A stretch of DNA of 64,000 bases from Rhynchopus sp. YZ270_cl-10 (lineage: Eukaryota). Positions within the stretch are counted from its first letter, which is position 1, and each line of letters opens with the position of its first letter. The stretch covers positions 1,488,001 through 1,552,000 of the forward strand of contig OZ037841.1 of assembly GCA_964035575.1 (NCBI GenBank), in the 5' to 3' direction. The translations under genes and the position numbers were made by a program. Positions 1 to 64,000 of the stretch are shown here, piece after piece. Below the pieces are notes generated by a model. That model worked only from the letters and a program-made list of their open reading frames with translations. It made no database searches and was not told where the DNA came from.

Positions 1-25
1 CGGAGGGTTTTCGAGACTTTTAGGG

Positions 26-750
26 CAGGGGAGGAGCTTGGGGGTTAAATCGGGTCAGATTGACCCGATTTCCTTCGGCCCCATGGAAAAAAACGGGTCA
101 GGGCAAAAAAAAAAAAAAAAACTATAGATTTTTGAGGGGAAAATCCAAAAAATAGGGTACTCTACTTGTCGCATGAGGGGGTCTGAGAAGGATGAGGAAC
201 TACTATGTGACCCCACCGCGACGAGCACGAAGCTCAATGAAGGCAGAATGCCCTCAAACGCGCGCTCCACCCCGATCAAACCCGAACCCAAGAGGGATGC
301 CGAACTCGACCTAGCCGTTGGTTACTGGCGCGAGCTGACGATCCAGATATTGGATCAACTCGCTGGGTGACACACCAAAAGAGGGGCTCAGACAGTGACA
401 AGTGTTGCCGGGGGTACGGAACGCCCTCCGACGTTTGCTCGAAGGGGACACCTGCCCAGAGAGAGTACCTGAACTGGCGAGGGCCTACACACACATTCCA
501 CACCTCCATTGCGCAACCCTACCTTGATGACATCATCGCCAGTGTCAAGGGCAACATGCATTCCGCGGGGATGGTGCAACACTTGTGTATCATCAACGTG
601 TACTATTTTGTGAAACGCGCCTTCTCATTCTGCATGCGTTTGTCTTCACAATAGCTTTTCCGCCGTAGGCGGAAAAGCTCGGGACCTGACCCGATTTAAC
701 AGAATTTGACCCGATTTTGCCCCAAACCCATATTCCAAGCTCCTGCCCTG
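26..750. mobile_element. Non-autonomous hAT-type TIR element (725 bp) with GC-richer internal cargo
   Basis: TIRs CAGGGGAGGAGCTTGG (26-41) and CCAAGCTCCTGCCCTG (735-750) match 15/16. Exact 8-bp TSD TTTTAGGG at 18-25 and 751-758. Subterminal TGACCCGAT/GGGTCA repeats at both ends. Confidence 0.85.
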
Positions 751-1411
751 TTTTAGGGTTTGAAAAAACAAGAAAAAAGAACGGCCCCAAGAGTAGAACA
801 CGTCAGTTAGGTGACGACATCAGGACGGCTGCAATCTTCAGGTGTTGCAGCGAAGGAGGTGCGTGTCATCTGCTTTCGGTGCCGCAAGACCCGGGGGTCG
901 AAATTTTTCCCGACTTTTGTGGACTGGGTGAGGAAGCGTTCCAACTTTTCAATCTCTCCCCTTCGCGATTTGTATTTCGCTACTTTGTATCAAAAAGTTT
1001 TTGAAGGAAAAATAAAACTGTTTCAAAATGTCATCATCTCAGAATGATCCCCCTCTACATCTTTATCACTGCGGGAAAGGGCTCTCAGCATTTTTCCAGC
1101 GAACCCATACGGTACTTTGCACACTCCCAAACACAATCCCCAACAACAGAATTTATTACACAACCTTTTTCCTCCTGCATCTCCTTGGTATCCACATTAA
1201 CCACCTACCCCGCAACCTTGCAACTTATTAGGAGCATAAAAGCCCGTTTATCCCATTTCTTTTTCACACAAGCAGTCGGAGGGCACTTTTGCAATTTTTC
1301 TTTCGCTACACTACAACTCTCTTTAACTCTCAAAGGGGTTTCCCTTTGGCACAATACGCTTCGTTTGCCTAGCGCAGAGAGACACGCTCAGGCTGTTCTT
1401 TGCATGAGAGG

Positions 1412-2404
1412 ATGGCGCACCTTCGCAAGATGTTTGTCGTCTCAGCGCTGACTGCAGCGGTCTTCACATTCCCTCCGTCCTTCGAGACGTTGGATCCAGC
1501 ATCGCCACCACCACCGCCACCGCCCACACCTCTCACTCCCGACGAACTGCGGGCAGAGGTAACAAAGCACAGAACCACCGTCCTCGCACTGAAGCATGGG
1601 AACTTCTCTGACATGCTTGCCGCCTCAGCCGAGATGCTGCAGTACGTCAACCAAGCAGTGGAGGTAGCGGACACATCTGCACTGACGACTGAGATACCTG
1701 CAGAATGCCCGCCAGAGCCGCCGTTTGCGCGCAAGAAAAACGGCTGCGTGCACTGCTCAAAATACCGCAACTACATCAAAAACTGCAATACCACTGGAAC
1801 GCTCTTTATGGACGTCAGACTACCATCCTTTATTCACGTCATGGACTCCATTGCGAAATGGGCCGAGCTGAAACCGGGGCTCCGCATTCTTGATTGGGGA
1901 GCAGGATGCGGAACAAAACTGAACTACTGGAAGATCATGTACGGTGTGCACGGGGTAGGGCTTGACTATACTACAGAGACTGTACACTATGCGCGGGGCC
2001 ACGCACAGCCTGGGGTGGGGTTCTGTTGGGCAGATGGGAGCACGGTGTTGAAGTTCCTCCCAAGCAATACATACGACCGTGTGGTATCACACTCCTCACT
2101 GTACCATGTGATGCCTGTCGCGCGGCAGTGCAAAGTGCTGCGGCAAGCTGTACGCATCACGAAGCCGGGAGGTATCATCTGGTTCGGACACTTCCGCAGT
2201 GGCCCAGCTCTCAAGTTCTGGCGTAAAGGGGCGGACAAGGCGTGTCCTCTCCCAGTGGAGTGGAACTGTACAGTGCGTACCCTCCGTGACACAACCGTCT
2301 TTGGTGCGAAGGAGTCATGGTACGCATCGATCAAAGCGATATCAATTCTCGTCCACAAAGGCACCAACGCAACGAACGCAACGTCTGAGGGTGCGGATCG
2401 ATAA
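1412..2404 (+). CDS. Class I SAM-dependent methyltransferase with N-terminal hydrophobic anchor and Pro-rich stem
   Basis: Motif I ILDWGAGCG, post-I GVGLDY, WADG, YDRVVS, ITKPGG. First ATG at 1412 in the 334-aa ORF. Confidence 0.8.
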   Translation: MAHLRKMFVVSALTAAVFTFPPSFETLDPASPPPPPPPTPLTPDELRAEVTKHRTTVLALKHGNFSDMLAASAEMLQYVNQAVEVADTSALTTEIPAECPPEPPFARKKNGCVHCSKYRNYIKNCNTTGTLFMDVRLPSFIHVMDSIAKWAELKPGLRILDWGAGCGTKLNYWKIMYGVHGVGLDYTTETVHYARGHAQPGVGFCWADGSTVLKFLPSNTYDRVVSHSSLYHVMPVARQCKVLRQAVRITKPGGIIWFGHFRSGPALKFWRKGADKACPLPVEWNCTVRTLRDTTVFGAKESWYASIKAISILVHKGTNATNATSEGADR

Positions 2405-2685
2405 AAGGGAGGGGAGGTTTTCAGCTTGCAAAAGGGCCGATAATACATGGAGTGTTGGGGGTGTCTGGCGATCACTTCCGCTGCTGTTAGATTGTTTTTA
2501 AGTGTGTGCCTTCCAAGGGTCGCAGATTCTATTTTTAAGGGCTAAATATTTAGAATAACCCACTTCACTTACGATGAGTGGAGGGGACAGCGTTTGTGAT
2601 TATTTAATCATAAAAAAACATCAGCAGACAACCCCCCTCCTCCCCTCCTCTAATTTTTGTTTAGATGTAAACGACTGCATGGTGG

Positions 2686-2752
2686 GGGTGTCCACCCCGG
2701 TACAGCCCGGTTCACTGTCACGAGAGGGCTTTGTATTTTCAAGCCAACTTTT
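2686..2752 (+). repeat. Short dispersed repeat family B (GGTACACTGTCACGAGAGGGCTTTGTATTTCAAGTCAACTTTT); first copy
   Basis: Similar copies at about 28710-28785, 39519-39550, 46610-46660, 49593-49635 and 51129-51182, all on the + strand. Confidence 0.7.
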
Positions 2753-2919
2753 TCCTCCCACTCCACTCCACCCTCTCCCCTCCTCCACTCCCCCTCCGCT
2801 CCAGCAACAACACACATTCCCCCCCTTTTTTTTTCTCATGGCTACATTACGGGTTGTATTTACTTTACAACGTTGAGCCTAATTTTTTCCCTAATTTTTT
2901 CCCCCCTAATTTTTATAAA

Positions 2920-5900
2920 ATGAGCAGCTTCCGCGATGAACTGCTAGAGCTGTTGCAGGATGCGGAGACGCATGCGAAGGAGACCATGGTGGAAGCGCAT
3001 CCTTACCACGAATACGACTCTGCGGTTGCTATGAAGGTGGAGATTAAATGGGCACCATTTCGCCGTTTTCTTGAAGGCTACGCACGCCCTGCAGAAACCG
3101 ACGAATCAGGCAAACCTGCACGCATTCCGATACCACGTCTTTATTCTGCGCAATTCAAGGAATATCTACTTCTTGTCACCTTAGTGCGTCGAAGCGAAGG
3201 GATCTGCGTTGCCGCTTACGTAGAACACACTGCAGTAGGAAAAGGCAATTGGACTGCCGCAACGTCCTTTCGTTTTGAAGTTCTCGGCCAAGCCGTGCCC
3301 GCGGTGTTTACCGGACGGTATCAATTTGGAACGAATTCGCAGTCCGATCGAGGGTGTCCGCACATCATAAAGGCGGACGATCTACTACTCTTACATCCTT
3401 CCGAACCAGATGTGTCGATCCCCGCGAAGGATGCTGCCTCTTTGCGGGGGGGTGAATATTTTAATATAGTTGTCACTGTAAGGAATGGGAGCAGGGCACA
3501 TAGGGTGTCTCGCGGTGCAAAGCTTAAGGAGGAGAAAAACGACAATGAAGCGAAGAAAGAAACAAAAGAGGAATCGCGAGCAAACGAAAAATTCTGTGCC
3601 GAAACCGGGTTGGTGCCTATTGAAACCTCTGATGCAGAACCGACTACTCGACCAAATGCGCCGTTTACGGGATTAACAAATCAAGGCGCGACATGCTATT
3701 TGAATTCTTTGTTGCAAACGTTGTTTCATTTGAAAGAATTTCGGAGGGCGTGCTATCGGTTGATCGACAAACAAACAGACCCTTCTGTAGCAGGCGTTAG
3801 TGTCCAACCGTCCAGCAGTAGCCTTGCCTCGGCTTCTTCTGCTTCCTCTTCAACATCCGTCTCTACCACGTCGTCGTCCCCACTGCACACCCCACTCAAA
3901 TTCTTCAACGACATCTTCGGTGAAATAAACCAATGTGACAAAACAGATGTCGCCCTGCAGCTCGCGCTCCTATTCGTCTCCCTTCAGCAAACCGACTCAA
4001 CAACTCCAGTTAAAACCACTGCCCTCACTGACGCATTTGGATGGGAAAAAACCACAGTATTCGAACAACATGATGTCCAAGAATTGGCACGCATATTACT
4101 AGAGAACCTCGAACGTAAAATGAAAGGCACTGCAGACAGCGATCTCATACAACGACTTCTGATGGGCAAAATGCGCAAAGTTGTCACCTTTTTAGGACAA
4201 GAAAAATCTACTATCGAGCCGTACTACGATCTGCAGATTCGTGTAAAAGGTTTTACCTCTTTAAAAGAGTCGATTCGGGCGGAGCTTCAGACGGAATATT
4301 TAAATGGAGAAAATAAATATCATGTGGTGGATGAGGATACCGGGATTGACAAAGGGTTGGTTGATGCTGAAATTGCGGCAGAGTTTGTGAGTTTCCCTTC
4401 TGTGTTGATGGTGCATTTACGGAGATTCGAATATTGTGTCAACAAAAACGAATTTGTCAAAGTCAACGACCGCTTTCAATTCCACGAAGAGCTTGACTTA
4501 AACGACACGATCTGCACCATCTCGAAGGACGCAAACCCAGACGAAGACAATTCGTACCTCCTCCACAGCGTTCTCGTCCACAGCGGGGGTACTGGAGGTG
4601 GGCACTACTACGCGTTTATCGCTGCAGGCGACGGACGTTCTTGGTATAAATTTAATGACTCTCATGTGTATCCTTCTCATGCTACTGAGGTCGTTGAAGA
4701 CAATTGGGGAGGTGCGGCATCGAAAGAGCGTTTTTGGCTTGATTTTAGTCATGTGCAAAGCAATGCATACATGCTGGTGTATGTTAAACGGCATTTATGG
4801 GCGCAAATCTGTGGAGGAAGCTGCGAGCCCCCCGCCACCCTCCGGAGACACCTCTCTTCAGCAAAGCTCTGCTTCCTCTCAATCTTCCTCGAAAAGCACA
4901 TTGCAGCGCATGTCAACGCAGGTGGGGTTGACCTCCTCCCCCCTGTCTCCCAAGGCATTGCATTGACCGTGAGTTCTACCTGCACCTGGGGAGAGCTGAT
5001 CAGCCGAATCGCAGACGCGACTGGAGTCCCCAAATCTGGTCTCAAATTATGGATCACAACACAATGGTACCGTGAACGGCAGCGTGGTCTAGGCAGGCCG
5101 TCGCTTTGTGTGTCGGATTTTGGGATGTATGTTGGGCAGGATTTGGTGACGGTGGTCCCTTCTGCCCATATTCCACACCTTCCTGTCTCCTCTCCTGCCA
5201 ACCCGGTTCCATTCTATGTGGACCACCATGTACGGAAGACACCGCAAACTCGGATAACGTTTTTGAAGAAATTCCGGTATTCAGAGGGGAACGGGAGGTT
5301 GACGTATCTGGGTGCGGTGGGGTGTCCGAATAAGGGCCCGGTGAAGGCGTTTGTGAAGGACATTGGTGTGCAGTTTGGGCTGAACTTTAAGCATCCAAAG
5401 GTGTGGGTCGAGAGGGGGCCTGAGAGGGTGGCACCATGTTGTCCTCCTGATGTAGCTTTGGTGGCGGATCAGAGGTTGGAATGCGATTCAAGAGATGGGT
5501 CTGTTCTGATCCTCGCGGACGACGAGCCGCAAGCTCTTTCCTCCAAGAAGATTAAACAGCAGTTGGGGAGTTTGCAGAGCACGCCTGATGAGAAATCGCT
5601 TCTTCTTGCCGACCAGGTTCTTGGAGCGATAGGTTTGGATCGTTACAACATCGTCGACAACATAGATTGCCTCGAGCAGAGGGAGAATTCTTCGGGTAAT
5701 CTCAACCGTGCTGCGCATACCTTACTGCATCCGAGCGTGCAGTTTAATTGCAGGCAAAATGTTTCGGTGGAGAGGACCTATGAATTGCTTGTCACTGCAT
5801 ACCCATTGCTGCTTTGTGAGGCAGGGGAGGATGGGAGAATAAAAAAGAATTCGCGGAAAATGAGGATCAAAGCGCAGACGAATTGGTCGCGTCTTGACAC

Positions 5901-7065
5901 TGCGAGGGCGGTTGCACCACGGCTGGCGACTTCGGTGCATCAACTCAGGTTTTGGTCGCTCAAAAACGGCAGAAAACATACTCTATGGAATGCCAATATG
6001 TCCGGAGATTCTCACACCCTCGGAGATCTTCTGAATATCCCCACCGGAGCGTGGTATGCACACTCTGCTCGGGGAGAAGCCCTTCCCGAGAAGGAACTTC
6101 TCTGGGAGGTGATAGCGGACAAAGGCGGCAGCAGGCCTAATGGGCACATCGCGGAGGCTTTGTTGACACACTTTGATGCACACAACCGCGCTGCAGAGCA
6201 CATCGTTGTCCCAGTCCCCGCAAGCCAAACGGTCAGCGACCTATTAGAAAGCTACCGACAGCTGAAAGGGTTGGATGAAGGGTTAGAGCTATGGCTTCTT
6301 GTGGTAAATGGGGCGAGGTTGGAGAGGGTGTTTTCGCAGACTGCGGCAAGCGCTGTGACGGACGACATGCTTAGAGCAGAGCTTCGTGTGGTCAGCGATG
6401 ATGGGGCAGCAGCATTGGCAGCGGCGGCAGTGCAGAACGCATCTTCTCTTGCTTCGGTGGGTTCATCGGTTTCGCTTCCTGCACCTAACGGGGTAGAGAA
6501 GCCAGAAAAGCCGGCTCCCCCAGCTACTCTTAAGGTCGGTGTAATGCACGCTTCGCATCTCGGTGTTGAAAGTGTGCGTACCAACGGTACTCTCCTCTCC
6601 CCCAGCGAAAGAGAGGCCCAAAAAGGTGTCAGCATGCTCGGCACCCCGCACCTCCTCTCCGTGTCGGAAGCGGACACGCCGGAGTCGATAGTAGAGAGGG
6701 CCTCGCAGTTGTATGGGTTTCCTGCGCAGCAGCACTGCGCTGCGTGTAGGGTGTGTGCGGTGCAGGGGTCTGGGGGGACGTCGAGCATAGGAAATCTTGA
6801 TATCCTAAAAAGCGATGTTCCTGTGTACGAACGCCTGCTTCGGGGCTGTATGGGTGGTGGCGGTGGGGGTGGTGGTGGTAGCGGTGCAGGTGGTGCGGGT
6901 GGGGGTGGCAGTACACGGCGTGTCCTCAGTGCGTCGCTGACCTCTCCGGGTTCTGTGTTCTCGCCAGCCGCAGGGGCAAGTGCGTCACCACCGATTCTCC
7001 CCCGCATTGTCATAGTCCACAACTACCAGCAAACGAACACCTCGTCAGTCAAAATACATAATTGA
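2920..7065 (+). CDS. USP7: Ubiquitin carboxyl-terminal hydrolase, USP7/Ubp15-like (MATH-like N-terminus, C19 catalytic domain, probable Ubl array)
   Basis: Cys box GLTNQGATCYLNS, QHDVQE, His box HSGGTGGGHYY, WYKFND, NAYMLVY. MATH-like DRGCP (D-x-G) segment upstream. Probable ATG at 2920 after a pyrimidine-rich leader. Confidence 0.85.
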   Translation: MSSFRDELLELLQDAETHAKETMVEAHPYHEYDSAVAMKVEIKWAPFRRFLEGYARPAETDESGKPARIPIPRLYSAQFKEYLLLVTLVRRSEGICVAAYVEHTAVGKGNWTAATSFRFEVLGQAVPAVFTGRYQFGTNSQSDRGCPHIIKADDLLLLHPSEPDVSIPAKDAASLRGGEYFNIVVTVRNGSRAHRVSRGAKLKEEKNDNEAKKETKEESRANEKFCAETGLVPIETSDAEPTTRPNAPFTGLTNQGATCYLNSLLQTLFHLKEFRRACYRLIDKQTDPSVAGVSVQPSSSSLASASSASSSTSVSTTSSSPLHTPLKFFNDIFGEINQCDKTDVALQLALLFVSLQQTDSTTPVKTTALTDAFGWEKTTVFEQHDVQELARILLENLERKMKGTADSDLIQRLLMGKMRKVVTFLGQEKSTIEPYYDLQIRVKGFTSLKESIRAELQTEYLNGENKYHVVDEDTGIDKGLVDAEIAAEFVSFPSVLMVHLRRFEYCVNKNEFVKVNDRFQFHEELDLNDTICTISKDANPDEDNSYLLHSVLVHSGGTGGGHYYAFIAAGDGRSWYKFNDSHVYPSHATEVVEDNWGGAASKERFWLDFSHVQSNAYMLVYVKRHLWAQICGGSCEPPATLRRHLSSAKLCFLSIFLEKHIAAHVNAGGVDLLPPVSQGIALTVSSTCTWGELISRIADATGVPKSGLKLWITTQWYRERQRGLGRPSLCVSDFGMYVGQDLVTVVPSAHIPHLPVSSPANPVPFYVDHHVRKTPQTRITFLKKFRYSEGNGRLTYLGAVGCPNKGPVKAFVKDIGVQFGLNFKHPKVWVERGPERVAPCCPPDVALVADQRLECDSRDGSVLILADDEPQALSSKKIKQQLGSLQSTPDEKSLLLADQVLGAIGLDRYNIVDNIDCLEQRENSSGNLNRAAHTLLHPSVQFNCRQNVSVERTYELLVTAYPLLLCEAGEDGRIKKNSRKMRIKAQTNWSRLDTARAVAPRLATSVHQLRFWSLKNGRKHTLWNANMSGDSHTLGDLLNIPTGAWYAHSARGEALPEKELLWEVIADKGGSRPNGHIAEALLTHFDAHNRAAEHIVVPVPASQTVSDLLESYRQLKGLDEGLELWLLVVNGARLERVFSQTAASAVTDDMLRAELRVVSDDGAAALAAAAVQNASSLASVGSSVSLPAPNGVEKPEKPAPPATLKVGVMHASHLGVESVRTNGTLLSPSEREAQKGVSMLGTPHLLSVSEADTPESIVERASQLYGFPAQQHCAACRVCAVQGSGGTSSIGNLDILKSDVPVYERLLRGCMGGGGGGGGGSGAGGAGGGGSTRRVLSASLTSPGSVFSPAAGASASPPILPRIVIVHNYQQTNTSSVKIHN

Positions 7066-7465
7066 GAGAATAAAAGGGGGTGGGGGAGGGCTTTTTCTGG
7101 ATCTGATAAACTTTTCTCTTCCGTGAGAAAGCATTTTTTTCAGCGTATTTTTTGGATCTGCGGGGAGGAGTGCACCCTATGTAGAGGTGTGTGTGTCAGG
7201 CTATGCAGCAGTCGCTGTGTTTTGGACAAAAAAAGATGGGGTGCGGAAAGGTGGGTGGCGGTTTCTTGTGTTTGAACATGGCGTTTGATGCAACAAGTAT
7301 TGTGAGAATGAACCGTAAAAAATGGGGTGAAACCGTTGCTGACTGTGGGAGGGATGTGAGTGGAGGGGGCTCTTTCTAACTGGCTTGGATGGGGGTGACG
7401 TCGGGGAGTGGTGTGGGGCAGTGCTCTCAAGATCCTCCACGTAGGGGAGGATATTTCCTCCAGGG

Positions 7466-8351
7466 CAGGGTTGTTCCTTGTTCTCGGGAAAAACAGCAAA
7501 ATTCTGGATTTATGTTCCCGTTTTTTTCCTTTTTTTGGGTGGGGTTTTTTGCCCTTTTTCGGGCTTTCCGAGCTCTACCCTCACTGTAGTGGGGTCATTT
7601 CGAGAAAATGGACAAGTTCTTGATTGATACAAATTTTGGTTACGACCACTAGTGAGTTGCTCACAATGCTAAATGAGTGTCAGAACTGTGATTCTGGGCC
7701 CACTTTAACCGCCCTTCGAAATTCAAAAAGGGGTCCCAAACCCGGGCGCGCTACACTCGCGCGGAACTTTTTGCAGCTTTGGTCTAGTTGCATTTTTGGC
7801 TGCAAAATGCAAGGGGACCCCCAAAGACGTTGGGAATATTATTTGGATGGGGCAGTGATTTTGTACCTGTATACACGCTCCCTCGCGGTAACCGCGTGCA
7901 TGCCAATGAAGTGCTCTCTGGGGTTCGATAACCCGTGGAACCAGTGCTTCCGCCGATGAACGGTGAGGCGTTGCACTTCTCTTTTTGCGGAGCAAAAAAT
8001 AATATAAATGGCGCCGCAGGCAAAAAATTTTGAGTACAGTGTAAAAATCTAGCTTCCAACGAACCCTTTTTTGTAGAGCAAAAAATGAAAAATGGCGCCG
8101 CAGGCAAAAAAAAATTGGGGGTACAGCCCTGACGGTGCAGGATTTTGTTGTCAATTTTTTTTTTCTTGCCCCCTGAAAACTCTTGCTTTTGAGAGTTTCG
8201 ACCATTTCACCACACTGGTGGTGTGTCACCTACAGTGAAACCCACTAGAAACCACAAGAAAGCCCCCCAAGGAAAAAAAGGAAAAAAAAAAAGGAAAAAA
8301 AAACTAAAATCCAGAATTTCATGTTCTCGGTCCCACTTAGGAACTTCCCTG
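7466..8351. mobile_element. Inner hAT-type element nested in the 7419-9074 element
   Basis: TIRs CAGGGTTGTTCC and GGAACTTCCCTG match 10/12. Exact 8-bp TSD CTCCAGGG at 7458-7465 and 8352-8359. Confidence 0.85.
7878..7985 (+). repeat. SINE-like dispersed repeat family C with B-box-like GGTTCGATAACCC and T-rich end
   Basis: Related copies at about 37556-37650, 50428-50478 (3' part) and 62165-62280, all on the + strand. Confidence 0.7.
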
Positions 8352-9152
8352 CTCCAGGGGCTTTTTTTTTTTTTTTTCAGGCTTTTTTGGTGGAGGATTT
8401 CCTCCATTTTTTTTTTTTTTTTGGCGGGCTCGGGTGGAGGATTATCCTCCTAGGGGTTTTATAGTGGGGGTCACTTTGTCTCCCCCGAGGGAGCCAATAT
8501 TTTCCCGAGCTTGTATGCACCGTCCAGGGCTGCACCTTAAAAAAAAATTTGCCTGCGGCGCCATTTTCATTTTTTGCTACTCAAAAAAAGGGTTCGCTGA
8601 GTGATTATGTGGTGTAAAAGGAAGCATTTTTACACCGTACCCTAATTTTTTTTCGCCTGCGGCGCCATTTATATTATTTTTTTTGCTCCGCAAAAAAATA
8701 GAGTTGGCAATGTCTTTGGATACCCTTGCATTTTGCAGCCAAAAAATACAACTTGGCCAAAGCTGCAAAAATTTTGCCATTTTTAAAAAAATGGCCCGCC
8801 GTTGCATCAGCCCCTGCTTCTGGAAGACGTATTGGTTTTGTACGGTTCGTAGAGCGTATGGTGCAAGAGAAAGGATTAGATTTCCGTTTTTTTTTATTAT
8901 TTCGCAAAATTGACTCGCCTCTCCGCTCTCCCCTGTCAGGGAGGCGCGCGCGAAGCGCGCGACGACCGCTTGTTGCGGGGGAAAATTTTTTTTTTTGGGG
9001 TTTTTTTTTTGCAAAAATGAAGCCTCCTCATTTCGAAAATTCTGCTTTTTTCGTGGAGGATCTTGAGAGCCCTGGTGTGGGGGGGTTTTTTTTCCTAATC
9101 TTTGTTTGTGAGGTGGCTAACGTACTTGCTGTGCTGCAAAAATATAAAAAAA

Positions 9153-9200
9153 ATATAGTGGAACACACTCTAGGGGTGCTACCAAGTTTTCTAAAAAAAA
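9153..9200 (+). repeat. Short two-copy dispersed repeat (AATAGTGGARCACACTCTAGGG...ACCAAGTTTTC)
   Basis: Second copy at about 55043-55095. Confidence 0.55.
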
Positions 9201-9964
9201 AACACAACATTTGAGACTTTGCGCAGGCTTGGGATCATCTTACAAAAATTTTCTAACAAAGGGGAACAAAAGTAACTTGTGTATTAAGGGGAAAGGGGAT
9301 GGTTTTTTTCTTTTTTCTCGCGATTTTCTCGACAACATTTTTTTTGTTTTTTGTTTTTTTGAAAGTGTCTGCATCAACAATGTTTGACACAAAAATCAGA
9401 GCCATCTCGGCACAACATAAAATACAATCCCGATTGGGATCTTTCCCTTTACATGATAGGTGTGCACAGTAAGGGCACATGCACCTTTGAAGTTGTCTTT
9501 TTTTGTCACAACGAACCCGGTCTTTGGGTACAAACAAAGCCCTAAGATGACTCCTTTATTTTTTTTCCTAAGAGGACTAAGTACGCGAGGCTTCGGTTCA
9601 TCTTATGCTTTTATCTTCAAGGATGTGTGTGACGAGAAAGGTATATTCATGTTCGACATTTTCTTCTCTTTGTATCCTTGGGTTTTTCCTTTGATTTTCC
9701 AAACCCTGATAAGCTCAGCGTGAGGTCTAAACCCACCTCATTCATAGCTGTGCTTGCTGTCTTTGCGAAAAAAATGCGCGTATGAAATTGTGTTTTGCAA
9801 CAACTAAAACTGATGCAGTGTGCACTCGAAAACTATCAGGGGGGGTCTCAACATGTCGAAATTTCCGCATCGACAAAAAAAAAAAAATCGGCTTAATTTC
9901 GAGTTTTTTTTGTCGAAGGTTGAGACCCCTGACAATCGCCAAAAAAAAATAAATATGTTACCTA

Positions 9965-11817
9965 CCCCCCCCCGTAGGGGGAGCAGTGAGACCCTTTTTT
10001 CTGTCACACCCCCCAAAAAATCATGAAAAAGGGCAAAAAAAAATATCCGAAAACACAAAACCACCCCAGAAAACACATTTGTGGTACTATTTCTTACTTT
10101 TTGATACCTTTTTGGAACTTTTTGGCACTTTTTTTCTCGATTTTTTGACACTTTTTGTCGCGTTTTCACCCAATTTCCCCCTTTTCAGAGGGGATTTGGT
10201 ACAAGGCGATTTATCAAAAAATTCAAAATTTTGAAATAGGCCAAAACAAGAGGAAAAGTGGTTTTTTCCAGTCAGATGTGTGCACGGAGTGATTTCCGTG
10301 GGGTTTTGGAGCCAAAAGTCCAGTTTTTTTCATGTCTTTGCTGAAAATTTTGAATTTTTTTTATACACAAAAACCACATTTTAGCCGGGAGGAAGAAGTG
10401 TGACAGAAGTGTGACATCTGAGAGGTTTCGAGCCAGAGGTCACCAAAATGGGCAAAACCATCTGAAAACAATTTTTTCCACCCCCAGTGGGGTCCGGCAA
10501 TCACTTTCGAGTGGTTTTGGGGACTTATGTGAACCTGTGGACAATTTTTTTGGGGCTTTTATGTGTGTAAACATGCTAAGAAGTGAGGGCAGTACTGCTT
10601 TTTTAAGCGTTTCAGACACTACAGAATACATCTGGGGCCCACACAGGACCCCTAAAAGCTGCAAAAACCATACATTTCCACCCTGGGACCCCACCGGATG
10701 TGGACCGAGGTGGTTTTCGGGTGTTTAGAAGGCCGAATGTCTCCTCAAATATTTTTTTTGAAAAGTGTTGAAAATTGACCCAATAGCGTTACGCGAGCGT
10801 TACGCATTTTTGGCCTTTTTTTCACAAAAAACCGATTTTTTTAAATCAGGAAAGTCTCTGTAGTCTAACAAAAGCGCGCAAAACGTCTTTGTGACGTTTT
10901 TTATTAAAAACATTTTTTTATTATTTTGCGCGTTTTTTGATTATTTTTGCGCGTTTTACGTACGTACCAACATGTATGTGTAGAGGTTGTCAGGTGGTTT
11001 AATGGGATATTTAGGTGATCCCCAGGGCGATTTGCGGCCAGGTACGACCTTTTTGGTGGATTTCTTCACCTAAATTTCAAAAAAATGGGTTTGTGACAGT
11101 ATTTGTACAGGGATTTATACACCACTGACCCCCCTAACCCCCCCCCCCCGTGCATAAGTCCGACCCCCATGACCCGTGCATAAGTCCGATGACCCGTGTA
11201 TAAGTCCGGGCAGATTTGGGCTCAGGATCGGACTTATGCACAGGCCGACTTATACACCGGTTTTGTGTACTAGTGGTGGGGAGAAATTTTTTTGAGGCGT
11301 TTTCCCGCTCGCGAAGCGAGCGGGAGAAAAAATTTGAGGTATTTTTCCGCGAGCGAAGCGAGCGTAACTTTATTTTTATGGGTGGTGTATTCACCAGGGA
11401 TCATCTTCACGCTTCTCATGTCAAAACATCATCCTCACAATGCTCAAAGATGTGCACCTGTTACTGCAACATTGTGGAAAACTTTGCACCCCAAACAGTC
11501 TCAACAGCCAAAAGGTGTCCCTTGTTGAGTGGGTTCTCATGTTTGATACCTGCACAGCAAGCATTCCTCCAACGCTGTTTGGCCTGTCTGCGGCGTTGTG
11601 CCGAAGGTGCACGAAGACAGGGTAAATTTTGCGGTGTCACATGTGGGTCACTCACACTGAGGTCATGTGACCCTGCATGGGTCTGGGTACCTGGGTGCAC
11701 AAAACCGGTGTATAAGTCCGATACCCGTGCATAAGTCCGAAACCCCGTGTATAAGTCCGGAGGCCCTCAGCCCCCCCAAAAATCGGACTTATACGCAGAC
11801 TTATGCACGGGGGGGGG
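9965..11817. mobile_element. Tc1/mariner-pogo-type MITE whose left TIR is split by a later insertion
   Basis: TA flanks at 9963-9964 and 11818-11819. Rejoined left end C9-G-TGCATAAGTC is the exact reverse complement of the right end GACTTATGCA-C-G9. About 10 GTG(C/T)ATAAGTC subterminal repeats at 11149-11260 and 11706-11810. Confidence 0.75.
9975..11136. mobile_element. TIR element inserted into the left TIR of the pogo-like MITE
   Basis: TIRs TAGGGGGAGCAGTG and CACTGACCCCCCTA match 12/14. Target A-(C)n-G is duplicated at 9964-9974 and 11137-11150, with a different C-run length. Confidence 0.65.
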
Positions 11818-12743
11818 TAGGTACCTAACAAAACTACCGCCATTGATTTTGCTACCACGCTGTTTTTTTTTTTCTCCAAGGTGTTTGTTTTCCTCGCTGC
11901 ATTGCATTTACGTTTTTTTTTTCCCATCCTTTTTTTTGTGCCTTCTTAGATCTTCAGCTGACTGTGCACGCGAGGCTTAGGTTCATCTCACTTTTTTCTT
12001 TTTCGTGCAAGATGTGCACGCAAGGTCCTTTCATCCAACAACAGGGGTCCTTATTTCTTCTTTACGGCGTTGCTACTACTACTTTCAAATTTTTTGCTTT
12101 ATTTTTCTGAACAGAAAAGACTCTGTTCTTCGACACACGTGGATATGCAAAAAACGGAGTATCACATCCAAGAGACTCACAACTTTCAGGTGAGTCACTA
12201 CATTTCTTGCAACGGGTATTTTTTCTTTTCTTTTTTCCATTCTCAGGTGACTACAGAATTCCGGAAAAAAATCGTGGGGCGAGACCCCCCCCACCCCCAC
12301 CCCCCCCACTCCCGTAAAAAATAACCCCTGATTCTCCTCTTAAGCCCCTTCATCCCCCCTTCGCGAGCTACTCCCCAAAAAAAAGCAACCCCCTTTCCTA
12401 CACATACATTCCTAATTGACGAGAAGCCCTCTCCCTCCCCTCTCCTCCCCCCTCCTCTACCGATCGGACAACCGTAGATACCAGGGGCTAGAAAATGGGA
12501 GTTCCTCTCGTACTACCCCATATTGCTGTCGACATACGCTGGCCCGATGGGGCTCTCACAACAACAAACTCTTTGGAGGTTTTCCGTCATTTCCGTTTCC
12601 ACCCCTCAAGATAACATTGCCTTCCGACGTTCCGACTCACACACACACCCCCTACCCACTCCAGACACGCCCCCCTTTAAAAAATGGCATTCGGTTCAAG
12701 CATTTCATAATTGTATATTGTAACCCCTCTGCTTCACTCCTTC

Positions 12744-13847
12744 ATGCGTTCCAGCCGCGAAGCGAAACGCGAAAAACTTCGTTTACAACAAGCACGGCAA
12801 CGACGGCATGAAGAACGTCAGAAGGCTCGCATTGTGGAAGCACAGACTGCTTACCACGCAGCCCGCAACAGCGAACGCGATGAAGAACGCAGTCGGTGGC
12901 TCGCCTACGACAGTGAAAGCACTTTGAAGGGCGCGTACTCGAAGTGGCGAGAGCACGACGTTGCCTTCGCCTCTGCCATTCAACAACTGGAACAGTCGTA
13001 CAAAAGCCACCTCCGGCAGCAGGACGACGCACAACAGCTGCATGCCACCCACACTGCCAAACCCACTGCACCCTCCTCTCTCCGCCCCTTCAACCCTTGG
13101 ACCGAACAGCTCTATCTCCCCAAGCTCCGCGAACCCCCCAAGGTCGACCGCCGCCGCACCTCCTACCGCCTCTACGAGGAATGCATCCACCGAACCACCA
13201 CCACAAACATCGACGCCCTCATCGAGGCAGTCGAATCCTGCTGTCTCGAAAACGGCGGCGACTCAACCGGCTTCGACTCCTACATCGGGACAAAGGATTT
13301 CTGCAAAATGCTATTAACCTGCAACTCCGAAATGGAGCTCGATGACATAAAATATATCGTAGAAAATGTCATCGCAAAAGGGAGAGCCTATTTGACCTTT
13401 GCAGAGCTAGGGGTGGTGGTAAGAGAGGAGATGCTGGGGGAAAGGGTGCGGGTAGGGAATGTGTATGCCTGCTATGCAAAGTTGTTTCCGACAGCGTCGA
13501 TTGTGAAGTATTTGAATCAGGCTGGAGGGTGGAAGGCATCAGAGAAATCCCGGCGTGCGGAGTTACAAGGGTTTCTTGGTCCAGAGCTTTGTACTGCGAA
13601 AGAGTTGGAGCAGGTGAAGGATGGGCAAGGCTGGAACAGCAACACCGCCAGCACAGCGCGCCACACCATGGTGGTCACCTTCGTTGCCACAGCGGTTGAG
13701 CGGAACCTCATTGAACCACTCCACGAACGTCCCCTCGCACCCCTCCCCTTCGCCAAGGCATTGCTTCTCGATGGCGACGTTTTTGTCACCTTCTTCGGAG
13801 CGTTGTTCGATCATATCTACGAAAAGGTTGTAGTCCGGCATACTTAA
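12744..13847 (+). CDS. Hypothetical protein with N-terminal coiled coil and possible degenerate EF-hand pair
   Basis: 378-aa ORF with coding-like composition, charged helical N-terminus, and YIGTKDFCKML / LTFAEL EF-like segments. First ATG at 12744. Confidence 0.7.
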   Translation: MRSSREAKREKLRLQQARQRRHEERQKARIVEAQTAYHAARNSERDEERSRWLAYDSESTLKGAYSKWREHDVAFASAIQQLEQSYKSHLRQQDDAQQLHATHTAKPTAPSSLRPFNPWTEQLYLPKLREPPKVDRRRTSYRLYEECIHRTTTTNIDALIEAVESCCLENGGDSTGFDSYIGTKDFCKMLLTCNSEMELDDIKYIVENVIAKGRAYLTFAELGVVVREEMLGERVRVGNVYACYAKLFPTASIVKYLNQAGGWKASEKSRRAELQGFLGPELCTAKELEQVKDGQGWNSNTASTARHTMVVTFVATAVERNLIEPLHERPLAPLPFAKALLLDGDVFVTFFGALFDHIYEKVVVRHT

Positions 13848-14411
13848 AGCAAGATCGACTATCGAGTGTTTTCACAGTTTTATATGTGGAAAATTATTTC
13901 CCCCAAAAAAAATTCCCAACTTTTTACAACGTTGGGGGTTCCCCTGGGGTAAAAGAATTGGTTCCGGTTTGTATGATGGAGTTGAAGTAAGAGGGCCTAT
14001 TATGTACCTATTATCCCTGGATAATAAGGTGTATCCCCTTCCATAGGCGTTTCTCGGACCCCCATATGGCATGTAGAGGTGCCCTTTTTTATGGGGGGGG
14101 TATGGTAGAGAAAGGAAAGAGATGATGTATGCATCTCTGGAAAAAGGCCTTTTGGAGAACGATACCTTAACCGATGCAATGCGAGAGCAGCAAAAATAAA
14201 ATGGCTGATTTTTTTCGTTTCAAATTATAGCTGTACTTCCTCAAACACCCTACACAGAAAACCACAAAAACCTACACAAAAAAACTACCGCTTTCCTCCA
14301 CCCCACCCCCCACCCCTTCTCCCACAATAACGGTGTAACCACACCTCCCCCACCTCCCCTTTCGGGGGGGAGGTGCCCCCCTCTTCCCCCCTTCCCTTTC
14401 CCTGATTTTCA

Positions 14412-17400
14412 ATGCTTTTCATTGCAGTATTTAATCAACTATTATGTTACGCAGCTGACCCTGTCGCTGAATATGAGGTTGTGGGTGCGACACATATGGC
14501 TAGCGGGTATTGTGACCCTTTGATATTTGGTTGGGGATATCTGGGGTTAGGGGAAGGTGAGGCTGGTCCGTTTCCTTTGGAGTCTGCAAAAACTAGGAGT
14601 GGGGTGGGGGGGATAGATTTGGATGGGTTCTCTGCGGCTACTTCAACGAATTTATCACTTTCACTTCGAGGACGTGGTGAGGTTTCGATAGGGGTTGGAA
14701 GGAAGACGGCGACGCATACTCACCTTATCACATATATTGACATTCGAGACGAAGTAGATCAGAACAGCTCCGCGAACGACAACGCCGCCGCCATGCTCTC
14801 TGTCGTCAAAGCAACCTACCTCCACAGCAGCGCCTCTCGTCTCTTTCTCGACCGAGACGACTATACCTATGATACTACCCCAGCCCCGGTCGACGCCTTC
14901 TTCTATTTCAGCTCTCCTGCACAATGGAAAAGCTATTTATCCTGCGGAACCGATTTATTGACAGTTACGTTGACGGATAGCACCTTATTTCCTAGACAGC
15001 TGGCGAATGATGGGATATTTGTCGCTTTTACGGATGTTTCAGATGCAAGCAGATCGGAGATCCTTTCGGAGGCATTTGTTTGGGACGTCTTTTTGTTTTC
15101 TCGCGATGGGATGGAAGGACTGCTTTGGGGACGGCAGATGCTTCCTCATCAGTCCACCTCCGATTTTTGCGAATCTGAGTATTCTTCCTCCCCGCAACCT
15201 ACACCTCATTCTGCCCCTTCCACTACAGTCTCCATCCACCGCATCACCCCAGCCGTCTGCGCACAACGCCTCCTCTACCTCCAAGTCAAAGTGAACACAA
15301 CAGATTCCTCCGTCATTTCATCAAAAATCATTGTCCTAGAAGGCGAAATGTCGCATGAATACTCCCCCGAAGGAAAAATTGTGTATGGTTTAACCAGTTG
15401 GTCGATGGGGGCAGAATCATTAAACCAAGATGAGGTAGATGCAGGGGAGGATCCGGGGGATGAGGGCTGTATCTTTTCTTGGGTGGAGTGTGATCAGAGG
15501 GCAACGGCGTTGAAATTTCATGCCTCGTTGTCGGAGGGGGCTGAGGCAGGGAACGTTCCGTTTTTGACAGTAGACCTCGTTGCTTCCGCAGAATTTCAAA
15601 AAGATGGTGACGAATCCTCCTGCGATGTTGTGGTCGAAGAGTTTCCTTCTCTCACCTTTCGTAAAATGCACATCGAGCGCGAATCTGTTTCGACAGAAAA
15701 CGAAGCGTATTGGACCTCCCATCCTGATCTTTTAGAAAACTCCGGGGTCGTGGAGGCGGTAGAAGGCGGTGGGGACTATCTGTTTCTCAAAAAAGTTGAT
15801 GTTCCGAAGATTAGCGCCTATAAAATTGCCGACATTTCGCTGTTCTCATATGTAAACACCACAACTACATCCCTCTCGAACGATCCTTCCCTTGAAGCCC
15901 CTTCAGTTGATTACACCCAAAACGCCTATAATGGAACGAACTATGATATCAGAATGCACTCTGCGCTGCATTCTTCGGTTCTATTTGTTGCATTTGACAG
16001 CAATACGACGGAAAGCAGTCTATCCACTGAGAGACTCTTCATGACCAGAATGCCAGTAAGCATTGCAGCCGAAAGCGAAATCCCGGAGTCACTTCAACAA
16101 TACACCTGCATTTTACCGGCAGGGTTGGACACAGAATACGTATCCTCTAAGTACGACACCATCATCGCTCGGCGTGAGAACGGAGAACACCTTCTCCGCT
16201 TCGATTTAGACAAAGACAATGACCAACTCTTTGACAAACAAGACCGCTTTCCGCTCGCATCTCGAGACACATGGGACAGAGATAACGACGGTGTTGCCGA
16301 TGAGGCTGACATATTTGATGCACGCTCTCTTACATCCTGCGAGAACGACATCCTCTACCGCACCGAAACCTGCATGGCTGACATCGAAATTATGTACATC
16401 ATATGGGCGATCTTCACGGTTATCGTTCTTTCTGTTGCGCTTTCGATAGGAAAATACAAAGAAACGCTGCTGAAGGAGGGCGACAAAGTGGGGACCCATC
16501 TCGAAGAAGACCAGGTCTATGAGGAAATGCTGGAGGAGGCAGAAACCGCAACCTTCCTCGAGCGCATGCAGGCCCTGGTCGACATCCGCAGTCGCGTCGA
16601 CAAATTTAACGCATTGGAAAGCCTTGTACAGTACTTTCTGTTGCTCCTGACGTTGGTCTCAGTTATTCTCGTTGTGGTGCCGTTATGGAACAAAACACAT
16701 CTGGACCAATCTACGCTCCACATCTTCGCATGGCTTGACCTCTACACAGCTTCTCTCTTTGCAATCGATCTCATCTTCCGGTGGGTCTACAGAGAAGATA
16801 GTACGATGACGTTTTGGGCGTTTTTTAAGGCAAATTGGTTTGACTTTCCTTCGTTGGTGTGCGATCTGCCGGGGCTGACTACGACAGGAACCTTTGATGT
16901 GTTGGTTGCGGCAAGGTTGTTGAGGTTACTGCGTATCTTCAAAGTGTTTAGGGTCATGCGTCTCTACAGAAAGGTGACCAATCAAAGCGCGTACGTCGCC
17001 TTGGTGGTAAATCATACGCAGTGGTTGGTGCCGATCATTGCGTTGCTGTTGTTGATCGCGGTGGCTGTGGTGATTAAAATTGTCGAGCAAGGTAGTCAAG
17101 AGAAGTTCGAATCCTATTGGAACTGCCTCTGGTTCTGCTTTGTCACTGCAACAACAGTAGGCTACGGCGATATGGTACCAATTCATTGGTTCGGACGTCT
17201 CCTGGCGTGCCTCCTTATGATTTGTGGTATTGGGATGATAGGAAACATTACTGCCCGGGTTTCTGAGAAAATCAGTCAAACTGGGTATCAACGTGCTCAA
17301 GAGAAAGAACGAAAGGAACGCCACGAAGACCACCCCGCAATAAAATTGGCGTTGTTGGAGCTGAGTGTGTCGTTTAACCCGCTTGTTATGTTGAAGGATA

Positions 17401-19226
17401 AGAGGAATGAGCATGTTGATGTTTTGTCGCAGCAATTTATGTCGCCGAGGTACCGTGATGCGGCGATCATGCGGCAAAACCACCGTATATTTGATGAGCT
17501 CGAAGGGAACAACAACAACAACAACAACACTAACAACAACAATGAGCACCCCCTTCTTGCTGCCGACCACGCATCTCCTCTCGTTGCCACACGAAACTCT
17601 CTAAACACAACCCGCCCCGCCAACTCCCCGCACTCCAGCAAGGAAAGCAATACCCGCGCCCCCTCCGCCTTCCACATCGACTTCTCCATCGACGACGGAT
17701 CCGACCTAACCGAAAGCGATGCGCAGTCTGGTGGCAGCTCTTTCGGCTCCTCCGCCGGCGCTGACGCTACTCAAGGAATCGTCGAAATCAGACGACTTTG
17801 GAGAGGAAAAGGGTTCTACGGTCGTATCATCAAAAACGCTTTCATCAGAGCAACTTCCTCAGCATTCAACGAACACATGAATGAAACCACCAAGGCCGTC
17901 CACGACAAATACATCCCCCCATCGGAGATCGCAGAAGCCCTCCACGCAGACCCTGATCTCAGAAGACTGCGCCGCAAGCTTACACAGGTCCAGGAGGCTG
18001 CCTTTGAGGACGTTCTTCTTCTCCTCCAAAAACCTGCCTATAAACACAAAATCATAACCTGGGATATCTTTGAACAAGAGTTGATTCAGTCGCAAGAATA
18101 CACCTACGCGGTTGCCGAGGATATGATCAAAAAAAACAAACAAATTGAATGGAACTGGGGGCGTTACAGTGATGATCACCTTGTTCAAAAATTACGAAAA
18201 TTTCGTGAAAACAGACCAGATGCGTTGCCGCAGTGCAAAGACAAGCTTTTTTTACTGCTTCTTCGATACAAACTGGATGAAACATACAAAGGCGTGACTG
18301 ATTGGGAGAAAATGTTTCTGAGGTTGAATTCTGTTATTTTCAAGAAACCGCGGAAAAATGAGTTGATTGTTGAAAAGGTATTTTCTGTTGGCTATTTCGA
18401 AGAAGGTGCGGGGGAGGAAGAGGACAACCCAGCAGAACGCGAAAGCATCTACGACTGGCAGGATCCTCTCGAATCGGTGTTTCATGAGATCGAAACGATT
18501 CTCCGGCAGCACAACGTCCATAACGTAGAGGGCTATCAAGAAATCCTTTTCGCCATTGAATCTATTGCCATCCAATTTGACCGCATCGAATGCACGAAAT
18601 GGGCGCTGCACCATTTGGAATGGGGGAAGCACTCAGAGGTCACTCTCATTCCTCGACCGCCTCTTTCGCTTGAAAAGGCGCGGACGAACATTGTCAACCC
18701 GCTTCTCCACTTCCCCAAGGCTATCCGCTGTAACTACGAGAACATTAACGGGGTATGCGCCGGGCTTCTTACGTTCGTTGAATATTCTGCAGCAGCCGCA
18801 GGGCGTGCGACTGCTGAGAGGGAAGATGACGACCTGATGCGGTTCTGTGAGAAGACGGCGTCATCTGCTTCGGAAGAGAAAGACGACGATGACGAAAAGG
18901 AAGAAGAACACTTACCGCTCACGGCACAGACCTTAAGCGGAATGTCCGACGACGACGACGAAGTACTCTGCATGGGCACGCGCTGTACCACACGCCGTAG
19001 GATCGGCCTAAGCGATACACACAAAAGCCTTGCGCTGGATGGTACCATGACCCAGATGGTCCCGCTCCTGGAGGATCCACGCGGCTTCTTTGAATGCCCA
19101 AAGCTCCACTACCGCCTCTGTGTTGACTGTGCAAAGGTCACCCACGCAGAAGGTGAGCACGACGGTGTCGAGGTGAAGTCGCAACGATCCGCAAAGTCTG
19201 GAAGTCGAAGTTCGATTATGTCGACG
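14412..19226 (+). CDS. Voltage-gated K+ channel-like protein, exon 1 (large ectodomain, extra TM, S1-S6, long C-terminus)
   Basis: Selectivity filter TTVGYGD, S4 RLLRLLRIFKVFRVMRLYR and six flanking hydrophobic helices. Asp-rich DKDNDQLFD/DRDNDGVAD repeats. Coding character ends at a GTATGT donor at 19227. Confidence 0.9.
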
Positions 19227-20007
19227 GTATGTCATTTTTTTTTCGTTTTTTTTTTTTGTTCCATGAACGAGACCAGGGTCCTAGCTTGGTTTTGGAAAAA
19301 AATGCCAAATCTGGGTCAGAATTTTTTTTTTGGGTCAGCAGAGGTTTTGGGCCTTGGGGGGCTTGTCTTGGCTTTTTTGGGTTTTCCGAGCTCTACCCTC
19401 ACTGTGGTGGGGTCATTTCAGAAAAATGGACAAGTTCTTGACTGATACAAATTTTGGCCACTACGACTAGTGAGTTGCTCACAACGTTAAGTGGAACGCT
19501 ACTATAACCATAAAAATCACTCCCGTTCATAGATCACCCAACACAAAATATATAAAATGGCGCCGCAGGCGAAAAAAAATAGGGTACGGTGTAAAAATGT
19601 AGCTTTTTACACCACAGAGTCACTCTACGAACCCTTTTTTGCGGAGCAAAAAAGGAAAAATGGCGCCGCAGGCAAAAAAAATTGGGTCCAGCCCTGGACG
19701 GTGCCGGATTTTTTTGTCGATATTTTTTTTCTTACCCCAGAAAAGGTGGTGGGCCCCCCCAAAGAGGGGAAAAAATCAGAATTTCCCAATTTCCAAATTA
19801 ATTAATTCCCTTTTTTTTTTTTTGATAAAACAACTTGTTGTCAATTCTAAAAAGATTGGAGGCAGCGCTGCAGGGCAAACAAAACGGATTGAAAAAAACA
19901 GAAGCTTGCTTGTTTCTTTGAGTACTCAATTAACCACAACAACCGTACTTCAGTTTAACACATTTTTTCACCTTTTTGTTTTCCCGGCTTTGAGCGCACA
20001 AACAAAA

Positions 20008-21018
20008 ATGTCGTTTCCTAGAGTGGACGAGATCGACTGGACTGATGTCCCCCGCGTTCAGTGGCCTTCTACACAGGAGGGTAAAAGCCCAACCACCACT
20101 TGCGTCTTCCCCTTGTGCGCAACTACACACAGGGAACCTACATCTTGCAAACGCTGTGGGGGGGGAACAAAGACAACGTGCTCAGAGTTTCTCAAGCTTC
20201 CCGAAGAGGAACGCGATGCATGGACGGAGGCCATCGGCAACCTCCCGGACAAGCTCATTTGCCCCCCGTGCTGTTATGCCATCCGTCAGGGGGCACCAGT
20301 ACCTGGAATGGCCGCCACAGAGTTGGTCGGTAACACAGACGACGAGTCTGTTCACAACCATGGGGTCAATCCCCAAGTCCCCAACATCGAGGAGCTGTTG
20401 GGGCAAGTCACCGATCCTGCCATGCAGGCCCTCATGACTATTATGATGCAGAGGATCACCGCTCCCGCTCAGACGGAAGCTGCGGCCCAACATCTCGCCG
20501 ACGAGGCAGAGTACAGCATCCCCATCGTCTCTACTTGGGCATGGGAGGAGCGGTCCAATTTGGGCAAAAGGGAGTTGCGCCGGAGCCTTGAGCATAGGTA
20601 CGGTAATCAGGTTCCAGAGGAGCCTGCAGCTGCCGGAGGAGGGCACGAGAAACGCGTCCTGCTGAGGATACTCGTGTGCCTCCTCCAGGGACAGACGAAC
20701 GATGCTATGCATCACGCAGTGTCCCGGCTCGAGTCCATACAGAAGAGCCACGCCATCCCTCAGAATAAGAGTGACTTCGTCGCCAGGCAAGCCGTAGCGA
20801 ACGCCTTCGAAACGCGGAGCTGGGCCAAGACGAGCGCTCTCTGGAACCTGGACCAATACCAGGCAGCGTGCCAAGACGCGGTTAAGGCAGCTGAAAAGTC
20901 ACCCAAACAGGACAACAAACGTGGAGCGGGACAAGCTTTTGGGAACTCCACGGGTACCAAGAAGCCGCGAGGGGGCGCACCGAAGAAGGACACGCCCCCG
21001 GACCAACAGCGCAAGTGA
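20008..21018 (+). CDS. Gag-like ORF1 with N-terminal Cys-rich (PHD-like) zinc finger
   Basis: ATG immediately after the 25-bp repeat. CVFPLC..H..CKRC..C..CPPC, helical middle, basic low-complexity C-terminus. Lies upstream of the YR. Confidence 0.65.
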   Translation: MSFPRVDEIDWTDVPRVQWPSTQEGKSPTTTCVFPLCATTHREPTSCKRCGGGTKTTCSEFLKLPEEERDAWTEAIGNLPDKLICPPCCYAIRQGAPVPGMAATELVGNTDDESVHNHGVNPQVPNIEELLGQVTDPAMQALMTIMMQRITAPAQTEAAAQHLADEAEYSIPIVSTWAWEERSNLGKRELRRSLEHRYGNQVPEEPAAAGGGHEKRVLLRILVCLLQGQTNDAMHHAVSRLESIQKSHAIPQNKSDFVARQAVANAFETRSWAKTSALWNLDQYQAACQDAVKAAEKSPKQDNKRGAGQAFGNSTGTKKPRGGAPKKDTPPDQQRK

Positions 21019-21099
21019 CACAATACGAAAACTCCTTCCCCGTCTTCCCTTCCACTATCTTCACCAACCCTTCTCCCAGCTCCCAGTCAACACCTCGAG

Positions 21100-22008
21100 A
21101 TGTGGATGCCACAACTGACCAATCGTCGGCCTCGCCTCATCGATTCCCCTCCACCAAACGCTACCCATCTTTACAACACCACACTTGCCCATCTTTCCTC
21201 CTGTTACAGGAGCCCCGACGCATTCCTTTCTGTAATTCGCCGGGGCGACCTTTTTTTCCAACAACTGAGGGTACAACTTCCGAGCATCTCACAGGACCTG
21301 GCCTTCTGCATGTGGATTACCCAACTGCACAAAGAAGGTCGGTTATCCACCAGGAGTGCTCTACAGTACCTCACTTGGCATACAATGTCAAAAAAACATA
21401 CAGTGGACGCCATGAGGCTCCACTTGTCCCACAACGTTCAAGAATACGAGCTACACGAGGCGAAAATGGAACGGCTAGTACCATACTCACAAATCGCGAC
21501 TTTCCTGAACAAAGCCACTGGTGCCATGCAGGCAGCCCTCAGCCTACAATTAGCCACGGGGTGCAGGTGTGTGGATCTGGTCAACCTCCGTGCAAACCAG
21601 GTGAAGAAGCTCAACTTGCATTCCAAAATGATGGTGACGTTCGTTGGAGGCAAGACCGATCGGACCAACAGCGGTCAGTCAATACTGATTCCCTTGGATC
21701 TCCCAGTGGCACAACCCTTCTTCTCGTGGACAGAGAAGGCTCGAGACCCCTCATCGAAACTTCTCCCGGCACTCACCAACAAGTCGTACAATGCCTTTCT
21801 AAAAAAGGGCCTCGCCACCACCTCCCACAAGATACGCACCAGCGTGTTGGACCATGTGTCCCAGTCCTTCGGACTGAACGTGAAGGGGGAGGAAGCAGCG
21901 CAGGCCCTGGGGCGCCACAAGAGCCCCTCCACCACGCGCCACTACACGCGACGCGAAACCTGGGCCAGCACGGTGAAGACGGCGCTTGGCACCGGAATAT
22001 TCAACTGA
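21100..22008 (+). CDS. Tyrosine recombinase (phage-integrase family)
   Basis: Catalytic set in order: ATGCR (R), GGKTD (K), HKIR (HxxR), LGRH (H), TTRHY (Y). Confidence 0.9.
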   Translation: MWMPQLTNRRPRLIDSPPPNATHLYNTTLAHLSSCYRSPDAFLSVIRRGDLFFQQLRVQLPSISQDLAFCMWITQLHKEGRLSTRSALQYLTWHTMSKKHTVDAMRLHLSHNVQEYELHEAKMERLVPYSQIATFLNKATGAMQAALSLQLATGCRCVDLVNLRANQVKKLNLHSKMMVTFVGGKTDRTNSGQSILIPLDLPVAQPFFSWTEKARDPSSKLLPALTNKSYNAFLKKGLATTSHKIRTSVLDHVSQSFGLNVKGEEAAQALGRHKSPSTTRHYTRRETWASTVKTALGTGIFN

Positions 22009-22541
22009 GTACGCGCCCTTTCTTACGCTCTTTTCTTCTGTACGATTATTCGGCAGCCTGGCTGGAACGTCACGGACCTTCCTTCCAGAAGGCCGCGTAC
22101 GAAGGGATCATCGACCCCGCTCCCACCTCCCACATCAACGAGACCTTACTTTGCGCAGACTTTCCCCATTTGAGAATCAACTTCGCGTGGATACAACCTG
22201 ACATGCTCAACACCCTTGCAACCATCACAGACGCCAAGACAAACCTAGGTCCCCCCAACAACAAACTAACCGCGCATACCCAGGAACTCATCTCCTCTAA
22301 TTTTGCTGAGGCTACACCGAGACAGGTTCCCAGGGTCTGGGTGGGAAACGGAGCTTTCTGCGTGGAGAAGTCTAAGAAGGGCCATCTGAGATTTATCCTC
22401 AACTGCAAACAGGCGAACGGCTGGACGAAACAGGGACCCGACCTACCACCTTGCCACCTCCCGTCGTACGCAGCGATCAGGGATCTTCTTCTGGCAAACA
22501 GTCATTTTCAGGAGCTTGATTTTCGAGCACCCCGGCTTTGA
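22000..22541 (+). pseudogene. N-terminal part of a DIRS/VIPER-type reverse transcriptase, truncated at motif A
   Basis: AFCVEKSKKGHLRFILNCKQAN, LPS, FQELDFR in the 21015-22541 frame. The frame stops inside the 25-bp repeat; no YxDD or RNase H. Confidence 0.75.
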
Positions 22542-22736
22542 GCGCACAAACAAAAGACCCGATCTTTTTTTTCGTGGGTCGCGACCCAGGCACTTGGGTC
22601 AGCTTGACCCACTGACCCAGGCAAGCTAGGACTCTGACGAGACGCATCTTTTCAAGTTGTCTTTTGCGGAATTTGCAACGAAAACAAAAAAAACAAAATG
22701 TCATTACGTTAGCATTTCAAAAACGCATCACAACAG

Positions 22737-22940
22737 AACGGCTTCATACGGCGACACACCTGCCCGTTTGACCATGCAGCCTCGATCGACCCTGACGAGC
22801 AGAGATCTGTCGTATCCTCCGCTGGACGCGACACTGACTCAGACCACATCGATCGCGACAACATAGGCGGCAACACAGTCGGCGCGAAGCACCTTCTCTC
22901 CGCAGAAAAGTTGGAGAAAATGGCACAACGCACTTCCTGA
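22737..22940 (+). CDS. Predicted terminal exon 2 of the K+ channel gene (NGFIRRHTCPF...MAQRTS*)
   Basis: GC-richer open frame starting exactly after CAG, in the phase required by the 19227 donor. TGA at 22938-22940. Confidence 0.65.
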   Translation, partial: NGFIRRHTCPFDHAASIDPDEQRSVVSSAGRDTDSDHIDRDNIGGNTVGAKHLLSAEKLEKMAQRTS

Positions 22941-23290
22941 GGGGTCGGTTAGGGTTGGGGGGTGGGGACAAGGGTTGGGTAAATTTGTCATGATGGTCGA
23001 CAGTGGGAGAAGAGTAGTTTTAAAAGGGTGCGTAGTTTAGAATTAGGAAAGTAGAGGTAGCTGATATTACGTACAGGCTGCGGCTTGTTCAAGACGGATT
23101 TGTGTTGCTTAAGCATTTAGATCGTCACTGTGTACTTGTTTTTCATGTGTAAAATACATTATTATAACCAATAACCCAGTTTGCTTCGTCGCTGTGCATG
23201 GGACGGAACCGGGATCAGGGGCTGGAAAGAAACAGAAAAGTCTCAGAATTTTGTGTGTTTTGAAAAAAAAAAAAAATCATTATTATGTGC

Positions 23291-24370
23291 CAGGCTATTT
23301 CCTAAATCTGAGTTTCGATTTTAGGATTTGAGATTTTGGAAATGCCGCACTTTTTTTACCGACCAAATTTTCCCGGTTGCCGCACTTTTTTTTCGCCTAA
23401 GGGGGAAGGTAGGTAGGGCACTTCTGTCTGGGAAAAAGTGACCAGGGAAAAAAATGTTGGGGTCCCGTGCTCCCAAATGTGCGAAATAAGCAAGAAATAA
23501 GCATTTTTGCACACACGTGTATAAAAAAAATCCGCCTCCGGCGGGGTTCGTTTTCGAGGATTTTCAGAGATATCACGATATGAGGATTCCTTAAGAAACC
23601 ATTGAATCTTATTCAGAATAATAGTACCTTAGAGTGTTTTTGGACACACATATGACCCCACCGTGGAGAGCAATCGGCTCGTGCAATCAAAAAAAAGCGG
23701 AGAAAAGGTACAAAAAAAAAAGTTGGGTACCGTGCGCCTGCGGCGCTTCTTGTTCCCTACCAGTTTCTACAGGCAAACACTTGCCCCCTTTACCTTATAC
23801 TGACGGATTTTGACCAAAACCAAGAACTTGTCCATTTCGGCAAATTGACCCCACCACACAACGCACGGATTCCGGAAATGCAAATGCCGGTGTTTTCGGG
23901 CATTTTCATGTTTCAAGACGTCAGGATCAGGGAGAGAAAATTTGGTTGTGGGATTTACCTTGGCCCTCTTTACCCTACGTGGGTTTTGACCAAAACCAAG
24001 AATTTGGCCATTTCGGCAAAGTGACCCCACCACAGCGCGGGCGGATTCCGGAAATTCCAATCGCGGTATGTTTTGGAGCTGAAAACCCACTGTTTTTTTC
24101 AGGGGAAAAATTGCTTCCAAATGTCGGAATTTTCCGAATTTTCCTGAAAATGACCCTTGTTTACGAGTATGGGTTCATATTTTGCGAAAATTTAAGTCAC
24201 TAAATTTTTGTCCATTTTTCCGAATATGCCTGACCACAAGCCGGGATTGGCTCGGAAATGCAACAAAACGCCCTCTTGGGCGGAAAAAAACCTCACGAAA
24301 ATGCCGCACTTTTTTTGCATTTCTTTTTCGAAATTTTGGAAAAAACGCCCCAGAGTTAGGAAATAGCCTG
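23291..24370. mobile_element. Non-autonomous hAT-type element (1080 bp)
   Basis: TIRs CAGGCTATTTCCTAAATCTG and CAGAGTTAGGAAATAGCCTG match 19/20. Exact 8-bp TSD TTATGTGC at 23283-23290 and 24371-24378. Internal duplication of about 80 bp at 23806-23885 and 23984-24062. Confidence 0.9.
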
Positions 24371-24961
24371 TTATGTGCTCTGCCTGGGCAGTAGTGTCTA
24401 GCGTTGCCACGTTCGTCTGTTGCGCACGAGAATGAAGAGAGACTCCAATGTGCGTCTGTTTCTCAAGAGTTTTTGGTGTTCTATTTGTGTTTTGTTTGGA
24501 AGCGACTCCCCATTTGACATGTGAACACTTGCCTCCTCAGAGTATGTGTTCATCAAACCATCAAAGGGTTGTTCTAGCAGGTCTTCATTGGTAGAGTCAC
24601 CTGGTGCAGGTCCTTGGTGACACACTCCTTATGAAGATGTGCATCAGCGTCCATTTAGTTGCAGGCGGTACAGCGTGCACCTCGTTGCTACCCATGTACG
24701 AAGAGTGCAGGGTGTCGTGCCGTCCGCAACCGACAGATCTGCGCTCTATTTTTGTTTTTGTTTTCTGTAGACATGCGTGTGTTCACCCATTTAAAAAAAA
24801 CGCACCCACAAATAAGCCCGAGTCTTTTGCTTTCTCAGTACCTACCCTACCCCCGTGGACGACGTGGCCAGCAACACCCTCTTCGGGTTCAGCTTGGATG
24901 AACAGAGTGCCAGGAGCGTCCCCATTCATCAGAACACCACACCACACAGAGAGACACAACA

Positions 24962-26599
24962 ATGCAGCTGTATGTCCTGTACCGTGGGGAACAACACCCT
25001 TTCGAAGTCGATGAGAGTATGGGAGAAGACCCAATAGAATACGTGTGTAGTCAGGTGGCGGCTGCAGTGGGGATCGAAGCAGATACCTTCACATTGCTGT
25101 TCGATGGGAAACCTCTGCGCGACCGAGACGACATGATGCAACTGAGCGAGGGCAACACGATCGAGATGACTCTGCGGGAGAGTCAATGCCCGACAATGGA
25201 TCTCTCTTGGTCCAACGCCCTCAGCAACAGAGGGGATGGCTTCCTCGCGCACCACACTTGGTTGACGACAATCACTCTTCCTCAAGAAAGCGACGTCGAG
25301 GATATAGGCAACGACTTCCTGAAGGGGTGCAGTGGGTTGACGACAATCAATCTCTCTGGTCTCAGCAAGGTCAAGTACATAGGGCATGGCTTCCTCGCGG
25401 AGTGCACCTCATTAACAACGATCACACTGCCTGAAGAGAACGCTCTCCAGAAGATAGGCAACAAGTTCATGTCGGGGTGCAGTGGGTTGAGGACAATCGA
25501 TCTCTCTGGTTTCAGCGCTGTCAGGAGCATAGGGGATGGCTTCCTCGCGAAGTGCACCTCATTGTCAACGATCACACTGCCTGAAGAGAGTGCTGTCACG
25601 GAGATAGGCAACGACTTCCTGTGGGAGTGCGGTAGGTTGATGACACTCGATCTGTCTGGTCTCAGCTCTGTCACGGAGATACAAAACAACTTCCTGTCGT
25701 GGAGTGGGTTGACGGAAATCAATCTCTCTGGGTTCAGCACTGTCACGGAGATACACGACAACTTCCTGTTGGGGTGCAGTAGGTTGAGGACAGTCGATCT
25801 GTCTGGTCTCAGCGCTGTCATGAACATAGGGGATGGCTTCCTGGGGGGGTGCAGTGGGTTGACGGCAATCAATCTCTCTGGTCTCAGCTCTGTCACAGAG
25901 ATACAAGACAACTTCCTGTCGTGGAGTGGGTTGACGGAAATCAATCTCTCTGGGTTCAGCACTGTCACGGAGATACACGACAACTTCCTGTTGGGGTGCA
26001 GTAGGTTGAGGACAGTCGATCTGTCTGGTCTCAGGCGTGTCACGGAGATACCAGACAACTTCCTGTTGGGGTGCAGTAGGTTGAGGACAGTTGATCTGTC
26101 TGGTCTCAGCGCTGTCATGAACATAGGGGATGGCTTCCTGGGGGGGTGCAGTGGGTTGACGGCAATCAATCTCTCTGGTCTCAGCTCTGTCACAGAGATA
26201 CAAGACAACTTCCTGTCGTGGTGCAGTGGGTTGACGGAAATCAACTTCGCTGGCCTCAGCAAGGTAACCAAAATAGGGACTAGCTTCCTCACGAACTGCA
26301 CCTCATTGACAACGATCACACTGCCTGAAGAGAGCGCTGTCACGGAGATACGGGGCCGCTTCCTGTTGGGGTGCAGTGGGTTGACGACAATCGATCTTTC
26401 TGGTCTCAGCTCTGTCAGGAGCATAGGGGATGGCTTCCTCTCGAACTGCACGCTGCCATCGAACGAAAGGAAAATAACAGTGAAGCTCACCGGCAGCAGC
26501 GACGTGGTGTCTGCGCGAGTGCTGTCGGGATTGGACGGAACGAACGTTGTTGAGATGGTTCCCCCAACAGAGGCAACACTTGATTCCCCTGTACGTTGA
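24962..26599 (+). CDS. Ubiquitin-like domain plus leucine-rich repeat protein (BspA/LRR_5-like 24-25 aa units)
   Basis: Ubl-like LLFDGKPLRD..LSEGNTIEM. Many repeats of FLxGCSGLTxIxLSGLSxVTEIxDN. Confidence 0.85.
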   Translation: MQLYVLYRGEQHPFEVDESMGEDPIEYVCSQVAAAVGIEADTFTLLFDGKPLRDRDDMMQLSEGNTIEMTLRESQCPTMDLSWSNALSNRGDGFLAHHTWLTTITLPQESDVEDIGNDFLKGCSGLTTINLSGLSKVKYIGHGFLAECTSLTTITLPEENALQKIGNKFMSGCSGLRTIDLSGFSAVRSIGDGFLAKCTSLSTITLPEESAVTEIGNDFLWECGRLMTLDLSGLSSVTEIQNNFLSWSGLTEINLSGFSTVTEIHDNFLLGCSRLRTVDLSGLSAVMNIGDGFLGGCSGLTAINLSGLSSVTEIQDNFLSWSGLTEINLSGFSTVTEIHDNFLLGCSRLRTVDLSGLRRVTEIPDNFLLGCSRLRTVDLSGLSAVMNIGDGFLGGCSGLTAINLSGLSSVTEIQDNFLSWCSGLTEINFAGLSKVTKIGTSFLTNCTSLTTITLPEESAVTEIRGRFLLGCSGLTTIDLSGLSSVRSIGDGFLSNCTLPSNERKITVKLTGSSDVVSARVLSGLDGTNVVEMVPPTEATLDSPVR

Positions 26600-27107
26600 T
26601 TCCCCTGTGCCTGAACAATGGGGAGAAATTCTAAAAAGGTAAATGTACCCCTGAGTTTTTTTGTTAGGGATATGTAGTGTACAGAGAGCGCGATGAAGTA
26701 GATGGAGCACCCCACCAGTTTCCCCGTACCCCCGCACCCCAACCCCTATAGCCCCCCACCCATCCCATGTCTGTGCTCTGCACCAGTCCCAGTCCACAAA
26801 CCTCACAGGGAAAAAATTCAAAGGGAAACGCATCTATGGAAAATACAGACAAATGCTGCATTTTTTTAAAATGCTGCTTCAACGCAACAACAACAAAGAG
26901 ACACAAGTAACTTTGGTAGCACCACGCACGCCACTCCCTATACGCACCATGTCCCCAGAATACACTAAAATACACAAAAAAAATTCTCCCTTTTCCCTCG
27001 CCTCTCTCGGCCCCTTCCCCCCAACCTTTTCTTCGGCCACAGAAGCTGAGGCCCTACCACACCCCCATCTTTCCCCTCCTCCCCCCTCCCCCTCCCTCCT
27101 CTCTTCC

Positions 27108-28175
27108 ATGGAGGTCACTGTGACCTGCCCTTCCACTTCTTCCCAATGTGTTGTTGATGTGTGTCTTGATGAGACTGTTGGGTCTTTGAGGGATAAAGCG
27201 GCGCTTGCACTTGGTGTTCACGGGGAAATCCAGGTGAAAGGGGGTGGACGTCTGGGGGGACCAGACACACTCATTGCAGACACCGCACTGCACGCGATGG
27301 GGGAGTTGGAGCTGACGGCAGGATTTCCTGAGATTGACACTGAGGCCGAGTATTTGGCAGAGACATTCCGCCTTGCGGTGTCACCATGCGGTACACGACT
27401 GGCCTGCGGGGAGAAGGCCTTCGTTGTCTCCGTCTGGGACACCCGCACAGCCAGCCTCCTTTGGCGCTCTGCTTCAGACGGCGGCATCCGATACTCCAAT
27501 ACCGTTGTGTTCTCTGAATCCGGGGATATGCTGCTGACAACAAAGCTTGCCCAGGTTATTCTGTACGATTCTGCGAACGGAGGCATCCTGCACATCTTCT
27601 CTCACAACACAGCAGTACAGGACGCTGCCTTTCTTGGCGCCAACAGGGTTATCACTGCGTGCGGTGAAGGGGTCCGCATACTGTCCTCGGGGGGGGAGCG
27701 GGTCTTATTTGAAGGGGCGGCGCTGGGCGTCTGTGTCACAGAGAGCCACATCATTGCTGAGGTCGAAGGCAGGCTGTTGGTCTTTGCCAGAGACACCTTT
27801 GCGATGCTGCGAGAGATTGAGGGCAATGGGCACGGCTATCTCCCCGTCAGCGCCGAGCGCGATGTTGTGTGGTGCAGCGCAGGGGCCATCTCTGTCCACT
27901 CCCCCGCTACAGGAGAATGCACCGGAGCAGCAGAAGCAGCATGCCTCTGGGTAGCAAACATCGACGTCTCCAAAGCGGGCCTCATAGCAGCGTGCGGCGG
28001 CGAAAGCGTCTTTCTCTACGACATGCACGGTGTGCAACGTGGCGTAGTGTGCCCCTGTGTAGGTGAAGCGATCTACGGGCTTGCCTTCACCCCATGCGGA
28101 AGGTGGCTCTTTACAGGTGGATATAAAAAGGTCCGTGCTGTGCTCTGCGAGAACGTCCAGGCAGAAAAGGAATGA
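27108..28175 (+). CDS. Ubiquitin-like domain plus WD40 beta-propeller protein
   Basis: N-terminal ETVGSLRDKA..LIADTALH Ubl-like segment. WD-like blades LAVSPCGTRLA..VSVWD and LAFTPCGRWLFTGG. ATG at 27108 after a C/T tract. Confidence 0.75.
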   Translation: MEVTVTCPSTSSQCVVDVCLDETVGSLRDKAALALGVHGEIQVKGGGRLGGPDTLIADTALHAMGELELTAGFPEIDTEAEYLAETFRLAVSPCGTRLACGEKAFVVSVWDTRTASLLWRSASDGGIRYSNTVVFSESGDMLLTTKLAQVILYDSANGGILHIFSHNTAVQDAAFLGANRVITACGEGVRILSSGGERVLFEGAALGVCVTESHIIAEVEGRLLVFARDTFAMLREIEGNGHGYLPVSAERDVVWCSAGAISVHSPATGECTGAAEAACLWVANIDVSKAGLIAACGGESVFLYDMHGVQRGVVCPCVGEAIYGLAFTPCGRWLFTGGYKKVRAVLCENVQAEKE

Positions 28176-28834
28176 AATTTATGTATTTTCAATTCCGAAA
28201 GTCTTTGAAACTAAAAAAAAAAAATTCATTCTGCGGTGCGTAGGAGGTCTTAGGGTGATCTGACCACTTTATGTTTTTAACTCTCTCCGTTTTGTGTTGT
28301 GTCTCTAGTGTGTCTCTTTTGTCTCTGAAGTGCGCACTGCACGTATTCTCTGATGAGGTTTGTGTGTCCCCCAGTGTAGCGTCCCCCCTCCCACCCTCAC
28401 CCCACCTCCTTGAGGGGTCTGTCCTTTTGGGGTGTGGACACTACATCAAAAAAACTCTCTCCTCCCTGTTCAGGTAGTTTAAGTAAAAGAGGATTTTATA
28501 AAGGCCACAGAAGGCATAGAAGAGCGTAATGATGAACGGCGTGAAATATAAACGGTTTTATACAATTTCCGTTTAACTTCTTCCTACCAAACGTTTCCAA
28601 GCTCCTTTTAACAACGCCAACACTATGCTCTCCACGACAATGGCTTGCTCTGTCTGGGGGTCATTAGTTTGTGTGTTATACACGAAATGGTTGTAGGACT
28701 GTATGGTTGGGGTCTACCCCGGTACACCCTGTCATGTACCAAGGTACACTGTCAGGAGAGGGCTGTTGTATTTCAAGTCAAGTTTGGGGGTGACTAATCA
28801 CATAGGGAGGCTTAGGTTCATCTTATAAACTTTT

Positions 28835-28931
28835 CTACCTGATTTTTCCTGAAATTTGGTGGTGTTTGGTGGTCTGAAAAACCACTATTAAGACCACCAA
28901 ACTCCACCAAATTTCAGGAAAGATCAGGTGG
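28835..28931. repeat. Hairpin mini-MITE (about 97 bp) with C(C/T)ACCTGATT termini
   Basis: Near-perfect inverted arms of about 40 bp: ACCTGATTTTTCCTGAAATTTGGTGGTGTTTGGTGGTCT and AGACCACCAAACTCCACCAAATTTCAGGAAAGATCAGGT. Partial copy at about 56050-56080. Confidence 0.75.
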
Positions 28932-30300
28932 ATTTTCTTTTCTTTCTTTTAACTTTTCAAACAAAAGGTAGGTCACATCCTCGGGTGTCAAAAGCCAACT
29001 AATTTTTAAAAAGGAAAAAACAACTGACTGTTCCTGTGTTTTGACAACAGGAGAGCCACCAACTCCCCAACGTACAAAATATACCAAAGGAAAAAGCTTC
29101 TTCTCTTTGCAACCTCTGTAGGGGGCGGCAGGGGTTCGTCTCTTTCCTTGGATCCTCTCAACAAAAAAGGGCATTAAGTTGTGATCAGATACACATAAAA
29201 TGTGCATTTTCTTTTTATTTTCCCGCACACCCATTTGTCCACTGCAACAAAGCACCCCCTCATGTCCCCTCCCCTTGTTTCAGTATATTCATACGTAACT
29301 AAGCGTGACGCCCAAGCTCTGCTGAGCCAGATTTTGTAAACGTGGCCAAGGCAGGTCCCTTTGTTGAAAGGATTTATGTTAATTGTCTCAAGCACAATCG
29401 TCTTGACCACACTTCAGTACAAACTAACTTCCATTTTTGCCGTGCAGCAGAAATGGTTGTGTTTTGCCTTGTCTCCTTGTGGCTGCGTCTGTACAGCGTA
29501 GTCCGTCTCTTAACAGTACAGTAGTCATATGGCGTCCAAAAAAGTCGCCAATTGCAAGAACCCCCCAAAAATCCGCCAATATTATTTGGTCGCCAAGTTT
29601 CTTGTCCTACTGTAAACATTGTTTTGTCTTTTCTCTGAAGCTGTTCCCCTGTTTTCTTTTGTTTTCTTGTGTTCGCGCTGGCTTAGTGTCATGCCGTGTA
29701 TACTCACCTTGGTTGTTGTATGGTTTGCGACTAATAAATCCACGTGCACGACGTCTCGTTGTGGTCCGTGGCGTGTTGGGGGTTTAGGATGCCCACATTG
29801 CTTGTCTCCCCCCTGACCCCTTCCCCCCTTCCCCAGGTCCTGTCTCCCAAGTACAGGCCACTATCTTGGATTAAATTGTTTGTTCTTTGTCGGAAATATT
29901 GGAAAAGATGTGTGAATGAGAAGTCATCTTTAAAAAAGTTTCCTTTTCTTACTTCTTTGCTTAAGCCCCCCCCTCCCTCCCTCAGCTTTTGATCGCTGGG
30001 ATTAACATCTTGTCTAACCCTATTTTTTTCTTGGGTCCCGTGTTTCGAAAAATTATAGTCCAGAAATCCATTGGTCCAGAATTTCGTTTCGGGGGTGCAA
30101 ACAAAAAAGTTGGACCTTCGCTCTGGGTTCAAAAGAGTTCGAAGCGTGGTATATTAAATTTGCAACACTTTCAATTCCTGCACCAACCAGTAACTATTAA
30201 AAACGTTTCTAAAAAAAGGTATCACATTTTTTGCATCTAGACCTGAACCCTCTGAACTCTGACCCATCCACCCCCACATCTACAGATTTCTCTGACTTTG

Positions 30301-30323
30301 TATATTTCTGTATTTCTTCGCAG
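30301..30323 (+). promoter_or_regulatory. Candidate trans-splice acceptor (polypyrimidine tract plus CAG) upstream of ATG 30355
   Basis: TATATTTCTGTATTTCTTCGCAG ends 31 nt before the ATG. Similar sites end at 41197 and 62566. Confidence 0.4.
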
Positions 30324-30354
30324 TTGCCTATCTACCTGTCAACGTACGTCTAAG

Positions 30355-33300
30355 ATGGGAGGCCTGCGTGCTGTGTTGCTGTGTGCTCTGGGGCTGCTAG
30401 TGGGGCAAGGTGCGGCTGCGAATGTGCAGCTGACGGCGTGCTCTGAGGGGATGTGCACGGTGGCCGCGTCTGGCGGGGACGAGGCGTCTGTGCATGCGTG
30501 GAGTGTGTCGGGGCGGGTTGCTGTCAGTAGCGCTCTGCCGTGCACGTCGATGAGCGGGGGTGCTGTGACAGTGACACTGCGCGTTGCGGATAGGACACAC
30601 GTTGCCACGGAAGCGTCTCTGTGGCAGAGAGACGGCTGTGCGGAAGACATGTTTAGCCCGCGGTGGGAGCTGGCTGCCGTGTTCACAGACGGCCTGTCCG
30701 CGGCCGTGGGGGTGGACCTGCAGACAGCAGAGCTGCAGATGTCGTCGCACGTCGGGCCCTCGGGGTGGGCGGGCACGCTTGCAGGCACCGTCCCTGCGGC
30801 AGACCTCTTCGCAGGGCATGTGTCCGGACCGGCACCACTTGCGCTGTCAGCAACGTACACGACAACGGCGTCGGGGGTGGTATCCGCAGGAGCAGTGACA
30901 AGGGGGGCTGTGGGGGCGATGCTGCGTGGGGACGATGTGACGCTGACGACGGACGGCGTTGTGTTCTCGGGGTCGATGAGGACGGACGGGCGCAGAAGCT
31001 TCGGGGATGGTGCGCTGGTGGTCGGCGGGGTGCCGGCAGTGGGGAGTTTCCACTACGACCACGTGACGGAGAAGTTCGCTATGTCGGGTAGTGCCGGGAC
31101 GGTGACCGTCGGTGCAGGCTGCCCATGCGTAGTGGAGCTGCACAACTCAGCGGTTGTGATCGGGAAGGAGGCTGGTGGTGCCTGGGAAGGATGGGTCATG
31201 GGACAGGCACAGCTGTTCGGAGGTACACCGTTTGGAACACTTCCGTTTGCGGACGGAACGCTTGGGCCGCTGTCGCTGACGACAACGTTTGTGACGACAA
31301 GTGGTGTGCTGGACGGGGACCTGACGTTTGACCATGTGAAGGGCGATCCGTGCGCGCAGCCGACAGGGACGTACGCAGGGACGCTGAGTCTGGCGGGTGC
31401 GGCGGCGCTGGACTTCTCTGGGACGATGGCGTTTGACCGCTGCTCCGGGGTTGTGTCCGTGGAGGCGTCGGTACAGGCGGGTGTGTCGGGGTGGGTGGCA
31501 CCTGGGGCTGTGTCTGTGGAGGGCACACTTGCGCTGCGTGTTGCCAGCAGTGGGTTCTCGCACGCGGACGGTGTGCTGACGGCGTTGTCTGTGCAGACGT
31601 GGGCAGGGGCTGTGTCTGGGTCGCTTGCCTCTGGTGGTGCTGGTGGTGCGGAGGTGGCGTTTGAGGTGTCCTTCAACACAAGCCTCGACCACGCGAATGT
31701 GGAGGCGATGCTGTCGTACACAGACGAGCATCTGGTTGCGCGTGTGAAGGTGGGCTCCGACTGCACCGGGTCAGGGCTGGTGCAGGTGCACCTGCCTGCA
31801 GGGCTGCCTTCACTGGAAGTGCACGCGGTGTACAGGCGGGCGGTGTGCTCGGCAGAGAGCCATGCGTGGAAGTTGGAGGGCACGCTTGGGCAGGATATGC
31901 CGGTCGACTTTGCGGGGAAGACGCTTGTCCTGGCAGCACCGACGGTGCACGTGGCATCTGATGAGGAGGGTGCAAAGACTGTGGCGGTTGTGGCGGCGCT
32001 TGGGCCTTTTTCGGTGACGGCTGAGTTTGGCGACAACGTGCCATTCACGCTGACTGCGCGTGCGGGAGGCCCTGACGGTGCGGCAGTGACACCGAGGGCG
32101 TTCCTGGAGGCGCTGTCGGCTGGGGGTGTCTTTGGGGCAAACGTGGGGGCTGCACACGAGGTGCTGTTCTCGGGGCTGATGGACCTGTCGCTGTCGGAGG
32201 TGGTGGTGATGTTTGACTTTGACACACCGGCGGCTGCGCTCTACGCACGCGGGACGCTGTTCGGAGCAGACTTCAGCGTGCTGGTGTTAGCGGAGAAGCG
32301 CACCGGGACGTGGGAGTACGCAGCGGCGCTGACGGCAACGGGGCTGCAGCACCTGGACCTGCCTGGCGTGCTTGGGGGTGTTGTGGAGTCGCTTGCACCG
32401 GAGGCAGTGTCCGTGTCGGTGGCGACTGCGGCGCTGTCGTTTGACGGGCGCAGCATCCGTGACGGGTTCTGCGTGGGTGTGACGCTGCCGCTGGACAGGG
32501 GTGTGATGCACGACATTGCGGCCGTGGCGCCTGCGTCGCTGATGGCGCAGGCAGAGGCTGCAGGCGCAGGTGGTGTTGCTGGTGCACCTGCGGGCACGGT
32601 GACTGTCGTGGCAGCGCTCACAAGCTCAACGGAGATCCGCCTTCTGCTTGTGCTTGCTGGCGGAGTGGAGCTGGGGTCGGACGAGGTTGTCCTACGTGAG
32701 GCTGCCCTGCTGCTGGTGCTGTCGCACAGCGCACCTGCGTTTGGGTTCGAGGTTGTGATTGACCTGCACATGGATGACCGTGTGCTGACGGCAGCAGCGG
32801 GGCTTGAAGTGGGAGCGTCCGGGCTGACGCTGGCTGCGTCTGTGGACAGCAACCGGGAGTGGGCTGCGCCCTTCGGGATTGACGGTGTGGCGATTCTGTT
32901 CCCCCTTGGGCTGCGTCTGGGTGTGACGCCTGCAGGCGTGCTGTCGGAGTTTGCCCTGACCGGGGGTGTGCGGCTGAGCAGTGCCCGCGGGGAGGTGACG
33001 CTGAGTGTGAACCTGGCGGACCTGTCGGAGACGGCGTTCATGGTGGAGGTGACAAACCTGGACGTGCAGGACGTGCTGGAGGGGCTGCTCAACTGCCATG
33101 CCTGCACACAGGGTGTCGGGGAGGTGCTCACGGAGATGTCTGTTGCGCGCTTTGCGGCGTCGTTCAACGCAGACCCGGTGAACGCAGCGACCATCTCGTT
33201 TCCAGGGGACGTGGCTGTGGAGATCCCTGCGGGGGTGTCGATTGAGCTGACGGACCTGCGCCTGTGGGGTGTGGTGCGGGTGCGCCGTGCGTACTTTGCG

Positions 33301-35250
33301 CTGGACGCACATGGTGTGGAGGCGGCGTTTGAGGCAGACACGCTGAGGTGGGGCCCGCTGACCATCACGGATGCGGCAGGAAACCGGAACAAGGGGCCTG
33401 CGTTTGCGTTTGTGCTGCGTGACGACGAGCAGTCTCTGATGTTTGACGGGCGGGCGGAGGTGTTCGGGCAGTACGTGTCGCTGTACCTGCGTGTCGGGGA
33501 CAACTTCGCGGAGGGGCACTTTGAACTGTCGCTTGGGAGCCTGCGTGCGGAGGTGGAGATGACGAGTCTGGGGCGCCCTGGGCAGATCGGGTTCAGCAAC
33601 AGCGTGCGTGCAGAGTTTGAGTCGGACCTGCTTGGGGACCTTGCGCGTGCGGCGACGGAGTTCCTGCTGGGTGTTGCTGCGGAGATGCGGTCTGAGCTGG
33701 ACCAGGCACTCATCGATGTGAACAAGGCGGAGTCGAAGTGGGACGACGCTGTTGCGGACCTGGAGCAGGCGGAGAAGGACATGCGCAAGGAGATCAACGC
33801 TGCGTCGGCGGATGTGCGGGCTGCACGGAAGAAGGTGAACAGCTTCGACTGCGGCGACATCTGGGGCATCTCGGACATATGTGAGGTAGGGCTTGACATT
33901 GCAAGGGGGACGCTGACTGCGACGATCTCGACTCTCAACGCTGTGCGTGACGCAAGCGCTGCAGTGCTGCGCGGCTTTGCAGTCCTTGTGGACGAGTCAC
34001 GTGTGCTGCTCGACGTTGCGCGCGAGGTGCTGTCGTGGGCGCAGGCGGGTGTGGACGTCTTTGCCGACGTTGTGAGCGAGATTGGCGGGACGCTGGAGGA
34101 CATGCTCATTGTCCACGAGCTGATCTTCACGAGCGACGTGAGCAACAGGGCCGTCGCAGTGTCCTTCAGCCTCGACGCGACCTTCTTCGGGGAACGCTCG
34201 CAGGTCGGGTTCTCTGTGGGGATCAACTTTGACGAGCTTGTGGACATCATCACGGACTACCTTGTGCAGCTGTTCATTGGGACCTTCCCGGGTGCTGAGG
34301 ACGTTGTGGAGGCACCGCGTCCCGACACAGTGCTGCCGGTGGTGGTTGTGCTTGACGAGGCGGAGCGTGTTTACTCTGTTGCTGAGTACGTTGCCGAGAT
34401 CCGCACGCGCTCCGTGCACGTCGCCTCCGTGTCTGCAACGGGTCTGGCAGTGGTGCAGGAGGCGTGTGATCGCGTGGCGTTTATGTGCAAGATCATTATG
34501 CCGAGCATTGTGCAGCCCGTCATGTGCTCTGAGGCCGTCCTTACCGCCTCCTGCAACCTTGCGATCGCGAGTGTGAACCGAGACCTGTGGGCTAACGAGG
34601 TGCTCGTGTCTGCTGCACAGACGGGTGTGGCAGACCGCCTTGCCGCCACTGCGCGTGCCCTTGAGTTCTCGCGTATTTCGGAACAGCTGTGCGCCCTCTT
34701 GCCCCGAATCTGCATCCCGCCCACAACGTTGACGCTGGGCATGTGCCTCCCCTGCCCGTTGCTGCGCCCAACGCCAAACCCGACGCTGGAGGCTATGGTG
34801 ACGACGCTGCTGAAGGAGATGGTCATTGTGGGGATCACTGTGGAGCAGAAGAGCGCCGCCAAGCTTGCCGCCAGCATGAAGTACTACCAGGCGAAGGTCC
34901 GGTGTGCAATGATCAGGTGCAACGTGAAGACGAGCACACTGTCAGCGGACCTTGCGGCCTTGAGGAAGGCGGAGCACGAGCTGATGCTGGTGACTGCAGA
35001 GAAGAATGCTCTCGACGTGCCGCTGTTCGCTGCACTTGCGAAGACAAGCACCGTCGCTACGAGGGACGTCATTCTCCGTGCCGCTGTGCAGGAGGTCGTC
35101 ACACGTGAATACAACACTGCGGTTGCGAGGAACAGCAACTCCCGCTGCCCGGGCTGGTGGTGCACGTACAACGCACAGATGCTTGCTGTCACAGAGAAGT
35201 ACTACCAGCAGGCTGCTGTTTACTTCACATCCACGTCCACATCCACATAA
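30355..35250 (+). CDS. Giant secreted protein of unknown function (about 1630 aa; long beta-strand-rich region, coiled coil, Cys-containing tail)
   Basis: Signal peptide MGGLRAVLLCALGLLVGQGAAA, uninterrupted ORF, strong G/C-ending codon bias. Confidence 0.85.
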   Translation: MGGLRAVLLCALGLLVGQGAAANVQLTACSEGMCTVAASGGDEASVHAWSVSGRVAVSSALPCTSMSGGAVTVTLRVADRTHVATEASLWQRDGCAEDMFSPRWELAAVFTDGLSAAVGVDLQTAELQMSSHVGPSGWAGTLAGTVPAADLFAGHVSGPAPLALSATYTTTASGVVSAGAVTRGAVGAMLRGDDVTLTTDGVVFSGSMRTDGRRSFGDGALVVGGVPAVGSFHYDHVTEKFAMSGSAGTVTVGAGCPCVVELHNSAVVIGKEAGGAWEGWVMGQAQLFGGTPFGTLPFADGTLGPLSLTTTFVTTSGVLDGDLTFDHVKGDPCAQPTGTYAGTLSLAGAAALDFSGTMAFDRCSGVVSVEASVQAGVSGWVAPGAVSVEGTLALRVASSGFSHADGVLTALSVQTWAGAVSGSLASGGAGGAEVAFEVSFNTSLDHANVEAMLSYTDEHLVARVKVGSDCTGSGLVQVHLPAGLPSLEVHAVYRRAVCSAESHAWKLEGTLGQDMPVDFAGKTLVLAAPTVHVASDEEGAKTVAVVAALGPFSVTAEFGDNVPFTLTARAGGPDGAAVTPRAFLEALSAGGVFGANVGAAHEVLFSGLMDLSLSEVVVMFDFDTPAAALYARGTLFGADFSVLVLAEKRTGTWEYAAALTATGLQHLDLPGVLGGVVESLAPEAVSVSVATAALSFDGRSIRDGFCVGVTLPLDRGVMHDIAAVAPASLMAQAEAAGAGGVAGAPAGTVTVVAALTSSTEIRLLLVLAGGVELGSDEVVLREAALLLVLSHSAPAFGFEVVIDLHMDDRVLTAAAGLEVGASGLTLAASVDSNREWAAPFGIDGVAILFPLGLRLGVTPAGVLSEFALTGGVRLSSARGEVTLSVNLADLSETAFMVEVTNLDVQDVLEGLLNCHACTQGVGEVLTEMSVARFAASFNADPVNAATISFPGDVAVEIPAGVSIELTDLRLWGVVRVRRAYFALDAHGVEAAFEADTLRWGPLTITDAAGNRNKGPAFAFVLRDDEQSLMFDGRAEVFGQYVSLYLRVGDNFAEGHFELSLGSLRAEVEMTSLGRPGQIGFSNSVRAEFESDLLGDLARAATEFLLGVAAEMRSELDQALIDVNKAESKWDDAVADLEQAEKDMRKEINAASADVRAARKKVNSFDCGDIWGISDICEVGLDIARGTLTATISTLNAVRDASAAVLRGFAVLVDESRVLLDVAREVLSWAQAGVDVFADVVSEIGGTLEDMLIVHELIFTSDVSNRAVAVSFSLDATFFGERSQVGFSVGINFDELVDIITDYLVQLFIGTFPGAEDVVEAPRPDTVLPVVVVLDEAERVYSVAEYVAEIRTRSVHVASVSATGLAVVQEACDRVAFMCKIIMPSIVQPVMCSEAVLTASCNLAIASVNRDLWANEVLVSAAQTGVADRLAATARALEFSRISEQLCALLPRICIPPTTLTLGMCLPCPLLRPTPNPTLEAMVTTLLKEMVIVGITVEQKSAAKLAASMKYYQAKVRCAMIRCNVKTSTLSADLAALRKAEHELMLVTAEKNALDVPLFAALAKTSTVATRDVILRAAVQEVVTREYNTAVARNSNSRCPGWWCTYNAQMLAVTEKYYQQAAVYFTSTSTST

Positions 35251-36419
35251 ATAGACATTGTCGTTGTGGAAAACAACACCTTGTTGTGTGATATGCCTCC
35301 TCCCTTTCTCTTTCCCCCACGCTCTTTATATTAATTTTTATTTACTGTAACGCAGATTTGCGTGTGTGCGTCTCTTGCCCTTTGGAATGACACAACGCAC
35401 ACACATCGCTATGATGTTCATTTTTCTTTGCTCATTTCCCTTCCGAAAACAACAACAGCAGCAATTGCAGATAAGTGTTTCAAACCTGATCAACCTTTTC
35501 TTTCTTTCCCTTCTTTTACTCTTTTTTGTTTGTGTCAAACAGCAGGCAGCACCGCATATATCTGGAAGGTTGCGTTTCTTTCTTTGAAACGCTTCTTCCA
35601 CTTGGCAGATGCAGCCCTGTGTTGATGACTCCAAGCCACCACGTTGGCAGACACCCCACTTTCGTTCTTTTTTCTTTGTTTTGCGTTGTTTTCAAAGATG
35701 TGTGCGCAAACCGCTGCCATGAGGCTGAGGCTGAGGTTGTGGTTGTTGCGCATTCATTCAATCTTTCAAACATCGCGTTCCATTCCGTCCTTTCGTTCTT
35801 GGTGCTCTCGCCTACATGTCACATCCCGTAATAAGGATCGATGACTCTTTGGCCTAAAGCTCCAAACCCTTCTCCCACGCCCTCTTCGTGTATCCCTCAC
35901 ACCTGGTGCAACATGCAGTAGCGAACATGTCTCGGACACGTCTTTGCCCAGGCCTTATTATTTTTTTGGCGCACCGCCACCTAATTTGCTCATTTGCTTT
36001 TTTTTTTTTTATGCCCCACTGTGAGACGATGTTCCCGAGTAAAGCTCCATATTTGACAGAGTCATCTGCATTGTGTGGATCTGCTTTAATCTCGGGATGC
36101 ATTATTCATTTTCTGGATGTCTCGACCGAGAGGTTCTCCATATCTTTTGAACCCCTCCCTCCCTTCACTTTTCCTCCACTATTCCCAAAAAGTAAAATGC
36201 TTCTGAACTATTACCAACAAGAAACCACTCCCCACTTCCTCTCCATTCGTCACACTACCATTTCCCACAACTCAACAAACTACACACAAACCACCAACCA
36301 GAACACGACACGATAATTAACCTGGGAACACCCCACCCCCTTCACACCTCTTCTTCTGTAGGTATCTACTAGAGTAGGCATCTCACAAACTCCCTGACGA
36401 GGCAAATCATTTATTTTCA

Positions 36420-37481
36420 ATGAATTTGGCAGGATTTCGCGAGGTCTTCCAACGAGCCGGGGAACGTGCTACCGATGTACAGTGCTTGCGTCTCCTTACG
36501 ACACACCTTGCACCACGCCCGCCACAGCTCCGCCCTTTATCACGATATGACGAGATTGCGATGCTTTCCATTCTTCAGGAGTGGAACCGACCCTACGTTG
36601 TGTCCACCGCACTGCACATGCTGGACAACCTTGGCCGGCTAGAAGATGCGCACATCTATGCTGCTGCGGCAGCGTCCTTCACCCTAGCAGACGCACAACG
36701 CATCCTGAAGCACCACGGCATCACCACCTTTGACACCACCTCCTCCTTCGCACTTCTCCGCTCCTGCCGAAAAGCGCTCGACTCCCCCTCCGCAGAAGCC
36801 ATCATAAAGAAAATGCACGCCTCAAACATCCCAATCGAAAGCACCCACATCGCTGCCTTGATGTCCTGCTACAACGTTGATACTTCCTTTCGTCCAAAAA
36901 GAGAGACCCTCTTTCTTGACACACAAACCCGACCACTGAGGGTGACTGAAGCAGAGGCACAACGAAATGGTGAGAAGGTAGACGCATTGTACGATTCTGC
37001 AGAAAAAACGGACCGTATTGTGTCAGTTTACATCGAGCAGAACTATCGACGTACCAAATCACCGAGAGACGTTTTTGCACAGAACGCAGAAAAAGCGTTC
37101 TTCTCCCTCCACGCTGAGGAGAAAAAGAAGACACACCACCGAGGCCTCAAACCGCACCTCTGGCTTTCTCTGATGCGTGTCTTCGGGAAAACCCAAGATG
37201 CATCCAGTGCACGCAGTCTCCTCGCACTTTCTATAGACGAATCCGTTTCACTACCTCTTCTTAACAAAGAATACGCCAGGGCATTAGGCAGGGTTCCACC
37301 GGTAATGCAGAATGCGGTCAATGTACATGAAAGAAAGGAGCCTACAGAAGACGATTTCGTGTTTCTCAAAGATCTGAAAGGTCTGGAGGAACGACGAAGA
37401 AGAGAAGAAGAAGAAGAAGAAGAGGAGGAGGAAGGGAACGTTGCAGACAGCATTGTCGAAGCCTTGTCTCGGGATGCCTGA
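36420..37481 (+). CDS. Helical-repeat (PPR-like) protein with acidic tail
   Basis: PPR-like segments SFALLRSC..AEAIIKKMHASNIPIESTHIAALMSCY and LWLSLMRVFGKTQDASSARSLL. Confidence 0.6.
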   Translation: MNLAGFREVFQRAGERATDVQCLRLLTTHLAPRPPQLRPLSRYDEIAMLSILQEWNRPYVVSTALHMLDNLGRLEDAHIYAAAAASFTLADAQRILKHHGITTFDTTSSFALLRSCRKALDSPSAEAIIKKMHASNIPIESTHIAALMSCYNVDTSFRPKRETLFLDTQTRPLRVTEAEAQRNGEKVDALYDSAEKTDRIVSVYIEQNYRRTKSPRDVFAQNAEKAFFSLHAEEKKKTHHRGLKPHLWLSLMRVFGKTQDASSARSLLALSIDESVSLPLLNKEYARALGRVPPVMQNAVNVHERKEPTEDDFVFLKDLKGLEERRRREEEEEEEEEEGNVADSIVEALSRDA

Positions 37482-38086
37482 AGAGAGAGGGAAAAAGGGG
37501 CAAAAAAAATGTGGGTCTCCGGACTGATGTGTCAGTTTTTGGTGATTATTTGATACCAATGAAGTGTTCTCCTCTCCGGTATTCGATAACCCGCGGGAGA
37601 ACCAGTTTCCTGCGTCCAATGAACGGTGAGGCGTTTGCACTTCTCTTTTGATAACTCAGCAAGAGGCTGGGGTCTTTCTAACGTTTTCTCTTTTGATAGC
37701 AAATTCCGCTTCTCTTATTAGGTGGAGCAGTCTTGCAGCCTATTACAAAAAAAAATGTGCATGAGAAGCACATTCATCTTCTCAGGTTTTTTTAGTACCC
37801 TCCGCGATTCGATAAACCCCCCTACGGTGATTCGGCTGCGTCCACAGAGACATTTTGCACTTTTCAATTCTTTTCTAGCCTTTTTCAAGGAGGTTCTCTG
37901 AGATTACCTCTCCTTCTTTTCACCCTATTGGCTGCTGCTGCGGCGAAATAAAAAAAACTGTACACTATTTGCAAAACGTCTTCAATTTTAATCCCACTTT
38001 TTTTGATCCAACTCGCGCACCTCCTCTCTTCTCCACACATTTAACCATCTTCCTCAAAAAAAAAACATCCAGACATCACTCTCCAT

Positions 38087-39031
38087 ATGGCACCTCTATC
38101 GAAAGATGTTGTTGAGGATTTTCATAAAAACGGTCTTGCTATTGTAAAGGGGTTTGCTTCCAAGGAGCAATGTGCGGAGATGATGAAACGCATGGGGCAG
38201 CTCATTGAAGAATGGGACCCAGCTACGAGCGCGAACTCTGCGTTTAAATGTGCGAAGAACGTGAACATCACGAATGAGTACTTTTTCGACTCTGCAGACA
38301 AAATTCGCTTCTTCCTCGAACCTAAGGCAACCAACGAAGAGGGAATGCTCAAACCCGAGATCTCCAAGGAGCTTGCTGTCCACAAGGTAGGCCACGCATT
38401 GCATTGGTTGGACCCTGTCTTCCGGGAATACAGTTGCTCCACTGATGTGCTCGACCTTGCCACCTCCTTGGGGTACAAATCCCCGGTTCTCCCCCAATCC
38501 ATGTACATCTTCAAACAACCACGCATCGGAGACCCTGCAGTCATGCATCAAGACTCAACCTTCCTCCATACCACCCCACGCTGTTCGTGTCTTGGAATGT
38601 GGTTAGCCTTGGAAGATGCTACAGAAGAGAACGGATGTCTCTGGGGAAAGCCTGGGTCGCACAACGGAGGGGTACGTCGTCTCTTTGTAAGAAACCCCGA
38701 TTACTTTGAGAAGGGTGATAAAACTGCGACTCCGATTGTCTTTGAACCGATCGAAGGGGTAGAGCAAAACCCTGACGAAGGTGAGGCCTTTAACGACAAT
38801 GCTACAGCGCGTGCCCACGGATACGTCCCCTACCCAGTGCAGGCCGGAGACCTCGTTCTCATTCACGGTGAGGTGGACCATCTGTCATTCTCAAACTCAT
38901 CTGATAAATCTCGCCATTCCTACCAGCTTCATATGGTCGAAGGAGGCGACGTGGAATGGTCACCAAGGAATTGGATGCAATACCCGGAAGGGAAGGAATT
39001 TCCTAAGCTTGGGCAAAAGGAAACATTCTAA
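38087..39031 (+). CDS. PHYHD1: Phytanoyl-CoA dioxygenase domain-containing protein 1 (Fe/2OG dioxygenase)
   Basis: YFFDSADKIRFFLE, KVGHALH, QSMYIFKQPRIG, HQDSTFL, WLALEDATEENGCLW, HGEVDHLS..NSSDKSRH, NWMQ. Confidence 0.92.
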   Translation: MAPLSKDVVEDFHKNGLAIVKGFASKEQCAEMMKRMGQLIEEWDPATSANSAFKCAKNVNITNEYFFDSADKIRFFLEPKATNEEGMLKPEISKELAVHKVGHALHWLDPVFREYSCSTDVLDLATSLGYKSPVLPQSMYIFKQPRIGDPAVMHQDSTFLHTTPRCSCLGMWLALEDATEENGCLWGKPGSHNGGVRRLFVRNPDYFEKGDKTATPIVFEPIEGVEQNPDEGEAFNDNATARAHGYVPYPVQAGDLVLIHGEVDHLSFSNSSDKSRHSYQLHMVEGGDVEWSPRNWMQYPEGKEFPKLGQKETF

Positions 39032-39585
39032 AGTTTGAGAGAGTTTTTGGAGGGTGTTTTTGCTCCCACAGAAGGCCTCCCGTTGGAGGGTTAAGCTTCT
39101 GGATTGTTTTTTTTTGCTCAAGAGGTGAGTATTCTCTTAAGCAAGTTCAAGAAATAAAGTATTTCACAAAATTCAAAAAAAAATTATGCAATACCAAACA
39201 GCAGTCTTCTCAGATCGGATCTGCCGCAAGCAGCCTTTTGTTTTGGGATGACACAAAATTAATTAAAAAAAGGTAAAAAAAAAAACGCGGAAAAAAATAC
39301 AATTTAACTGAGATCCATGAACAAAAAAGCCCTTTATTTTCCCGCACAGTCTCCTCCCCTCCCTCTCTCCCTCCACTCACTACAAACCTCAGTTGGGAAA
39401 AATCGGGACTTTTTTTAAACCTTTGCATTTTTTTAGCTGTAGCTTTTCACCCAACCTTTCTTTTTACCTTGTCAGGTTGCAGCCTTCAGGGTTTTTAACT
39501 TTCGAAAAATACTTTGTTGGGTACACTGTCAGGGCTTTGTATTTCAACTCTACGTTGTTTGCTTCTCTTCTATCATTAGAACTAG

Positions 39586-40797
39586 ATGCTGCCACGCGAT
39601 AGAATTCGTTCACGCTATGCAGTGCGTCCCCAAGCAGTGCCTACCTCTAGGGGCCAGCAATGGGTTGCCCCGAAGCGTGAAACAGAGCGTCTACCCGAGG
39701 CACAGATGTCGGACCTTTGCGTCTTCTCGATCTTTGGTAGCGAAGAGGTAAAGAGCAAGGCTGTGACGCACGACAAACGCCGGCTTCTCCCACGCACCAC
39801 CCGTGTCACTGCGTTGTCGTTGTACAGAGGCAACCCCCTTCTCTTTGCGTTTGCCCGCGACGACATGAGCCTCCACGTATGCGAAATGCGAGAGAAACGG
39901 GTATTACATGAAATCAGCTTTTCGCAACGCGGTGCATTAACTGATGTGCGTTATACACACCACCCTGCGTGCATTCTGCTTGGGACAAACACCTTTGATG
40001 CTTCTTCTGGTCGGATTGATAGGTACGGTGTGCCTACTGTGTACGATGTGCATCATAACACAGAGGTGCAGGTCTACGATACACCGGAGGCCGAGGGGAG
40101 GACGACGCAGAGGGTGCCCTGTCTTGCGGTGTGTCCGACATCGGATAATTTTCTGGCCTGTTTGGATAATGGTAGTGTTGCGATGTATGATTTTAGGTCG
40201 CCAAAGATTGTGCATGAAATAGAAAAGCCTGGCGCCGAAACTGCCGGGCCGAACGGCAACCTCGCCTGCTGGGAGACGAACGGTACCTCCTTTGCAGTCA
40301 CGGCAGGGTCAAAGAAGATTCACATTTTCGACATCCGGATGAACGCGAGGGAACGTTCGGTGGACCTCACCGCCTCGCTGGCTGTCGACCGGAAGGAGGA
40401 GGACATCATTTCAATCGCGTTTTCTCCAAAAGGTAAAACGCTGGCAATAAAGCGCGCTTATGGTAGCATATTGAGTTTGCGTGCGTCTGGCTACAACGAT
40501 GTTGCGGATATTACCGAAATGAGACGTGGTGCGTCAGGTGGCGTAACAGACGACGCTGAACCCTTCAAGCACAGCAACGTGACGTACACCTCCACAGGGC
40601 ACCTTGTAACAGGCAACCCCGACGGCACCGTCGCGCACTGGGCAAACCCTCACGAAGAAGGCCTGCTCCTCGACACCACCGTCAAGCACGTCGCCACCGT
40701 CGGCCCCATCGAGTTCCACCCCCTCCTGCAGGTCGGCGTCTCTGCCTGCCACCTCCTATACCTCTGGAGCTCCTCGCTAGGGAGGAGCGGTGCATAG
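39586..40797 (+). CDS. WDR82: WD40 protein, WDR82/Swd2-like
   Basis: RVPCLAVCPTSDNFLAC..VAMYDFR, IAFSPKGKTL and C-terminal H..VGPIEFHP....VSAC..LYLW resemble the WDR82 pattern. Confidence 0.65.
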   Translation: MLPRDRIRSRYAVRPQAVPTSRGQQWVAPKRETERLPEAQMSDLCVFSIFGSEEVKSKAVTHDKRRLLPRTTRVTALSLYRGNPLLFAFARDDMSLHVCEMREKRVLHEISFSQRGALTDVRYTHHPACILLGTNTFDASSGRIDRYGVPTVYDVHHNTEVQVYDTPEAEGRTTQRVPCLAVCPTSDNFLACLDNGSVAMYDFRSPKIVHEIEKPGAETAGPNGNLACWETNGTSFAVTAGSKKIHIFDIRMNARERSVDLTASLAVDRKEEDIISIAFSPKGKTLAIKRAYGSILSLRASGYNDVADITEMRRGASGGVTDDAEPFKHSNVTYTSTGHLVTGNPDGTVAHWANPHEEGLLLDTTVKHVATVGPIEFHPLLQVGVSACHLLYLWSSSLGRSGA

Positions 40798-41215
40798 GGG
40801 CGTATCTGTGATAATATCTGGAAACGTTTTTGTGGGTTTTTTTTGCTCAGAATACAGCCAGGGGGAGGGATGGGGGGAGGGGAGGGGAAGAAGAAAAAAT
40901 TGCAAGAATTGGCCAGATTAGAGAGGTCTCAAGGATCGGTAGATGCGTGTTGTTTCTTGCTTCCTAGATGCTTTTTGGGGGGTTTTTTAGGGGAACCCAT
41001 TTCGGGTGATCGTGGATGAAAAATAAACCAAACTCAGGCACTGCAGCCTGAGGGGGGAGGTGTCAGCGGTACTGCTCTCCCCCCATTAAATGTAGGACAT
41101 CTTTTGAGAAAAGAAATTGGTCCAAAACGAGCCTCTCTTTTACGCAATATTTTCAACCTCTTCCCTGCCGGTCTTCATTTTTTTTCTTTTTTCACAGAAA
41201 CTTAAGGAACACAAC

Positions 41216-41809
41216 ATGTCTGGACTCGAGGATCTGTCTAGCAGCGATGACGACTTTGTTGCGATGTCTCCTATTCCTGATATGATGACGCCGTGTATGG
41301 GGTGCAGCTACGTGATCACTGGCCTTCACTCGACACACTGTTGCAAGCGGTGTTCCCGTGGAAAGGGGCATGGGTCTGGTTGCGAGCAGAGGAGCCTCCC
41401 CCCCGACACGGAGGACCCTTCTGCTTCTGCTTCTTCTGCAGCTCCGCGGGTATTGAAGAAGTGTGACTACTCTCGCTGTATCTACGCAGCGACAGGGGTG
41501 CACGAAACACACTGCTGCAAATCATGTGCCCGTGGTCTCTCCCACCACCACCCCTCCTGTCAGCACGTCCCCGCCAGCGCCGTCCCCCCTGACCCAGTCA
41601 CAAACCGCTGCCAAGCAGGGGATTGCCCCTTTGCAGTCACCGGAGAGCATGGTACTCACTGCTGCGGGCTGTGTGCGAGGGGGCTCTCGTTCCACAGTGA
41701 GACGTGCAAGAAGGAGGCACCGGTAGTCGTCTCCTCAGACACCCGTCGTGGGTCAGGAATGAATGTGGACCGTCGCTCCACAGGAAGGATTGTGGGGAGG
41801 GGAAACTGA
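41216..41809 (+). CDS. Small protein with three Cys/His-rich repeats
   Basis: Three copies of C-x2-4-C-x-[YF]-x2-T-G-x-H-x-T-H-C-C-x2-C-x-R-G-x2-4-H-x3-C. ATG after a polypyrimidine/CAG site. Confidence 0.75.
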   Translation: MSGLEDLSSSDDDFVAMSPIPDMMTPCMGCSYVITGLHSTHCCKRCSRGKGHGSGCEQRSLPPDTEDPSASASSAAPRVLKKCDYSRCIYAATGVHETHCCKSCARGLSHHHPSCQHVPASAVPPDPVTNRCQAGDCPFAVTGEHGTHCCGLCARGLSFHSETCKKEAPVVVSSDTRRGSGMNVDRRSTGRIVGRGN

Positions 41810-43147
41810 GAGGTCGTGTCTCGTGTCTTGTGTTGTTCTGCGAAGTGATGTCATACCTTGTCTCACCGATGCAGAACCAATTGAAAAAAACAGCGGTATC
41901 AAAAAATGGAGTGAGTGCTGGTAAGGGCTGTGGGGTCTTTTTGTGTCCCATGGTCCCGGTGTCTCCGTCTTTCTTCACCCCTGTTAAAAATTGAGAGAGA
42001 GAAACCACAAAACACCCACACCCTCTTTCCCGTGGATTTTTGTGTCAAAACAAAACAATATGCGAGTATTTATTTTCATGATTATGTTCTTCAGTATTGT
42101 GAATCTCATTTTATGTTCGGATGAACCTCTTATGCGCATTTGGGGTTTCTACAATGTGACCCACAACCGTATTGTTGCCACCTTCTCTAACAGCTGTCAA
42201 TATGCTATTAGAGCGAACGGCCTTCTGTTCTGTGCGCTACGTGTGAACACCCCTTTCGAACTTCATTTTATCTCCACCCTCCCAGTAACCTCCCCCCCTT
42301 AGGCATATAATGCATGCGAATCGTTTTGTTGGTATTCCGCAACAACCCTTCAAAACTATTGAATTCAATGAAAACACTCAAAAAGTTATTCAAAACCACT
42401 GGTACCAACGCCAACTTATTGGTAAACGAATCATAATTACAGTGTAATATTGGCCACTACCCAATAATGACAATAATTCCCAATTTGCATAATACTCACG
42501 GATCGTATTGGTAATGAAGAATTCAGCTCCGATTCATATGCATTCTATACAGCCACCCCACCCTTCCCTACGAATGAAGCAAAATCGTTTGCCCTGTATG
42601 TCTGGGATCCCTCCATAGTGAAAATGTGGTGTTCATGTGGACGGTACCGCATACGGCCCTCGATTGTTGGTGACCGTCGTGATTTGTGTTGTTTTTTTTT
42701 TTTTTTTTTTTGTGACCTTGCACAATGGGGCATACGTCTTGCAGGTGTTTGCTTGTGTTTTGTGTTGGGTAGTATTTTGTGTGCATACGTGTAGATGTGC
42801 GTGAATTCAATTTTTCAAGTTTTATTTTCTCGTTTTTTATGCAAAGAGTCTTTACATCCCCGGGGAGGTGTACACGAATGCACAAACTTTCATGAAAATG
42901 CAAAGGTACACTTTAACCCACTCCTTTGTGCTCATGACAGAGCTGTGCATATGTCGTTGTGTTCCCCCCCACTCCTCTGAATACTTCCACTCAGTGGGCA
43001 TGCTCTTTCAACAAAAAAACCTCTCCCCTGAGAAACGTTTCTTTGAGCTCCAGTAAAAGAGGGTAAAAAAATTGTTGCACTTTTGCGTACAAACCGTCTG
43101 CCCACAACAACACCACCTACTCGCAGGGACATTGCCCACCTTAGATA

Positions 43148-46100
43148 ATGTTTTTGGCACCCGGCGTGCTGTGGGTCCTTCTGCTTCTTGTCACTGGGGG
43201 TGAGACGCTGAACTATTACAACTTCCACATCCAACAGGTGTGGTGGACGAAGGGATGCCTAGACACCGGGTCTGACCCTGACTACAAGCTCAACGGCTAC
43301 GTGCGTCTGCAGGGGGGACCTTCTTACGACATCACAAACGCTGATGGATGTGCGGCGTGCAAGCAGCCCGGAACCGGGGACTGTACCGAGGCAGGGAAGT
43401 GGGCCGACAGTGGCTACAAGACCTTTCCATCTGGGCCAATGGTAATCGAGTGGCACTTCGACGCTTGGGAGGATGACACTGGTGATGTGTGCACATATGA
43501 CACAGGCGATGAGTGCCACACCTCTTTCACGTGTGCCTCGTTCGATATGACCACAGCGACAAAGCACATCAACACTCACAAGACCTGCACAAATGGGGGG
43601 GTGACAATTGAGATTGAATACGTTTGGTGGCCCACTTCAACACCACCACCCACACCAGTTCCTACTGCAGTGCCCACCGCTGTTCCCACCGCAGTGCCAA
43701 CAGCTGTGCCCACCGCTGTTCCAACTGCCGTGCCAACTGCAGTTCCCACCGCTGTGCCCACTGCTGTGCCAACTGCGGTGCCAACAGCTGTTCCCACCGC
43801 AGTGCCAACAGCTGTGCCAACTGCAGTTCCCACTGCTGTGCCCACTGCTGTGCCCACTGCTGTGCCCACTGCTGTGCCCACTGCTGTGCCCACTGCAGTG
43901 CCCACCGCTGTTCCAACTGCAGTTCCCACTGCTGTGCCCACTGCCGTGCCAACTGCAGTTCCCACCGCTGTGCCCACCGCAGTGCCTACTGCTGTGCCAA
44001 CAGCTGTTCCCACCGCAGTGCCAACAGCTGCGCCCACCGCTGTTCCCACAGCAGCACCAACGGGAGTGCCACCAGGAGCAACAGTTGTTCCGACGGCTAT
44101 TCCGACCGCAGTTCCCACCGGTGTACCAACTGCTGCACCAACTACTCTGCCCACTGCAGCTCCCACCACTGTACCAACCGCTGCACCAACTGCAGTTCCT
44201 ACTGCCGCACCAACAGGAGTGCCACCAGGAGCGACAGTTGTTCCGACGGCCATTCCGACCACAGTTCCCACGGCTGTTCCCACGGCAATACCAACAGCTG
44301 TGCCCACAGCCATTCCGACCGCGGTTCCAACAGCTGCCCCACCAGGAGCAACAGCTGTTCCAACTGCCGTGCCCACAGCCATTCCTACATCACCACCAAC
44401 TGCTTTTCCAACCACTGCGCCAACTGCGGTACCGACAGCTATTCCCACAGCAGCACCAACGGCAGTGCCGCCAGGAGCGACAGCTGTTCCGACAGCCATT
44501 CCCACAGCAGCACCAACAGTAGTACCCACAGCTCTTCCAACCGCAGCACCAACAGCTGCCCCACCAGGAACAACAGCATCGCCAACCGCAGAACCAACAG
44601 CTGTTCCGACTGCGGTACCTCCTACACCAGCACCTCTCTCACCCACACCAGCAACACCGTCCCCTCCGACGCTGCAGCCGCCGTCTTCTGCACCAGCAAC
44701 AATGACAGCAACACCCACCTCGACCCCTACCACGCCTACGCCTTCCACTGCCCCCTTCACTCCTACACCTGGGCCTTTCGTATCGCTGAGCCCAACAGCT
44801 CCGGATCAAGCATCACAGGAGACAATTCCTCCCACCAGCGCACCCACAGGCAACCCTGATGTGCTGCACGAGACACTTGTCCCTGACGACCAGCGCACCA
44901 TAACATCGCTAGCAGTGGTGACAAGCATCTCTGGTAACCCTGCGGCAGCGATGCGTCTGGCCTTGCTTGGGGGTGGGTGTTCGCGCACGATCCCTCGCAT
45001 CCTGCACGTCACCGGCCTCTCTGTGGACGGCAGCGAGTACGTCGGGGCCCTGGTCGGGAACTTCACCCTTGCCCTGTCTGCGGGCCTGCTCTCCTTCCTC
45101 TGCCTCAAGATCATCGTCACGCTGTTCCCCTACGCAGTCAAACGCTTCGGCGACATGCAAGGCTTCATGCGCCTCCCCTCTGCACCCCTTGTTGTCTTTG
45201 TCTTTCTGTACCAAGGCTCCACCCTGGCGGCTATGGCGCTGATCCTTTCTGGCGAAAAACAGTGGCACATCCTTATTGGGGTTGTTGCGTTTGGGGTTTT
45301 TGGGGGAACACCGTTTCTTTTGATGAAATACGTCAGCACATGCGTACCACGCAACGCGGTGTATGCACGCGCAGCTGGCCGCTCAGCGATGCTGTCTGCA
45401 TTGATCGGACCCGGCGAATGGGTGAACACTTCTCGGGAGACGATGTGGGTCGAACGTTTTGCCTCTGTCGCACGCATCTACAAACAGGAACGGGTGTGGT
45501 ACTTTGCTCTCGAGCTTGCAGCGAGCTTTACCATCAGCTCCGTTAAAAGCGCTAAGGTGGACACCATGGTTGGCTGCGGGCACGTCCACGTTGCTTTGGG
45601 CGTTGTCCTCCTCCTGCTCCTCTTCCTCGAATGCGTGATATGCCCCCACGCACGCCCACGCAGCACCCTCTTCGATGTAATAGGTCTTGCCTTCCAGGTC
45701 ACCGCTATGTTCACCATTGCTGCAGCGTATTACCACTATGAGGAGGACCATTGGGGGTTTGCGACGGGCGCGTTGCTGTTGGGTGTGTCGGTGTTTGTGC
45801 TCATGGCAAATTCTGTTTTGGAGCTGCTCACCGAGGGGTATGTGTTTTTGACGGGGAGGAGGAAGAGGTTGCAGGCGGATGTGATTGTTTCCTTAGAGAG
45901 GGAGAGGGCGATGGAGCTGCACAGCAGGGAGCAGCAGGGGAGGTACAGCAGGGACATGGAGGAGGACGTTGAGGAGCGCTCCGCGACAGTGTCGCTCAGG
46001 ACTGTGAGCGAGATGGACTTCTCAACCTCGCAGCCCCCGCGCAGCACCGCAACCTCGAGCCTCTGCCTCCCCGCCGCCACCGACCTCCTCCGTGCCCATT

Positions 46101-46231
46101 CCTGGACACCCAACCCCATCCACTCCTCGTACATGAACCTCGACCCCCCACTACCACGCAGCAGAAGCGACAACGGACGCACCTACATGAACCGTAGAGG
46201 GGTCAACTATCGTGAGAAGCTCAAAGTGTGA
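43148..46231 (+). CDS. Surface membrane protein: signal peptide, Cys-containing head, (PTAV)n mucin-like stalk, multi-pass TM domain
   Basis: Hydrophobic N-terminus, 12-bp-unit coding repeat at about 43660-44620, about 7-8 hydrophobic helices near the C-terminus. Confidence 0.85.
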   Translation: MFLAPGVLWVLLLLVTGGETLNYYNFHIQQVWWTKGCLDTGSDPDYKLNGYVRLQGGPSYDITNADGCAACKQPGTGDCTEAGKWADSGYKTFPSGPMVIEWHFDAWEDDTGDVCTYDTGDECHTSFTCASFDMTTATKHINTHKTCTNGGVTIEIEYVWWPTSTPPPTPVPTAVPTAVPTAVPTAVPTAVPTAVPTAVPTAVPTAVPTAVPTAVPTAVPTAVPTAVPTAVPTAVPTAVPTAVPTAVPTAVPTAVPTAVPTAVPTAVPTAVPTAVPTAVPTAVPTAVPTAVPTAAPTAVPTAAPTGVPPGATVVPTAIPTAVPTGVPTAAPTTLPTAAPTTVPTAAPTAVPTAAPTGVPPGATVVPTAIPTTVPTAVPTAIPTAVPTAIPTAVPTAAPPGATAVPTAVPTAIPTSPPTAFPTTAPTAVPTAIPTAAPTAVPPGATAVPTAIPTAAPTVVPTALPTAAPTAAPPGTTASPTAEPTAVPTAVPPTPAPLSPTPATPSPPTLQPPSSAPATMTATPTSTPTTPTPSTAPFTPTPGPFVSLSPTAPDQASQETIPPTSAPTGNPDVLHETLVPDDQRTITSLAVVTSISGNPAAAMRLALLGGGCSRTIPRILHVTGLSVDGSEYVGALVGNFTLALSAGLLSFLCLKIIVTLFPYAVKRFGDMQGFMRLPSAPLVVFVFLYQGSTLAAMALILSGEKQWHILIGVVAFGVFGGTPFLLMKYVSTCVPRNAVYARAAGRSAMLSALIGPGEWVNTSRETMWVERFASVARIYKQERVWYFALELAASFTISSVKSAKVDTMVGCGHVHVALGVVLLLLLFLECVICPHARPRSTLFDVIGLAFQVTAMFTIAAAYYHYEEDHWGFATGALLLGVSVFVLMANSVLELLTEGYVFLTGRRKRLQADVIVSLERERAMELHSREQQGRYSRDMEEDVEERSATVSLRTVSEMDFSTSQPPRSTATSSLCLPAATDLLRAHSWTPNPIHSSYMNLDPPLPRSRSDNGRTYMNRRGVNYREKLKV

Positions 46232-46239
46232 AGGGGAAG

Positions 46240-46241
<2 letters not shown>

Positions 46242-46272
<31 letters not shown>
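46242..46272 (+). repeat. (GA)n microsatellite just after the stop codon
   Basis: About 15 GA units. Confidence 0.9.
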
Positions 46273-46275
<3 letters not shown>

Positions 46276-48769
46276 AGGTGGCGCAGGAGGGGGAAGGGTT
46301 TTGGTTTTTTGTGCATATTTCGCTTGTTGCTCAAATAGTCACGGTGTGTGTCGAGGAAAAGAAAGTGTTGAAGAAGGACGCAGTTTCTTACCTTAAAACC
46401 AAATGTTACCCATAAAAAAAACCCCCCCTGACTGATAGTGTGTATGACGTGTGTAGCGTACCAAATAAACATAAGAGGAACGGGGTTTTTATTTTCGACT
46501 TTTTCGCTCAGGTGTCCGAAATTTGGCGAAATCGCCGAAGCCATTTTTTGACTCCTTCGAATTTGGACGTCCGATCTTGTTTTTGTTCTTTACTTACCCA
46601 GTGCACCGGTCATGTACCAAAGGGCACTGTCACGAGAGGGCTTCTATTTCAAGTCAAATTTATTTGTCAGGAGACTAAGCACGAGAGGCTCGGGCTCACT
46701 CACACAACTTTATTTATTTTTATGTTTTTTTTTTGCCCACAATTTTGTACCTGATTTTTTTCCCTTTTACTTCCGTGCCTATATCCACAGGGGTGTTTGC
46801 ACGCCAACGTTACTTTGTTTAGATGGGTATGCACGTGAGGCATACACATCTCTCGACTTTTCTTGTTCGTAGGATGACTAAGCGGATTTGGTTCATCTTA
46901 CAAAAATTTTTTTTCGGCAGATGTGTTGTGCACTGCACGGCACACACATCCTTCTTGGCTTGTGGGGCTCAGGTACATTGCCAATCAAGTTTCACTTTTT
47001 TTTGAATAGTTGACTTACGTCTCATTGCACCACAAATGATGAGACAGGGAAAGCTTTTCTTCGCATGGCCCTTCGTTCATTTGAGCTCTAGTTGTATTGG
47101 TGTTGTGCAATCATGTCATCCCTTCGCGCACACCAAATGCACGGCCTCATTGTTCAGGGGTTAAAAAATATAAAAGTTAACGCGCAGCTTTGTTCGCAGG
47201 TATATACGGAGCAAGCCTGCTCTTCTTCGTTTCAAAAACTAGAATCACAAGCAGAACGTCCGTCACGAAGGGAAAAATCATTTTCTTCGAGAAGGCAACA
47301 GCCGTGAGAAAAATCTGAAAAAGGTAACGGCCATGAAATTTCGAACTCATCTAGGTTGTTCTTTCTTGTTATCCTGCAATGCTCTCTTTTCAGGAGACTC
47401 TTTTAGAAGGAGACGAAAGAACACAACCTGGAAACAAAAAACGAAAACAAAACCCTGCGATTTTTCTTCGATTATAAGTATGTTTTATGCCTTTTGTATT
47501 GTCCCTTTTCTCTTGTTCTCTTTATCGACATTTTTTTTTTTTTGTTTGTTTTTGTTCTTTGCTGTGCGTACATCACTTACTTTTTGGTCAGTCATACATA
47601 GTCTTGTCTTGTCTTGTCTTGTTGTTGTCCTACCTTATTTGTTGTACGTTCTCATTATTTGTGACATTTTTTTTTGTTTTATGCATTGGCTTTTGTTTCC
47701 CCTCCCTTAGCAACACAACCGCTATTCTTTCCAACCTCTGTCTTTCGAGCGTGTTGTGTTTGCTAAATTTAAATAAAACGGAGGGGGTGGTCCGTCATAA
47801 CGACCTTGTAAGTGGGGTCATTTTTTTTTTCGCGTTGATGCAGCACAATTTAAGTTATCTGCAGCATCACCTTTGCCACAAGCGGTTCCTATTTTTTTCA
47901 AAAAAAACGTTGCGAAGGGGTCCCCTTTCTCCCCTTTGAATCTCACTTTCCCTTTTTTTTTTTGCAGGAACCACATCACAGTGTCAACCCTTTGGTAAGC
48001 ACTGTGAGGGTTAGGCTCATCTGGCGCCCTCCTGTATCCAGGTGGACGCCAGATGTACACATGGCGGCTTCGCCTATTCAACTTATTTCTACATCCTACA
48101 AAAAAAGTACTGATACCAGGGCTTTCCGCAGGGGGGACCAGGGGGGACCGCTGGTCCCCCTGGGGGAAAAATGAAAAAAATAAGGGGGGACCAGGGGGGA
48201 CCAGCCTGCCCTTGAGGGTTCTGAGGCTTCCTATTTGGACTTTTCCAGATTTTTTACATTTTTTCGTACCGTCCTGTCCCCGCACGTTCAAATACAGGCA
48301 TAAAATACGGTTCCAGCTTCCCCTGCTCCTCTCAAAAATAAGGCAACAACGGGAGGCAACCGCGAACCCTGTGTTCGCGTCAGTTGCAGGCAAACGTCCA
48401 GCATCAGAGACACTTTTTACAAGAAGAAGGAGAAGACGTGTCAATCTCAAAGCTGCATTTTTTTCGGGGGCTGGGGTGTAAGAGAAACAGTTAGAAAAAA
48501 GTTATTACACCAAGCCCATTTCCGATTTTTTATTGTTCATTCTTGTCTGTTTCTTTTTCGTTACCTGTGCAAAATTTCAGGTTTAGCGAACTCCCCCATC
48601 TAGCTAGCCATACCCCCACACACACACACTACCCGAACCCTCAAAATCTCTGGTTATTATCCTATTGATGTTTGGGGGGCAAATAAAAAGACGAAACGAA
48701 GAAAGAAAAAAACAGTGAGACGAGCAGTTTGCTCGGAGTGGTGTTTGCAAAAAATATGCAAAAAATTGC

Positions 48770-49110
48770 TGAAAGATGGCCGCAGGTTCTACCATTTGAC
48801 TATTCTACTACTCCAACCAAGATCTCACCGGACACTCACCCACGCTCAGTGAGGGTCGCATGCCACACCAGGCCCGCAACCCCCGAGAAGGTTGCCCTCT
48901 CCTGGTAAAGTGACCTATGGCCTATGGGATTTTCAAGAGAGAAAAAAACGCACCAGGGAAACCTACGTCTACGTGTAGTTGGGTGTGTAACGAATTCATT
49001 TAAAAGTTTGGCAATGACTTTTTTTGTTTTAACCTGGAGGCATGGTTTGCGGCTACGTATGCCTACGTGCCAGGAGGAGTCCTGGGTATACCCTCTGCCA
49101 CTCCTTTTTC
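48770..49110 (+). pseudogene. Possible heavily decayed DIRS/VIPER-type RT fragment
   Basis: Broken-frame peptides DGRRFYHLTI, WPMGFS and YAYV occur in RT motif A-B-C order. Confidence 0.25.
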
Positions 49111-50270
49111 TCTGTTTGAGAGAGTGCGGGACATGAGGCGCAGTCATCTTGGCAAGTTTTTGTTTATTTTGGATGAATCTAATTTATTTGGGTGCATGTG
49201 TTGACCCTCCCAGATGCTTTCATTTCTGTGAACTGAAAGTATATGAATCTATTTATTTTGTGTCACCTCATGAAATGAAGGAGGAAATAGAAACAAAGCA
49301 TTTTGAACACACTTGCGGTTCTAGGGACGAGCCGCGCTGCAGAGCCACGCCTCACCAAACAGGTCGAGGTGTGTGCGTTTCGCCACAACCTCTCCCATGG
49401 GTTTTATCATGTGAGTGTTAAGTTTCTATTTCCCGCTATTTTGTTAGATGTGTATGCACTAGAGGCGTATTGACGCGTATGACGTGGGTAGTGCACCAAC
49501 TAAACAAGAGACGAACGGGGTTTTTATTATTTCAACCATTTTGTACGTCTTTCAGAGCCCCCCCTCATCGTTGCTAGACTACGAGTTTTTTTTGGTACAC
49601 TGCACGTGAGGGCTTTGTATTTCACGTCAACTTTTTTTTGGAATTTTTTTTTCCCGCTGTGTAAAGCTGGGCTTTGTTTGCGACAAAGACCGGTTGGGTG
49701 CAAATCCACCACCAGATCTGATCTGTCATTTATTTTTCGTTTTCTTTTTTCATAATGTTTTGTTCAATCTTTTATAAAATATAGCAATAAAAGTGCAACA
49801 GTGTTGTTGTCTTTCAGTAGTTTTCCCCGTATGTCCGGATGCCTGGTGGCAACTTCACTTTATTGCATTTTTATTCAACTTTACCCCTTTTTTACGGTGT
49901 TTTTGCGCACAAAGGCGTTGGCACTTTTCTATATTTGCGTTTTGTTTTTCTGTTCTACTGAGTGAAAAAACGGCGCTTCTTTTCCCGCCGTTTTTTGTTT
50001 TATTTGTTTTGTTTCGTTCGTAAGGTGACTAAGCACGAGAGGCTTAGGGTCATCTTACAAACGTTTCTTTGTTTTGTATTGGGACAACTCTGCCCAATTG
50101 CCTCGAACCAACAGAGCATCAGCAATCGAGCGGTACTACCTAATATGTATCTTTGTGATAACATACCAGTGGATCTGAACCTCGTGCGTTTGATAGCGAA
50201 CCTTCCCCTTTCCCCCCCTCCCGCACACACTATTTCACAAATAAAAAAAAGGCATTTTTTTTATTACACA

Positions 50271-50403
50271 CTTGGATGGCACCCGTTACCGGATATCGGG
50301 TATTCCCGGGTTTTGCAAATTCCGGTAATGACAACCCAAATCCCGGTTGGACGTGGATAATGAAAAATTTAAAAACCCGGTACCCGGTAACGTGCCATCC
50401 ATG
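50271..50403. mobile_element. Small TIR element (MITE)
   Basis: Inverted ends CTTGGATGGCACCCGTTACCGG and CCGGTAACGTGCCATCCATG, with CCGG-rich subterminal repeats. No clean TSD. Confidence 0.6.
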
Positions 50404-51689
50404 TAGACAGTTATTTTTTTTTTTTTAGAACCTGCGTCCGCCGATGAACGGTGGGGCGGTTTGCACTTCCAACTTTTCTGTATTTTACCGTGTCCCAGCC
50501 ATCCACTTATTAATCAAATATCCGCTCTCTGTGCTCTTTAATTGAACCAGCAGTGGGCTGCTCCACAGATGCTTAGTGGTAATACCGACCACTTCTTGTC
50601 TATCCAGAAATCCCCGGAACACCTTTCCCCCTTTCAATGTGACTAAGCAAGCTTAGGATCATCTTACCAACCAATCTTTTTTTTGTCTGTCAAAAACTTT
50701 TTTGTTGTTGCGAAACCAGCCTTTTAGCTACTTTGCAGTTTTTTTGAACTCGGAAATGCATCTGACCGACTCGGTTTTGGAATGTAGGGTAAAAACCCTA
50801 CTTTGGCCACTACCGAAAAAAAATGAATGTCGTTTTTGGATTTTTCCGAAAAAACTACCCAAAGTTAGCTGCAAAAGGCTGCGAAACTGAGGATTTTTAG
50901 TGTACCATTTTGTGTGGTTAAATAGTACCTGTATTGACAAGACTGTGGGGGCAGAGAGATTGGTGCAAAATTTAGCAGAGCCTTAGATGGGGCACAAAAT
51001 GCTCTACCTGTCCCAGAGTGTTACACAACCGCTGGGCTCCGCTATATACACAAATCCTTACTGCAAATAACCCCAGTCTCTGTTTCTATCGGATGTCAAC
51101 CTCGAAATGGATGTAGGACCGCATGCTTGGGTCCACCCTGCATTGATCCTGTCCCAAGGTACACTGTATTTCAAGCAAGTTTCTAAATTGTGCGTGTTAT
51201 CTTTATGTTATGTTTGGGAAGGTGACTAAGCACGAGAGGCTTAGGTTCATCTTATAAACCTTTTTTTTTTTTTGTCAGTTTCTTTGATCTTTTCTTATAA
51301 TCATGTGTTTTGTTTATTTCTCAAAAACAGATCTTTTTCCCATTCGCATTTTATTTTCCACTCTCCTAGGCACTGCTCTTTAGGACCCACCCCCACACTC
51401 CCCGTTCTGTTTCATCACTCTGAAAAATACCAAAAAAAAAAAGGCTAAAAAGGGTGACACAATCACATTATCTGTGTCTTTCTTCTACACAAAAAATCCT
51501 CTAATTGTTCACTCACATCTCTATAATTTTGAGAAAAAAAGAAGGCATTTCCCCCATTTTTTCCCCCTCTTTGTCACCAACAAACCCGAGAATAATTTCC
51601 CCCCTCCTCAGTATCTTTGCAAAATCCCTCTTTTTTTCACCCCAGGAAAATATTGGTCTCACAAAAAGCCACATCTCACCCTCAATATA

Positions 51690-54452
51690 ATGCGAGGGGT
51701 TTCACTCCGTTTGGTTGTCACCATTTTGTTGATTGTTGTTGCGGGTGGGATGGTGGCGGTTATTGTGGTAGGAGGGAAGAACGCTGTGGATGGGGTAGCC
51801 GATGTGTGCAAGAACTTGCGGATTAAGGTGTCGGATGGCGTTACTGCCGAGGTCGTCCAGATTATGAGAATTCCATTTACAGGGATGGACAGGGCTGTGG
51901 CTTATCATGACACCGGGGCAATCAATTTGGAACGCTGGGATGCGCGCGATCACTACATCCAGAACAGCTCCCAGCATGCCACCTACTATTACCGCCTTAT
52001 CTCGCAAATGAAGGGCTGGGGGAACAACATCTACACCGCCAATGCATATGGCAACGTTCTCGTCTGGTACACCTCAGGCATGATTGGGAGCACCCCACCC
52101 CTCGACCAAATCATCGAAGGCAACCCCACCTGGACAATCCCATGCCGGTACCAATCAAACTGCACAGACCCTTCCAACTCCATGAACCATCAGTACTGTG
52201 TTGATCAGACAAATCCGTTTGCGGGTGAAATACCTCCTTGGGCTCGCGGAGAAGGAGAACAAAAGAACTTAAGTGCATACTACGCAAAGGCGGACCCCGA
52301 ATGGGCGACCTGGGCAGTACCACAGCACGCTACTTCCGCCTCTCCTACACACTGTCGTGCGAATGCTCAATCTGCCAAGCCGATGTGCCCTGACGGGGTC
52401 GGCTGCCCAGAAGCGAACTTCACCTATTTCGACTACAACGGCAGCACCGAGCCCACCCCGCTGCGGGGCTTCCAACACTTCGACTCCCGCATGCGGTGGT
52501 GGTACCAGGACACCAAACTGCTTCCCCCCAAAACGAAGTACTACAACGCGGTGAAGCTCTGCGTGACCACCCGCACCCCCTGCCTCACTGCGACAATGCC
52601 TCTCCACGTTGAAGTCCCCTCCATCGGCGCAGTTGTTCGGACAAACACAGGACACTTAGGGACGGTCCTTCGCTATGTACACACCCTCAAAGAAATGCAC
52701 ACCCCCGTCCTATCCATGCCGGGGGGAACGGAAGAGGTCTGGGGACGCAAAGCACTCACCCTAGCCTGCAATAGCAGTGATGAATGCGCGCCGTTGAACA
52801 TCCCTTTTGCCCCGCAGACGACAACGCAGAAGTTTTGGGGTGTCGTCGCTTCGGACTACTATTCACGCACCTTAGCAGACATAGGTGCCTCCTTTAAGGT
52901 ATCAAAGACGGGCGGTGTTTTTATTGGCGATTATACATCTCAGGCTTTGCTTTTGACGTCAGGCTTTCCGTGCCCCGAGGTGAAGTTTGATGATAATTGC
53001 TTTATTCGTACAGTTGAAGGGAAGACAGAGAGGGTGAGTGCGTTTGACCCTTATGCAGGGGAGATTGTATCGGGGGTGATGACAGAATTGTTTAATCCTG
53101 TGGTGGTGGACGGTGTGCTGCAGTCTCAAGAGCATGTGGGGGTGGTGGAGGATTTGGATGAAGCAGTGTCGTTTGGGGGGTCAGAGTATTGGGTGCGTTT
53201 TGTGCCGTTGTCGCCAAGGATGGGTGATATCACGAATTTGAATTGGTTTGTGTGTGTGGTGATCCCGCAGGATGATTATTTAGCGGACATCAAACGGAGT
53301 CAGATGGTGACCTTGGCTGTCTCGCTGTGTCTTGTGGCTGTGGTGCTTGCAACGCTTCTGGTGCTTACCATTGTCTTTGTGGTGCGTCCAGTCATGTTGT
53401 TGTTGTCCGATTTTGATAAAGCGTCGGTCATGGAGCTTGATAGTATTGAAGAGCGAAGCGGCGGTGTCGTCAGCGAATTCGCCTCACTGCAGCAAACATT
53501 CAACACTGTGGTCAAAAACCTTCGTCTCTACCGTCCCTTCCTCCCCCTCAGCTGTTTCGGGATATCCGAAGACGTTCCCGTAGGGACGGACGCGACGCCC
53601 AGCCAGACCGACTCCGAAATAGTCGGCAGCGATGTGAGCACCGGAAGCTCTCGGGTGTCCTCCGTTGCGTCGCAAGCGAGAAAGCATGTTCTTGCGAGTC
53701 AGGTGGCAGCGCATCTGAAACGCAACAAGGTGACAGTGGTGTCGGCTTCGATCGAAGGCTTTACGACGTTGGCGATGAAGACTTCTAGTGGCCTGCGTGG
53801 CCTGCATGCGGAGCTGTTGACTCAAATGCTGCATGCAACGGGAAGGCGGTGCATGGCAGAACCGTTTACAGGCGACAGAATGCGGTTCACATGGAACGCT
53901 CTGGTGCCATGCAGGGACAGCCTTGCACCATTCGCCGCCGCATGCCACCTGGCACAACTCAACATCGATGCTGCCCACCCCATGCACGTTGGTGTCGCAA
54001 AGGGTGACGCCGTCTGCGGCACAATGGGCACCGACACCATGAAAAACTTCTGCGTGATGGGCCCCTGCCACACCAGAAGCCTGCTCCTCATGTCCTTCGT
54101 GCGACACTACAAAACGGGGCGCAAGGTCCTCATCGACGGTGCCTCGGCGTCCAGCCTGATGGGATCTGGATTTGACATGGCCTTTATTGATGTGATCCGG
54201 TTGGGTGTGCATGAGGCAGGAAAGGATCCGCGCACATTGCTCTGGTCGCTTGAGCAGCGTGCGGCGGATGACGAGGAGTGGATGTACGCGATGAGGGAGA
54301 ACCCTGCAGCGGAGGAGTGGCTGCTGTTCCTCTCCGGGGGTGAGAAGGACACGTGGGAGACCGAGCGTATCAAGGGCTTGGTTGCGACAGGCGTCAAAGG
54401 GGCGGACCACGTCGGCACGACACCGAGTGCAGAGGTGCTTCTGTCGCTGTAG
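51690..54452 (+). CDS. Receptor-type class III nucleotidyl cyclase-like protein (TM-dCache-TM-HAMP-like-cyclase), catalytically degenerate
   Basis: Two TM helices. Cache motifs FDSRMRWWY and GVVASDY. EFASLQQTF..LRLYRPFLP linker. Cyclase motifs VTVVSASIEGF, FTGD, HVGVAKG..CGTMG. Confidence 0.85.
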   Translation: MRGVSLRLVVTILLIVVAGGMVAVIVVGGKNAVDGVADVCKNLRIKVSDGVTAEVVQIMRIPFTGMDRAVAYHDTGAINLERWDARDHYIQNSSQHATYYYRLISQMKGWGNNIYTANAYGNVLVWYTSGMIGSTPPLDQIIEGNPTWTIPCRYQSNCTDPSNSMNHQYCVDQTNPFAGEIPPWARGEGEQKNLSAYYAKADPEWATWAVPQHATSASPTHCRANAQSAKPMCPDGVGCPEANFTYFDYNGSTEPTPLRGFQHFDSRMRWWYQDTKLLPPKTKYYNAVKLCVTTRTPCLTATMPLHVEVPSIGAVVRTNTGHLGTVLRYVHTLKEMHTPVLSMPGGTEEVWGRKALTLACNSSDECAPLNIPFAPQTTTQKFWGVVASDYYSRTLADIGASFKVSKTGGVFIGDYTSQALLLTSGFPCPEVKFDDNCFIRTVEGKTERVSAFDPYAGEIVSGVMTELFNPVVVDGVLQSQEHVGVVEDLDEAVSFGGSEYWVRFVPLSPRMGDITNLNWFVCVVIPQDDYLADIKRSQMVTLAVSLCLVAVVLATLLVLTIVFVVRPVMLLLSDFDKASVMELDSIEERSGGVVSEFASLQQTFNTVVKNLRLYRPFLPLSCFGISEDVPVGTDATPSQTDSEIVGSDVSTGSSRVSSVASQARKHVLASQVAAHLKRNKVTVVSASIEGFTTLAMKTSSGLRGLHAELLTQMLHATGRRCMAEPFTGDRMRFTWNALVPCRDSLAPFAAACHLAQLNIDAAHPMHVGVAKGDAVCGTMGTDTMKNFCVMGPCHTRSLLLMSFVRHYKTGRKVLIDGASASSLMGSGFDMAFIDVIRLGVHEAGKDPRTLLWSLEQRAADDEEWMYAMRENPAAEEWLLFLSGGEKDTWETERIKGLVATGVKGADHVGTTPSAEVLLSL

Positions 54453-55565
54453 TCATGTTGATACCAGGGTATTATCGTTAGCACCCCGCTAGCGGCAAAG
54501 TGCGAAGTGGCCAAAGGAGCAACAGAGATGTTTGCAGTTTTTTTAAGTGACTTCATGAGATTGGTCGTCATCCCAAGCTTTCTTAATTAACGTGCTTTCA
54601 TTCTTCCAGTCAGTGTCTGCATCATGACTATGCTCTTTTTTTTTATGGGTAGTAAACGTTGCTGGTGGAAAACTCCATCTTTCGATTGAAAATAATATCT
54701 TAATCATTTATGGGTAGTAAACGTGACTAAAGTGTGAGGGATCAGGGCCATCTTATACACTTTGCTTTGATGTGTCTAATCTGTGTGCACGTTATCACCT
54801 TCACCCATATGCGTTGTGTGTCGCCCTTTCCAAGGTGTAGAGTGCACAATGAACCATTTCCTTCGTTCAATTTTTTTTTTTCCCTTTTGAAAATGCTATC
54901 CCACAAACCGAACCTTGTCGCCATTGGTGGCTAAAGTCGCAGACAGTGGGTCTTCTTACTTTTCCTTTTGTCCTCTTTTAAGCGATCGACAACAAAAAGA
55001 CAGGGCTTTTAGTATTGTGATATTTGGGTTCATTTAAAAAAAAATAGTGGAGCACACTCTAGGGCTACACTAATACAACCAAGTTTTCAAAAAAACTTCT
55101 TTGCACACCAAATTCACTTTTTTCCGCGTTGATTAACCCGACCGTCATCCGTTATCCGACCGTCAACTTTATACTTATTGTATTTTTTTTCCAGTGCCTG
55201 CGTCCCAGAGGCGTTTGCACCTATCAACTTCACTTTTTTTTTTTTTGCCCCATTTTATGACTGTGATTTTACTACTGTTTTCCCCTCTTTATTTGGTCTG
55301 CGAGAGAGGCACATTGCATCATTTCAAATTCTTCTTCTTTCTTCCCTTTCCAGCTTTTTTTTTTTCTGTATTTTTCTTTTCCCTTCGCTCCAGTCTTTTT
55401 TGTTCAGAATGTGTGCACATTACTTAAGGCGACTAAACGCGAGGTGACCAAGCACAACAAGGCTTAGGGTCATGTCAACTTTTCTCTCTTCAGTCGACTA
55501 AACACAAGAGTACTATTACAGAATGATAAGAAGAGCTCCTTTATTTTAAAACTTCACTGTTTATT

Positions 55566-55673
55566 CCACCTGATTTTTACCCCATGTATAGGCGCGTAAA
55601 GGCTGGGGAAAATGGGTGGGGTTTGGCCCATACGGGCCTTTACGCGCCTGTACGCGGGGTAAAAATCAGGTGG
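55566..55673. mobile_element. Hairpin mini-MITE (108 bp)
   Basis: Inverted arms CCACCTGATTTTTACCCC..AGGCGCGTAAAGGC and GCCTTTACGCGCCT..GGGGTAAAAATCAGGTGG. TTATT on both flanks (55561-55565, 55674-55678). Confidence 0.8.
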
Positions 55674-56484
55674 TTATTTGCGATCTTTTTAAAAGAAATA
55701 AAACCCAACGTTGAATCTCCCACGCAAAGCGCTTTATTTTATACAATACTTTAGTATAATAAGGCCCGCAAAACCCTTTGTTCCCCCACGCCCTGTACTT
55801 TTGCGAGTTTGTCTATATTTTCCGAGTCCTGCAAATGTACGGCTGCTGTGTATCAATAAGTGCCACGCGGTCGTCATTTGTTCGGGGTTTCTTTCATTTT
55901 AAATATCATATGCAGATCTTGGTTGGGTGGCCAAATCGTTGTCAAAATTGTTTAAATGACAATATGTGATCTCCCGCCATTCCCTGCCTCACATATATTT
56001 TTTTTTTCCCATTTTTCCGAGTTTACTTTCGTTCCCTTTTCCAACGTGACACCTGATTTGGTGGAGTTTGGTGGTGAAATTTGCTCGTTTTATTTATTTT
56101 TCTCTTTTTGCCTCCTGAAAAACGGGAGGTGTAAGAGTTAATAAACATGAAAACCCCCAATGCCATCCAAATAGGCAAACTTCCACACCAGCTGTGATAA
56201 TTTTCACGGATTGTTACAAATGTAAACTTTTCTGATAAATTGTTGGAGTAGTGTAGTTGCCTCGGTTGTGTTGCCACAGTTGTGCAATCTCCACTGTTTC
56301 TTCCCTTTCAGAAAATACGAAAAAATCTGTGCATTTTACGAGTACACACGTTTCTGACGCTTATATTTAAAAAAAACTTTTTTCCAGTTGTGTGCACGTT
56401 CAGGAAGGCAACTTCCTATTAAGCCCGCCGACTCCATGTTCTTGGAGCTTCCAGGACCGTACATGCACCGTTCCCTAAAAGGAA

Positions 56485-57482
56485 CATACAATGCAACGAG
56501 GCCGAGTCGGCCTCGCCAAGGCCTGAAAATAAATACTCAGGCGTGCCTGAGGCGTACTCGGGATTAGTTACGTTTAAGTACGCCTCAGGCACGCCTGAGT
56601 ATATTTATATTTCTTACCAGCATTTGGGTCATGAACAAAAAAGTATTTACCCCCAAATTTTGTGGTTTTCGATTCAGAGGTAGCAAAATCTTTCAAATGC
56701 GGGGTCGCACGATGAAAAATGTGCCTGTGGGCCGAGCGAGTCGAAAAAATGAAAAGGGTTCGCTAAGCTTTGGTGCTGATGATATATATTTTGGTGGTAC
56801 CTTCGGGTACTTCATTGATTCAAGAATCATTGGAAACAAATCTCGGGGGTGCTTTTCGACTGGGTCCCTTCCCTCTAACACTAGAGAGATCCCATCGAGA
56901 TCCCAGAATTTTACACAGGCCTCCTTGATCCACAGACCACAGCTCTATTTTAAGTACAACTATGGGGTGACCAAAGAAATTTTTTACACATACCCGAGGT
57001 ATGACTCATTTTCTGCGAAGCCTCTTTTTAGGAGGCAGTTTACTGTAAGCAGTGAACATGATATTTTTCGACAGCGGACACCGAAAGTTCATTTCAGCAC
57101 ATTTCAGGGGGCGGAGGAAATACATGGCATGCCTTAGAAACATGATGACCTGTGCATAATAATTTTATATATCAGCAGAAATATGAAACCGGGTATACTT
57201 TCCCCTGATTTTTGGTACACACTTAAAGTCACGCATATTTTGCTAAAAAAATTGTCCGACCCCGGATTTTTTTCAGATCGCTCCGGAAATGGATCAGAGG
57301 CCCTTTTTGCGGGGAAAAAATACACACCAGGTGCCTGAAACGCAAGTATGCGTTGATATATACTCAGGCGTGCCTGAGGCGTACTTAAACGTAACTAATC
57401 CCGAGTACGCCTCAGGCACGCCTCAGATATATTTTCCAGATATGAGTATTTTCAGGCGTACCCGGCCTCGTTGCATTGTATG
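56485..57482. mobile_element. 998-bp TIR element with nested palindromic subterminal modules
   Basis: Perfect 20-bp TIR CATACAATGCAACGAGGCCG. AAGGAA duplicated at 56479-56484 and 57483-57488. A 68-bp palindromic module at 56534-56601 is repeated, inverted, at 57361-57428. Confidence 0.9.
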
Positions 57483-58328
57483 AAGGAATGGTAAAAAAGT
57501 TTTCAAAACACAACCAACCCCAATCGTTAGGATTTCTACTACTTGAACACAATAAACACCTGAACAAAAAACAAAATCGTGAAAAAAGACGAAAGTGATC
57601 GTTTTTTTAAGCCTCTGTAAATTGGTTTCACGAAATACCAAAAAGGCCTCTGGATAAGAGCATGTCTTTCATGCGAAAACCATGTTGCATTTCTTTATTA
57701 TTTTCCTCTCGACCCATTTCCCTTTCCATGATCTCAAATTGTAATTGGGGTTTACTCCGGAGTCGGCAGGACTCCGGAGAACTACCATCTATGGTATACC
57801 TAATTGTTCGCCACAGTTCACTTTATTTTGCTTTGTGAATGCGAAAAATTTCCCACTAAAGCGAAATGTGAATGAACTATTGCTATTAGGTTTCACATTG
57901 GACCCTGTGACGATGTCCCAGTGCTATCGGTTGAGTGGCCAGGGCAGCGTCGTACGAATCAGCAACAACGTATGAATGTCGAGTACATATTGTTTCTGGG
58001 TTTGCTAGCTAGACATACGATGATGGGTGTAGCCCGAGGCTGTACACTGGTTACGCCCGATATTTGTGTCCAGCGAGAACAGTGAATCAGAGATTAGAGT
58101 TATTATTTACCCCCCCGTGGTTCACAGTATTGACGCCTCTGTGAACTGAAATCATTTGAGACAAATAATGAGAACTGGTCCTTTTTTTTCCTCCACAACC
58201 ATCTGAGGTTTTACCGCCTCAAAACAAAATCACACAATACACTGCTCTCCATCCCACCCATTATTGCCTATTGTCATTGCTCTCTCTTTCTCTCTCTCTC
58301 CAAACCTACTAGTTTTCTTTGTGGTGAG

Positions 58329-61300
58329 GTGAGGCAGCCGGTGCAGAAAACGATCGCAGCCCCGACGACGAAATACTCGACAGGTGCAGCACCCCCTCGA
58401 CAGGTGGAGCTGGCCCGCCTGGCGAATATGTCTCTGGAGCTCCAGATTCAACTAAAGAGACTGGCGAATGGGGGGTTCACCGTGATGGAGCACAAGACCT
58501 ACTGCCTGTGGGCATCGACACTCCGGAAATGCAAGGAACTGCGTGTGCGTGACCTGTCTGTGGACGAACTTCCCCTGGGCATAGCAGAGCAGCTGACGCT
58601 AGCAGCGGACCTCCACACTTCCTCTGCGACACTGGCGAGTGACCTGGGCAGGGACAATCGAGTCTACAGGGAAAAGCAACTGAAGCTGAAGGCGGTGCAC
58701 AACTTCGACGTGGACCGGAAGAAGCTCACGGCCTTCTGCAGGGGTACCCTGCCGGACGATCTGCTGGCTGTGGCTAGAAGAGACGGGACCCTGACGGCCA
58801 ACGCACAAGAGATGGATGCCATCCTCCAGGAAGAGTGGAAATCTGTATTCCAGCTCTACCGCGAGTGCCCTGAACCGGAGTATGACGACTTTGATGCTGT
58901 GTTTGGGAAACATGTAGCGAAGCACAACATGGATTTGCTCCCTCTCACTGGGGAGGACCTGGACCGCGTTCTGCAGAGTAAGAAGAAGTCAGGCGCATGT
59001 GGTGTCGATGGGTGGCGCATGGGTGAGCTGAAGCGCCTTCCTGTGGTCCTGCTGAATGCGTTTGCCACAACGTTCAACGAGATCGAAGAATCCGGCACGT
59101 GGCCTGAAGCGTTGCTAACTGCGATCGTGACTCTCACTCCAAAGGGAGAGGGAAAGGACCCGCTGGACCACCGCCCGATCACCGTGACGAGCAGTGTCTA
59201 CAGACTCTGGGCGTCAGCACGAGTACGTAGTATCCAGAAGTGGCAAGAAACCTGGGTTCACAAGGACCAACACGGCTTCCGCCCTCGCCACGGGGCTCAC
59301 AACGTCCTGTTCGACATCTGCACGCAGCTGGAAGACGCACTGTCTGGCGGAGAACCGCTGTACGGCCTGGCACTTGACTTTGCTAAGTGCTTTGACCGTG
59401 TCCCCCAGAAGCTTACCCTCGAGCTCGCAGCACGACTAGGGCTACACCCCCGCATTCTGCAGCCGCTCCGCACCATGTACGAGCAACTTCAACGTAGGTT
59501 CCAGCTTCCACTTGGCGTGGGTACCCCGTTCAGAGTGACGAACGGCATCCTCCAAGGATGCCCCATCAGCGTCGTCTTGATTAATGCGCTCGTCGCAGTG
59601 CTGCTGAAGGACCTGGACAGCTGCAAGAACACCTGCTCACGTGCGTACGCGGACGACATCACCCTCCTGTCACGGAAGTCGATGAACAGCTTAGAGCCAT
59701 GCCTGCGCATTGTGGAGAGGTTTTGTGCCATCACCGGAATGAAACTTAACGACACCAAAACCGTTGCATTTGGATCACGTGAGAGCTTCACCAGCACTCT
59801 TGTCTCGAACACAGGTCACAGGTACAAAACACTGGTGAAGGTCAAGATCCTAGGGGTCTACCTCTACTGCTCGAAGCACTCTCGACGCTCCTCTCCGGAA
59901 CGAGTCCGCAAGGCCATTGCAGCCCTGCAACGCCTACGATGTATGCCGCTGGCTTTCTACCACAAGTATAGAATTGTGTCAGAATGCATCCTCCCGGGTG
60001 CGCTGTATGAGGTCCCGTACGCTCTGCCCTCGCAGTCTAGCTTGAAGGAACTCTCCACCGCCGTCAACACCTGCCTCTGGGGCAGTGACTATGGGACACG
60101 CGCAGGCCTCGCAATACGCACCGTTTTATTGAAGAGCCACCGCACTGACCCGGCTGCCATCATCTGCAACCGGTCCATGAACGTCGTGCTTGACCACATA
60201 GCATTTGACGCAACACTGAGAGAACGATGCCTGTCGATACACAAGAGGTACAACGCAGGAGGAGGCTGGGACTTCCGCCCCCACGGGCCGGTCGGCAACA
60301 TGACCTCCACTAGCATACTGACAGGCGTGAGATGGTGTGACGACCTAACAACCGTTACGGAGCTCTCGAGTGCCCCCGTGGAAGAAGAGAAGACACACGC
60401 CCTAGGTCTTCTCGCGCCAGGTGAACGACACCACGCCATTCGCGAAATCGTCCGACGACAGAAGTTCACAGATCTTGCCTTGGACAGACCGACTTACGAC
60501 GGCGCTCAATACGGTGTCAACCTCGCCGACACCACGTACCTGCACGACCAACTGCAGTGGTCCCACCCCCTGCTAGCTTACCGCCTCCGACGTATCATCT
60601 GCGATGGGATACTCTACGCGCACCCTACGGTGCTGTGCCTATACGAGTCAACAAAGAGAGGTGGCATACACCTCGAAGTGAATCAGTGCCCCTTATGCCT
60701 CACACCAACCTCCGGGCTGGCGAAGCACCTGCTGTGGACTTGCCCGCACACTGTGTCTGCTAACGTGAAGGAAGCGCACCGCCCTCTCCTCGACAGGATC
60801 GGCCCGAACACCCCGAGTTGCCTGGCTATGCATGGCATAGCTCCCACGAACACGCCCAAGCACGTAGTAACCGACATGCAGAGATACCTGCTGGACGTCA
60901 CCACCGCAGTAGATGATCACCTGTCCTCGCGGACGACCACAGCGCCTGCACGCCACCCATGGCGTATGGACTTTGAAGTGTTCGATGCGCCCCCATACCA
61001 GGAGGCCATCTACCGGCAGCTCGCCCCTTTCTTTGGGAAGGACGATGATCCGAGATGCAAGCAGAAGCGCCGCGAACTGAAGCAAATGCTCCTATGGGCC
61101 TCCTCCCTGAAATGGAGCACCGCCAACCTGCCTGTGACATGCGTGGAACTTGCCATTGACCTGGAAATTTTCCACAGGATCTACGTTCTCCGGCCAACCT
61201 CTAACATTAGAGAACGGGCCGCCGCCTTGCGCACATTGCTCAACAAGCTTCACCGCCTGTGCAAAGCCCTTGGGATTCAAAACCCATTTCCTGCATCTGC

Positions 61301-61508
61301 CATCTCCTCCTCACGGGGCCTCCGGTCCATTGGCGCACCCGGACTTATTGGCTACGACCGTCGCCCAGTTTTTACGTACCCGCGCTACACTATGCACATG
61401 CTCGAACACGTCATCGTACGTGCCAAAATTACGAACTCCGGCTGGGGAAATGACATCATCCCTGACAACAAACTTGTAGAAGCCAGCGCAGCTGAAGCTG
61501 TGCGATAA
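58329..61508 (+). CDS. Non-LTR retrotransposon ORF (reverse transcriptase plus C-terminal CCHC finger), 5'-truncated
   Basis: GVDGW, RPITV, QHGFRP, LDFAKCFD, GILQGCPIS, YADD, GMKLN..KT, KILG; CPLC..HLLWTC. No endonuclease domain visible. Confidence 0.92.
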   Translation: MRQPVQKTIAAPTTKYSTGAAPPRQVELARLANMSLELQIQLKRLANGGFTVMEHKTYCLWASTLRKCKELRVRDLSVDELPLGIAEQLTLAADLHTSSATLASDLGRDNRVYREKQLKLKAVHNFDVDRKKLTAFCRGTLPDDLLAVARRDGTLTANAQEMDAILQEEWKSVFQLYRECPEPEYDDFDAVFGKHVAKHNMDLLPLTGEDLDRVLQSKKKSGACGVDGWRMGELKRLPVVLLNAFATTFNEIEESGTWPEALLTAIVTLTPKGEGKDPLDHRPITVTSSVYRLWASARVRSIQKWQETWVHKDQHGFRPRHGAHNVLFDICTQLEDALSGGEPLYGLALDFAKCFDRVPQKLTLELAARLGLHPRILQPLRTMYEQLQRRFQLPLGVGTPFRVTNGILQGCPISVVLINALVAVLLKDLDSCKNTCSRAYADDITLLSRKSMNSLEPCLRIVERFCAITGMKLNDTKTVAFGSRESFTSTLVSNTGHRYKTLVKVKILGVYLYCSKHSRRSSPERVRKAIAALQRLRCMPLAFYHKYRIVSECILPGALYEVPYALPSQSSLKELSTAVNTCLWGSDYGTRAGLAIRTVLLKSHRTDPAAIICNRSMNVVLDHIAFDATLRERCLSIHKRYNAGGGWDFRPHGPVGNMTSTSILTGVRWCDDLTTVTELSSAPVEEEKTHALGLLAPGERHHAIREIVRRQKFTDLALDRPTYDGAQYGVNLADTTYLHDQLQWSHPLLAYRLRRIICDGILYAHPTVLCLYESTKRGGIHLEVNQCPLCLTPTSGLAKHLLWTCPHTVSANVKEAHRPLLDRIGPNTPSCLAMHGIAPTNTPKHVVTDMQRYLLDVTTAVDDHLSSRTTTAPARHPWRMDFEVFDAPPYQEAIYRQLAPFFGKDDDPRCKQKRRELKQMLLWASSLKWSTANLPVTCVELAIDLEIFHRIYVLRPTSNIRERAAALRTLLNKLHRLCKALGIQNPFPASAISSSRGLRSIGAPGLIGYDRRPVFTYPRYTMHMLEHVIVRAKITNSGWGNDIIPDNKLVEASAAEAVR

Positions 61509-61516
61509 CGAATATG

Positions 61517-61562
61517 ATAAGGTGACTGAGCACGAGAGGCTTAGGATCATCTTATAAACTTT
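61517..61562 (+). repeat. Stem-loop repeat family A (LINE 3' tail); reference copy
   Basis: Other copies at about 9213, 9572, 11958, 28789, 46670, 46869, 50020, 50638, 51219, 54723, 55441 and 61578, all on the + strand. Confidence 0.85.
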
Positions 61563-62607
61563 TCTTTCTTTTGCTTTGGTGACTAACGGCCAACGTTCTT
61601 TGGGGGATGAGAGGCCTATAGTACAGTCATCTTTATAGTTTTGTTTCTTTTTCTCTTTCCTCTCTTTTCCTTTCCTCAAAAAAACACCTCCCTCCCGGCA
61701 ATAAAACATTAACGCACGATCTCTTCAAAACAACGCATTTTTTAAAAGAAAAAGCCCCTCTTTCAATATTACATCTGTCCTTTGCATTTGCAAGCTTCTT
61801 CTTTTTTTTTTGCCATTGTCTTTTTCGTTTCTTATTTTGTGTGACCACAAAGGATAAAAAGAACTGCACCAGACCCATAGTTCCTCATCACGTCCCTGCC
61901 ACGCTCTTGGATGCGACTGTGCTGTTTCTGATAGAAGTTGCAACACACATTGCATTGCATCAGAACCTAGTTTCTAATTGGCAATAAAGTGGAATCGATA
62001 AGCTCTACATTCTTTATTATAACCACAGTGTTATTGAACATAGTTCAAACGATCTGTCTTTACGCTGCGGTCAACGAAAAAAAAAAGATGTAGTCGATGA
62101 ATATGGACATCTTCATGTTAGTTGATCAGTTGGGTATAATGTTATTGTTCATTTTTTTTTGTTCTCGTGGCAACCGTGTGCATGCCAAACGAGGTGCTCT
62201 CTGGGGTTCGATAACCCGCGGAAAAATCGGTGTCTGCATCCCCGAGGTGAGGCGCTTGCATTTTCAAACTTCTCTTTTCTCTTTCTCTCTTTCTTTTTTG
62301 AATGCAAACATTTCTAGAGATCCGTTAGTGTTTATTTGTCCGGAAATTATCCCCTGCCCCTTTTCCCTCTGTTAAAACAAAAGATTTCCCTCCAAACTTT
62401 TCAACCTTCTCTCAAACCTCCCTCAACACACTCCCTACGCTTATCTTCTCGCCCGCAAAGCTGAAGTAAACAGACTGGCATGGCTTCTGTGACACGCCGT
62501 GACCTTAGATTGATATGAAGGTGATAGTCTTCTGCTTCATTTCCCTCTGCTAACATCCCCTTACAGGCCACAAAGCAGCACATACCACAAATGAGATTGT
62601 AGGGGCT

Positions 62608-64000
62608 ATGGGGTACGACCGCACGTCGTTCTCGCAGGAGCTGCAGGCGGAGCATATTGTGCTGGTCGGTGCACCCCCAGTGTTGCTTGCTGTAGTGATT
62701 CTCGCGGCTGCAGGATGGGTGCTGATGGGGCGGAGGGTCAGGCTTGCTGTCCTGCTCACCATCTTAGTCTCCGCTGCCCTCATGTGTGTAGGGCTTGTCG
62801 TCTGGGCTGTCACCTACGCCACCTCTCGCGATAGCATCCAAGACACAACCGAGAAGCTTCTCATATCAAAAGGGGACGAAGCGCTGCAACGGATCCACCG
62901 TGAGTTCCACCCCGGCGTCTCTCTCGCAGAAAGCCTTCATGCCGTGGTCCAAGAAGGAACGCTCAGCCCTAATGCCAGCTGTACATGGCCAGATGGTGCA
63001 ATCACTGTGGACCGACATATCCATCTTTTCAACTTCTCCGGGTCAATTCAGATGGCCTACATCGGAAACCGTTTTGGAAGAGCGGTCGCGGTAATGAAAC
63101 CCACCCCAGCGCTGCCAGAGGACCACATTGAGATTAATGTTATGGGTTTTCCGGGGGATCCATTTCCGGTGTGGGCGGAATGCGAGCCGCGAAATTTTTT
63201 TTCTGATGACGAATGTGAGGCAAGGCACTTGCGAAATGAATGCGGACACAACACCACCACCGACGCGATGTGCCGTTCCTCCTGCGGGGCGGAGGGCAGA
63301 AAGCGTGCACATTGCTTTGGAGGCAACACCGCCGAGCACGGTGTCTTGGTAGGCGTCGTCGTACAACGGCAAGCAACACCATCCCGCTCTGGCCCGGTCA
63401 ATAGCACCTTTGTGGCACCGTCTGGGAATTTCAGTTCTGCAGCAAATCGCTTCGATCCGACGTCGAGGCCGTGGTTTAATGTTACTGCATTGCGCTGGTC
63501 GGAGCCTTATACGTACATCATGGTTGATAAAAGGGCAGCGGGGATCACAGTGTCAAAGGGAGTGTTCTCTCCCGAAGGAATGCATATCGCGACTGTAGGC
63601 ATCGACTACGACACGACCACTCTGTTCCCCATTATGCGCGACGTGCGGCCATCGGAAAACTCCGTCGCTGTGCTCACCATGCTCGACTACAGTATCGTAG
63701 CTGTGAGCCTTTCTAGCCAGCAGATCAACGAAGACCTCGACTGGCAGGTCCCCATAGATGCTGTGCTCAACATTAAAACAACCCCGTGGAGCCCAGAGTC
63801 GAAGATAAAACAGATGTTTGCCGTTCTCGACGGGAGGTACGGGAGTATCGAAAACATGATGACCCATCGTGCGCTTTTGCTGGACAAATCGGATGTGTTC
63901 ATGACGGTGCCGGTGGCAGTGCCAGGGGGGTTGCAGATGCTTCTTGCGATCACAGTGCCGCATGACGATATCATGGGGGATGCGGATCGAGCGTCCGTGC
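62608..64000 (+). CDS. dCache-domain membrane receptor (probably receptor cyclase family), runs off the window; absent from the ORF track
   Basis: Frame from ATG 62608 (MGYDRTSFSQ..) has N-terminal TM helices and, in the same frame, FDPTSRPWF..WSEPY..ITVS..TVGIDY. CTAAC..TTACAG acceptor at 62550-62566. Confidence 0.8.
   Translation, partial: MGYDRTSFSQELQAEHIVLVGAPPVLLAVVILAAAGWVLMGRRVRLAVLLTILVSAALMCVGLVVWAVTYATSRDSIQDTTEKLLISKGDEALQRIHREFHPGVSLAESLHAVVQEGTLSPNASCTWPDGAITVDRHIHLFNFSGSIQMAYIGNRFGRAVAVMKPTPALPEDHIEINVMGFPGDPFPVWAECEPRNFFSDDECEARHLRNECGHNTTTDAMCRSSCGAEGRKRAHCFGGNTAEHGVLVGVVVQRQATPSRSGPVNSTFVAPSGNFSSAANRFDPTSRPWFNVTALRWSEPYTYIMVDKRAAGITVSKGVFSPEGMHIATVGIDYDTTTLFPIMRDVRPSENSVAVLTMLDYSIVAVSLSSQQINEDLDWQVPIDAVLNIKTTPWSPESKIKQMFAVLDGRYGSIENMMTHRALLLDKSDVFMTVPVAVPGGLQMLLAITVPHDDIMGDADRASV

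Follow-up and report, generated by a model that had tools for sequence, protein, structure and literature searches.

The composite element and the intron around it

The window, by which is meant the whole 64,000 nt stretch of DNA that was analysed, carries a 3363 bp element with the ends of a DNA transposon and, inside these, the reading frames of a tyrosine recombinase (YR) retroelement. The element appears, from the predicted splice sites, to lie within an intron of an ion-channel gene of a marine protist. The features are, in order:

19227-22736 (+): predicted GT-AG phase-0 host intron, 3510 bp, from sequence only (GT at 19227, AG at 22735-22736)
19267-19273 (no strand): left copy of the target-site duplication (TSD), ACGAGAC, read in the sequence
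19274-19288 (+): left TIR, 15 bp, read in the sequence; end common to other copies (the unique flank contig stops 27 bases inside)
19289-19810 (+): left arm of the MITE, in which there are subterminal GGGTC motifs and blocks that recur in the MITE at 7466-8351; its summed contig depth is very high
19811-20007 (+): ~200 bp block present in empty shells, at least the last 30 bp of which also precede a second gag copy; left boundary approximate
19983-20007 (+): copy 1 of the 25 bp direct repeat, directly adjoining the gag ATG
20008-21018 (+): intact ORF of 336 aa, called gag-like by its position alone
20895-22541 (+): third frame, overlapping the YR, RT-like over its last ~170 codons (Atlas lead to RVT_1; presumed RT motifs)
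21019-22008 (+): tyrosine recombinase ORF, intact, with catalytic R, K, R, H and Y (PF00589, E 1.5e-6; alignments; tree)
22531-22555 (+): 25 bp direct repeat, copy 2, its junction within a unique contig that reaches 22559
22556-22636 (+): 81 bp that form the right end of the MITE and contain GACCC/GGGTC motifs and, at 22622-22636, the right TIR; in three runs a unique flank contig has its start at 22610
22637-22643 (no strand): right copy of the TSD, read in the sequence

The predicted splice would join a 1607-codon ion-channel frame (14406-19226; PF00520, PF07885) to a 67-codon last exon (22737-22940), and the predicted intron without the element and one copy of the TSD is 140 bp. The window frames with Pfam matches are all on the + strand, as expected of polycistronic gene clusters. 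At 24902-26599 (+) there is a BspA-type leucine-rich repeat protein with an N-terminal ubiquitin-like domain. The frame at 58134-61508 (+), of 1124 codons, has a reverse transcriptase domain (PF00078, E 2e-24) and is probably a non-LTR element; by BLASTP it is unrelated to the RT of the cargo. There is also a short dispersed repeat of ~35-40 bp ending TCATCTTA, with 8 copies (9235, 9598, 28818, 46893, 50050, 50659, 51247, and 61547).

The two 15 bp TIRs, the left of which reads CAGGGTCCTAGCTTG, match at 14 of 15 positions, and the 7 bp duplication ACGAGAC lies directly outside them. Such a pair is above chance, since none of 20 block-shuffled windows yielded a 14/15 TIR pair with a TSD of at least 7 bp, while a 13/15 version was present in 2 of the 20. 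The termini, duplication, and length given in the first-pass annotation are thus borne out, as are the MITE internal blocks that it described in the shell: the left-arm blocks are 88.5% identical over 122 bp and 79% over 201 bp to the cargo-free element at 7466-8351. It had also placed the end of the retroelement about 80 bp from the right TIR, which needs correction, as sequence specific to the retroelement extends to 22530, which leaves 106 bp to the right end of the element.

The left TIR is similar to the TIR of the element at 26-750, and GGGTC/GACCC motifs are clustered near both shell ends. Since the left-arm blocks and the TIR resemble those of neighbouring elements with 8 bp TSDs, the shell is placed with the hAT- or P-like MITEs, with hAT as a putative label. 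With its short TIRs that start CAGG, its repeated subterminal motifs, its lack of coding capacity of its own, its high copy number, and its long TSD, the shell is like such MITEs, but it is unlike them in that the TSD is 7 bp, not the 8 bp expected of a hAT MITE, and in that there is no transposase family match among the 19 window frames scanned. P and hAT elements have TSDs of ~8 bp (PMC3706591, in part), and 8 bp is also the length of the duplications at the three further CAGG-ended elements of the window (26-750, 7466-8351, and 23291-24370). The element at 7466-8351 is apparently nested in a larger repeat cluster at ~7440-8780. An inverted repeat at 56523-57439, with 82 nt arms that are 91% complementary and 753 nt apart, is possibly another TIR element.

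The retroelement cargo

The order of the frames, gag-like, YR, and RT with the YR and RT frames overlapping, is that of VIPER/TATE, taking the gag by its position and the RT on weak evidence. The first-pass annotation recognised gag-like, YR, and partial RT ORFs; of these the YR is upheld by its match to PF00589, the gag-like frame is named for its position, and the RT, having no Pfam or PDB match, is the weak member. The gag-like ORF has no convincing Pfam family match and no Atlas match.

In the YR alignment the catalytic R, K, R, and Y are invariant in all 33 rows, the H being nearly so. The nearest proteins are from Diplonema papillatum (35-39% identity), with others from D. ambulator and Flectonema. 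In a tree of 37 rows, from which short and partial matches were left out and in which there is no named VIPER/TATE reference, the YR of the cargo falls within an 8-row clade of Diplonema and Flectonema proteins with support of 98/95, which makes a diplonemid host likely. The YR profile search likewise reached no named VIPER or TATE protein. Among viral contigs, none of the 91 pattern matches encodes a relative.

The assignment of the third frame to RT is weak. The RT-like query gives a 0.90 match in the Atlas to a cluster in which 16% of members have RVT_1, and 10 of the 10 best family matches are in one family or clan. What we take to be RT motifs in this frame were recognised by eye. Among longer proteins the RT fragment matched only the window's own protein, and its single-sequence model has a pLDDT of 35. 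The frame breaks at the first catalytic-Asp motif, and its stop codon falls within the second 25 bp repeat. A complete RT and RNase H are absent, as the frame ends at 22541, about 170 codons after the YR, and the cargo cannot retrotranspose alone. There are no stop codons in the three cargo frames where ~6 would be predicted under 5% neutral decay (P 0.002), which indicates that the cargo is recent.

Copies of the shell, the cargo, and their junction

An exact 25 bp direct repeat that is absent from the first-pass annotation bounds the cargo, at 19983-20007 and 22531-22555. It can be extended in neither direction and has a chance expectation of 5e-9. Copy 1 runs up to the base before the gag ATG, copy 2 starts at the break in the RT-like frame, and the last 81 bp of the shell follow copy 2. 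The composite without the cargo and one repeat copy is 815 bp. A resemblance of the 25-mer to the end of another MITE, at 9515-9544, was discarded, its score of 28 being below that of a chance match in coding sequence (32). A metagenome match to the repeat motif (L001) has 25-28 bases in common with it and no coding similarity, and was set aside as chance.

Copy 1 is the end of a block of ~200 bp. The block contains a pyrimidine tract (19963-19982) and an AG (19993-19994) 13 nt ahead of the ATG, a candidate splice acceptor. It starts at ~19811-19826 in six of the long contig pieces listed, although a T-run alone may account for the common start near 19811. In VIPER/TATE the 5' end is an A repeat, 73-381 bp long, and no TSD is made (PMC6681497, PMC12278014, both in part). 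The block, with its pyrimidine tract and AG, fits such a leader and is a candidate for the 5' repeat or leader of the retroelement. Where VIPER-like elements have the split direct repeats A1 ... B1-A2-B2, the composite shows a 25 bp direct repeat with no B repeat or internal complement, and the empty shells show no separate B repeat.

Depth and joints were taken from the contigs of 5 of 12 public sequencing runs (labelled here X1, X2, and so on), mapped to the window. The depth of the cargo is that of the window's own contigs: about 100 against 98-122 in X1, and 87-157 against 105-141 in X4. A unique 2199 nt contig spans 20361-22559 in X1 with 0 differences, and in X2 it reaches at least 22550. 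Over the shell the summed contig depth is 6e4-6e5 in X1, which is several hundred to several thousand times above the cargo and flanks, summed depth not being a copy number. Of 57 joints, 15 were listed, and 12 of these skip the cargo, passing from 19818-19984 to 22530-22573. Nine of the 12 continue at least 8 bases beyond the 25-mer into the right end, so that the empty shells have one 25-mer; no single contig of the runs holds a complete empty shell.

The unique flank contigs stop at 19300 (X1) and begin at 22610 (X1, X3, X4), at both ends with 4 flank bases left in a 31-mer. This suggests, roughly and on the assumption of 31-letter words and uniform flanks, ~120 (40-570) shell copies with identical ends. 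In run X6, which has hardly any cover of the host gene or cargo, a multi-copy contig equals 19296-19578 with 0 substitutions in about 284 nt, and this shell is therefore young. An assembly artefact was rejected, since each of the four junctions lies within a run contig; their linkage on one molecule is given by the window and the matching TSD.

The first-pass annotation left two readings, either retroelement sequence within a resident member of a MITE family or a gag-YR cassette spread by a transposase in trans. The single-copy cargo and the plentiful empty shells agree with the former. They speak against the latter, as do the other relatives of the retroelement, which are located in unique sequence. 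A single-copy composite with empty shells and free retroelements occurring separately had been named there as the result that would tell against co-mobilisation; this is what the run contigs contain, and a co-mobilised class I/II family is therefore unsupported. From the single-copy depth and unique contigs, the same shell and cargo do not recur at several loci with different TSDs, and the composite has very probably not spread as a family.

There is, however, a second gag copy, paralog A, with the same junction. It starts at the equivalent of 19978, and 29 of 30 shell bases match ahead of the ATG, 30 bp being the extent of its known upstream sequence. After the ATG there are 21 differences in 207 nt, without gaps, a divergence of ~10%. 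It is single-copy in X2, X3, and X4, and has a depth of ~23 against ~100 in X1. This quarter depth in X1 may be a polymorphism between samples or an assembly effect. Paralog A was rejected as an allele, as the flanks are at 1x depth and not at the sum of both copies. Comparison of paralog A with the gag of the window gives 27 listed differences; 11 of them are synonymous, where 25% would be expected, a weak excess (P 0.048). The gap-free divergence, the synonymous excess, and the intact window frames would together suggest that both copies diverged as working retroelements, likely while attached to the same sequence. Because the ~10% diverged paralog A has the same shell/ATG junction, the association of the retroelement with the shell block is not a one-off, and random one-off nesting is too simple; one older transposition of a composite is a residual possibility.

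Paralogs B and C have patchy matches to the YR. Paralog C is in a unique contig of 9.9 kb, in which its match is preceded by 2.8 kb of unique sequence, and appears to be outside any young shell. A 119 nt piece of gag (20260-20378, 5 differences) is at 5-6x depth in X1, X3, and X4, and is not among the X2 pieces listed. Its loose ends contain a 10-mer with a single occurrence in the window, at 19909, and a 7-mer that follows 4 bp later there, at 19923, and is also found elsewhere; further out there is weak similarity. This is a hint that cargo was amplified by a related shell.

Origin of the composite

The composite is real and for the most part ordinary nesting, with one unexplained feature, the common junction. 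The explanation that is favoured, held to be somewhat probable, is that this is one copy of an abundant ~815 bp non-autonomous TIR element holding a single-copy, RT-truncated gag-YR-RT fragment, which entered through the ~200 bp block common to the MITE family and the 5' end of the retroelement. A DDE transposase acting in trans would have put the shell into the pre-existing small intron. The block would be the A-type repeat or leader of the retroelement; an ancestor of the MITE family would have acquired it a single time, and it would have multiplied along with the MITE. At this copy, a break within the block might then have been repaired by copying retroelement DNA or cDNA, from gag through YR into RT, and rejoined 25 bp back; alternatively, a full element might have recombined in through the block and later lost its 3' part. 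Both routes would yield the 25 bp repeat and the abrupt end of the RT, and break-copying with rejoining 25 bp back would cover repeat and truncation in one step. The resulting composite, with both TIRs kept, could be moved in trans. Recent copying predicts a near-identical donor unless this was lost, and none is seen in the run contigs (cargo depth 1x), which counts against it.

The block could instead be purely MITE sequence, with the YR lineage repeatedly integrating at the 25 bp site of the MITE family, as for Tx1L in Tx1D or TATE in telomeric repeats. Such a preference would account for the base-exact junction common to two copies 10% apart, and there are precedents in TATE, which inserts at one relative position within telomeric repeats (PMC6681497, in part), and in Tx1, which inserts into a non-autonomous DNA transposon (PMC4494074, in part). 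However, the element would then start at its ATG, without a 5' repeat, and the RT break would have to coincide exactly with the start of the repeat. Given that VIPER/TATE have 5' A repeats and produce no TSD, an element that starts at its ATG does not fit, nor does a 25 bp TSD made by the YR, and paralog C has 2.8 kb of unique sequence upstream; this explanation is considered unlikely. Another reading, considered distinctly unlikely, is that a cut-and-paste transposase acts in trans on a gag-YR cassette with a dead RT, in which case paralog A and the copy in the window would be two transposed copies of one composite. The cargo is enclosed by both TIRs and the TSD, its left junction is common to paralog A, and the 119 nt gag piece, at 5-6x between two motifs 4 bp apart in the shell block, hints at amplification driven by the shell, but the cargo is single-copy and its intact frames argue against long neutral decay. 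The left arm has 0 substitutions in 284 nt against the multi-copy contig of another run, yet paralog A is at least 10% different, and among the paralog pieces listed there is none for 22186-22530 or for the right junction.

A one-off random nesting or capture, with paralog A derived from an old segmental duplication, would agree with single-copy cargo and abundant empty shells, and the introns of Diplonema commonly contain transposon pieces (PMC10161547, in part). It is nevertheless quite improbable, as there is no second diverged copy of the host flanks in the difference table, a random fragment would seldom begin at an ATG, and the intact frames and gap-free divergence indicate coding constraint. 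A further arrangement draws on the crossover cores of YRs, which are 6-8 bp long and lie between inverted repeats: the TIRs would be the binding sites of the YR itself and the 7 bp duplication its crossover core, so that the shell would be the retroelement termini and the empty shells SIRE-like derivatives. The duplication is indeed 7 bp where the three neighbouring CAGG-ended elements have 8 bp, and SIRE is a repeat-only derivative of VIPER (PMC6681497, in part). This is highly improbable, since there is a plain relationship between the TIR and internal blocks and the elements with 8 bp TSDs at 26-750 and 7466-8351, and a joint from right end to left end is absent among the 15 listed of 57.

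The favoured explanation can be extended, with low probability, to a YR retroelement and a cut-and-paste MITE family that have a common terminal module: the MITE would carry the leader and the trans-splice acceptor within it to sites numbering in the hundreds or thousands, the retroelement would use these as landing pads and re-enter by recombination, and the transposase would then move the cargo, at which the 119 nt gag piece at 5-6x depth hints. If true, class I and class II elements would be in a lasting partnership in diplonemids.

The target repeat of Tx1L is ~23 bp. Xenopus Tx1L in Tx1D is a retroelement at a set site within a non-autonomous DNA transposon (PMC4494074, PMC1950540, both in part), and the cargo may be comparable, but Tx1L belongs to the non-LTR elements and has a targeting endonuclease, while the enzyme here is a YR and the copy is truncated. 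For insertion at a set site, as in Tx1L or TATE, there are just the two copies with a common left junction, and paralog C is apparently outside a young shell. The shell, with captured coding DNA between TIRs, is like the Pack-TYPE non-autonomous DNA transposons (PMC8903248, in part), and unlike them in that the cargo is a retroelement, not a host gene, and the composite is not amplified. DIRS-1 is self-targeting (PMC5633606, in part).

In its gag-like, YR, and RT order, its overlapping YR and RT, and its euglenozoan host, the cargo is like VIPER/TATE, the YR retrotransposons of kinetoplastids, and as for VIPER and SIRE the putative repeats of the element are also present as an abundant short element (PMC6681497, PMC12278014, both in part). 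One Bodo copy has the order A1 ... B1-B2-A2 (PMC6681497, in part). Unlike VIPER/TATE, the cargo has its RT cut at the first motif, no RNase H, and no A1/B1-A2-B2 set to be seen, and it is located inside a TIR element with a TSD. A YR element within a diplonemid MITE is nowhere described in the limited literature surveyed, which is weak evidence. Nested or captured transposon sequence is common, and the lineage here is poorly surveyed. What is added is a diplonemid clade of YR elements in VIPER order, hitherto undescribed, together with several MITE families that have CAGG ends. Site choice by VIPER-like elements is poorly known; if the block turns out to be either a terminal repeat of the retroelement that a DNA transposon has amplified or a target that the retroelement prefers, it would give a testable handle on this choice.

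TATE-like ORFs have already been reported in Diplonema (PMC10161547 and its supplement, in part). D. papillatum also has a tandem array of 2.5 kb units, each with a 283 aa ORF of unknown kind (PMC10161547, in part). The cargo unit here is 2548 bp and the YRs ~270 aa, an agreement in size that may be chance. Two of the D. papillatum YR relatives (P0002 and P0008) are present as identical proteins on 4 and 6 contigs, so that the family has been recently active there, though annotated as hypothetical. A second multi-copy family in D. papillatum (the P0044 cluster and P0069) has the YR at the end of proteins of 760-1000 aa, one of which carries N-terminal ankyrin repeats.
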